This document shows positions 1 to 64,000 of a DNA stretch of 64,000 nucleotides, in pieces (the first letter of the stretch is position 1; every line of letters starts with the position of its first letter). A program made the translations under genes and the position numbers. Source of the stretch: Rebecca billardiae RCC1528 (taxonomy: Eukaryota > Protista > Haptophyta). Location of the stretch: assembly GCA_965240325.2 (NCBI GenBank), contig OZ251225.1, positions 3,844,001-3,908,000 of the forward strand. The letters are read 5' to 3'. The notes under the pieces are model-generated. The model saw nothing but the letters and a program-made list of their open reading frames with translations. It ran no database searches and had not been told where the DNA came from.

Positions 1-984
1 GCCGGGGCCGGCGCTCTCGCGCTCGCTCACGCTCGGGCGCGCACGGCGTGCACGGCTGCGCGCCGCCGTCTGAGACACGCGGGTCGCCCCGCGCGCTCCT
101 GCGCGCGCGTGGCACCGCAGGCAGCGCTGACCATGAGCCACCCATGGGCGCGCACTCCGGCCGCCGCTTCGAGCCGACGCAGATGCTCGACGCGACCGAG
201 GAGGGCTAGCCGCCGACGCCGTGAGACGACCCACAGGCCATGGGCCACGCCCGGCCGGAGCGCGCGGCCGGCCGTCGGCCACCACACGGCGGCACTCTAG
301 TCCGTCTTCGACGGACGGTGTGGCGAGAGCGCGCGTCGTCATCAGCGCGCGTCGTGCCGCGCGCGCGCGAGCCAGCCGGTTGATGGGCCAGGCTGGAAGT
401 GGAACACCCCGCCAGCGAGCCAGCGCAGCGCACTGTACTTGTAGCCAGTCAGCGCGAGGCTGCGTGTGAGGCACCCTGCGGGCCACAGTACGCGGCCCGA
501 CTCACTACTCACGGGAAGACTCCGAAGAGTGCTCAGTCGTACGGCCCGCGCTGTTAATATGATTATTATAGCGCAGAGAATAGAGTAGTCAGTAACGGTC
601 CGCGCGGGTCCGGTGGCCGGTCCGCCGGTCCGGCCTCCGGGTCTATATATAGTAGATAGTATATATCCCACGCGAGTAGTACGTGTAGTCAATAACGGCG
701 CGAGCGGTGACCATCATCAATAATCGATGACGACATCATGGCCAGTAGTATAGCGAGCTGATCAGGAGTCAGGACTAGTAGTAGTAGAACCTTGTCCGGG
801 ACCACGCCACGCGATTTGGCGACCTCGCGCAGTCGCGCGGCAATGGTGCCAGCTGGCTGGCGGTGCCAAAACGCCGGTCGTGATAATCAAGTAACGGCAT
901 TCGCCTGGAGCAGCAGCAGCGTGAAGGCCGTGAGGGCGGTGGCGCCGCGCGTGGGCCCACAGGCCGCAGCGCGCTGCAGCGCGC

Positions 985-3970
985 TCAGCGTCGGAGCTCG
1001 TCCACCGCGCTGTCTGGGACGATGGTGACGGGCACAATCTTGGGGAGCGAGCCGGTGGGGTGCTCGAGGTGGTCGAGGGAGATCTCGGTCGCGCCCTGCG
1101 GCCCGTAGTGCACGACCATGTCGCGCGTGTGCCCGTGGTACTGCTCGGAGAAGATCTGCATCTGGATCAGCACGCGCCCGTACACCACCTCGTCCGCCGC
1201 GTGGCCCTGGCGTCCCGCGGGCGCGCGCGGCGCGCAGCGGGCGGGGTCAGCGCGCGCGCGGCCGCCTCGGCGAACGCGCGCGCGGCCGCGCTCGGCGGTG
1301 CGCTCGGCGCGCGCGCACCGGCGGCAGGTCGACGGTGAAGATGATCGCGTCGTCGTTGTACAGGAACTGAATGTTGGTCGCCTGCGCCCAGATCTCGTGC
1401 AGGATGTCTGTCTGCGCGCGCTCGCCCGTGCGCACGCCGCGCGTGACCACGGCGCGCGGCGAGAGGAAGGGCTCGCCCTCGGGCGTGTAGCCGCGGATCT
1501 GAGCGTACAGCAGCACGTCCTCGGTGTGCGCCTTGCCCACCACGGTGATGAGCGCGCGCGCGCCCGGCCAGTGGATCTGCTGCGTGGGCACGATGAGCGT
1601 GCTGCTCGCGGCGCCCTCGCCGAACTCGAGCCTCGACCTGTCGTCCATCGGCATCACGCGCACCATCTCGTCCTCGAAGACGAGGATGAGGAACCAGCGG
1701 CCGAGCTTGGCCGAGCCGTTGCCGCTGAACTCGAAGCGCACGTGGTTGTACTGCTCCCAGCTGAAGCCCCTCAGCTGCTCGCGCAGCACGACGCCCTCCT
1801 TCGTGCCGCGCGGGATACCGTCGGGGTACACGGCGAGGCGCTCGGCCGGGTGCCCGTCGTGCGTGATCGTGCGCAGCGCCACGCTCGTCGTCGTGCCGCC
1901 CGACGGCCCCGTCGGCGCGATCACGTACGTGTACGCGAACTCGAGGACGCCAGAGCCAAAGTTGGGCGGCAGCGGCGGCGCGGGCGGCGTGGGCGGCGGG
2001 CTGGGCGAGCGCTCGGCGAGCGGCAGCGGCGGCGGCGCGGGCGGCGCGATGACGGGCGGCGGCGGCAGCGCGGGCGGCATGGCGGGCGGCGGCGACAGCC
2101 CGGCCGACAGCGCCTCCGCCGAGAAGGGCGTGAGCGAGCCGCCGAGCGTCTGCGGCCCGCCTCCCAGCTTGGGCCCGCGCGTGAGCGGCACCGGCACTGA
2201 GAGCGGGATCACGACGACGAGCACGACGACGAAGAAGAAGGCGAGGAAGAGGCCGAACGCGCGGCGCGCGGTGAAGCGCAGCTCGGGGCGCACGTCCTCG
2301 TCCTCGAGCCCCGGCACCGCGCCGAGCATGATCGCCGCGCCCTGGAAGATGGCGACGGCGCTCGCCGTCATCAGCCCGATGCCGAGGAAGCACGCGGCCG
2401 CGACCGAGTTGTGCTTGGTGCCGAGCGACTCGTCGAGGCCCGAGATGACGGCGGCGAGGAGGAGGAGGAGCGCGGTGACGCCGAGCATCGCGAGCACCAT
2501 CGACGTCGAGTCCGCGCTCAGCCTCCGCGCGCGCGCGCGCATCTCGCCCACCGTCTCCGCGCTGGACGCCGCGTGCGTGCGCCACGCGAACGCGCTGACG
2601 ACCAGCAGCAGCAGCGCAGACGTGCCCGCGGCGAACCAGCCGAGGACGGCCATGCCCGTGGCCCAGGTGGGGCCGGCGGTGCCGTCGGTGTACGGCGCGA
2701 CGCCCGTCTCGTCCGCCAGCCGCTGCGCGCGCAGCTCCGCCGCCGCCTTCGCGTTCTTCGCCGCGAACGCGAACGCGGCGACCGAGCCACCGACACACAG
2801 CAGGGCAAAGGCCGCGTACGCAAACACGCCCGCCCACGAGGGGCGCTTGGCGGCGGAGCGGTCGACGAGCGGGGCGCGCTCGTCGTCGGGCGGCTCGCGC
2901 ACGATCTCGAGGGACTGCACGACGAACAGGTCCGTCGCGAACGCGAGCGCGAGCACCGCGCCGATGTTGAACGCCGAGAAGAGCGCGTGGCCCTCGAACG
3001 TGAGCAGCGCGGCGCTCAGCGCGCCGCCGACGCACAGCCGCGCCACCTGCTGCACCTCGTCGAAGAGGCGCTGGCGCGCGGCGGCGAGGCGCGCGGGGTC
3101 GTCGACGGAGCGCGCCTGGTTGCGCGCGCGCACGATCGCGCCGAGCATCATCGACGACGCCGCGCTCGTCGTGCCCACGCCGAGCAGCACGAACGCGAGC
3201 ACGCCGACCACGCCCACGCCTGTGCGGTCCGCGCGCACCGATGCGGCGACCGACGCGGCGCTGCAGAGCGCGGCGAGGAGGGTGAGCGTGGCGACGACGG
3301 CGGTGGCCCAGAAGAGCGCACGCATCCGCCGCGCCACCGCCCGCGGCGCCGCCGCCAGCTCGGCCAGCGTGCTCCCGCTCTGGTACATCGCGTTGCGGAG
3401 CGCGTCCAGCCCCATCGAGAAGCCGACCAGCGCCAGACCGATCGCGCCGCCCGACGCCATGCGCACGTGGCGGTCGGCGTTCTGCGCCGAGCTGTGGACG
3501 AGCGTGACGACCGCGTCCAGCCCCGACGCCGCGGCGTACACCGCGAGGCACGTCGCCAGCACCGCCGCGATCGCCGCGATGTGCGCCTGCCGCAGCGTGA
3601 TGAAGTGCAGCTCGTCCTGCGCCGCGCGCGCGACGAGGCCGCCGTCCACCTTGTCGACGCGCAGGTTGTACAGCCGCCAGTCGGCCTCGCGCGCGTTCAT
3701 CAGCGTCAGCAGGTACGCCGCGCTGCCGACGGCGAGCATGCACCCGTCCGACGTGAGCACGAGCGACGACTGCAGCGCCGAGTTCTCCGGGCCGGTCGAC
3801 GACTCGCCGATGGCGGTGGTCATGACGAAGAGGGCGAGCGCGCCGCTCACGCACGCGCCGAGCGTCGCGACCATGCTCCACAGGAAGATGGGCGAGAAGG
3901 CCAGCGACGAGCTGTACACCTCCTCCTGCATGACCGCCATCTCCGCGGCCGCCGCGCGCCCCGGGGCCAC
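985..3970 (-). CDS. Multi-pass membrane protein (~11-12 predicted TM helices) with Pro-rich linker and C-terminal soluble domain; function unknown. Exons 3970-1319 and 1206-985
   Basis: Long ORF with repeated hydrophobic helices (e.g. AFGLFLAFFFVVVLVVVIP) and a PPPAMPPALPPPP linker. A phase-0 intron GTGCGC(1318)...CCAG(1207) joins it in frame to ORF 985-1188 (GHAADEVVYGRVLIQ...ELRR*). Confidence 0.75.
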
Positions 3971-4110
3971 CCGCTTGCGCGCCGAAGTGAGCGCTGTGAT
4001 GAGCGGAGGCGCCCGCCGAGGCGGCTCTGCCGGTCCGGGCGAAATGTGAGCGCTGTGCCGCCTGTCAAAAAGCCGGGCGGTAGTGCGCCGCCATCGTGCG
4101 GCCTGCGCTC

Positions 4111-4428
4111 ATGGACGTTGCGGCGGCGATCCTCTCCGTCGAGAAGGCGTCGTCGGTGTGCCCGTGCGCGCGCGGCCACGCGCGCGACGCTTACTGCCGT
4201 GCATGCAATGAGGGCGTCGACGTCTACGATTTCTGCTCGGCGAACCTGGTACCACCGGGCTGCCACAAGGTGTTGAAACGCCACATCCACACCGCCCTCA
4301 GCCTGGCCTCGAGCGCACCGGACACGGGGCCACCTGACTACCCCGTCCTCGGTGCCACACCACACAACGACAGCCTTTTCAATGACCTGAGCCCCATCTG
4401 GCGAGAGGCCATGGCCATCGAGGAGTAG
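4111..4428 (+). CDS. Possible small Cys/His-rich protein (~105 aa), weakly B-box-like
   Basis: ATG at 4111. Non-repetitive, protein-like sequence with CPC..GH..AYCRAC...FC...GCH...HIH. Divergent from the 3970 gene start. Confidence 0.35.
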   Translation: MDVAAAILSVEKASSVCPCARGHARDAYCRACNEGVDVYDFCSANLVPPGCHKVLKRHIHTALSLASSAPDTGPPDYPVLGATPHNDSLFNDLSPIWREAMAIEE

Positions 4429-4860
4429 GCGCGCCGGCGGCCGCAGGGCCGCGCTGAGGCGACACGCGGGCCCGTGGGCAGGGAGACTCCGAGCTGCCAG
4501 TCCGCGTCGGGCGTGCTGGAGGTCGCAGCGGCGCGGTCCAACGGGCGATCGCGCCACGCGACTGCTGCTTGATGCGGTGCCTACGCCCTCCAGTCGTCGC
4601 TGAGCCTGAGTCCCGAGGCCGAGTCCGGAGTCGCTCGTCGCCGAGTCGGCGCGGCGGCGCGGCGGCGCGGCAGGCGCCCGGCCGGGGCCCGCCGGGCCCG
4701 GGGCCGGAGGCGGAGCGGGAGGCCGCCACGGTTTCAACTAGCGAGTCAATGGTGAGTCAGTGACTGAACTGTGAAGACTGGCGTCACTAATGCTTAGAGC
4801 GACGACACAGTAGTGATAGATGCTGTCTAGCCGTACCTGCTGACGAGGAAGGGTCTGCTA

Positions 4861-5876
4861 TCATAGCATCTCCGCCGTCGTCCCGCCGCCATTCTTAGTG
4901 CCACGACCGCCCATGTCGGCACCGCCGCCACCGCTCGTAGCAGCGGTGCCACCGACGCTGCCGCTTGCAGCGGCAGCGGCCGCGAGCAGAGCCCTTGTTG
5001 TGAGGCGACCCTTCTCCGCATCCTCCGCAGCTTCGGCGGCGAGCGCAACCTGCCTCGCTTTGCGCTGCTGAGCGAGCTGCTCGTTCACCCCGCCTGGCAT
5101 GCCGTCCATGTCGAGCCGCGCCTCTGACCACTTGACGGCAAAGCGCGCGACGCCGATCCCGATGACGATCGCGAGGAACGTCCAATTCGACTTGGCCACG
5201 CCCTGCAGGTCGGTAAGCGTGATGATTTTGGGCAGCCAGTTGATGCCAATGAGCACCGCCGACATGTAGAAGAGCATCGTCATCGCCATCGCGTGCATGC
5301 GCACCCAGCGCAGCCCGAACATGTACCAGAGCCCGAGCGCCTGCAGCGTGAGCTGCATTGCGCCGATCACCGTCATCAGCAGTGCAGGGGAGAGTGGGAG
5401 TTCCGACTCGCCGTCGTAGAGGTAGATGACGCCCGTGACGACAGACACGAGGCCGCACACCATGGCAAGCCGCCCAATCCACTTGTGCGCATGGCGGAAG
5501 AAAGGTCCCTGTTCGTTCGCCATGGCCACATCAGCGCGCAGGTCCGCGCGGGTGAGCGGATGGTGGATGCGGAGGGGCGCCGGCTGCTGCGCACGCGCGT
5601 GCGCGCGGCGCGCACTTGGTCGGGCGTGTGGTACAGATTCCAAGCACAGGTGATTACAAACGTGAATGCCATCGTCATGTGTACGTCCATCGCCCACGAG
5701 CCCTTGCCCATGCGCGGGAAGCCGAGCCGCTGGATGAACACGACAACGAGCCCGACTCCCACCACCCATTGCGGCGAGAAGTTTCCGGCGAAGATCTTCA
5801 CGAATGTCACGCACCAGTGCTCTGGCTCGTCAAGATCCATGGCCAATGCTGCCTTCTTCGCGTACGCGCTCGACAT
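4861..5876 (-). CDS. DUF2306-like integral membrane protein with conserved His residues (possible heme ligands). Exons 5876-5616 and 5508-4861
   Basis: A phase-0 intron GTGCGC(5615)...ACAG(5509) joins MSSAYAKK...HTPDQ to GPFFRHAHKWIGRLAM. Motifs MDVHMTMAF, HKWIGR and RMHAMAM among ~6 TM helices match the DUF2306 pattern (H..; HRxLGR; HRxWM). Confidence 0.7.
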
Positions 5877-6289
5877 CGTGCCCACGCGCCGCGGCCGACA
5901 CGGCGCCGGCGTGCACAGGTCGAGGAAGGCGGCCTCCCTCGTTTCTCCGTCCACCGACTGCGCGCAAGAACCCGCTCAGGTTCGACCGCTCCATTGACGA
6001 AATTGGGGAATTCAAAACTTGCAGCTGCCTAGGGTGATGAAAGCCGCGGGGAATTCGTCCCGTGAACTGCTTATTGGCGGATCGTGGCGCGCAGATCAGC
6101 ACCGAACGCCGAATCGGGCGAATTCGGTCATTGATTGTTGTGGAAGGCGTTGTCAGCAAGCCAATGGGACACGACAAGGAGCGGGGAAATCATCGGCGAA
6201 CCGAGTCTTCGAAACCATCTCATCGGGTGCTGATCTCACTTTCAAAGGCTCCGACCTTCGCAAGCAGCGCAGCCGTCCAGTGGCCGACC

Positions 6290-9200
6290 ATGGCGAACCG
6301 AGTGGACCACGGCGGCGGGCTAGGAGGCAAGGCCTCGGACCGCGAGCCGCTGCTGAACGGGGGCGACAGCGCCGTGGAGCGCGCGGCCGCGTCGGCGCGC
6401 CGCGCGCTTCGCTGCCTCTCCGACCTCCGGCGCGCCCGAGCCGCGGCGAGCACGGCGCACGAGCACGCCCACGCCAGGATGTCCAAACGGATGAGCATCT
6501 TGCGCAGCGGCGACGCGCACCGCCACCCCCACCGCAACAAGGCCAGCCTCCACGTCACCTGGCGCACCGTCCTCGCCGGTGACGAGACGACCATCGAGGA
6601 CGCGCGCGCGCAGCAAATCGCGGAGGCGGACGACCGCGAGCGGCGGCAGCGGATCGAGGACCTGACCAAGCTGGCGCGTCTGCCGACGCTCACGATCGAG
6701 GAGCTGATGATCCCGCTGCGCCTCGCCTTCCCGTACCGGATCTCGCACTCGGTCGTGGCCGCCTGCCTCGACATCATCGGCGACCTGTTCGAGCTCGGCT
6801 GGGTGATCAAGATCGTGCGCGAGCAGCCGAGCGCGAAGGAGCTGATGGCTCGCGAGCTGCAGCGCAAGCAGATGGCCGAGGAGGCGGCAGAGGGCGGCAC
6901 CGCGGCCGACGGCGCGGCCGTCGCGGTGGCGGACATGAAGGAGGCGGACGACTCGGTGTACACGATCATGCACGGGCTGCGCGACGTCGGCACCGTCGTC
7001 TCGCTGCACTTTGCGCGCGTGCTGTTTGTGTTCTGGGGCGACCGCACGCTGTGGACGCTCGTGCAGGTGGTGCGCTGCCTGCGCGTGCGCCAGCTCGTCT
7101 CGTACGTGTCGCAGATCAACAACGACCTGACGATGAACGTGAAGCTGCTCGCGGCGTACAAGTTCCTCCTCGTGCTCATCTCGGTGCCGCACTGGATCGC
7201 GTGCTTCTGGTGGGCGCTGCCGGCGGAGTGGACGGAGCCCGCGCTCGAGCTGCCGTCGTGGCCGGCGCAGGTGCCGCTCGTCACGCACAACCCGGGGCTC
7301 GCGCCGCACGCCGCGCCCTCGGAGTGGTACAGCTACCTGATGGCGCTGTACATGGCGTGGATGGGCCTCACGAGCATGGGGTACGGCACGCTCGTCATCG
7401 CCACGCAGCAGGAGGTGATCTTCGCCGCGCTGGTCGCGATGATCCAGATGGTGTTCTACGCGTTCGTGCTCGGCACGCTCTTCCACTACCTCGTGCGCAC
7501 CGACGAGAACACCGTGCACTTCAACGAGCTGATGAAGGCGGTGGACGAGTACGTGGGCGCGCGCAAGCTGCCGCCCGCGCTCGCGTCCAAGATCCGCTCG
7601 CACTACGCCTTCCAGCACCGCAAGCAGGCGGCGGGCACGCAGCGCATCGTCGCGCAGATGCCGCTGTCGATGCGCACCGAGGTGGCGGTCGCGCAGTACG
7701 CGCGCCAGATGCACGCGACCTGGGCGTTCTGGGGGTGCACCTCGCAGTTCCTCTCGTACATCGCGCTCTTCCTGCGCGAGCGCAACATGATGCCGTCCGA
7801 GACGCTCTTCAAGCGCGGCGACGTGGGCGCCGAGCTGCTGTGGTGCGTGGGCGGCTCGCTGCACGTGACCAAGGGCGACGCGCACATCAGCACCGTCCGC
7901 TCCGACATCGGCGCGGGCGCGATCGTGGGCGAGGTCGCGTTCTTCGTGGGCATCCAGCAGCCGTACACGGTGACGGCCACCTCGAAGGGCGAGGTGACGC
8001 TGATCGTGCTCTCGATGGGCGCCTTCGACGAGATCATCGGCTCGTACCCCGAGCAGACGGACCAGATCACGCAGAACCTGCTGCGCAAGTACGGCCTCGA
8101 CAAGAACGGCGCCGACGTGCCCGGCGGCGGCCTCGCCGAGCAGATGGACGAGGACGAGCTGAAGGAGTTCCTCGAGCTGCGCGAGGCCATCCGCACCGCC
8201 ATCATCGAGCGCAACGAGGAGATGTTCGCGCAGATGGCGGGCGCGGTGCACTCGGGCGACGTCGAGACGGTGCGCTCGCTCACGGCGCGCGGCTTTGAGC
8301 TGAGCTCGGGCTCGTACGACCTGCGCACGCCGCTGCACCTCGCCGCGCTCGAGGGGCACCGGCTGGTCGCCAAGGTGCTGTGCGAGCTCGGCGCGGACGT
8401 GTCGCAGATCGACCGCTTCGGCCACGCGCCGCTCAACGACGCGCTCGACGCGCGGCACGGCGCGGTGGCGGACGAGCTCGGGCGGTACGGCGCGCAGCTG
8501 CGGTGCGCGCGGCCGGCGGAGAAGCTGCACGCGGCGGCAAAGGCGGGCGACATGGAGCTGATGACGATGGCGGTGCGCCACGGCATCGACATCAACGCGC
8601 GCTCGTACGACGGGCGCACCGCGCTGCACGTCGCCGCGGCCGAGGGCAACTCGCGCGTCGCCGAGTTCCTCGTGACCAACATGGCGGACGTGCACGCGCG
8701 CGACCGCTGGGCGCACTCGCCGCTCGACGACGCGATCCAGCACAACCACCCGCTGCTCGCGCAGATGCTCGTGCGCTCCTCCGCCTCCTCCGACCCGGGC
8801 ACGATGGCCGAGCTGCTGCGCCGCGCCGCGGGCGAGGGCGACGTCGAGCGCCTCGGCTTCGTGCTGCAGATGGGCTGCAAGGTCAACGAGGCCGACTACG
8901 ACCGGCGCACCGCGCTGCACTACGCGGTCGCGGCCGGCTCGGTCTCCGCGACGCACGCGCTCGTCGCCGCGCTCGCCGACGTCAACCTCGCCGACCGCTG
9001 GCTGCAGCCGCCGCTCGTGCAGGCGCTGGACACGTCGCCGCAGATCGCCGCGCTGCTCGCGCGCGCGTGCGGCGCCTCGCTGCCCGACGGCGCGAGCGGC
9101 GCGGAGCGCGCGCGGCTGCAGGGCGCGCTGGACGCGTGCGCCGCCCTCGACATGTACGAGCTCAACAGGCGCATCTCCGCGCGCGCCGAGCAGCGCGCGG

Positions 9201-12200
9201 CCGACACGGAGCTGCTGCTCGTGAAGGCGCGCGAGGTGGAGGTGTCGGTGAACGGGCTCGCCGACGCGATGGCGGGCGTGGCGCGCGCGCACCGCTCGCT
9301 CTTCCGCACCCTCGAGCGCTGGGCCGACATCTGGATCGGCGAGTACGGCGAGGGCGACGGCGAGGGCTCGGACGACGACTCGTCGCTCGGCTCCGACTCG
9401 GACGAGGGCGGCGGCGGCGCGCGGCACGCGGGGTGGCCGGGCGGCGGCGGCGCGGACGGCGGCGGGTCCGGCGTGGCGAGCGCCTCCAAGCAGTTCCTCA
9501 GGCTCGTGCTGCAGCTGCCGCACGCGGAGAGCGGGCTGGTCCGGCTGAGCGCGCTCTTCCGAGAGCGGCTGCCCGCCGACGCAAACTGCGCGATGCCCGA
9601 CGCCGTCCGGCGCGCCGAGGAGGAGCGCACGCTGCGGCACATCCTGACCGCCGTGCTGGGCGTGGACGCGCACACGGCGGACGCGGTGCTCGCCGAGGTC
9701 TACGACGAGCTGCGCGCGCTGCTCGGCGCCGCCGCGCCGAGCCCGGTCGGGCCGCGCGCCGGCGCGCTCGAGGCGCCCCTGCGCACCGCCGCCGACCGGC
9801 CCGCCGCGCCGCCGCCGCCGCAGCGCGCGGCGGGCGAGCCGGAGGCGGCGGCGAGCGACGCCGCCGCCTCGACGCCGGCGTCGGATGGCTCGGCCGCGGG
9901 CGAGGGCAGCTCGCTGCGCTCGGACGCGCAGCAGGACGGCTCGGCGCAGAGCGGCTCGTTTGGCCGCGCGGCCGCGGCCGCGGCCGCGGACAGCGCGCGC
10001 CAGCAGCGCGGCGGCTCGCCCGCAGGCGGCTCGTTCGAGCACGGCTCGTTCCGGAACGACAAGGTGATCGACGTGCTGCGCCGCGGCTCGACGACGGGCA
10101 CGACGCTCGTCGACCTCACGCGCCACCTGCACCGCGGCTCGATCGGCGCGGGCAGCAGCTCGTTCCGCGGCGGCGCGGCGCCGCGCGCCGCCGCGCGGCC
10201 GCCACCCGCCACCGTGGCCGCCGCCGTGGCCGCCGCGCGGGCGGCTGGTGCGGCCAAGCTCTCGCCGCGGCTGCAGCCCCTGGAGCAGGCCGCCGCCGCC
10301 GCCTCCGACGACGACGCGTCCCACCCCGTGTACCTCTCCGACCTCGGCCACGTGGTGCTCTTCTGCTCGAGCACGCTGCTGGACGTGCTCGCGCAGCGCT
10401 CGCTCGCGCGCTCGGGCAGCGCCACGCCCGGCGGGTGGGCGGGCCGCTCGGGCACGACCACGCCCGGCGTGCCCGGCACGACGCGCAGCAGCTTCGTCAG
10501 CCAGGGCGGCGGGAGGAGCTGGCGCGAGGACGGCGGCTCGTGGGCCGCGTCCGTCTCCTCGCCCCGCTCGACGCCGCGCCCCAAGCGGCTCTCCACCGCG
10601 ATCGGCCGCGTGCTCCGCCGCTCGGTGCAGCTCTCGTTTGGCGGCGGCGGCGGCGCGCGGCGCGGGGACGAGGGCTTGCAGGGCGACGCCGACGCCACGG
10701 CGAGCACGGAGCACAGCGAGAGCGGGAGCCGGCTGCGCCTGACGCTCGAGCAGCTGGCCGACGCGACGGGCGACGACGGCGGCGGCCGCGCGCACGAGGC
10801 GCTGCGGCGCGACGTGGAGGGCTCGGCGCGCATCATCCTCGCCCTCTTCCGCGTGTTCGACGCGGACGACAGCGGCGTCGTGCACATGCGCGACGTGCGC
10901 AAGCTGCAGCGCGAGCTGGGCGAGTTCGGCTCGGAGGAGATCCGCTCGCTGGTGGCGCACCTGATGGACGCGTCGCGCGCGCTGCAGCCGCCGGCCGAGC
11001 GCGCGCCCGCGCCTGCGCTCGATGGGCGCCGGCTCTCGGCCGGCGCGGCGCCGCCGGGCGGTGCGCGCTCGGAGAACCCGTTCGGACTCTCCGAGGCGGT
11101 GCAGGCGCGGCGGAAGCGCTCGCTGAAGCACGGGCCGCGCACGCACCGCTCGCCGAGTGGCGCGAGCTCGACGCCGCCGCGCCTCTCCCTCGACGCGGCG
11201 CTGGGCGTCAGTCTGGGCGCTGCCGCGCTCGCGGAGGGCGCGGAGGGCGCGGCCTCCTCCTCTGAGGAGGAGGTGGACGAGGCCGAGCTGCTCGCGGACG
11301 CGGAGCTGTTTGCAGATGCGGACGACGCGGCCGAGCCTCTGCTTGGCGCGGCCGAGGCGATGGCGGGCGGGCTCGAGCCAGCCTCTGCCGAGCCGGGCGC
11401 GGCGGCGTGCGCGGGCGCGGCGGACTCTGCGCTCGCGCAGCTGCGCGGGCGCGGGCGCGGCGCGGCGCGCGCCGCGGACGAGGCTCGCAAGCCGTCCTTC
11501 CTGTCGGAGGAGCAGCTCGCCGGCCCGACCGCCGAGCAGGAGGCGCTGTACGCCTCGCTCGACGAGGCAGGCACGATCGCGCACGGCGGCGCGGGCGGCG
11601 CCGCCGACGGCCTCGGCCTGCGCGGCCGCGCGGCCGCCGTGCGCTCGATGACCAAGGTGCAGTTCTTCGTGGGCGTCTCCTCCTGGATCCTCGTCTCGGC
11701 GAGCGAGGTGGCGCACCCAGACGAGGAGGAGGACGCGGTGGCGCGGGTGCGGCGGGAGGCGAAGGCGGCGCAGGATGCGCGCGCCTCGCGCGTGTCCGCC
11801 GCGGAGAAGGCGATGTCCGAGCAGGAGGCGGCGACGCGGCGGTCGCGCAAGCTCGAGGCGCACCTCACGCTCGCGATGGAGAGCGCCGCCGCCTTCTCGC
11901 TGCTGGCGGACAACATCCAGCACCGCGTGGACAAGGGGAGGGTCGGCGCGGCCGAGCGCGTGGAGAGCGGCGCGCTGCTCAAGCTGGTCTCGCACGCCGT
12001 CGCCATCCCCGCCTCCGCGTGCGCAGAGACCGTCGAGGCGTGGTGCGACAAGCGGCTCGGGCTCTCACTCGAGAAGGAGGGCGCAGGCGGCGCAGAGCAA
12101 CGCGGCGGCGGCGCGCCGCAGCCGCCCGAGGAGGCGCCGCTCGACGACGGCTCCAACTTTGGCGGCGACGTGGCGGGCGCGGAGGCGGCGGCGGCGGCGG

Positions 12201-15200
12201 CGGTGCCGACGACGTGGCAAGTGCTCGTCGACGCGCTGCGCGACGAGGCGACCGCGCTGCGCCTCGTCGAGAGCGGCGTCGACAGCGTCGACGGCGGCGG
12301 CGGCGGCGGAGCGCGCAAGCGCGGCGGGCCGGGCAGCGGCCTGCTCGCCGCCGTCGGGCTCGGCGGCGGTGGCGGCGGTGGCGCTCGGACCGGCTTGGAC
12401 GGCAGCGGCGGCGGCGGCGGCGGCGCCGCCGCAGAGCACGGCGCCGAGCACGGCGGCGCGCCCGACTCTGCGTGGTACGTGATGAGCCGGCGCTCCGCGG
12501 TGTGCGTGCTCGTGCACCGCGCGTTCCTCGGCCTCGTGGTCTGGGACGCGCTCGTCGGGCCGATGTCGCTCGCGTACATCGACTGCTTCGCGCGGATGCC
12601 GTGGCTGTTCTACGTGAACTTTGGGATCGACGCGTGCTACCTCGTGCGCATCGGCCTGCAGTTCTTCACCTCCTTCGTCAACGAGAAGTCCGTCGAGGTG
12701 TTCGCCCCCGCGGAGATCTGGCGGCACTACCTGCAGCGCGACTTTGCGGGCGACGTGTTCGCGTGCTGGCCGCACGACAAGCTGGCGTGGCTGCTCGGCG
12801 CGGGCCCTTTCGTGCAGCTCTCGCTGCGGCTGCTGCGGTACGTGAACGTGCGGTACGTGCTGCGCGCGTGGGGCGCGTGGAAGCGCGGCCTCTCCCAGGC
12901 CGACTTTGCGAGCGGGCTAGTGCGCAACATTGCGCCGCTGCTCTGCACCATGCACTACTCCGCGTGCGTGGCCAACGTGCTCGGCTACTCCGACCTCGCG
13001 CAGCGGCTGGCGTACACGACGTGGGCGGACACGTACGACCGCGAGCGCGACGCGCTGCTGCGCGGCAGCTCGAGCGAGTACGGCAGCCCCGAGGCCGAGC
13101 TCACCCATCACTACCTGACGGCGGTCTTCCTGGTGCTCTCGCTCATCACCGGGCTGGGGCTCGCGCAGCTGCCCGCCAACTACGCGGAGGCGCTCGCGTT
13201 CGTGCTGCTCGGCGTGACGAACATGACGATCTACGCGTGGGCGGTCGGCGGGATCTCCGGGCTGGTGATGAAGCAGGACGACGAGATCGTGGGCAAGCGC
13301 GCGCAGCTCGAGCTCGTCACCGCGTACGTGCGGCACATCCACGCGCCCGCCGAGCTGAAGGAGCGGATGGTGCGCTTTTTCCAGCACCGGCTGCAGACCA
13401 CCTCGCTCTCGTCCGTCGACGCGGAGCAGATCTACACGGGGCTGCCCGTGCCGCTGCAGATGGAGGTGGCGACGCACACCAACCGCGCGCTCGTCACCGG
13501 CTGCCTGCTGCTGCGCGGCTGCGCCGCCGGCTTCCTCGACCGGCTCTCGGCCGCGCTGCGCGAGCGCGAGCTCGACGCGGAGGCGGTGGTCTTCCGCGCG
13601 GGCGAGGCGTGCAAGGAGCTGCTGCTCATCGCGTCGGGCGTGGTCGAGCTGCTCGACGAGGGCGCGGAGGGCGCGGAGGAGGGCGGCGAGGGCGGGCTCG
13701 AGCTGATGGGGCCGGGCGACACGCTCGGCGAGGTGCCCTTCATCTTCTCGATCCGGCACTTCAAGACGGCGCGCGTGGGGCAGGAGAAGAAGGCCGTGAC
13801 GTTCAGCCTCTCGCAGGAGCAGTTCAGGGAGCTGCTCAAGGCGTTCCCCTCGCAGGAGGACGTGCTGATGGACAACGCGATGCGCAGGCACGACGGTGCG
13901 CGCGCCGCGCCCGCGCGCCGCGCGCGACCGACCGTGCCGCCCACGCGCGCGCCGCGCGCGCGTGCGCCCCCCCGAGCGAGCAGGCATGTCGGGCGCTAGG
14001 TCGGTCCGCTCGGGCAAGTCAGCCGCGTCCAAGCGCGCCGCGTCCGAGGCGGGCAGGTCGGAGATGGCCAAGTCGGGCGCGGGCGGCGCCAAGTCGGAGG
14101 TGGACGCCGGGCCGGTGACGGGCGTGGACGCGCTGCACAAGGTGCGCCCCACGCGCCGTGCCTCGCGCCGGGCCTCGCGAGCGCGCGCGCGTGCGTGGCC
14201 GAGCGCGGCCCCGCCGCCTCGACGGCTCACGGCCGGATGCGCCCCGCCCCGCCCCGCCCTGCCCTGCCACCGCCCGCCCCCTCGCGCGGCTCGGCGCCGT
14301 GCCGCTGCCCGCGCGCAGATCCTGACCGAGGCGAAGCGCAAGCGCGAGGAGCTGCTCCACTCGCGGCTGTGCACCGCGTGCGCCAAGGGCGACCTGGAGA
14401 AGGTGCGCCGGCTGCTCTCGGGCCGCGCGTCCGACGTGGACCATGGCGACTTTGGCGGCCGGCGCGTGCTGCACCTGGCCGCGTGCGGCGGCGAGCCGCG
14501 CGTGATCGAGCTGCTGCTGGCGCAGAAGGCGGACGTCAACGTGGAGGACGCGCACGGCTGCACGCCGCTCGACGCCGCGCTGATGGCCGACCAGGAGGCC
14601 GCCGCGGCGCTGCTCGCCAGGCACGGCGGCCGGCCGGGCTCGCGCGACGTCTCCGACCACGTGTGCACCGCGGCCGGCGACGCGGACGGCGGGCGCGACC
14701 TCGCGCGGCTCTGCCAGTACGGCGGGAACGTGAACGCGACGTCGAGCGAGGGGCGCACCGCGCTGCACGTCGCCGCGTCCGAGGGGCGCGCCGCCAACGT
14801 GCGCACGCTCCTCGAGCTGCGCGCGGACATCAACGCGCGCGACGCGCGCGGCTCGACGCCGCTGCAGGACGCGCTGCTCAGCCGTCAGGACGAGGTGTGC
14901 GCGCTGCTGCTGCAGAGCGGCGCCGCGCTCGGCGAGCTCGACGTGGCCAAGGCGCTGAACACGGCCGCGGCGGCGAACGACACGGCCCACCTCGGCCGGC
15001 TGCTCCGCTTCCGCTGCGACGTCAACGCGCAGGACGGCGTCGGCCGCTGCGCGCTGCACCTCGCGAGCGCGTCGCGCTGCGTGAACGCGGCCAGCCTGCT
15101 GCTCGACGCGGAGGGCGTGGCCGTGAACGCAGAGGACGCGCACGGCAACACCGCGCTGGACGACGCGCTGCGCGAGGGGTGCGCGGAGCAGCGCGTGCTC

Positions 15201-15927
15201 GTCGCGCTGCTCGAGTCGCGCGGCGCCAGGCCGGGCTCGCACGCCAAGCGCGCGCAGCTCGTCGAGCGCCACTCGGACGTGGAGGAGCGCCGAGAGCGGC
15301 AGATGGCCGACACGATCCAAGCGCGCGACGCGACGCTCGGCCACGCGACCGAGCTCTCGGCCTGGCTCGCTGAGGAGCGCGCCGCGGTCTCGGAGTTCAG
15401 GGCGCAGCTCGACGCGGCGGTGCGGCTGCAGCGCGAGCACGGCGCCGTGCTCGCCGACGAGCTGCCCGAGCTGTGGGCGCAGGTGTACGCGTACGCCGAG
15501 GGCTTCTTCGACTGGCGCGACGACGCCGCGTCGGACGTGCGGCGCGTCGTCGAGCGCATGGCCGCCGACACGACCGACTTTGCGCTCATCTCCGCGCACA
15601 AGCTGCTCGCCAAGGTGCGCCGCGCGCCGCCCAGCGCGGCCGCGCACGCGGCGCAGCATCGCGCGCGCGCCGCGAGGCTGCTGGCCGATCCCACCACCAC
15701 CACCGCGCGAGCGTCCCACTGCGCGCGTGTGCGCGCACGCGGCCCGTCGCCCGCCTTGGCGCCCACCCGTCGACGCTGCGGCCGCTGCGCAGATGGACGA
15801 CATGCTGGAGATCGCGAGGAACGAGGCCAAGCCGCTCGAGCGGCTGTACGAGGTCACGTTCCGCAAACCCTACAAGTCATCGCACAGCGGCCCGGACGGC
15901 AAGCCGCCTTGGAACCCGAATGCGTGA
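6290..15927 (+). CDS. Giant tandem two-repeat Shaker/AKT-SKOR-like cation channel: 2x(6TM pore + C-linker + cNMP-binding-homology domain + ankyrin repeats) with central EF-hand, ~3,064 aa. Exons 6290-13895, 13984-14141, 14319-15614, 15793-15927
   Basis: Repeat 1: S4 VVRCLRVRQL, pore LTSMGYGT (7370-7390), cNBD GEVAFFVGIQQPYTV, ankyrins (YDLRTPLHLAA, YDGRTALHVAA, YDRRTALHYAV). EF loop DADDSGVVHMRD (~10859-10894). Repeat 2: S4 LRLLRYVNVR, pore LITGLGLA, cNBD GEVPFIFSIRHFKTARV, ankyrins (GRRVLHLAA, GRTALHVAA, GRCALHLAS). Three GTGCGC..CAG introns restore one continuous frame. Confidence 0.9.
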
Positions 15928-16060
15928 GCATTTGCGCTCGGTGCAGCGCTGGGAGAGCGAGACGCCAGGGAGTCGGCGGAGGCTTCATTGACACTACGAC
16001 AGCAGTGTCGTCATCGGATCGAGCTATAGATCGATCGTCGTCAGCGCTAAGCATCAGCGC

Positions 16061-17490
16061 AGCACCTTGAATGACCCCAGTGGGCGGAAATGGCCATATC
16101 TCCCGGAGATTGCGTTTACTGACGTACGTCAGTAAAGTTTCGTCGGGATTTTCAGCAATTTCATTGGAGGAGGGTGCCTCACTCTATTGTCCAAACTTGC
16201 ATTTTCGGGATGTGAAGCTGTAAGTGTTTCGCCTTGCGGAGTAGCGCAGCCGCCAATCCGTCCAATGGGAAGCCAGCTCGGGCTTCGCTCAATGAAAAAT
16301 GATCACATCGGCTCCCGCGAGCCCCAATAGGAAATAGATGCTCGCTCCGTTCCACTTCGTCGGTATCTCGCCGTCTCGTGGTGGGCGAGGGGCGGAGCTG
16401 AGTGGTTGGGGCTGCGGCGCGGACTGCGATGCTGGGCTGCTGACGTTCTCCGCGCGGGATATCTGAGGGGCACGCGAGCTGTATGTAGGGCACGCCTTGC
16501 AAACAATCTCCCCGCTGTACGTGCAGGTCATGCTAGCGTCCTCCGCGCCAAAAAAACCTGCTTGTTCTTGCGCGAGGCCCGAGTCCGCGGCACGGTCGCT
16601 GCTCGCCGCAAGCTGGCACGCGTCAGCGTCTACACATTCACGATTCGGTGGTCATCGTGCGCCTGAGGACGGGGGCGATCTACTGAGTGCGCTGCTAGAT
16701 GAGCAGGCCCGCGTAAGGTTAGATCACCCTGCTCCTCACGCCTTGCGCGCACCTTGGGTTGCTTCCGTCACGCCGTTGAGGCGCTTCACGTCGCACGGGT
16801 CGGCGTAAGCTGTGTGTGTGATGCAAGCAGACGTCTTCCAAGCCTGGCTTGTACCCGATGGGAGAGCATACTTCTATCGCCTTCAGCCACCACCTTCTCC
16901 GGCGTTCGACGCCCACACTACATGCGACCACAGCCATACGCAGCTCGTCGGGACTCGTCTCCGTTAGCTTGTCGATGTGCAAACGCCAAGGCCTGTGACA
17001 CGCAGGGAAGACTGATTCGCCATGGCATTTGTGCACTGCGTGAAGCATTGACACCCGCGCACGTTCGCCAGGTAGATTTGCGGGAGCAGAGCGTGCTTTT
17101 CTGCAAGGAATCGCACACGTATCACAGAAGTTCAGCAGTCGCGGGCTCGGACTGAAGATCTCTGCACCGTCGCCTGGCCGTGAGTGACAGGAACAGGCGA
17201 GGAGCTCCCACGGTGCTGGCGCACAACATGCCGTGACAGCGGGGGGCACACACATGGCGCGTGCGCTGACACAACCGCGCGGACGACCGGGCTAGGCGCC
17301 ACTGATCGGCCGCCCTCGTGCAAGGCACCGGCGGACTTCGCGGCCGGAACGCCATCGGGACAGCCGTCCCTCGTTTCGGCCGCCAGATAGTCTTTCGCCT
17401 TTTTCAAAACTCTAAACATTGACTGGCCAAGTAACTCTGAGATTCGCAATCGTGCGGCCAAAAACGGGGCTGGGGGGCAGTCAAGGTGCT
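16061..17490. mobile_element. Putative degenerate TIR-bounded insertion (DNA transposon relic)
   Basis: Left end AGCACCTTGAATGACCCCAG vs reverse complement of right end AGCACCTTGACTGCCCCCCAG (10-bp perfect, then imperfect). The interior is visibly lower in GC than the flanking genes and has only broken ORFs. No TSD found. Confidence 0.4.
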
Positions 17491-18022
17491 ATTTATTACT
17501 CAATTCAGACTGAATCAGACTCTGCTCACAGCCGCACGGCTCAAGCTGATGCTTATCATTATGGCCTCCGATGAGTCCGAGTATGCATGACTACTTATAA
17601 TGAGGCTGCTGTAGCTTATTATTATAATATATATATATATTTAATTTTATAGTAGCGGTATCGTCACGCTGACACTGATGATCATGACGCCATGACGCCC
17701 ATGTGGCATGTCCATGATGATCAGATCACGCGACGACTTGGCGCAGCTGTCAGCCTGCGCTGCTCGTAGTAGTCGTCGCTGACTGCCGCCGCTGAGCAAC
17801 GGAGGGCCGCATTGCAGTCATCATAGTAAATTAGTAAGCGCCGCCTCCGGCAGTGTCAGCATTACCGACTGACGCCGAGTCGGCCGACGGCGGACGGGCC
17901 TCGCTCGTGCCTCGAGTGGTCCACATATGATCACCGTTCGCCAGACGCTGTTGCGATGGCGGATCTGGTAGTGCCGCCCGAAGTTGTGCCGCCTGGCAAC
18001 TGGGTGTGCGAGCGCATGCCGC

Positions 18023-18451
18023 CTAGGCGTCCTCCGTCGAGTTCGCCTTGGCACCTCCTGCCGCCGGCCCCTTGCGTGTGGGGACCGCCTCCTCCACAAA
18101 CTTGAGCTCATCGGCGAGGAACTGGAGCACTTTCGGCGGGGCGTAGGCCCGCACAGCCTGCAAAATGTCTTTGTACTGGACCTGCTTGCGCCTGTCAGCC
18201 GTGGTGACGGCGGCCGTCTCATCGGCGAGCAACTCAAGAAAGCACTCAGCCGCCTTATTCATGAGCACGCTTGCCTCACGACTGACGAGGCTGACATCGA
18301 GCTTCTCCGTCTTCATGATCCGCTGCACGCGGCTGAGGGGGAAGCTCAGCTCGACACCCGCCTCTGGGTCAGCCTCATCGACATCTTCTTCCGCGGGTGT
18401 ACTCGGTTCACGCCGTTTCGGCTCGCCCCCACGTACGCGCTTGCCCGCCAT
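18023..18451 (-). CDS. H2A-like histone-fold protein (POLE4/DPB3 or CHRAC1/NF-YC-like)
   Basis: FPLSRVQRIMK..DVSLVSREASVLMNKAAECFLELLA...RRKQVQYKDILQAV...QFLAD is the CBFD_NFYB_HMF/H2A-like signature. ATG at 18451. Confidence 0.85.
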   Translation of the reverse strand: MAGKRVRGGEPKRREPSTPAEEDVDEADPEAGVELSFPLSRVQRIMKTEKLDVSLVSREASVLMNKAAECFLELLADETAAVTTADRRKQVQYKDILQAVRAYAPPKVLQFLADELKFVEEAVPTRKGPAAGGAKANSTEDA

Positions 18452-18865
18452 CGTTCGCGCGCCGAGCGCGCCAGTGCAAGGGCGATCCTGGGCTCCCCGG
18501 CCTTCCAACCGCCGCGTTGTTGCAAAATATTTATTGGCGGCCCAGCCAGTATTTTTGACGAATGGCGCATTTCGACATGGTTCAGAAGTCTTGAAACGAC
18601 GTTTCGGTCGGCGAATATGATCATGGCCGACAATGCCCGTGTCCGATCATTACTAGACGTGGTTAATGCCATATGTAGCCGCAATGATTTTTATCGAGTC
18701 GTAGGCTCGTAGCAGCTAGGGCTAAACCACATGATTTGAGGAAATCGCAGCCGCCGAAAAGTACTATTTCGTCATATGGAGACATGTGGCCGACGAATAA
18801 TGAATCGGATCGATCATTTTTGTTGGCGCCTTTTCGCTCGCCCCGTGGCGGTCGCCTCGCCCGTG

Positions 18866-20971
18866 ATGGACGAGCTGCCGGACGCAGCCTTGCTGGCGGT
18901 GGTTGCCGGGGCGGCCGCGGTGGTGACGTGCGTGCTGATCTGCTGTGTGGCCGCGTGCCGGCGTGCGCTCATTGCCTCGGCCTCCTCGCGTGGGCTCGAG
19001 GCGCGGATGCAGGGCGTGTCCGCCGCCGACGCAGAGTACGTGTTCACCGACACGCAGCGAGCGCTCGCTCGGCTGGAAGCGCTGGTCATCGACGCGGAGC
19101 ACCGGCTCCTGGGCAAGCTGCTCCTTGGCGACGTGCTCGGTGCGCTCCGCGAGCAAGTCGACGATCTCTTCCTCGCGCTGCGCGAGGAGCAGGACGCCGA
19201 GGCTCGCGGCGCGTGGAGCTCGCCGATGCGCCAGCAGCAGGAGCAGTCGTCGGACGCGTTCGCTGCGAACTGGTTCAAGCTCGGGCTGGGCAGGGCGCAG
19301 TACGAGGAGTCGTTCCACGGCGTCGTCCCGCGCACCGGCTCGGCGGACGAGATCTTCCCGTCGGACTCCGCGTCGCAGGCGGGCGACGCGCCGCCCACGC
19401 TGAACAGGGTCGCCTCTGTGCAGGCGCGCATAGCCAACATGTCGGGCGAGCTGCTCGAGTACATCCGCTCAGGGTTCGACGACTGGGACTTCGACCTGAG
19501 CCGTATGCGCAGCTGGTGCGCCGACGTGGGCATCCCGCCGCTCATCGCGATCACCGCGGCCATCCACTCCGGCAGCGGCTCGCGCACGCTGCAGCGGCTG
19601 CTCGGCACAGACGAGCGCTCGCTCTTTGCCTTCATGTCGCGCGTGGTCGAGCTGTACCGCGGGCTGCCGTACCACTCGGAGATGCACGCGTGCGACGTGA
19701 TGCACGCGGCGATGGCGATGCACCGCGGCCTCTGCGGCCGCGGCGCGCCGGCGCACGAGCGCGCGACCATGATCGTCGCCGCAGTCGTGCACGACCTGAA
19801 CCACCCCGGCGTGAACAACGCCTTCATGGTCGAGACGGCGGCCATGCTGGCCGTGCGGTACAACGACGTGAGCGTGCTCGAGAACTACCACGTGAGCCTC
19901 GCGTTCAAGGTGATGATGGGGCTCGACCGCGCCGGCGCGTCCAACGACCCGCCCAACCCGCTCGCCCAGCTCGACAAGGCCGTGTTCAAGCGCGTGCGCG
20001 CGGACACGGTCTCGCTCGTGCTCGCGACCGCGTTTGAAAACCACTTCAGCCACATCGCCAACCTCAAGGCGCGCGCCAAGCCGCACGCGCCGGGCGGCGC
20101 GGCGCCGGACGAGAAGGCGCGCGAGGAGGAGCGGCTGATGCTGCTCAAGATGTGCATGAAGGCCGCCGACATCGGCCACCCCGCCAAGCAGTGGGCGTGG
20201 CACCTCGACAGCGCGCGGCGCGCGTGCGCCGAGTTCTTCCACCAGGGCGAGTGCGAGGCGCGCTTCGGCCTGCCCGTCTCGCCGCTCAACAACGCGGCGG
20301 AGTGCAAGATCGCCAAGGCGCAGACCGGGTTCCTCGAGTTCATGGTGAAGCCCGCCTTCGACGTGCTCGCGCTCTACGCCGAGCACTGCCCCGCCCAGCT
20401 CGACGACGGCGCGCGCGAGTGGCTCAAGCTGCCGACCGAGCGGCTCGAGCAGAACATCCTGCGGTGGAAGGAGATGGGCGACGACGAGTCGGAGGACGTC
20501 AAGAAGCAGATCCTCGCAATCGAGATCGCGCACCCGTTCGACCCGAACTGGTTCGCGGAGCTCGAGATGGCCGAGTGGGCCATGGCCTCGAGGCGCAACA
20601 CGGGCTCCGACGTCGGCTCGGCGCACAGCGCCGCCTCCAACCGCAGCCTCCCGCACAGCCCCTCGCGCCGCCAATCCAAGTCGGCGGCCGAGTCGCCCGC
20701 GAGCCGGGCTGGCAAGCGCAACTTTGGCGGCGCGATGGGGCGGTTCGCGCGGCACAGCGGCGTCAACGGCAGGCGACCACCGCCCGTGATGCCTCCATTG
20801 GCGCGCAGGGCCTCTTCGCCGATCGCGAGGTCGCCATCGAACAGCTTCAACAGCAGGCCGCCCATCAGCTTCAGCAGGGCGAGCAGGACCGACTCGATCC
20901 GGGAGTCGGGGCCAATGCCGCCCGACGGCGCCAGCGACGCTCACCCGCTCACGGCGACGCAGCAGGTATGA
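18866..20971 (+). CDS. Class I 3',5'-cyclic nucleotide phosphodiesterase with N-terminal membrane anchor
   Basis: YHSEMHACDV, HDLNHPGVNNAF, LAVRYNDVSVLENYH, KAADIGHPAK, EFFHQG and the invariant Gln in KAQTGF. N-terminal hydrophobic helix ALLAVVAGAAAVVTCVLICCVAAC. An in-frame upstream ATG exists at 18776. Confidence 0.93.
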   Translation: MDELPDAALLAVVAGAAAVVTCVLICCVAACRRALIASASSRGLEARMQGVSAADAEYVFTDTQRALARLEALVIDAEHRLLGKLLLGDVLGALREQVDDLFLALREEQDAEARGAWSSPMRQQQEQSSDAFAANWFKLGLGRAQYEESFHGVVPRTGSADEIFPSDSASQAGDAPPTLNRVASVQARIANMSGELLEYIRSGFDDWDFDLSRMRSWCADVGIPPLIAITAAIHSGSGSRTLQRLLGTDERSLFAFMSRVVELYRGLPYHSEMHACDVMHAAMAMHRGLCGRGAPAHERATMIVAAVVHDLNHPGVNNAFMVETAAMLAVRYNDVSVLENYHVSLAFKVMMGLDRAGASNDPPNPLAQLDKAVFKRVRADTVSLVLATAFENHFSHIANLKARAKPHAPGGAAPDEKAREEERLMLLKMCMKAADIGHPAKQWAWHLDSARRACAEFFHQGECEARFGLPVSPLNNAAECKIAKAQTGFLEFMVKPAFDVLALYAEHCPAQLDDGAREWLKLPTERLEQNILRWKEMGDDESEDVKKQILAIEIAHPFDPNWFAELEMAEWAMASRRNTGSDVGSAHSAASNRSLPHSPSRRQSKSAAESPASRAGKRNFGGAMGRFARHSGVNGRRPPPVMPPLARRASSPIARSPSNSFNSRPPISFSRASRTDSIRESGPMPPDGASDAHPLTATQQV

Positions 20972-21853
20972 CGCTGCTAAGCCTATGGAGCGGGAGTCGG
21001 TCGACGCGCGAGATCGGAGATTCTGACGACTACGATGCGATGTTGATAGATGCGCTATATATAATGGCCCGCGGTGCAGGGCGGAGCGCGCAGCGTGGAG
21101 CCCGCACCAGCGGGCCCGAACCACCGTTTCAAAAAGATCTTTGATATCAAAGAAAAAAGGGACGGGGCGGTGTTTTCCACAGTGGGGACCGAGTTTCGAT
21201 TATTTTTTGAGACCTCCTTACACATGTCGATTAAGCGTCGAAAAAGGTCGCGCCCGCCGTCTTGAATAGTGAACAGAGGATGAATCCACGAAACCCACGC
21301 CCAAGTGTGCCAGGCTGGGTAAATTTTGTGGGTAGACTCTCGTTCATGACGTGTGATAGTTTGCCTCCGCCTTGATGAACTATGAACTTGGCTTCGCGGC
21401 GGTTGGTATCTAGAGTCTAAAACCCGCAAGCCTTATTGAAAATACCCGCGCAGCTATTCGTTGCCAGCCCATTCCATAGTCACTGACTTACCGAGCTGGC
21501 GAGCTCAAAACCTGCCGCCGTCGCAAGCACGTGCGCAGGTTTCTTCGGGGGTGGCGTAAGCGAGCCGCGACGACTCAAAAAGAGATTGGTCCAAGGACTC
21601 CAAGGGGGCGCTCGATGGGCAGGTGCGCGTGGCGAGTGCCGAGTGGCGCCTGGAGCGCGCGTCTGCGGCGGGTCCCGACGGCCGTCGACATCGCGTTCGT
21701 GCCCGCTCACTAGTCACTCCGCACGCCCCTGCCGCGCCCTGTCGATGCCTGCGCGGCCGGCCGCGCGGCCGCGCCGCCGCCGCCGCAGCCGCCGCCCTGT
21801 GTTCGGGCTCTCGCAAGCTCGGGGGCAGCGGCGCATGATGCCGGACTGATCGA

Positions 21854-22635
21854 TCTCTGAGTCTCCGACTTCACCACACGCCCCCCTTGCCATGCCTCTC
21901 CGCCAGGGTCTCCCAGAACTCTTCTTCAGAGCAGGCGCAAGTCGAACTGGCCGCGGCCCCGGCGCCGTCGGCTCCCCGTGGCTGTCAGTCAGCTCTGCGT
22001 GGCCTGGGCGCCTGGCGTGCCCAGAGCTGGCCGTGCCTCTGCGACGCGTGCCGAGCCTGACCGAGGTGTGTCACCCCGTGCACGCGCGGCGCGCGCAAGC
22101 ACCGGTGCTGCATGGCTGCTCGCACCGTGCTCCCTGGCTCGGTCAGTCAGCTCAGGCCGCGTGGGCCTGGTGTGCACGTAGAGTCGCGCTCATGCCGCAT
22201 GCGTCGCTCACGCCTCGCGCCCGCCTGTCGGCCGTCGCGCAGGCGCGCAGGTCGAACCCTACTGACCTGCAGATCATCTACTCCTGCGCTGCTGGCGTCG
22301 CGGCGACGACGGTCAGCGGCAGGCCCGAACGAACGGTCGAATGCGCGGTCCCGCGCCGTCGGCTGACGGCTCCCTGGCTGTCAGTCAGTCAGCTCCGCCG
22401 GTGGCCTGGCGTGCAAGAGTCGCGCTCGTGCGTCGATCACGCCGAGTCGCATCCGCCTGTCGGCCGTCGCGCACGCGCAGGGGGTCAGGTAAGGGCCGTC
22501 TGTGACGAGGGCAGCTCGGCCGACGACCGACATCCACACTCGGCGCACGCCAGCCGCCGACGCGCCCGCGCCCGGCCGGCCGGCCGGGCCGGCGGCGGCG
22601 CGGCGCTGGGCGGCGCGCCGCTGGATGGAGTCTAG
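21854..22635 (+). mobile_element. Possible non-autonomous Helitron-like element
   Basis: GC hairpin 22595-22621 (GCGGCGCG/CGCGCCGC stem), 10 nt spacer, then CTAG|T at 22632-22636. Internal degenerate repeats. The 5' A|TC boundary at 21853/21854 is a guess. Confidence 0.3.
21941..22480 (+). repeat. Three degenerate ~145-159 bp direct repeats, each GT...AG bounded (21941-22099, 22105-22250, 22336-22480)
   Basis: Shared core GCTCCC(G)TGGCT(G/CGG)TCAGTCAGCTC...GGCCTGG.GTGC. Units 2 and 3 share AGAGTCGCGCTC...TCACGCC...CCGCCTGTCGGCCGTCGCGCA...CGCGCAG. Confidence 0.7.
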
Positions 22636-22699
22636 TTACGTACGGGACGATTGCGACGGAGGGTGCACCGCCACCGCGGGCCCCGAACTAACGTCTTAA

Positions 22700-24052
22700 C
22701 CCCTATTGTGGAACGATTTTCGGGTTTTCCGCCCCTAGGGCGAGGTAGTGCGGCTCGGCGAGCGATCTTAAGGTGTCAGGTACTGGCCATGGGTCCTACC
22801 GAAGGGACCATACACCTCTGAAGGTGCGGAGCTCGAAACTAGCCCGCGCGCGCGCGCGCGCGCGCGCGCGCGCGCGGGGTGCGTCGACGGGTCGACTGAC
22901 CCCTATTGTGGAACGATTTTGGTTCCTCGCTCAGGACGGTGCCACTGCTGGCTCCTGAGCGTTCGCAGTCGGCCCACTGGCGCTCGCCGGCGTGCTGGTG
23001 GTGTGGGCACCCGCCCTCGACCCCGCAGCCGCCGGGGGGCACGTCTTGCCCGCGCGAACCCTCTCCACGATGAGTGATGCGGTCGACGAGCGTGTCCGTC
23101 ATCGACGCTCGCTCGCCTTCGCGTGGCGCCGGAGCCGCCGCCGACACCACCGCTTCCAGGGCATGCTGGAGAGCGTCGAGAAGGGCGCGCCGCTACGCAG
23201 GAAGAGGAGCGCCGCATCGATGCAGACCTGCCGCGTGGTCGGCGCGAAGCCGAGTAGCGCTATCTCCGCGACCCAGTTGGTGTGCATCTGCTCGACCGTC
23301 ACAGCCGCTCAGCCGCGGCTTCAGCCCCAGCGGCCTCGACGGGCTGGTCGGGTCCTTCACCATCCGACAGAGCGTGGCCCGTTGTCACGGCATATGAGCC
23401 GAAGTCGGCGACAGCTGTGCCCTCACGCCAGCTCCCCGCTCTACACACAGTCCCTGATGGCTGCATCCGGCGGGTCGTAGTCCACTCGCGCCCAGCCGCT
23501 TCGCGCGGCGCGGCTCTCGCGCGGTCGGCAGGCGATGAAGCTGCTTTGCGGGGTTGGGCGTCGCCTGACGGTCCGGCACCTTCGGCTACGCGTTCATCAT
23601 CGCCACCAGTCAGCTCGCGCCGCCGCACCGCCCCCCGCCGCGGCGGGGCGTCCTCGACCCTCCAACCCAGGAATCAGCCATGCTGACCTGACCCAATTCG
23701 TGTCACTCGCGCTCCATCCACGAGTGCGGCAGCGGCAAGCCGGCTTGATTCCCTGCCCGGGCTGCTCTCGGGGAGCTCCCAAAAATACCGTGCGCGCCCT
23801 CCCGGCCGAAGCTTCGGCCTACAGGAGCCGAAAACCATTTTTTCACACCAGATTCTCAGCTCTGACTCCAGCAAACGATCGGCAGCGGACGGCGCTGGGG
23901 TGGGGCTATGGCGACGTTCTTGGGCTCGTTGGACGCGCCTTGGCCAGGCGCACACGGCGGTAGCCGCCGATCTCATCGCCTCCGCGACATCCGAGCTCTA
24001 CATAGGAAAAACTGGCGCCGTTCCACAATAGGGGTCCGTTCCACAATAGGGG
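22700..24052. mobile_element. Non-autonomous piggyBac-like DNA transposon (1,353 bp)
   Basis: TTAA (22696-22699) | CCCCTATTGTGGAACG ... CGTTCCACAATAGGGG | TTAA (24053-24056). Extra subterminal copies of the same 16-mer at 22900 and 24019-24034. No intact transposase ORF. Confidence 0.9.
22845..22876. repeat. (CG)16 microsatellite
   Basis: 32 nt of perfect alternating CG inside the piggyBac-like element. Confidence 0.95.
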
Positions 24053-24801
24053 TTAAGACGCTACGTTCGTTCTACGGAAAAGGACCGCGGAACCGGCGGT
24101 CATATATAGCAGCAGCTGGTTGCACGTAGTAGTTCAATACAGCTGATCCGGAAGCACTCAAGACCGTCGTACTCAGTAGTTAGTAGTACCGCCGGTAGAC
24201 TCTAGACAGCACTCAGCAGCCGCGGCCACTCCGCGCGGTCCGGGCACTCCGCGAGTGCCTGCCGCGAGCCGAGACAGCTGCTCGCCGCGACAGTCTTCGA
24301 TGACGATCATCATCCGAGACCGATGCTAATATATATAAGCAGTGTGATGAGCTAAGTCCCCCGAAGTCGCTGCGCAAGTCGTCGCGTCGCAAGCACGGTA
24401 CGCGTATCGATCATAATATTCATATCCGGCGTCGTGGCATCACGGTGGCAGGCGGCAGTCTGAGTCCCGGGGACTCGCCGAGTGATTTCCGGGGAGGACG
24501 GGAGGCAGCCAGCTGGCAGCTGCTGTCGCGGCCGATGTGTCGATCTGTTTACTGCATGCCATGCTGTCAGCATGCAAGCAGAGTCATCATCAATACGCGG
24601 CGCCAGTGGGGCTGTGGGGCCGAGCCCGACGACCGACACCGGTTAGACGCGGTCCGACGGTGGCATCGTCGTGTGATTGCAAGCCGCGCGGCAGGTGATC
24701 GGGTGGGGTGTGCCGATATCAGACTAGTCAGAGCTCAGTCAGCGCAGACCGACCGTGGCTCCGAGCGCACAGCGGGCGGGCCGAGCTGGGCTCTCTCTCT
24801 C

Positions 24802-26362
24802 TCACTTCTTCTTCTCCGCCGTCACCTGAGGAGCGGGGGGCGGCGGGAGGTGTGTGTGAGCGCGCGGCTGGGGGCGGCGACGGCGTCGCACTCGCGCGGC
24901 GGCAGCGCACGTTGAACTTGAAGTAGATGATCTGCGTACACCGCGCGCGCGCGAGGCGGCCGGGTGGCAGGCAGGGCGGAGGTGAGCCGCGGGCGGCGAG
25001 CGGTGTGGGCGGCGCGGCATGGAAGCGCGCGCGCGTCCGCGCACGCGCGCACGTCGCCGTCCTGCACGATGTACTCCTTCCCCTTCATCTGATACTTGCC
25101 GGCCGCCTTGCACGCGGCCTCCGACCCCGCCTCGGACCAGTCCGGGTAGTGCATCACCTCCGCCATGATGAACCCCCTTTCAAAGTCGGTGTGGATCGTG
25201 CCCGCCGCTTGCGGCGCCTGCGGGCCGCGAGCGAGCGAGCGGCGCGCAGCGGCGCAGCGGCGCAGCGGCACGGCCGCGCGCGTGAGCGGCGGCGCGGCTC
25301 CGCGCGGGCGCGCGGCGCGCTGCGCGCGCGGCTCGCCCGCTCGGCGCGCCCCGCCGTCTGATCGCGCCGCCGCACCTTGCACGGATTTCTGATCGTCCAG
25401 CACTTGACCTCGTCCGCGCCCGCGGTGAAGAAGTGGATGAGCCGCAGCAGGTGGTAGCCGGTGGTGACGATCTTGGGCATCATGCTCTTGACCTTGTGCT
25501 CCTCGAGGTACGCCTTGCGCGCGTCCTCGTCCATCTCCACCAGCTTCGCCTCCACCTCCGCCGAGTACGGGATGATCGTCTCGCCGGGGCAGTTCTCGTC
25601 CACGTAGCCCTTGACCTTGGCCAGCCACTTGTTCTTCTGCCGCAGGAAGTCTTTCTCCGTCATGTTCACGAGGTACATGGCGGGCTTGGCGGTGAGGAGC
25701 TGCACCTCGTTGAGGATGTCGATCTCCTTGTACCCCCACTTGAGCGCCTCGACGGCGAAGCGCAGGTCCTTCCCCTCCTCCATCCACTTGAGCGCCGCCT
25801 CGAGCGTGTCGAGCGCCTCCTTGGCCTTCTTGTTCTTCGCGTCGCGCTTGTACTCCTTCTGCGCCTCGGGGATCTGCTTGTTGATCATCTCGATGTCCTT
25901 CATGCGCAGCTCGGCGCGGATGATGTCGAGGTCGCGCAGCGGGTCGCACGCGCCCTCCGTGTGCGTCACGCCCGTCTCCTTCTCCTCGAACACGCGCACG
26001 ATGTGGAAGATGGCGTCGGTCGCGCGGATGTGCGAGAGGAACGCGTTGCCCAGGCCCTCGCCCTCGTGCGCGTTCTTGACGAGCCCGGCGATGTCGGTGA
26101 CGGTGAGCCAGGCGGGCACCTTGCTCGCCGGCTGGTACTTCTCGCACAGCGTGTCGAACCGCTCGTCCGGCACCTTGACGCGCGAGGTCGACGGGTCGAT
26201 CGTGCAGAACGGGAAGTTCTCCGCCGGCACCGACATGCCGCACAGCACGTTGAAGGTGGTGGACTTGCCAACGTTGGGCAGGCCGACGAGGCCGGCCGAG
26301 ACGTTGTTGCCCGGCCGGCCGAGCATCGGCGGCAGCTCGACGGGGCCCTTCTTCGGCGGCAT
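24802..26362 (-). CDS. OLA1: Obg-like ATPase 1 (YchF/OLA1). Exons 26362-25376, 25217-25053, 24931-24911, 24825-24802
   Basis: [54 protein letters not shown] (NxxE), [52 protein letters not shown]. Three GT-AG introns restore the frame. Confidence 0.97.
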
Positions 26363-26553
26363 TCTTGGCGCCGCGGTGGACGAGCGGACTCTACGATGGA
26401 TGCGCGCGCGCAGAGTGGCGCCGACTGGGGAAGTGACGCGCCCTCGTGTCCGGGCTTGGGCGCGGCAATCCGGGCGGCTCGTGACGCGGCCGCCCGCTGA
26501 GAGCCGGCGCGGGAGTTGGCTCGTCCCGTGGCGGCGTCGCGCGCGGGGAAGTC

Positions 26554-27780
26554 ATGTCGTGGCGTGACACGAATTCGGATGGCACCCCGCGGGGCGAGGG
26601 CGAGGAGCGCTCTGGCGGGCGGGGCGGTGGCGTTGGCGGCGGGAGCGACGGCGGTGCCTTCGACGACCGCAGATCGCAGGGCTTCTCGCGCGGCGACGAC
26701 CGGGACGGCCCGGGGCCCGGGTCGGGCGGGGCGGGCGGCTATGGGCCCGGCGGCGGCGGCCGCGGGCGCGGCGGGCGCGGGGGCGGGCGCGGCGGGCGCG
26801 GCGGCTTCTTCGACAACGGGCCGCCACCGCCGCCCATCGACCCCGCCGACAAGCAGGTCGGCGTCGTCACCTTCATCAAGGACTCGTACGGCTTCCTGCA
26901 GACGGACGACTCGAGCCGCGTCTTCTTCCACTTCTCCGAGCTGCTGGGCAACGCGGCGCTGCACCTCGGGGACACGGTGCTCTTCGGCACGCGGGTGGAC
27001 CCGCGGTCGCACAAGACGTGCGCCGTGCAGCTCGCCGTGCTCTCGCCCGAGGAGCTCGCCGCCGTCGACGTGAGCGCCGAGCGGCTTGTGGGCAACGTGG
27101 TCGTGCCTCCGCGGCGCGGCCGCAAGGAGCAGGGCGCGGCGACGGGGCGCGTGCAGGTGCAGGCGGGCGCGGAGGGCAGCGGCACCGAGATCCTCTCGTT
27201 CGGGCTGGCCGACGTCGACCCCCAGTCCATCGCGCTGTGCGCCGGCGACATCGTCCAGCTCAACGTCGCCGTCGAGCGCGTGACGCGCCGGCGCAAGGCG
27301 TGGCGTGTCGCCTTCCTGGAGTCGACGCTGCCGCGCGCGAGCGGCACGGTCACGACGCTCAAGGAGTCGTTCGGCTTCCTCTCGAGCCCGGAGCACGCGG
27401 AGCAGTTCTTCTTCCACTTCTCCGAGCTGCCCGACGAGCTGCGCGAGCGCCACGCGCTGCACGTCGGGCAGGACCTCGAGTTTGCGATCACGGAGGGCGA
27501 CGCGCGCGCGGACGCGCGGCCGCGCGCGCACGGCGGCGCGCCGCAGCCGGCCGCGCGCGCGGCGATCCGCCTCAAGCCGCTGCCGAAGGGCACGGTGGTG
27601 TGGAAGACGCAGCTGCCGGGCGTGTACATCGGCGAGGTCGCCACCGTCTTCCAGCGCGTGCGCAAGCGCGCGCCCGACGGGCACGGCAACGTGGTCGTCA
27701 AGATCGACGGCCGCATCATCTGCACGGCAGAGCTCGGCGGCGCGGCGGCCGGCGCACCCGCGCCCGACGAGCGCGCGCCC

Positions 27781-27817
<37 letters not shown>

Positions 27818-30034
27818 GCGCGCCCGCCGGGGCGGAGGCGGAGGGCGCGCGCGGCGCGTACCCCGGCGCGAGCTTCCCCTTCGAGCTCAGCATCGACGAG
27901 CCCGCGGGCGGGCCGCACGAGCCGCAGCCGCTGCAGCAGCAGGGCCTGGAGGGGCAGGCGGAGGAGGGCGCGGGCGCGCACGGCGCCGCACGGCCGCCCG
28001 CCGCCGCGGAGCCCGCCACGGCGAATGGCGGCGGCGAGGCGCCGGCGGCGGGCGCGAGCGGCGGCGCCTCCGCCGCGCCCGCCTCCTCCGCCCCCGCCCC
28101 CGCCCCGCAGCCGGACCTCTCCCTCATCCAGCCCGGACTGGCCGTGCGCTTCTGCCTCGAGCGAGACGCGCTGAGCGCCAAGCTGAGTGCGGCCAACGTG
28201 CAGCTGCTCGGGCCGGGGGAGGACGAGGGGGCGGAGGAGGACGCGCGCGAGACGGGCGTGCTGGACGCGCTCAGGGACGGCGTGGCGTACGTGCAGTGCG
28301 CACAGCGCGACGCGCAGGCCTTCTTCCACCCGTCCGCGCTCGGCAAGCACAAGGGGGCGCTGCGGCCGGGCGCGGAGCTGCGCTTCAGCCTGCGCCGGCT
28401 GAGCGCGCACTCGGCGCGCGGCGGCGTGCGGCTGCTCGCGCACGGCGTGGAGGTGCTGCCGCACGGCTCGGTGGCGCTGGACGAGCTGCTCGAGAAGGAC
28501 GTGCTCGGCCTCGTCAAGAAGCTCCCCGCCAAGGGCAAGGACAACGGCCTCGTCGCGTACGGCCCAGCCGTCGCGTTCGACGCGAGCGTGGGCACCGCGC
28601 CCGCGCCCGGCGGCGGCGGCGGCGCCGACTCGGAGCACAGCCACGGGCACGGGCACGGGCACGGGCACGGCGCGCACGGGCACGGCGCGCACGCGCACGG
28701 CGGGCCGTTCGCCAGGCACGAGGCCAAGACGCGCTCCGAGCTCGTGCGCTCGTGGCGCACCTCCACGCCCGAGCCCACCGAAGCGCACCCGCCCGCCGCC
28801 GCCGCGCCCGCCGCGGCCAAGGCGGGCGCGGACGGGGCGGCGGCGGCGGCGGCGGCGCCCGCGCCCGCGCCCGCGGCCGCGCCGCCCGCCGCCGCGCCGC
28901 CCGCGCGCTTCGCGGACGCGCACGAGCCCTCGGCGCACGCGGCGGCGCACGCGGCGGCGCCGGCGGCCGCGGCCGCCGCCGCCGCCGCCGCCGCCGCCGC
29001 CCCGAGCGCGGAGGCCGCCGCCCTCTCCGCCGCCTTCCGCTCGACCGACGTCTGCGAGGGGCAGCGGCTGCAGGCGGGCGACGAGGTTGTCTTCACGCTC
29101 GTCAAGGCGGTGCGCACGCACAAGCACAGCGCGCGCGAGCTGCGGCCCACCACGTACGAGGGCACGGTCGAGTCGGTCAAGGGCTCGTACGGTGCGTGGC
29201 CGCGCGCGGCGCGCGCGGGGCCGGCGCGCGCGTGCGCCGCGCCGCTGCCCTCACAGACGGAGCCGCGCGCCCTGCCGCCGCCTCCGCCGGGCGCGTGCGC
29301 TGTGCGCGCGTGCGCGCGCGCTGCCGTGCGCGCAGGCTTCATCAAGGTGCCCAGCCTCGCGCCGCGCCCCTTCTTCTTCCACGCCAGCGAGGTGGCGGGC
29401 GGCGCCGAGCTGCACGCGGGCGACGTGTGCGCGTGCGGCATGCGCCAGGCCGGCCGCTCCAGGGAGCGCAACGCCGTGCGGCTTGTGCGCACAGCGCAGG
29501 TGTGCGCGTGCGCGCGTGCGCGAGGGCGCGCGCGCGCGGGCGTGCCGCGCCCGCGCTGCTCCGCGCCGCCGCCGCTGCGCGCGCGCGGCCGCTCACGCCG
29601 CGCGCGCGCGCGCGGCCGCTCACGCCGCGCGCGCGCGCGCGCCGACCCGCTCGCAGGCGCCGCCCGCCGCCGCGCCGCACCGGCCGACCGTGCTGCAGCA
29701 CTCGCGCGCCAAGGGCGAGGTCGGGCACGGCGTGATCCGTCAGGCGCACGGCCCAGACGGCACGCGCGGCTTCTCGCGCGGCCGCGGCAAGTCGCTCGCC
29801 GCGCTCGGCTTCGTGCCCTTCGGCAGCGCGGCGCCGAGCGCGGGGCCAGCGACGCACGCGCCCGAGCCGGCCGGCGCGGCCGCCGAGGGCGCGGCCGCCG
29901 GCGCGGCCGGCGCGGCGCAGCACACGCCGGCAGCCGCCCCGCCATCCGCCTCGGCGGCTGGCAGCGCGGCGGCGTTGGCGCCGACCGCGGGCGCAGCAGC
30001 AGAGCCCGCCGCCGCGGCGGCCGAGCAGCAGTAA
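26554..30034 (+). CDS. CSDE1: Cold-shock domain protein E1 (UNR) homolog with N-terminal RGG tract and C-terminal SUZ-C motif. Exons 26554-29191, 29336-29499, 29657-30034
   Basis: Multiple CSDs (GVVTFIKDSYGFLQ..VFFHFSEL; GTVTTLKESFGFL..FFFHFSEL; RETGVL..AFFHPS; GTVESVKGSY/GFIKV..FFFHASEV). C-terminal VIRQAHGPDGTRGF matches the SUZ-C motif. Confidence 0.88.
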
Positions 30035-30700
30035 GTCGAGCAGTCGGCGACGCCTGCTTGGGTCATGTGCATCGCGCCGTGACTACTGTGCTGCGCGCGG
30101 GCTGCTGCGCTGCTGCATCATCAATACGCTCGTTCTGACGAGTGAGCAGTCGACGTGATCGTCACGCGACACTCGCTGCGCGTCGTCGGCTCACGGCTGT
30201 CTCGGCTCGGACTCCGTCGGAGACGACAAAGCCTGATGAGCATCAGTACTGTATCGTCATCAGCGCTGGTATTTGACACTGATGCTAGCGCGTACGACTC
30301 AGCAATAGTCGTATAGTAGTTATTATATATATATTACTTATTAGTATATTAATTAATTATGCGCGCACTGATGCTATATATAGCGCTGACACTGCGCGAT
30401 GCTGCGCGATGTTATTGCGCGATGCTGCCGATGATGCTGAGATTGATGACGCCGACGAGACGACCATGTCACAACTCACCATGTGAGTGATGACCATGTC
30501 GACCATCGCAAAGCGGCGGGTGTCGGCCGTGTCGGGTGAGGACGGACGTGTCGTTGATGACGGCCCGGCGCTGCATGGCGCTGCGCGGCGGCAACGGCAC
30601 CTCGGCTTGCGCCGGCAGCGCCGCAGCGCCCGGTGCCGCCCCGGCGCACGCGCGGCCCGGCGCTGCGGACGGCGTGACGTGCAGGCGGATCGACGGCGGC

Positions 30701-33700
30701 CTACGACGAGCGGCGCGACTTGGCGGGGCGCGCGGCCTCCTGCGGCTCCTGCTCGGGCTGCTCGGCCGCGAGCACGGTGGCGTCGTCCCAGAGCCCGACG
30801 AGGTGGGCGAGGGCGCTGGTTGTGCTCGCGCGGCGCACTTGCTCCACCCACGCGGCACACATCTCCGCACTCCACACGCTGAGGGAGCGGACGCGCGCGG
30901 CGGCGTGCGGCGGCGCGCGCCAGGGGGCCACGCCGGGCGCGCGGGGCGTGTGAGCGCGGGCGCGGGCGGCGCGCGCGGGCGGCGCGCGCGGCGCGTCTCC
31001 CGTCAGCGGCGGCGGCGGCGGCGTTGGCGCGCGCGCGGCGCGCGCCGCACCGCAGCCCCTCGGCGGAGACGCCGCTCTGCGCGGCCGCCTCGTGCAGGGC
31101 GAGCGCGCACGCCGCCACCTCGCCCACCTCCGTGGCGGCGCCGAGCGCGCGCAGCCAGTCCGCGCGGCGCGCGTCCGCGCGCGCGCCGCCGCCCTCGCCC
31201 GCGCGCCACGCGCTCGCCGCCCCGGCCGGCTTGCCCTGCGCGGCCGCGACGAGCGCGCCGACGCGCGCCTCCGCCCGCTCGAGCAGAGCCTTGAGCGCGC
31301 GCAGCCGCGCAGCCCACGGCGGCAGCTCGGGCGGCGCCGCGGCGGCGGGCGCGGGGTCGGGCGGCGGCTCGGGCGCGGGCGCGGCGTCGGCGTCGGCGTC
31401 CGCGGCCGCGCCCGAGCCCGCCGCGGCGGCCGCGGCCGCGCGCTCGCGCTCGAGCGCGAGCTGGCGCTCGGTCTGGCGCGCGGCGGGCGGCGGGTGCTGC
31501 TGCTCCGGCGGCCCGCCCGCGCGCCCACCCGCCGGCTTGGCGCCGCGCGCGCCGCCCGCCGGCTCGGCGCTCGGGTTGAGCTCCGGCGCGCGCCGCAGCG
31601 CAGACGCCAGCTGAGGCCTGAGCGCACCCAGCTCTTGCAGCAGCGCACCCTCGCGCACCGCCTTGGGGTGGAGGTACGCGAGCAGCGCGTCGAGCTGCGC
31701 GCCGGTCTCGACGACGAGCCACTCGGCCGACTCGGCCGGCGGGGCGTCGGCCGCCGGCGCGCCGCCGGCCGCGTCCGCCTCCGACGGCGCGCCGCGCGCG
31801 TGCGCCGCCGCCGCGCGCCCCTGCTGCTGCAGCTGCGCGTGTGTGAGCGGCAGTTGAACAAACACGCGCCCGCCGCCGCTCGCGCCGCCCAGCCGCCAGT
31901 AGCGCGCGCCGAAGCGGTCGGAGCCGAGCGGCTCGGTGCGCACGCGGAGCGCGCTCAGCTCGCGCTCCAGCCGGCGCACGGTGCGCGTGGCCTTGGCGAG
32001 GGCGGCCGCGTCGGAGGCGGGCGGCGCGGACGGGTCGAGCTGCGCAGTGGGCGTGCGCTGCCGCTTGCGCGCGCCGCCGCCGCCGCCGCCGCTGCCCTCG
32101 TCCGCCGCGCTCGCCGCCTCGCGCGCGCATGCCCTCTCCTCCCGCTCCGCCTCGAGCGCCTCCAGCTCCGCCTCCGCGCCGCGCAGCTCGCGCCGCAGCT
32201 CCGCGGCCTGCTCCTCGTGCCGCTCGAGCGTGGCGCGCAGCTGCGCGCTGTCCAGCACGCGCTCCACCAGCCAGTGCAGCAGCGTGGTGCGCTGCGCGGG
32301 GCTCAGACCGGACTCGTACTCGGCGCAGCCGAGCGCGAGGCGGAGCGCGCGGCGCGCGGGGCCCTCCGCGGCCGCGGCCGCGGCCGCCGCCTCGGCCGCC
32401 TCCGCCTCCGCCTCCTCCTCCGCCGCGCCGGCAGGCGAGGCCTCGTCCGCGCCGTCGTCCGCGCCAGGCGCTCCGGCCGCCGCGGCGCCGCGCGCGCGCG
32501 GCGGCGGCAGGCTGGCACGCGACGCGGCGCGCGAGAGCGCGGGCGGCTCCGCGCCCTCCGCGCCCGCGGCCACGTCGCCGAACAGCCGCCCGTCGTGCTG
32601 CAGCAGCAGCCGCAGCCCCTCCGCCCACGCCAGCAGCGCGTACGGCCGCAGCTGCGGCAGGCTGAACAGCCGGTACGTGGGCGCCAGGCACTCCGCGCCG
32701 CACACGAGCGCGTCGCCGGTAGCGAGCTCGAGCATGGCGCAGTGCAGCGCGGGGAGCGCGTCCGCGAGCTCGGGCTGCGCGCCCGGCGGCTGCCCGAGCA
32801 GCGCCGCCTGCAGCGCGCCCAGCGGCAGCCGCTGCGCCTCCAGCCCCGCCGCGGGGCCGATGCAGTTGACGAAGTCCCACGCCTGCAGCAGCGGCGTGCT
32901 CAGGCAGGGGGGCACCGCGCGCAGCTCGAGGGGCGGGAGCGCCGGCGGCGGCGGGAGCGGCGGCAGCACGCTCGGCACGGGCTGCGTCGGCAGCAGCGGG
33001 TACACGTACGCGGGCGGGGGCGGAGGAGCAGCCGGAGGCGGAGGCGCGCCGCCCTCGGCGCCGCTCGCGCACGCCGACGCGGCGGCGGGCGCGCCCGCCG
33101 CCGCGCCGCCCGCCGCGCCGCCCGCCGCGCCGCCCGCCGCGCCGCCCGCCGCGCCCGCGCCGCCGCAGAAGGCGTGCAGCGCGCTGTGCGGCGGCGCCTC
33201 CTCCTCCTTCGCGCCCAGCCGCCGCCTGAGCTGCGCCTCCCGCCGCAGCAGCTCCTCGTCCTCCATCGGGAACGTGGCGAGCAGCGCGCGCGCCTCCGCC
33301 TGCGCGCGGGGCGGTGCGCGGTGCGAGGGGCGCGGCGGGCTCAGGGCCCGCGGCGGCGCACGCGCGCGCACGCGCACGTGACGCGCGCCCACACGCAGCA
33401 CGCGCACGCGCCCACGCAGCACACACGCAGGGCGCGGGGCCTCGCGCCAGCCTCTCACCAGCTGCGTCTTGAGCCGCTCCCTCTCCGCCGCGCGTCGCTC
33501 CTTGTCGCCCGCCCTCTGTGCGCGCTCCGCCTCCTTGGTCTCCTCGCGCGCCGCGCGCTCGGCGAGCCTGCGCTGCTCGCTCGCCATCAGCGCGCGCTCC
33601 CTCGCGCGCAGCGCCGCCTCCGCCTTCGCCACGCGCGCCTGCGCCTTGTCGCGCTTGGCGGCCGCGCGCCGCACCTTGCGCGCCGTCAGCGCCTCCTCGG

Positions 33701-33904
33701 CGCGGATGCGCGCGAGCTGCGATTGCAGGTAGGCGGGGTCGTCCACGGCGCTGATCACCTCGAGCGTGGCGCGCGGGGGCAGCTTGCGCGCGGCGCCGCC
33801 CGCGCCGACGGCCGCGCCGACGCTCGGCGCCGCGCCCGCAGCGCCGCCGCCGCCGCCGCCACCGTCGTCGTCGTCGTCGTCCGCGCCGCCGCCCTCCTCC
33901 GCCT

Positions 33905-33944
<40 letters not shown>

Positions 33945-55656: not shown

Positions 55657-56604
55657 ATGCCGGTCGCGCCGGTGGGCTCGTGCGTGCGCCTCGAGGGCCT
55701 CAGCACCGCGCCGCGCTTGAACGGCCGCGTAGGCTGCGTCGTAGGCCACAGCCACGACGGGCGTGCGCTCGTGCGCCTCACCGAGGGCGAGAGCGAGGCG
55801 TCGGGCCGCGAGCTGCTCGTGCGCGCGCCCCAGCTCGCGCGGTTTGTCCCGACGGAGGAGGACGACGCGGCCGCGACAGCGCGGATGGAGCAGCTGCGCC
55901 GCACGGCGGGGCACGTCGTGCCCGCGGGCTGGCCGCGCGATCGAATCGACTGCCCGGCGTGCGCCAGGCGGCACGAGCGCCACCTCTGCTGCCAGAGCTC
56001 CACCTCGAGCTTCGAGCCGCCGCACACGGGCCAGCTCGAGCTCGTGAGCTGGACCTTCAGCGAGCGGCCGGTCGAGGGCGAGAGCGAGGCGGCCGCCGAG
56101 GGCATGACGGCGGAGATGGAGCGGCTCGTCGCCGCCGAGTGCGGCTGGGACTACGGCGCGACCGTGGCGCGCTGGCCGCGCGCCTTCCGCTGGACGTGCT
56201 GCGGCCGCGCGCCCGACAGCCGTGGCCGGTGCGAGCACCACGGCGCGAGGCGGGGCGCGTGGTGCACGTGCGACCCGTGCCGCAGCGGCCGGCACGACCT
56301 GGTGCGCTTCACGCCCAGCGCGCACAACCGGCTCCTCGTCGCCCTGCACGCGCCGTGCCCGCCCGCGCGCGACGCGTGGGCCGTGGTGGCCGGCATCCCC
56401 TGGTCGGCACGCTCGCACGCCCTCTTCCCGCGGCCCTTCCGCGCGCGCACCTTTGCGCTGCTGTGCGCGCGCGCGCGCGGCGCAGCGGCTGCGGCCGATG
56501 CGAGCGCGTCGCTGCTGCTGCTCGGGCGCCTGGACGAGGGCGTGATGCTACTCATCCTCGGCCACCTCGCAGGCCCGCCGCCTGATGCCGCCATCGGCGG
56601 CTGA
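55657..56604 (+). CDS. Hypothetical protein: SH3/KOW-like N-domain, Cys/His-rich zinc-binding core, C-terminal W..H..FP..FR motif
   Basis: VRLEGLSTAPRLNGRVGCV..DGRALVRL; CPACARRH..HLCC; FRWTCCG..CEHHG..CTCDPC; WSARSHALFPRPFRARTFALL. Confidence 0.7.
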   Translation: MPVAPVGSCVRLEGLSTAPRLNGRVGCVVGHSHDGRALVRLTEGESEASGRELLVRAPQLARFVPTEEDDAAATARMEQLRRTAGHVVPAGWPRDRIDCPACARRHERHLCCQSSTSSFEPPHTGQLELVSWTFSERPVEGESEAAAEGMTAEMERLVAAECGWDYGATVARWPRAFRWTCCGRAPDSRGRCEHHGARRGAWCTCDPCRSGRHDLVRFTPSAHNRLLVALHAPCPPARDAWAVVAGIPWSARSHALFPRPFRARTFALLCARARGAAAAADASASLLLLGRLDEGVMLLILGHLAGPPPDAAIGG

Positions 56605-57004
56605 CGATGTCGTGGCACTACTGGTGCAGCCATCAGTCATCGTCACTTCGGAGCGGACTGAGCCGCAGGATGAGGGCCAGGAATCGACGAGCAGGAGACT
56701 CCGCGCCGCCGATGACTGATGCTAGACCTAGGTGGATGACGACACTGACGACGATGATGAGGACTACGATGACGACGATAATATTATTCTGCGCGCTGAT
56801 GACGATCGATATCTAGCAGACGCGATATCGTCGACGATGATACGTGCGTCGTATATTGACGATGACGATATTGATGGCACCGCCATGCTTTCGGCGACTC
56901 CGTCACTCCGCGATGGTCCTCCGCGAGTCGAAGGACTAGCTGGTAGCTTAGGAGTCCAACTCAAGATGAGCAGCCAGCGGCGCGCTCGGGGCGATCGCAC
57001 GTAG

Positions 57005-58558
57005 TCACTCTGCCGGCGGCATGTGGCGCAGGCAGTGCCCGAGCGCGCACACGAACGCGTGCACGTCGCCGAAGGAGACGTACAGCGGGCACAGGCCGAC
57101 GCGCAGCACGTGCGGCCGCCTGTAGTCGCACTCGACGCCGTGTGCGCGCGCGAGCTCGGCCTGCACCGCGGCCGCGCGGTCGGCGCCGGAGTCGGCGGGG
57201 CGCACGCGCACGGAGAGCTGCGCGCCGCGCGCGCTCGCGTCGCGCGGCGTGATCACGTCGAAGTGCCCCGCGCCCCCCTTCGGCCGCGGCAGCTCCTCCT
57301 CCAGCGCCGCGAGCAGCTCGAGCGCGTGCTCGGTCAGCCGCACCGCCTTGGCGCGCAGCCTGCCCAGCCCGGCCGCGTCAAAGAGCTCCAGGCTGCCGCG
57401 CAGCGCGGCGAGCTGGAAGATGGGCGGGTTGGAGAGCTGCCAGCCGTCCGCGCCGGGGGCGGGGACGAAGTCGGGCCCCATCCTGAACCGCGTCGCCGCG
57501 TCGTTGCCCCACCACCCCGCCATCCGCTTGGGCGCGCGCCCCGCGGCGAGCGCGTCCGCGCCGCAGTGGGTGTCGTGCACGAACGCGCCGCCGATGGCGC
57601 CCGGACCCGCTGCGCGCGCAGGGGCGGCGGCGGCGGTGCGTGAGCGCGCGCGCGAGGGAGAGGAGGGGGGCGGGAGCTGCGGCGCGCGGCGCGCGCGCGC
57701 ACCGTTGAGGTACTTGTACGAGCACCACGCGGCGAAGTCGACGCCCCACTCGTGCAGCGCGAGCGGCACGTTGCCCGCGGCGTGCGCAAGGTCCCACCCA
57801 ACCACGATGCCGCGCGCGCGCGCCGCGGCGGTGATGGCGGCGATGTCGAAGAGCTGGCCGGTGTAGTACTGCACGCCGGAGAGCAGCATCAGCGCGACGC
57901 CGCCGCCGTGCTCCTCGATCCACGCCAGGATCGCCTCCGTGCGCAGCGTCTCGCCGCCGGCCGCCTCGGGCCAGAGCTCGCGCACGGCGCCGCTGCCGTC
58001 CGCGCCGCCGTACCCGCGCAGCGCGGCGTGCGAGGTGACGGCGTAGCGGTCGGAGGGGAAGGCGCCGCCCTCGATCACGATGGCGTGCCGCGCGGCCGTC
58101 GGCGCGTAGAACGACGCCATCAGCAGGTGCAGGTTCACCGTGAGCGAGTTCATCGCCACGACCTCGTGCTCGCGCGCGCCCACGAGCCGAGCGAGGGGCG
58201 CGCGCACGCGCTCGTGGTAGGAGAGCCAGGACGGGCCGGTGAAGTGGCCGCGCTCGCCGAGGGTGGCCCACTGCACCAGCTCGTCCGCGACGAGCTGCGC
58301 CGCGCGGTCCGGCTGCAGCCCGAGCGAGTGGCCGCACAGGTACACGGGCACGCCGCGCGGGAACGCAAAGCGCGCGCGCAGGTGCGCCAGCTCGTCGGCC
58401 GCGTCGAGCTGGCGCGTGCGCTCGAGCAGCGCGCTGCCCAGCGAGGCTGATGCGCTGGAGGGTCGCGCGCGCCGCCGCGCCGCTCGCCGCAGCAGCCACA
58501 GTGCGCAGGCGCTGGCGGCGAGCAGAGTTTGGGCCACGTGCGCTCGATTCATCGTCAT
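57005..58558 (-). CDS. KYNU: Kynureninase (PLP-dependent). Exons 58558-57703 and 57609-57005
   Basis: YLCGHSLGLQP, EVVAMNSLTVNLHLLMASFY, AFPSDRYA, SGVQYYTGQ, GWDLAHAAGNV, VDFAAWCSYKYLN|AGPG (PLP Lys), GWWG, QLSNPP, RGAQLS, PLYVSFGDV. Confidence 0.96.
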   Translation of the reverse strand: MTMNRAHVAQTLLAASACALWLLRRAARRRARPSSASASLGSALLERTRQLDAADELAHLRARFAFPRGVPVYLCGHSLGLQPDRAAQLVADELVQWATLGERGHFTGPSWLSYHERVRAPLARLVGAREHEVVAMNSLTVNLHLLMASFYAPTAARHAIVIEGGAFPSDRYAVTSHAALRGYGGADGSGAVRELWPEAAGGETLRTEAILAWIEEHGGGVALMLLSGVQYYTGQLFDIAAITAAARARGIVVGWDLAHAAGNVPLALHEWGVDFAAWCSYKYLNGARARRAPQLPPPSSPSRARSRTAAAAPARAAGPGAIGGAFVHDTHCGADALAAGRAPKRMAGWWGNDAATRFRMGPDFVPAPGADGWQLSNPPIFQLAALRGSLELFDAAGLGRLRAKAVRLTEHALELLAALEEELPRPKGGAGHFDVITPRDASARGAQLSVRVRPADSGADRAAAVQAELARAHGVECDYRRPHVLRVGLCPLYVSFGDVHAFVCALGHCLRHMPPAE

Positions 58559-58703
58559 CTCTCGTGACGCCAGACGCGATGACAATGATGACGACAATGC
58601 AAGGGCCTTGGACAATGGCGTCCCACAACCTTATTGTCTGTTTATTTGCTGATGATGATCGAGCGCACTGAGACCGGCTCTGACGCACTGCAGCGCAGCC
58701 GCG

Positions 58704-61013
58704 CAGGGATGGGCGCAAGCGAATCGCCGAATTTTCAATTCGCCGAATTCGCCGAATCGGCGAACGGCGAAGGCTGGGCGCATTCGGCGAAGGTGGCGAA
58801 TGCCCCTGTACGGGAGGTCAGTCGGGTGTGCGACGCCCCCGGACTCATCACCTCAATGCAGATAGTACTAGCTACCCGGTAAGCTGGCGCATGCGGCAGC
58901 GCATGGCTGTACGGGTTGCTAGTTGACTAGCCCATTGCGCACGGCCTGACCGAACCGCTAGCGTCGTCAGTCGCCATCATCATTGCTGTTCTCACCGGAA
59001 ACAGCCTCTGGTTCGACCTCGTCATCACTCAGACTCAGTCGTCATCCTCGCTGCCCGCGAGTCACCCCGCATGGGGACGCCGGCGGCATCACTGCCGTCG
59101 CTCTCAGACGAGGTGTCGTGCGACGCCAGTGAGCTGCCCTCGTCGGCCCGCTGCTCGTCAACCTCAAGCGCGCCCAGAAGGCTGCCATCGCCTACGCTGC
59201 GGCAGAGGAGGCCGCCGGCGGCGGCGGCGGCGGCGCAGGCCCGGCGGGCGGCGGCGACCGTCGGCCTCGACTCCGACGACTCGGATCAGAGTACTCTGAG
59301 TGAGTAGACAGGCAGATAGGCTCCGCATGCACGGCAGACCGCCTGACGCGCCTGCCGTGGCGCACACAGGCCGCTGACTGTGTCACGCGGCCCTCGGTAG
59401 CCTATTGGGATGAGATATATATATTCCGCTCGGCGATGGCCAGTGATGGGCGACTACGAGGGGTCAGGGGGGGGGACGACGGCGAGGAGCGATGATCCTG
59501 GTGTTTGTCTCTGCTGCTCGATCTGATGCTGCTACAGCTTGCTGACTTTGACGCCTGCCCGTTGCATACCACGTCGTTAATATGGCGGGCCGTAGGTCCG
59601 CCCCTTGTAGTGCCCGGGAAAAAGATAAGAAAAGAAAAGAAGAAAGAAAATCGCCTCGCCAAGAAAAGAAAATCGCGCTTCGCTCACTACCGGGCGCCCT
59701 CGCAGCTCCCACTGGGGACGCTCGGCCGAAAACCATCTGGCGCCTGGCGCGGAGCGCATGGGCCGCGCGCGCCAAATCCAACGCCGGCGCGGACATCGTG
59801 CGAGGATTCCCGAGACGTATTTTCGCCCGATTCGCGTTTGCTGCCCTCGTTGTCTCGCGTGCAGGTCGAACGGGGGCTAAATCGACGCGTTTGGAGCGGT
59901 ACGCTCGGCGCGTCGACACGATCGTGCGACCTGGGGCGATCCTCGCCCGACGTGCACGTCGAAAGCTCGCACCGGCCATAGCATCATGCGCTGCGCACGA
60001 TGACCGCCTCGCGCGATCCACCGTCGCGCGTCGGGCTCGGTGCGAGAAAGCCCTCATCACGAGGCGTCTCGCGGGCGGGAAGCGCCATCGCACGCGACGC
60101 AAGATTTGGCGCGGCCTGCTGAACTCGATCGCCGGAATCCGCGCATCACCGGACTCAGTCATTGCTCGCGGTCCGGTCCCTCAGCCGAAGCCCACGTCCG
60201 GCCTGCATGGCGTCGACGGTGACCAATGCGACGGAAGCGCAGCGCCAACGGCGTACGACGCGCAGCGGACGCACCTCCCGGGTCTGTCGCCGTGGCAGCA
60301 ACCGCGTCTTCGCGAGTTGGCGACCCTCGCCGCAGCGCGACACAGACAAGCCCGTGATGCCATCCACACAGAGATGAAACGTCGAGCATGCAACATCGCC
60401 GCGCCATCCTCGTCCATGGCGCAGGCGCTGCGGGACGAGGCGGAAGTCGTCACGCCGGTGACGGATGCGCTGCGACTCGTGTGCCCGCGTGAGCAGCGCT
60501 TGCCCACTCTCGATCGCGAGTGGCACACGCTGTCGCTGTGCGCGCGCGCGCGCACAACCAACAGCTCCGCTCGTGCCGCCGAGCACGCGAGCGCCAGACC
60601 TGTCGAAGAGGCGAAGAGCGACGACCGCGTGAACGTCAACGCGCTCGTGATTCCCTCGTGGGTGTGGGCCTCGCTGATGGAGTGATGCGCATACTACTAA
60701 GAGTACAGACAGTGAGACGTGTGTACACGTCGGAGAGCCAACTTCACGTGTCACTGGTCCTTGCACTCGACTGTCCGTCACCCACGGCCACAAGCGAATG
60801 TGGAAAGCAGACGCGAACCCGCAAAGGATACATTGCGACAGCACTGGCACGGCCCGCCGACCCCCCCGCCCGCCAGGGCACAGTTTATATATAGGCGCGG
60901 AAATGTTCATCGCTACGCAGAAATTCGCCATATTCGGCGAATTCGGCGAATTCGGCGAATTCGGCGAAGAAGCGAAGGCTGCTGAGGCCATTCGGCGAAT
61001 CTGCCCATCCCTG
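58704..61013. mobile_element. Non-autonomous hAT-superfamily DNA transposon (2,310 bp)
   Basis: 11-bp TIR CAGGGATGGGC (58704-58714) / GCCCATCCCTG (61003-61013). Perfect 8-bp TSD CAGCCGCG (58696-58703, 61014-61021). Subterminal TTCG(G/C)CGAA repeats at both ends, including (ATTCGGCGA)4 at 60932-60967. No recognisable transposase ORF. Confidence 0.93.
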
Positions 61014-61137
61014 CAGCCGCGGCGCCGTCGTCGTCACCCATCGGGCTGGGGGCTCTGCCGTGCCGGTGGCGTCGGTCGACCCAGGGTGATCGATATCGAC
61101 GCGCGCCAGCCGGTGCTCTGCGCGCAAGCTGGCCGGC

Positions 61138-62388
61138 ATGGTCGACCTGAAGCGCCGCAAGTGTGATCACACCGGCTGCACCTCGCGGCCTTCCTTCAGC
61201 ATGCCGGGCGCGCGCGCCACCCGGTGCGCTACGCACAAGCTGGCCGGCATGGTCAACGTGGTGAGCCGCACGTGTGATCACGCTGGCTGCACCACGCGGC
61301 CTGCGTTCGGCATGCCGGGCGACGCGCGCGCCACCCGGTGCGCTGCGCACAAGCTGGCCGGCATGATCGACCTGCAGCACCCCAAATGTGATCACGCTGG
61401 CTGCACCGCGCGGCCGTCGTTCGGCATGCCCGGTGACGCGCGCGCCAGCCGGTGCGCTGCGCACAAGCTGGCCGGCATGGTCGACGTGGTGAGCCGCAAG
61501 TGTGATCACGCGGGCTGCACCGCGCGGCCGTCGTTCGGCATGCCCGGTGACGCGCGCGCCAGCCGGTGCGCTACGCACAAGCTGGCCGGCATGGTTGACG
61601 TGAAGACCCACAAGTGTGATCACGCCGGCTGCACCAAGTGCCCCTCATTCGGCATGCCGGGCGACGCGCGCGCCAGCCGGTGCGCTACGCACAAGCTGGC
61701 CGGCATGGTTGACGTGAAGACCCACAAGTGTGATCACGCCGGCTGCACCAAGTGCCCCTCATTCGGCATGCCGGGCGACGCGCGCGCCAGCCGGTGCGCT
61801 ACGCACAAGCTGGCCGGCATGGTTGACGTGGTGAACCGCAAGTGCGATCACACCGGCTGCACCAAGCAGCCTGCGTTCGGCATGCCAGGTGACGCGCGCG
61901 CCAGCCGGTGCGCTACGCACAAGCTGGCCGGCATGGTCAACTTGGTGAGCCGCCAGTGTGATCACGCGGGCTGCACCGCGCGGCCGTCGTTCGGCATGCC
62001 CGGTGACGCGCGCGCCAGCCGGTGCGCTACGCACAAGCTGGCCGGCATGGTTGACGTGAAGACCCACAAGTGTGATCACGCCGGCTGCACCAAGTGCCCC
62101 TCATTCGGCATGCCCGGTGACGCGCGCGCCAGCCGGTGCGCTGCGCACAAGCTGGCCGGCATGGTTGACGTGGTGAGCCGCAAGTGTGATCACGCCGGCT
62201 GCACCAAGTGCCCCTCATTCGGCATGCCGGGCGACGCGCGCGCCAGCCGGTGCGCTACGCACAAGCTGGCCGGCATGGTTGACGTGAAGAGCCGCCAGTG
62301 TGATCACGCTGGCTGCACCAAGCAGCCTGCGTTCGGCATGCCAGGTGACGCGCGCGCCAGCCGGTGCGCTACGCACAAGCTGGCCGGC
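61138..62388 (+). repeat. 114-bp coding tandem repeat x11 (first unit 111 bp)
   Basis: Near-identical units at DNA level, each ending CACAAGCTGGCCGGC. Confidence 0.97.
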
Positions 62389-62628
62389 ATGAAGCGCCTT
62401 CGGAGTGGTGCGCACAAGCGAGGGCTGGAGCAAGTCGTGAGCACCAAAGAAGTGAGCGCCGCCAAGCGACAGCGGAAGCGCACCAGCAGCACAGCCACTG
62501 CCTCGGACGTTGTAGCAGCGCGGCGGCCGCGATCGCAGCTGCCGCCACTGGTCACAGCCAGCGTCGTAACGACGCCGTCGCATGTACGACCCGTGGTGAT
62601 GGCCAGGCGGGTACGGCCTACGGCCTGA
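61138..62628 (+). CDS. EsV-1-7 cysteine-rich repeat protein: 11 tandem ~38-aa C3H zinc-finger-like repeats plus basic C-terminal tail with NLS
   Basis: Unit MV(D/N)xxxxxCDH(A/T)GCTxxP(S/A)FGMPGDARA(S/T)RCA(T/A)HKLAG matches the EsV-1-7 consensus C...GC...P.FG..G.....C..HK..GMV. Tail contains AAKRQRKR. Confidence 0.88.
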   Translation: MVDLKRRKCDHTGCTSRPSFSMPGARATRCATHKLAGMVNVVSRTCDHAGCTTRPAFGMPGDARATRCAAHKLAGMIDLQHPKCDHAGCTARPSFGMPGDARASRCAAHKLAGMVDVVSRKCDHAGCTARPSFGMPGDARASRCATHKLAGMVDVKTHKCDHAGCTKCPSFGMPGDARASRCATHKLAGMVDVKTHKCDHAGCTKCPSFGMPGDARASRCATHKLAGMVDVVNRKCDHTGCTKQPAFGMPGDARASRCATHKLAGMVNLVSRQCDHAGCTARPSFGMPGDARASRCATHKLAGMVDVKTHKCDHAGCTKCPSFGMPGDARASRCAAHKLAGMVDVVSRKCDHAGCTKCPSFGMPGDARASRCATHKLAGMVDVKSRQCDHAGCTKQPAFGMPGDARASRCATHKLAGMKRLRSGAHKRGLEQVVSTKEVSAAKRQRKRTSSTATASDVVAARRPRSQLPPLVTASVVTTPSHVRPVVMARRVRPTA

Positions 62629-63037
62629 CGAGTGACGGGCTGCGCTCGAGCACTAGTCGAGCAGCACCGTTCAACTTCATGGCGATGAGCAAGGACGGTG
62701 AGCGGCCGTCAACTCTCAGTGAGCCGATGAGTGACACGGACGAGGTTGCTGGGCCCCGCTCGCTCGCTGTGCGGCCTTGCTCCGCGGCAGCAACCAACTG
62801 GCAACCGTGCGGCTGAGTGGCGGAGTCGCGCACTCGACGAGTGACTCGACCGCAGGCGGGCCAACTCGGTCGGGGCCAAGGGCCTTGGGCGGGCGGCGCC
62901 GCATGCCCAGCTGCGTAACAACTAATTATAAAGCCGGCCTGGGCGCGGATTGGCGGAAAAGAAAGCCGGCCTGGGCAGGGCGGGCCTCTCTGGACGAGTG
63001 GACGGCTACGCGAGCCCGAGCCCGCCCGTCTCGCGCC

Positions 63038-63916
63038 ATGACGACGGCGCTGGTGATGCTCCTGAGCTCGGTGGCGCAGGTGCAGGTCGGCCGTGTCTTC
63101 CATGGCGTGATGGAGATGAACTGCCCCACGCTCGCCGGCGCGGTGTGGACCAAGACTTCCCTTCTCACCGGCGACTGCACGCTGACCGGCCGCTGGTCGT
63201 GCTCGCCGTTGTCCGGCTGGTGCCAGGGAGCGGGCTCGTACCGCGTCGGGCCGATGTCAGAGCCGCCATTTCAAGCGTTCTGCTGCTCGCCCGACCCCTT
63301 CTCGCCGCCGCCGCCCAGCCCGCCGCCGCCGCCCGCCTCGGACGCGTGCGTGTCGGACGAGTACGTGCAGAGCCCCGAGGGGCTGGTCGCGCGGCTGACG
63401 GGCAGCTGGTGCAACCCGCGGTGGGCGGGGGGACCGTACATGCCGTGCGTCGCGCATGCGACGTACTGCGCCTACCTCGGCCAGCCGGACGGCCTGGGCG
63501 GCTCGGCGTACGCGTGCGCGTGCCACCCAGGCTACGAGGCGGTGCCGAGCGCCTCCCTGGACGCGCTCCAGTGCGTGCTCTGCACCAACGGCTGGCGCCC
63601 GTCGTGGTGGGCGGCGCCAACGCGCGCGAGCCACGGCTGCGAGGCGCTGCAGGCGGAGGCACGCGCGCCGGCCGCGGCCGCGCTCGCACCGGGCAGCGCA
63701 GGCCAGCCCTCGGCGTCCGCACAGCCGCAGGGGCAGCTGCAGCCACCACCGCTGCTGCTCGTGCTGCTGCTGCTGCCGGCTTTTGCGGCGGGTGCACTCG
63801 TGGCCAGCCGCGTCGCACGCGCAGCGGGTGGCACCCGTGGCGCGCCGCCGAGCGGACCTGTGATGGGTAGCGGGTGCGAGCGAGGCACTGCTGACGCCGT
63901 GCTGGGCATGCTGTGA
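63038..63916 (+). CDS. Cell-surface Cys-rich protein: signal peptide, Cys-rich domain, SPPP linker, EGF-like domain, C-terminal TM helix
   Basis: MTTALVMLLSSVAQ; FCCSPDPFSPPPPSPPPPP; CVAHATYC...ACACHPGYE...C; LLLVLLLLPAFAAGALVA. Confidence 0.7.
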   Translation: MTTALVMLLSSVAQVQVGRVFHGVMEMNCPTLAGAVWTKTSLLTGDCTLTGRWSCSPLSGWCQGAGSYRVGPMSEPPFQAFCCSPDPFSPPPPSPPPPPASDACVSDEYVQSPEGLVARLTGSWCNPRWAGGPYMPCVAHATYCAYLGQPDGLGGSAYACACHPGYEAVPSASLDALQCVLCTNGWRPSWWAAPTRASHGCEALQAEARAPAAAALAPGSAGQPSASAQPQGQLQPPPLLLVLLLLPAFAAGALVASRVARAAGGTRGAPPSGPVMGSGCERGTADAVLGML

Positions 63917-64000
63917 CTCGATCTGCCATCGGCATTGCTGACGCGATGACGTGGATGCGCCCGAGTCTGACACGGCGCCACGCGGCACGCCCACCGGAGT

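Follow-up and report, generated by a model that had tools for sequence, protein, structure and literature searches.

The locus at 6290-15927 of the window, i.e., the whole 64,000-nt stretch of haptophyte DNA analyzed here, raises the question of whether a single gene encodes two covalently joined potassium channel-like units and, if so, how a pore might be formed from one K+-type and one non-canonical selectivity filter. From the plus strand, a product of 3064 aa can be deduced from a 9195-nt CDS once three introns are spliced out, with length and coordinates identical to those given in a preliminary description of the locus (Table 1). The main ORF (6062..13999) is continued in a second one (13896..16070). 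The exon 2 splice junctions bring back the alignment with orthologues (HDG-MSGARSVRSGKS and ALHK-ILTEAKRKRE), and the region of exon 4 at 15790-15876 is matched by the orthologues P0001, P0002 and P0003 in tblastn. Pfam assigns Ion_trans_2, cNMP_binding and Ank to the first third of the product and Ion_trans, cNMP_binding and Ank to the last one. Moreover, the product is collinear with full-length orthologues, and its collinearity with P0001, P0002 and P0003 includes conserved blocks of the inter-module linker. Gene model and Pfam matches thus bear out the earlier claim of two complete modules in one chain, each consisting of a six-transmembrane (6TM) pore domain, C-linker, CNBD-like domain and ankyrin repeats, and both filters could be located, TSMGYGT in module 1 and ITGLGLA, bearing neither GYG nor GFG, in module 2.

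Stop codons are scarce at 75% GC, and two neighboring genes, or a gene and a dying duplicate, might be read through as one frame. In fact, very long spurious ORFs are present locally, for example, one of 1891 aa on the antisense strand (6320..11995), and the length of an open frame is therefore weak evidence here. The decisive coding signal is codon-position GC, with GC3 at 0.88-1.00 versus GC2 at 0.32-0.72 in a single frame throughout exon 1 including the linker, and this periodicity is continuous, which argues against read-through. No stretch shows intergenic composition; the flanking DNA has a GC of 0.58-0.60. Also speaking against an artefact or decay, linker blocks are kept in frame between species, the same architecture is present in distant algae and module 2 shares 53-60% identity with its orthologues across transmembrane domain, C-linker and CNBD. 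In addition, two transcript-type contigs of relatives cross the junction between the modules: L004 (8395 nt) contains a single ORF (83-8197) holding both modules and shows none of the introns of the window gene, and L005 unites ankyrin domain 1 with the linker and module 2. Likewise, the Diacronema orthologue KFE25_007711 is one gene in the NCBI annotation. A separate module 2 mRNA, as suggested by the MMETSP transcript P0003, which is labeled complete and starts within the linker, was rejected: in the matching JGI contig L005, ankyrin domain 1 lies directly upstream of the P0003 part in another frame, and the label is accounted for by a frameshift, or a break in the assembly, near nt 760. As to whether one or two transcripts are formed, a point on which the preliminary description had made its proposal dependent, the contigs of relatives point to one, and an artefact or decaying duplicate is effectively refuted already. 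Judged by coding signal and orthologue alignment, the locus is a real, intact and single gene in the nuclear genome of a Pavlovales-like haptophyte, coding for a two-module chain.

Table 1. Features of the two-module channel gene; positions refer to the window.
Feature	Position	Strand	Evidence
Exon 1: N-terminus, module 1, linker, module 2 to end of CNBD-like domain	6290..13895	+	ORF, GC3, donor ACG|GTGCGC
Module 1 transmembrane domain S1-S6 (aa 118-400)	6641..7489	+	AF2 model, phmmer
Filter 1 TSMGYGT (K+-type GYG)	7370-7390	+	Motif located in sequence
Module 1 C-linker and CNBD-homology domain (PBC GEVAFFVGIQQPYTV, without Arg)	7490..8089	+	Pfam cNMP_binding 5e-19
Ankyrin domain 1	8207..9079	+	Pfam Ank_2/Ank/Ank_4; GORK/SKOR alignment
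Inter-module linker, ~1100-1120 aa	9080..12439	+	Collinear alignment with orthologues; GC3 coding signal
EF-hand-like block in linker (loop DADDSGVVHMRD)	10835..10999	+	Pfam EF-hand_6 E 0.13; hhalign
Module 2 transmembrane domain S1-S6 (aa 2051-2325)	12440..13264	+	Pfam Ion_trans 8e-10; AF2 pLDDT 71
Filter 2 ITGLGLA	13145..13165	+	Motif located in sequence; HMMER alignment
Module 2 C-linker and CNBD-homology domain (PBC GEVPFIFSIRHFKTARV, without Arg)	13265..13894	+	Second Pfam cNMP_binding stretch
Introns (three)	13896-13983, 14142-14318, 15615-15792	+	Each GTGCGC at start, CAG at end
Exon 2: Ser/Lys-rich spacer downstream of CNBD 2	13984..14141	+	Splice junctions
Exon 3: ankyrin domain 2 and most of conserved C-terminal domain	14319..15614	+	Pfam Ank_2 2e-34; tblastn with P0002 14316-15620
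Ankyrin domain 2	14322..15239	+	Pfam
Exon 4: conserved C-terminal tail (AKPLERLYEVTFRKP) and stop	15793..15927	+	tblastn, gene model

Both modules belong to the CNBD superfamily of 6TM channels, having S1-S6 with a P-loop followed by C-linker and CNBD fold according to Pfam, PDB sequence and structure matches, the latter (GORK, AKT1, HCN1 and hERG) showing the non-swapped 6TM fold for both. They are anciently diverged channel units and share only about 23% identity. Module 1 is plant-Shaker-like, combining a GORK/SKOR/AKT-type pore with a C-linker, a QPYT CNBD-homology domain, ankyrin repeats and a GYG filter. Its alignment with GORK/SKOR (1e-57 in phmmer) runs unbroken from S4/S5 to the pore, the C-linker, the CNBD-homology domain and the ankyrin repeats, for which Pfam Ank matches are found at aa 678-893. 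The transmembrane domain shows a polar S1, an acidic/Ala-rich insertion between S2 and S3 and three Arg residues in S4, and its AF2 model, of low confidence (pLDDT 60), matches the GORK transmembrane domain (9khe_A, Z 16.8, 4.2 Å over 244 residues, model 18-304) and hERG (8zyn_A, Z 15.9, 3.0 Å). At the filter 1 position, relatives have GYG, GYA or GYS, indicating that conservation is not strict even for the K+-type strand. As in the plant Shaker channels AKT1, SKOR and GORK, a QPYT cassette (QQPYTV in the window gene versus AQPYTI in the plant Shaker protein P0015) replaces the Arg for binding of cyclic nucleotides (cNMP), and ankyrin repeats follow. In contrast to the window gene, however, plant Shaker channels have one module per chain, form tetramers and possess a C-terminal KHA domain; PF11834 is matched in P0015, whereas neither piece of the window protein gave a Pfam match to it. 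In the phylogenetic tree, module 1 clades with the first modules of other tandem proteins rather than nesting among plant Shakers, the sole plant sequence included being placed in an open polytomy on a long branch. Word-based searches for a complete stand-alone module 1 protein gave fragments only, and the candidate P0009 was rejected as it continues into the next ORF of its contig.

The cytosolic domains following the two pores had been labeled cNBD before. This assignment holds with respect to the CNBD fold, which is found in both modules, while the name should be changed to CNBD-homology domain because both phosphate-binding cassettes (PBC) lack the cNMP-contacting Arg in the alignment and the orthologues of module 2 lose the Glu as well. 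In module 1, Tyr is found in place of Arg. In module 2, Lys takes its place in the window gene, while relatives have Thr, His, Asn, Ala or Gln at this position and, in addition, Gly, Asp or Thr instead of the Glu. With the key Arg missing from both cassettes, gating by cyclic nucleotides appears unlikely.

For the module 2 model, the best Foldseek matches are HCN1, GORK and AKT1 (E 5e-20). In the HMMER alignment, TGLGLA of filter 2 corresponds to TSVGFG of hERG. Compared with the T-x-x-G-[YF]-G motif, the P-loop T-G-L-G-L-A-Q-L-P retains Thr and the first Gly, whereas the aromatic position and the second Gly have been lost. A K2P-like GLG filter was considered and rejected, as HMMER pairs G-L-A and not G-L-G with the hERG G-F-G; orthologues with ALG at the earlier position also speak against it. 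In orthologues, the filter reads SALGVA, TALGIA or TALGVA and continues with Q[LV]P, resulting in a pattern [ST][AG]LG[LIV]AQ[LV]P kept in four orthologues. Within this group, filter 2 is about as conserved as the remaining transmembrane domain, and the adjacent S6/C-linker stretch YAWxVGGISGxVMKQDDEIVGKRAQLELV is nearly invariant. Identity to orthologues amounts to 64-73% in the C-linker/CNBD-homology domain, and to 54-55% in ankyrin domain 2 (P0002 and P0003). Simple decay of filter 2, which would have undermined the initial proposal, can thus be dismissed; from its retention among orthologues, it is a conserved feature. Across paralogous subfamilies, the filter varies strongly (TRTGQT, TTVG-G and NLSTG), and in the paralogues P0018 and P0007 the module 2 P-loop is shortened and apparently degenerate. 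This variability, together with the near invariance of the S6/C-linker stretch, would suit a module 2 acting as a built-in silent or regulatory pseudo-subunit like AtKC1 or CNGB, which contributes S5-S6 scaffold, voltage sensor and cytosolic docking while its P-loop does not coordinate ions and module 1 sets selectivity. Such a role seems improbable, though, considering the conservation of the filter within the orthologue group. For K+ channels in general, it is also doubtful that two of four filter strands would be inert to permeation. Furthermore, P0006, a PAS/RGS protein on a full-length transcript-type contig, has a single module-2-type unit as its sole pore module with a filter (STLGLAQLP) near-identical to filter 2. 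Consequently, module-2-type pores do not need a covalently attached module 1.

The inter-module linker is cytosolic, largely of low complexity and contains conserved blocks, e.g., at aa 1343-1374; in the collinear alignment, it shows 27-37% identity to orthologues. One block, located at aa 1516-1570, is EF-hand-like and is related in hhalign (85%, E 6e-6) to the EF-hand pairs of module-2-type relatives, although its Ca ligands are unconserved among orthologues. A second EF-hand immediately upstream of module 2 (aa 1855-1995) was rejected due to an hhalign probability of 0.1%. No homology was detected between the regions following ankyrin domains 1 and 2. With about 1100 aa, the linker is far longer than co-assembly of the modules in one pore requires.

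The profile search yielded 613 proteins at E<=1e-30, among them about 15 divergent relatives with a long-linker 2x[channel+CNBD+Ank] arrangement from Diacronema (four paralogues), MMETSP transcriptomes, Rhodelphis, Cymbomonas and Bryopsis. All long-linker tandems scanned with Pfam show 2x[Ion_trans+cNMP+Ank], the architecture for which a search had been proposed in the preliminary description; it is widespread, and the window gene is not a one-off. Defining the family by a module-1-type unit, a linker of 800-1100 aa, a module-2-type unit and ankyrin repeats after each CNBD, it comprises the window gene as well as P0002, P0017, P0025, P0034, P0038, P0051, P0085 and P0089. First modules group together in the tree (100*), as do second modules (99*), and the branching order agrees between the two clades; the window gene is by this phylogeny a member of an old long-linker tandem family of haptophytes, green algae and Rhodelphis. 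The idea that P0005 (2899 aa, from metagenome contigs) might be an orthologue encoded by a compact genome was rejected, as it represents a paralogue with a prokaryote-style gene call: its aligned parts are identical to the Diacronema lutheri model KFE25_001874 (P0008), the difference being an in-frame intron read through just before the pore.

Full-text literature search, with most subscription journals outside its coverage, did not retrieve a description of the long-linker ankyrin family and found only one study of tandem CNBD channels (PMC7576140). There, two-repeat tandems of SAR lineages were described from sequence in 2020 (Sci Rep), with TVGYG or close variants in both repeats and no mention of ankyrin in the text. 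These proteins resemble the window family in having two 6TM-CNBD repeats per chain that fall into separate, co-diverging clades, and both groups are known from sequence only, without electrophysiology. Unlike them, the window family bears ankyrin repeats after each CNBD, includes an EF-hand-like block in its 800-1100-aa linker and departs from the canonical sequence in the second filter, which reads ITGLGLA instead of a TVGYG-like motif in the window gene. The short-linker two-repeat proteins of the present search, one of them from a bicosoecid, bear GYGD in each repeat. They group separately from the two window modules in the tree, whose short-linker tandems were drawn from this search rather than from the published dinoflagellate and oomycete sequences. 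CNGK channels of animals and choanoflagellates also consist of covalently linked 6TM-CNBD repeats, but CNGK-like proteins have four of them with GYGD in each, lack ankyrin and form a separate clade. By tree position and architecture, the long-linker family is distinct from the four-repeat CNGK-like proteins and appears to be so from the short-linker two-repeat CNBD channels as well. It indicates that the 6TM-CNBHD-ankyrin build of AKT, SKOR and GORK reaches well beyond land plants, in doubled form.

Taken together, the best explanation, to which we assign a rough probability of 0.55, is a single-gene, two-module chain of this old family with a proposed alternating 2+2 pore gated by voltage and cytosolic elements. 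The motif T-x-G-[YF]-G, required in four strands for the K+-selective class, is present in module 1 only. By analogy, the assembly favored here would be a dimer in which the filters alternate: two chains would form a pseudo-tetramer with a 1-2-1-2 order of modules, comparable to K2P channels, TPCs and 2:2 AKT1-AtKC1, and the pore would comprise two K+-type and two non-K+-type filter strands. Because of this mixture, relaxed K+ selectivity is proposed. Gating might be brought about by voltage, both modules bearing Arg in S4, together with the cytosolic ankyrin/linker apparatus. K+ coordination by a GYG filter normally takes four equivalent strands. This would favor a different assembly, in which four chains build two pores, one K+-type from four modules 1 and one non-K+ from four modules 2, tethered by linkers. 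The length of the linker, which contains conserved blocks of its own, would suffice for such an arrangement, the modules share little identity, and P0006 must tetramerize without a fused module 1. Two pores are nevertheless less likely, as repeats share one pore in every characterized tandem channel (K2P, TPC, TOK, CNGK and Nav/Cav; PMC7576140), word-based searches found no complete module-1-only protein, and the congruent co-divergence of modules 1 and 2 since their fusion fits an obligate partnership.

Within the favored dimer, a more specific version can be put forward tentatively: a C2 hybrid pore of two GYG and two CNG-like strands might be voltage-gated, non-selective or Ca2+-permeable and tuned by the EF-hand-like sensor in the linker. 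A hybrid 2+2 filter, if true, would have no characterized counterpart. In plant TPC1, EF-hands are located in the cytosolic inter-repeat linker. Like the proposed assembly, TPC1 and K2P channels are dimers of two-repeat chains resulting in a pseudo-tetramer with non-identical filters; however, TPCs and K2Ps lack CNBD and ankyrin, have short linkers and are of unrelated origin, so that the likeness to the window gene is architectural only. Tandem-repeat channels such as K2P, TPC and Nav/Cav show how pore asymmetry arises, and the family described here fixes a 1:1 pairing of a K+-type with a non-K+ P-loop that persists across haptophytes, green algae and Rhodelphis. Few channels are characterized in marine haptophytes, and the window gene is a candidate for a role in their excitability or ion homeostasis. 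The recent C4-to-C2 symmetry reduction of SKOR and GORK structures, stated in PMC12742848 and PMC10313817, is a precedent for C2 assemblies among plant Shaker channels, and the doubling may also bear on it. Finally, AKT1-AtKC1 and CNGA-CNGB likewise combine two kinds of subunits with different P-loops, one modulating the other. Their partners are separate gene products of variable stoichiometry, whereas the 1:1 ratio in the window protein would be fixed by fusion; the AKT1-AtKC1 entry 7wm1 has been deposited with two chains of each.

The window is GC-rich (65-83%), and its ORF scan yields an open frame at 6062..13999 (+) followed by a continuation in a different frame at 13896..16070 (+). By comparison with full-length relatives, three introns of 88-178 nt and 83-90% GC were placed, sharing donor GTGCGC and acceptor CAG, a helpful splice signature for annotating the Rebecca billardiae genome. 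Splicing them out restores the orthologue alignment at every junction and results in a CDS of 9195 nt encoding 3064 aa and ending at 15927, exactly the length and coordinates of the preliminary description.

ORF length by itself proves little in this window, as an ORF of 1891 aa overlaps the channel gene on the antisense strand (6320-11995, -). This and two further long antisense or off-frame ORFs (8380-11265, +; 9700-12579, -) were rejected as genes, since GC3 near 100% in the real frame gives rise to spurious ORFs in the others. At the sequence level, the claim that both modules belong to one gene and one chain is settled by codon periodicity, the conserved linker and transcript-type contigs of relatives. 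Over all 2535 codons of exon 1, linker included, GC3 is 0.88-1.00 and GC2 0.32-0.72 in one unbroken frame, compared with GC values of 0.58-0.60 in the flanks and 0.83-0.90 in the introns. The linker is collinear with relatives at 27-37% identity, with strong conservation in blocks such as aa 1343-1374 and aa 1516-1570. Contig L004 (JGI 3300016954, 8395 nt) encodes both modules in one ORF (83-8197), has short untranslated ends and carries none of the three window introns, while a single contig from JGI 3300016846 (L005) joins ankyrin domain 1, linker and module 2. We regard both JGI sets as transcriptome assemblies of the MMETSP because one sequence (P0017) is recorded identically under JGI/IMG and MMETSP and because P0016, encoded by L005, shares a cluster of at least 90% identity with an MMETSP transcript. 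The Diacronema lutheri orthologue (P0001, KFE25_007711) is likewise annotated as one gene at NCBI. The frame of L005 shifts at nt ~755-776 between ankyrin domain 1 and linker, which is why an MMETSP ORF that begins within the linker seemed complete. The NCBI model of P0001 lacks the entire ankyrin domain 2 and part of module 1 S5, apparently through mis-called introns, judging from the window protein and the orthologue P0002.

Features of the channel gene and its relatives (aa, protein positions; otherwise nucleotide positions)
Feature	Position	Strand	Remark
Intron 1	13896-13983	+	GTGCGC...CAG
Intron 2	14142-14318	+	GTGCGC...CAG
Intron 3	15615-15792	+	GTGCGC...CAG
Ion_trans_2, module 1	aa 347-402		Pfam
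cNMP_binding, module 1	aa 498-585		Pfam
Ank, module 1	aa 678-893		Pfam
Filter 1	7370-7390	+	TSMGYGT
Ion_trans, module 2	aa 2080-2302		Pfam, full match
cNMP_binding, module 2	after Ion_trans		Pfam
Ankyrin repeats, module 2	exon after cNMP_binding		Pfam
Filter 2	13145-13165	+	ITGLGLA
Filter 2, window			TGLGLA, then Q[LV]P
Filter 2, orthologue P0001 (Diacronema)			SALGVA, then Q[LV]P
Filter 2, orthologue P0002			TALGIA, then Q[LV]P
Filter 2, orthologue P0003			TALGVA, then Q[LV]P
Module 2 loop, paralogues P0005/P0008			TRTGQT
Module 2 loop, paralogue P0013			TTVG-GMPP
Module 2 loop, paralogue P0004			NLSTG
Module 2 loop, paralogues P0018/P0007			shortened
EF-hand pair, P0056	aa 525-588		genuine; directly upstream of module-2-type unit
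EF-hand pair, P0059	aa 555-620		genuine; directly upstream of module-2-type unit
EF-hand pair, P0084	aa 646-678		genuine; directly upstream of module-2-type unit
EF-hand pair, P0085	aa 1139-1191		genuine; directly upstream of module-2-type unit
P0006 ORF	L008 (JGI 3300016954 Ga0186516_100041) 385-8088		2567 aa

Both halves show Pfam channel, cNMP_binding and ankyrin matches, and both filters lie where they had been proposed. Module 1 aligns unbroken with GORK, SKOR and AKT1 from S4/S5 through pore, C-linker and CNBD-homology domain to the ankyrin repeats (E 5e-57), and its S1-S3 region is divergent, with a polar S1 and a 45-aa acidic/Ala-rich S2-S3 insertion. Its low-confidence AF2 model (pLDDT 60) superposes on the complete S1-S6 of GORK (9khe_A: Z 16.8, 4.2 Å, 244 residues) and on S1-S6 of hERG (8zyn_A: Z 15.9, 3.0 Å). 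Among relatives, the filter 1 position varies between GYG, GYA and GYS. Module 2, only ~23% identical to module 1, is modeled at pLDDT 71 with HCN1, GORK and AKT1 as top structural matches (E 5e-20), and is closest in sequence to hERG (4.5e-22) and GORK. HMMER places TGLGLA opposite hERG TSVGFG, so that Thr and the first Gly are retained, while the aromatic residue is replaced by Leu and the second Gly by Ala. Decay had been considered for this filter; however, its form is kept in three orthologues (P0001-P0003) with 43-49% identity to the window in the module 2 TM domain, and the adjoining S6/C-linker, YAWxVGGISGxVMKQDDEIVGKRAQLELV, shows almost no variation in this group. Judged from this conservation, the filter 2 form is not decay. 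In contrast to the orthologue group, the loop varies across paralogous subfamilies; that of P0013 resembles CNG-type loops. P0005 stems from Diacronema nuclear DNA in metagenome and Logan contigs (L001-L003); compared with P0008 (D. lutheri KFE25_001874), it contains 33 spurious residues, because the prokaryote-style gene call failed to remove an in-frame intron located immediately ahead of the module 2 pore helix.

Searching 1.84 billion representative proteins with a module 2 profile gave 613 matches at E<=1e-30; HMMs of the two modules sorted the best 150 of these into three architectures. Long-linker tandems (module-1-type unit, 800-1100 aa linker, module-2-type unit) among these 150 comprise four Diacronema paralogues, MMETSP transcripts, three Rhodelphis marinus proteins, Cymbomonas tetramitiformis and Bryopsis, with ankyrin after each CNBD in every one scanned; the doubled channel-CNBD-ankyrin arrangement is thus found beyond the window. 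Short-linker two-repeat proteins, one from a bicosoecid, have GYGD in both repeats, and four-repeat proteins are animal CNGK-like (Anneissia, Lingula) with GYGD in each. In a tree of 71 modules, those of the long-linker tandems fall into a clade of first modules (SH-aLRT 100) and a clade of second modules (99), with congruent internal branching, indicating that the fusion is ancient and the halves have co-diverged since; the other two architectures are placed apart. Two-repeat CNBD channels with TVGYG-like filters in both repeats are known from dinoflagellates and oomycetes, where ankyrin is nowhere mentioned (Pozdnyakov et al., 2020; PMC7576140), the only description found in our literature search for such channels. 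The window channel is a variant within the known kind of tandem CNBD channels, distinguished by its giant linker, the mismatch between its filters and the presence of ankyrin repeats. The observation in the preliminary description stands in full; its interpretation had missed the 2020 precedent and how widespread the family is.

The window protein combines two complete but different channel units in one chain, with a consistent topology of six helices per module and every soluble domain cytosolic. The cyclic-phosphate-binding Arg is absent from both CNBDs; module 1 has the cassette QQPYTV, as in the plant Shaker P0015, and module 2 has HFKTA, its relatives lacking the Glu as well. Accordingly, both are CNBD-homology domains, making gating by cNMP unlikely; gating would instead proceed via voltage and the ankyrin/linker apparatus. 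To our knowledge, repeats of all characterised tandem channels are as a rule arranged as a pseudo-tetramer, and two chains would form one with alternating modules, matching the 2:2 assembly of AKT1-AtKC1 (7wm1). The C4-to-C2 symmetry reduction reported for SKOR and GORK structures (PMC10313817, PMC12742848) also fits this arrangement. As such a pore would present two GYG and two non-GYG strands, its K+ selectivity would probably be relaxed. The previously proposed alternating dimer with altered selectivity is plausible as a hypothesis. The main rival, each module type building its own tetrameric pore, stays in play given the very long linker and P0006, whose only pore unit is module-2-type with filter STLGLAQLP; on the other hand, no complete module-1-only protein was found in word-based searches of limited reach, lending weak support to an obligate partnership. 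In P0006, which is full-length and probably from the organism of L004 as both occur in JGI 3300016954, a single ankyrin-bearing module-2-type unit is fused to an RGS domain and to four PAS domains, suggesting a fusion of sensor and channel.

Within the linker, Pfam gives a weak EF-hand_6 match alone (E 0.13), whereas hhalign relates the conserved block at aa 1516-1570 to genuine EF-hand pairs (85%, E 6e-6), which Bryopsis and other relatives carry ahead of module-2-type units. Ligand positions of the window loop DADDSGVVHMRD are canonical but those of the orthologues are not, so that Ca2+ binding is possible for the window protein and not constant across the family. The tabulated pairs, from Bryopsis and other relatives, suggest an ancestral Ca2+-sensing element ahead of the second channel unit.

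Follow-up and report, generated by a model that had tools for sequence, protein, structure and literature searches.

An intact array-only EsV-1-7 gene of an alga, shaped by concerted evolution, with giant-virus relatives joined to a nuclease-like domain

The EsV-1-7 motif, termed a possible novel zinc finger in the literature, marks one of the largest brown-algal gene families, which includes the developmental regulator IMMEDIATE UPRIGHT (IMM), and occurs widely in giant viruses. In the 64,000-nucleotide stretch of algal DNA analysed here (the window), one gene encodes a tandem array of such units in which a few positions vary within a near-constant scaffold. The question raised by this locus is whether these positions form a modular code for reading nucleic acid, as the first-pass annotation proposed by likening the array to TALE and PPR repeats, or whether the pattern originates in the way the DNA of the units evolves.

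The complete ORF (Table 1) encodes an array-only EsV-1-7 repeat protein of 496 amino acids, followed by the stop codon. Pfam family PF19114 (EsV_1_7_cys) matches it in 11 stretches with a score of 497.9 bits (cut-off 25; E 2.6e-153), bearing out the earlier description of an 11-repeat EsV-1-7 array, and TRF reports a tandem repeat with a 114-bp period, 11.4 copies and 89% matches. The frame runs without stop or frameshift and keeps all 44 ligand codons; the gene is intact and algal, and belongs to an already known family. Its neighbours are a kynureninase gene and an ankyrin-repeat gene, and a location within a viral island was rejected on the ground that these two adjoin it. The GC content of the host alga is 65-82%, and minus-strand ORFs across the array were dismissed as by-products of the GC-rich repeats. 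A six-frame HMM search of the window found no second EsV-1-7 array; the sole extra match is the decayed partial unit, a leftover of an array that was once longer or has been rearranged. The whole protein is basic (pI 9.9), the array has a strong net positive charge (K+R 65 vs D+E 30), and the KRQRKR motif reported at the outset is indeed present in its tail.

Table 1. Features of the EsV-1-7 locus, in window coordinates
Feature	Position	Strand	Remarks
Candidate TATA box, TATATATA	60886..60893	+	~250 nt upstream of the ATG; putative
Decayed partial unit, TRASRCSARKLAG	61099..61137	+	Arg in place of the His ligand; lies between an in-frame TGA and the ATG, close to the latter
ORF	61138..62628	+	complete
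11 tandem units	61138..62388	+	each starts with ATG; C9-x4-C14-x16-C31-x2-H34
Units 4-7 (AR, KC, KC, KQ)	61477..61932	+	copy 1 of the higher-order duplication (456 bp)
Units 8-11 (AR, KC, KC, KQ)	61933..62388	+	second copy of the 456-bp duplicate
C-terminal tail, 79 aa	62389..62625	+	basic (pI 12), low-complexity, without nuclease domain
KRQRKR, residues 443-448	62464..62481	+	matches the classical monopartite NLS pattern; pattern alone

Units 2-11 are each 114 nt (38 aa) long and unit 1 is 111 nt. The C-x4-C-x16-C-x2-H motif is found in 11/11 units, with a spacing of x15 in unit 1 because of a one-residue deletion, and the putative zinc ligands C9, C14, C31 and H34 are intact throughout the array (44/44). 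The same four columns are invariant across 109 aligned four-unit segments of the family, and the ligand pattern suggests that the units bind zinc. Each 38-aa unit would form a small CCCH zinc finger, in which a knuckle (C9-x4-C14) is followed by C31-x2-H34 at a short helix, with a conserved HKLxG-M-V-D-V junction between units. A four-finger model of moderate confidence (pLDDT 77.7, pTM 0.43) gives each unit short strands and one 3-residue helix. A helical repeat of TALE or PPR type, the comparison drawn in the first-pass annotation, does not fit, as the predicted fold is that of a zinc finger. The model has no relatives in the PDB (Foldseek best E 3.8; no VIA-align match with Z >= 2), and a sequence search of the PDB with the window protein returned nothing meaningful. 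Positions 6 and 17 covary family-wide, and the variable residues may form one exposed patch, a proposal drawn from covariation and topology because the finger model is of moderate confidence and lacks a solved structural relative.

The variable residues themselves had been read correctly. The di-residues after GCT run SR, TR, AR, AR, KC, KC, KQ, AR, KC, KC, KQ, every one of the listed six-residue linkers before the first Cys matches, and DVVSRK is combined with AR in unit 4 and with KC in unit 10. Variation is, as claimed, concentrated at positions 3-8 and 16-17 (Fisher P = 0.0013), where we counted 18.5 nonsynonymous vs 2.5 synonymous events; outside these positions the counts are 6 and 11, respectively, and omega at the scaffold is ~0.18. 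Omega of the variable windows, which were picked after inspection of the data, is ~2 and not significantly above 1 (P = 0.13). An independent partition, by the positions that vary among homologues, yielded omega values of 0.90 vs 0.38, which is not significant, so that the dN/dS comparison suggested with the code proposal does not make the case for positive selection.

Much of the apparent "code" pattern stems from concerted evolution at the DNA level. Units 4-7 and 8-11 differ at 17 of 456 nt (96.3% identical), and the 11 units are therefore not independent, as these eight derive from a single 456-bp duplication. Units 5 and 6 are identical to each other, and units 9 and 10 are both versions of unit 5, the former with a 3' part of unit-3 type and the latter with a 4-nt patch of unit-4 type; these two mosaics confirm the shuffling between units that had been deduced from the residues. 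Linked synonymous markers accompany the unit types. The residue after P does follow the di-residue, with A in TR and KQ units and S in SR, AR and KC units; its meaning, however, is DNA haplotype linkage, since the synonymous codons of P18, S19, P23 and G24 track the di-residue too. The near-invariance of the scaffold is likewise real, but selection is not its sole cause: codons 25-38, the 3' half of the units, show zero synonymous events (P ~5e-4) and are homogenised at the DNA level beyond what selection alone explains. The array expands and alters as single units or whole blocks are duplicated and short tracts undergo gene conversion, in the manner of a coding minisatellite. Duplication and conversion hold the 3' half of all units identical in DNA, and differences persist at positions 3-8 and 16-19, on either side of the zinc knuckle.

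Homogenisation this extreme, together with the decayed unit upstream, might also be expected of a functionless recent coding minisatellite or young pseudogene whose frame is kept only by conversion from functional paralogues, and in run X1 the invariant half of the unit reaches ~100-fold the depth of the flanks, as would be expected from many donor copies. We consider this explanation very unlikely, as synonymous events outnumber nonsynonymous ones at scaffold codons of the non-homogenised half, all ligands are intact, and the gene retains a basic tail that is unique and bears an NLS-like motif. The contigs of run X1 are of low depth and without joints.

What such an array might do is suggested chiefly by its relatives. 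Among 120 listed homologues, in which a 38-aa array period is the norm, 106 have a common C-terminal domain of 190-260 aa that matched no Pfam family and no PHROG family; a profile of this domain likewise found nothing meaningful among PDB sequences. [quoted passage not shown] The domain thus resembles a Vsr/PD-(D/E)XK-like nuclease, with predicted fold similarity of moderate strength, and 96 or more of the 106 sequences share the conserved residues D50, RPD64-66, E79, D81, E82, H85 and NPD115-117. It is encoded at no fewer than 558 IMG/VR loci and matched by 2,752 protein clusters (50% identity) at E <= 1e-30. In the 80 IMG/VR loci kept, EsV-1-7 fingers lie N-terminal to the domain in 75/81 nuclease ORFs, where the array, mostly of 5-8 fingers, is the sole other recognisable module. 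The contigs that carry array-nuclease proteins are those of giant viruses, one of them (L002) with an NCLDV capsid gene and VLTF3. The N-terminal extra regions of the other homologues held no informative domains, and we found no description of a fusion between an EsV-1-7 array and a nuclease in the literature searched.

The window protein does not belong to this array-plus-nuclease family: the RPD...E-x-DE-x-QH...NPD domain is absent from it, and across all window frames the domain profile matches the fingers alone. We rejected the idea that this gene is a nuclease fusion broken by a frameshift or split by an intron, there being no remnant in any frame. The argument from the fusion is consequently one of homology only, through fingers that are 41-61% identical. 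Between viral orthologues, omega is 0.26 at finger-specific positions, 0.19 at the scaffold and 0.15 in the nuclease; the finger-specific residues are conserved, and therefore each finger keeps its own identity.

Since the arrays of the giant-virus relatives precede a putative DNA-cutting domain, a DNA-reading role is likely for the array, and the most likely function of the window protein, judged from these relatives, is DNA binding in the nucleus. A nucleic-acid-reading role gains further indirect support from a Tc1/mariner transposase of Ectocarpus that has an EsV-1-7 domain at its N-terminus (PMC12477816). The reading that we favour, with moderate confidence, is that of an intact nuclear EsV-1-7 gene, shaped by concerted evolution, whose product is an array-only, nuclease-less DNA binder. 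Each finger would offer a patch built from residues before C9 and after C14. The viral proteins, with their arrays and C-terminal endonuclease, would have the layout of modular homing endonucleases, and the window protein, as an array-only derivative or a relative without nuclease, would bind DNA and leave it uncut, acting for instance as a regulator or a blocker.

Protein-protein contacts are common among small treble-clef-like fingers. The fingers could instead act as a scaffold that docks partner proteins in the way of LIM, RING or B-box modules, with the viral nuclease targeted by other means: each unit, with its knuckle and its ligands at a short helix, is laid out like a treble-clef finger, a class with many protein-binding members, LIM and PHD domains are among the weak, non-significant Foldseek matches of the finger model, and the literature searched contained no report of DNA binding, or any other binding result, for an EsV-1-7 protein. 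We nonetheless give docking a low probability, as the array sits where homing endonucleases carry their DNA-binding modules, it has a strong net positive charge, and the transposase noted above places the domain N-terminally in an enzyme of DNA. Binding to RNA, analogous to that of PPR, PUF or CCCH tandem zinc fingers, would agree with the CCCH ligand set and the basic protein; however, the C-x4-C-x16-C-x2-H spacing is unlike the RNA-binding C-x8-C-x5-C-x3-H type, a zf-CCCH Pfam match is absent, and EsV-1-7 units occur fused to a DNA-type endonuclease fold and to a DNA transposase; we hold this reading to be highly improbable.

If the array does bind DNA as we favour, it might do so through a strict TALE-like code, in which the di-residue after GCT and the residues ahead of the first Cys specify the one base or short step that each unit reads; such units would be portable and their specificity predictable from sequence. 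Consistent with this, the family draws on a restricted alphabet (R/Q/I at position 17, S/N/H at position 6), with KQ, TR and KR as its commonest di-residues, and the variable positions differ between fingers yet are conserved between viral orthologues. The length of the viral nuclease-linked arrays and the shuffling of units by gene conversion would also suit a code. The window array, however, holds only five di-residue types, and half of it is one block duplication; variable residues are spread over at least seven positions per unit, positions 12, 15, 22, 26, 32 and 33 also vary in relatives, and omega at the variable windows is not significantly above 1. Such a pattern of variability is nearer to context-dependent recognition of the C2H2 type than to a two-residue code, and we consider a strict code unlikely.

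Taken alone, the window gene is one further member of its family. Its relatives, in contrast, have arrays overwhelmingly joined in giant viruses to a conserved, un-annotated nuclease-like domain, and this linkage, together with the constancy of finger residues, poses a question that is concrete and cheap to test, namely whether the array binds specific DNA and the fusion cuts it. If so, the spread of the family would be explained, a new DNA-targeting scaffold would be gained, and a purpose of the expanded algal arrays would be suggested. In a broader reading, which we hold to be rather unlikely, EsV-1-7 arrays would constitute a third class of natural arrays that recognise DNA in modular fashion, finger by finger, and would be put to both viral and algal use. 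The arrays of giant viruses would then be the targeting arm of a very abundant, undescribed family of Vsr-like endonucleases, in effect natural zinc-finger nucleases, and algae would have taken copies of the arrays, minus the nuclease, into large nuclear gene families that shuffle fast and read DNA, possibly that of viruses or transposons, via the residues flanking the zinc knuckle.

Comparison with known systems sets these proposals in context. TAL effectors share with the window protein near-identical tandem repeats, a variable di-residue and an NLS (a pattern only, in the window protein), but they are bacterial secreted effectors, which EsV-1-7 proteins are not, and their repeats are metal-free helical hairpins of 33-35 aa. 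The window units are not TAL effector repeats: they are 38 aa long, with four metal ligands and at least two variable windows, and are modelled as short strands and a minimal helix. Membership of PPR or PUF families finds no support either, in Pfam matches or in the model, which is not helical. I-Bth0305I combines an N-terminal modular DNA-binding region with a C-terminal Vsr-like catalytic domain (PMC3239194), and this layout of the EDxHD (Vsr-like) homing endonucleases recurs in the viral relatives, whereas the window gene lacks a catalytic domain; the DNA-binding part of I-Bth0305I consists of NUMOD/HTH motifs rather than zinc fingers, and no sequence similarity is detectable between I-Bth0305I and the viral C-terminal domain.

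The closest finger relatives are the giant-virus array-nuclease proteins (such as P0004, P0020 and P0024; 59-61% identity over about half of the query), which have the unit period and junction motif in common with the window protein and add a zinc-knuckle region and the nuclease-like domain where the latter has its tail. EsV-1 ORF7, Ectocarpus IMM and the brown-algal family, whose genes are expanded, often clustered and of affinity to giant viruses, share the motif and the tandem period of ~38 aa, and, like the window protein, combine repeats and low-complexity regions with no further Pfam domain. The window protein differs from these cases in its very GC-rich host and in lacking the IMM-type N-terminal domain. 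Its array, with 11 units, exceeds those of all 120 homologues examined (at most 10 by a narrow, query-built unit model) and is among the most homogenised of them (mean unit identity 0.83). C2H2 arrays such as those of KRAB-ZNF proteins and PRDM9 differ in ligands, spacing and unit length (28 aa vs 38 aa), and zf-C2H2, SET and KRAB gave no Pfam match in the window protein at E <= 0.01, so that it is not a member of that class. In organisation and mode of change the two are nevertheless alike, with tandem zinc-coordinated mini-domains, a conserved junction and few variable positions per finger, and both change through duplication of units and gene conversion, being minisatellite-like coding arrays that occur in multigene clusters.

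The 496-residue open reading frame that encodes the array lies on a tandem repeat with a period of 114 bp (11.4 copies, 89% matches), and translates into 11 units of 38 residues, the first one residue short, followed by a 79-residue tail. The Pfam family PF19114 (EsV_1_7_cys) covers 11 of 11 units (E = 2.6e-153), and the putative zinc ligands Cys9, Cys14, Cys31 and His34 (unit numbering 1-38) are among the invariant columns. Per-position entropy is maximal at positions 5-8 and 16-17, smaller at 3, 4, 12, 19, 29 and 33, and absent from the other 21 positions, which do not vary. The first-pass annotation had proposed a TALE-like nucleic-acid reader with variable windows at positions 3-8 and 16-17, and its residue lists agree exactly with the aligned translated units. 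Searching all six frames with a unit HMM revealed no second EsV-1-7 array in the window. The tail has a pI of 12 and contains KRQRKR, the entire protein has a pI of 9.9, and Lys and Arg outnumber Asp and Glu in the array by 65 to 30. As its neighbors are ordinary cellular genes, the array gene sits in a host context, outside any obvious viral insert. The nearest ESM Atlas clusters of the neighboring kynureninase are almost all bacterial, which may be of no consequence or may be a sign of gene transfer. The downstream reading frame has no Pfam match and probably belongs to a different gene, one for a membrane protein.

Coordinates of features in the window and of selected loci of relatives.
Feature	Coordinates	Strand	Remarks
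Array ORF, 496 aa	61138-62628	+	coincides with tandem repeat
Decayed partial unit	61099-61137		between in-frame TGA and ATG; His ligand replaced by Arg; found with unit HMM
Perfect (ATTCGGCGA)4 microsatellite	60932-60968		within ~250 nt upstream of array's ATG
TATA-like TATATATA	60886-60893		within ~250 nt upstream of array's ATG
Kynureninase	57008-58615	-	Aminotran_5 + KYNU_C
Ankyrin-repeat gene	50638-52731	+	neighbor of array gene
Downstream ORF	62777-63916	+	proline run PPPSPPPPP, Cys-rich EGF-like stretch, hydrophobic LLLVLLLLPAFAAGALVA segment
Viral ORFs with alternative Cys-rich repeat	L027:2251-3516, L061:2518-3516, L064:2332-3525, L072:2500-3549		
Hint/LAGLIDADG-type homing endonuclease ORF	L002:4031-6007		giant-virus contig of P0024, ~4 kb upstream of P0024
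Coccomyxa elongata locus	L083:10001-12391		GCA_964261555.1; cellular neighbors: transketolase-type, ETF-alpha, Arf

Much of the array's regularity is the product of concerted evolution and one block duplication. Codons 25-38 are nucleotide-identical across all units save two nonsynonymous sites, and synonymous events number ~13.5 in codons 1-24 versus zero in codons 25-38 (P ~5e-4 under an equal synonymous rate in both halves); the 3′ half has therefore been homogenized beyond what protein conservation would explain. Units 4-7 and 8-11 are two copies of one 456-bp block with 17 differences between them (96.3% identity), differences within the array are fewest at an offset of four units, and the di-residue series AR-KC-KC-KQ accordingly occurs twice. 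Between units 5 and 6 there is no difference, unit 10 departs from unit 5 only in four changes inside 9 nt that match the unit-4 type, and unit 9 is unit 5 with a 3′ part of the unit-3 type. Shuffling between units, as first suggested, is thus real in these mosaics and looks like short-tract gene conversion. The residue after the proline had been said to track the di-residue at positions 16-17, and the pattern holds, the di-residue being linked to Ser or Ala at position 19; since it is linked also to synonymous codons at Pro18 (CCT/CCG/CCC), Ser19 (TCC/TCG/TCA), Pro23 and Gly24, the explanation is DNA haplotype linkage. The protein pattern of a scaffold with hypervariable windows has, then, a strong component at the DNA level.

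Minimum spanning trees of codons, used to count substitution events, give 24.5 nonsynonymous and 13.5 synonymous events for the whole unit (ω ~0.57), 18.5 and 2.5 for positions 3-8 and 16-17 (ω ~2.0), and 6 and 11 for the other 30 codons (ω ~0.18). The concentration of variation in the two windows is borne out (Fisher P = 0.0013, the windows having been chosen after inspection of the data), but an ω above 1 is not significant for these post hoc windows (P = 0.13). With an independent partition, taken from positions with a within-array entropy of at least 1 in homologues, ω is 0.90 versus 0.38, a contrast short of significance. Purifying selection thus acts on the scaffold and speaks for a functional gene, and in the windows this one array is compatible with either relaxed constraint or diversification.

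The window gene adds one member to the known EsV-1-7 family. The literature searched calls the motif a possible novel zinc finger, assigns it no function, and gives the Ectocarpus members no other Pfam domain. A search over 5.8 billion proteins returned 260 relatives, the closest of them 41% identical to the query over 75% of its length or 59-61% identical over roughly half of it; among the named sources are Coccomyxa elongata, Pedinophyceae sp. YPF-701 and Effrenium voratum, and ESM Atlas neighbors are EsV-1-7 clusters, mostly from Nucleocytoviricota where taxa are recorded. The homologues typically have 3-10 units detected by a narrow, query-built unit model, mostly with a 38-residue period. 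Across 390 units of the family the invariant core is Cys9, Cys14, Cys31 and His34, with Pro18, Phe20, Lys35 and the junction Gly38-Met1-Val-Asp-Val strongly conserved and His11 of the "CDH" motif not conserved. The query's variable positions correlate with those varying within relatives' arrays (Spearman 0.50, P = 0.001), and positions 10-12, 15, 22, 26 and 32, which vary in relatives and are frozen in the window array, again point to recent homogenization; only one array of the set is more homogeneous than this one (mean unit identity 0.83 versus a set median of 0.64). In X1, a sequencing run whose contigs matched part of the array, the invariant half-unit (62328-62385) has ~285x word depth versus ~2x for the unique flank and tail, consistent, subject to the caveats of word depth, with many copies of the half-unit. 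The X1 contigs covering it are fixed for 62343 A>G and 62346 T>C, so at these two sites most copies there differ from the window array.

About 106 of the 120 homologues listed carry, C-terminal to the array, a conserved region of 190-260 residues composed of a four-Cys knuckle segment followed by RPD...E-x-DE-x-QH...C-x-CE-x2-R...FIR-x-NPD-x-Y. At least 96 of the 106 sequences keep D50, R64-P65-D66, E79, D81, E82, H85, R96, R113, N115-P116-D117 and R151, and no family for the domain was found in Pfam or PHROGs. An AlphaFold2 model of residues 252-441 of the homologue P0004 (106 sequences; pLDDT 86.5, pTM 0.82) predicts a PD-(D/E)XK/Vsr-like nuclease fold, as the top Foldseek rows against the PDB are all restriction-endonuclease-fold (PD-(D/E)XK) enzymes, including Hjc resolvases (E = 3e-3, probability 0.98), the R2 retrotransposon endonuclease, McrC and R.BspD6I. 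The first VIA-align match is the catalytic domain of I-Bth0305I (Z 8.2, rmsd 3.3 Å, 95 of 97 residues aligned), followed by Can2, DdmD, Bax1, McrC and Hjc at Z 5-6.5. The homing endonuclease I-Bth0305I, prototype of the Vsr-like "EDxHD" family, joins N-terminal modular DNA-binding motifs to a C-terminal Vsr-like nuclease (PMC3239194). One JGI source independently labels homologue P0026 a Vsr endonuclease, a member of a small divergent C-terminal subcluster without several of the conserved residues. The window gene lacks the domain, and a domain-profile search found no remnant in any frame of the window.

At least 558 IMG/VR loci encode this domain, many in giant-virus MAGs. Among 81 domain ORFs from 80 retained loci (L003-L082), 75 have EsV-1-7 fingers, always N-terminal to the domain and with a mode of 7-8. 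In four viral ORFs another Cys-rich repeat (CxHGxxKxxCxxCGGSxxC-like, no Pfam match at E <= 0.01) replaces the fingers, suggesting that targeting modules are swapped. An exhaustive profile search returned 12,593 representatives at 50% identity at E <= 1e-3 and 2,752 at E <= 1e-30, the profile containing degenerate fingers, so that weaker-scoring matches may be array-only proteins. The combination of array and nuclease-like domain defines a very abundant giant-virus family, a description of which we did not find in the literature searched. P0024, on a 329-kb contig, adjoins an NCLDV major capsid gene and VLTF3, and P0004 adjoins a ribonucleotide reductase small subunit gene. The capsid gene lies on the opposite side of P0024 from the homing endonuclease ORF, and this virus has several kinds of selfish nuclease genes. 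The longer form exists in algal genomes too: the Pedinophyceae protein P0053 keeps all conserved nuclease residues, and the Coccomyxa elongata gene P0031 has introns and has lost them.

Viral array-nuclease genes, in 12 groups at >= 85% amino-acid identity, allowed orthologue changes to be counted by unit position. Between orthologues ω is 0.26 for the finger windows (5-8, 16, 17 and 19), 0.19 for the rest of the finger and 0.15 for the nuclease domain, with nonsynonymous versus synonymous events of 0 versus 5 at position 6, 6.5 versus 8.5 at position 17 and 5 versus 12 at position 19. Window residues differ strongly among the fingers of one viral protein while each finger's own are retained between orthologues, a combination characteristic of finger-specific function rather than of an unconstrained surface. 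The family-wide alphabet is narrow (Arg, Gln or Ile at position 17; Ser, Asn or His at position 6; KQ, TR and KR the commonest di-residues), and positions 6 and 17 covary, ranking tenth by MI-APC among 595 pairs at least three positions apart, consistent with both windows making one patch around the zinc knuckle. A model of units 4-7 (109 aligned segments; pLDDT 77.7, pTM 0.43) places strands at 2-3 and 20-21, a bridge at 30 and a short helix at 32-34, from which we infer a treble-clef-like finger of knuckle and helix-borne ligands; the mutual orientation of the modeled units is uncertain, and Foldseek and VIA-align found no resembling solved structure in the PDB.

Our searches of the literature found no link of EsV-1-7 to a nuclease, and EsV-1-7 has been reported at the N-terminus of a Tc1/mariner transposase (PMC12477816). 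The fusions to a nuclease-like domain and to a transposase, together with finger identities conserved between orthologues, put nucleic-acid reading on firmer ground than at first reading; the array probably binds DNA, and a simple portable code within it is unlikely. The analogy with TALE holds in so far as repeated units bear variable residues, and falls short in that the array consists of zinc fingers and owes much of its regularity to concerted evolution and one block duplication. In being built of zinc fingers joined by a conserved junction, the array is nearer in logic to C2H2/PRDM9-type arrays than to TALE.
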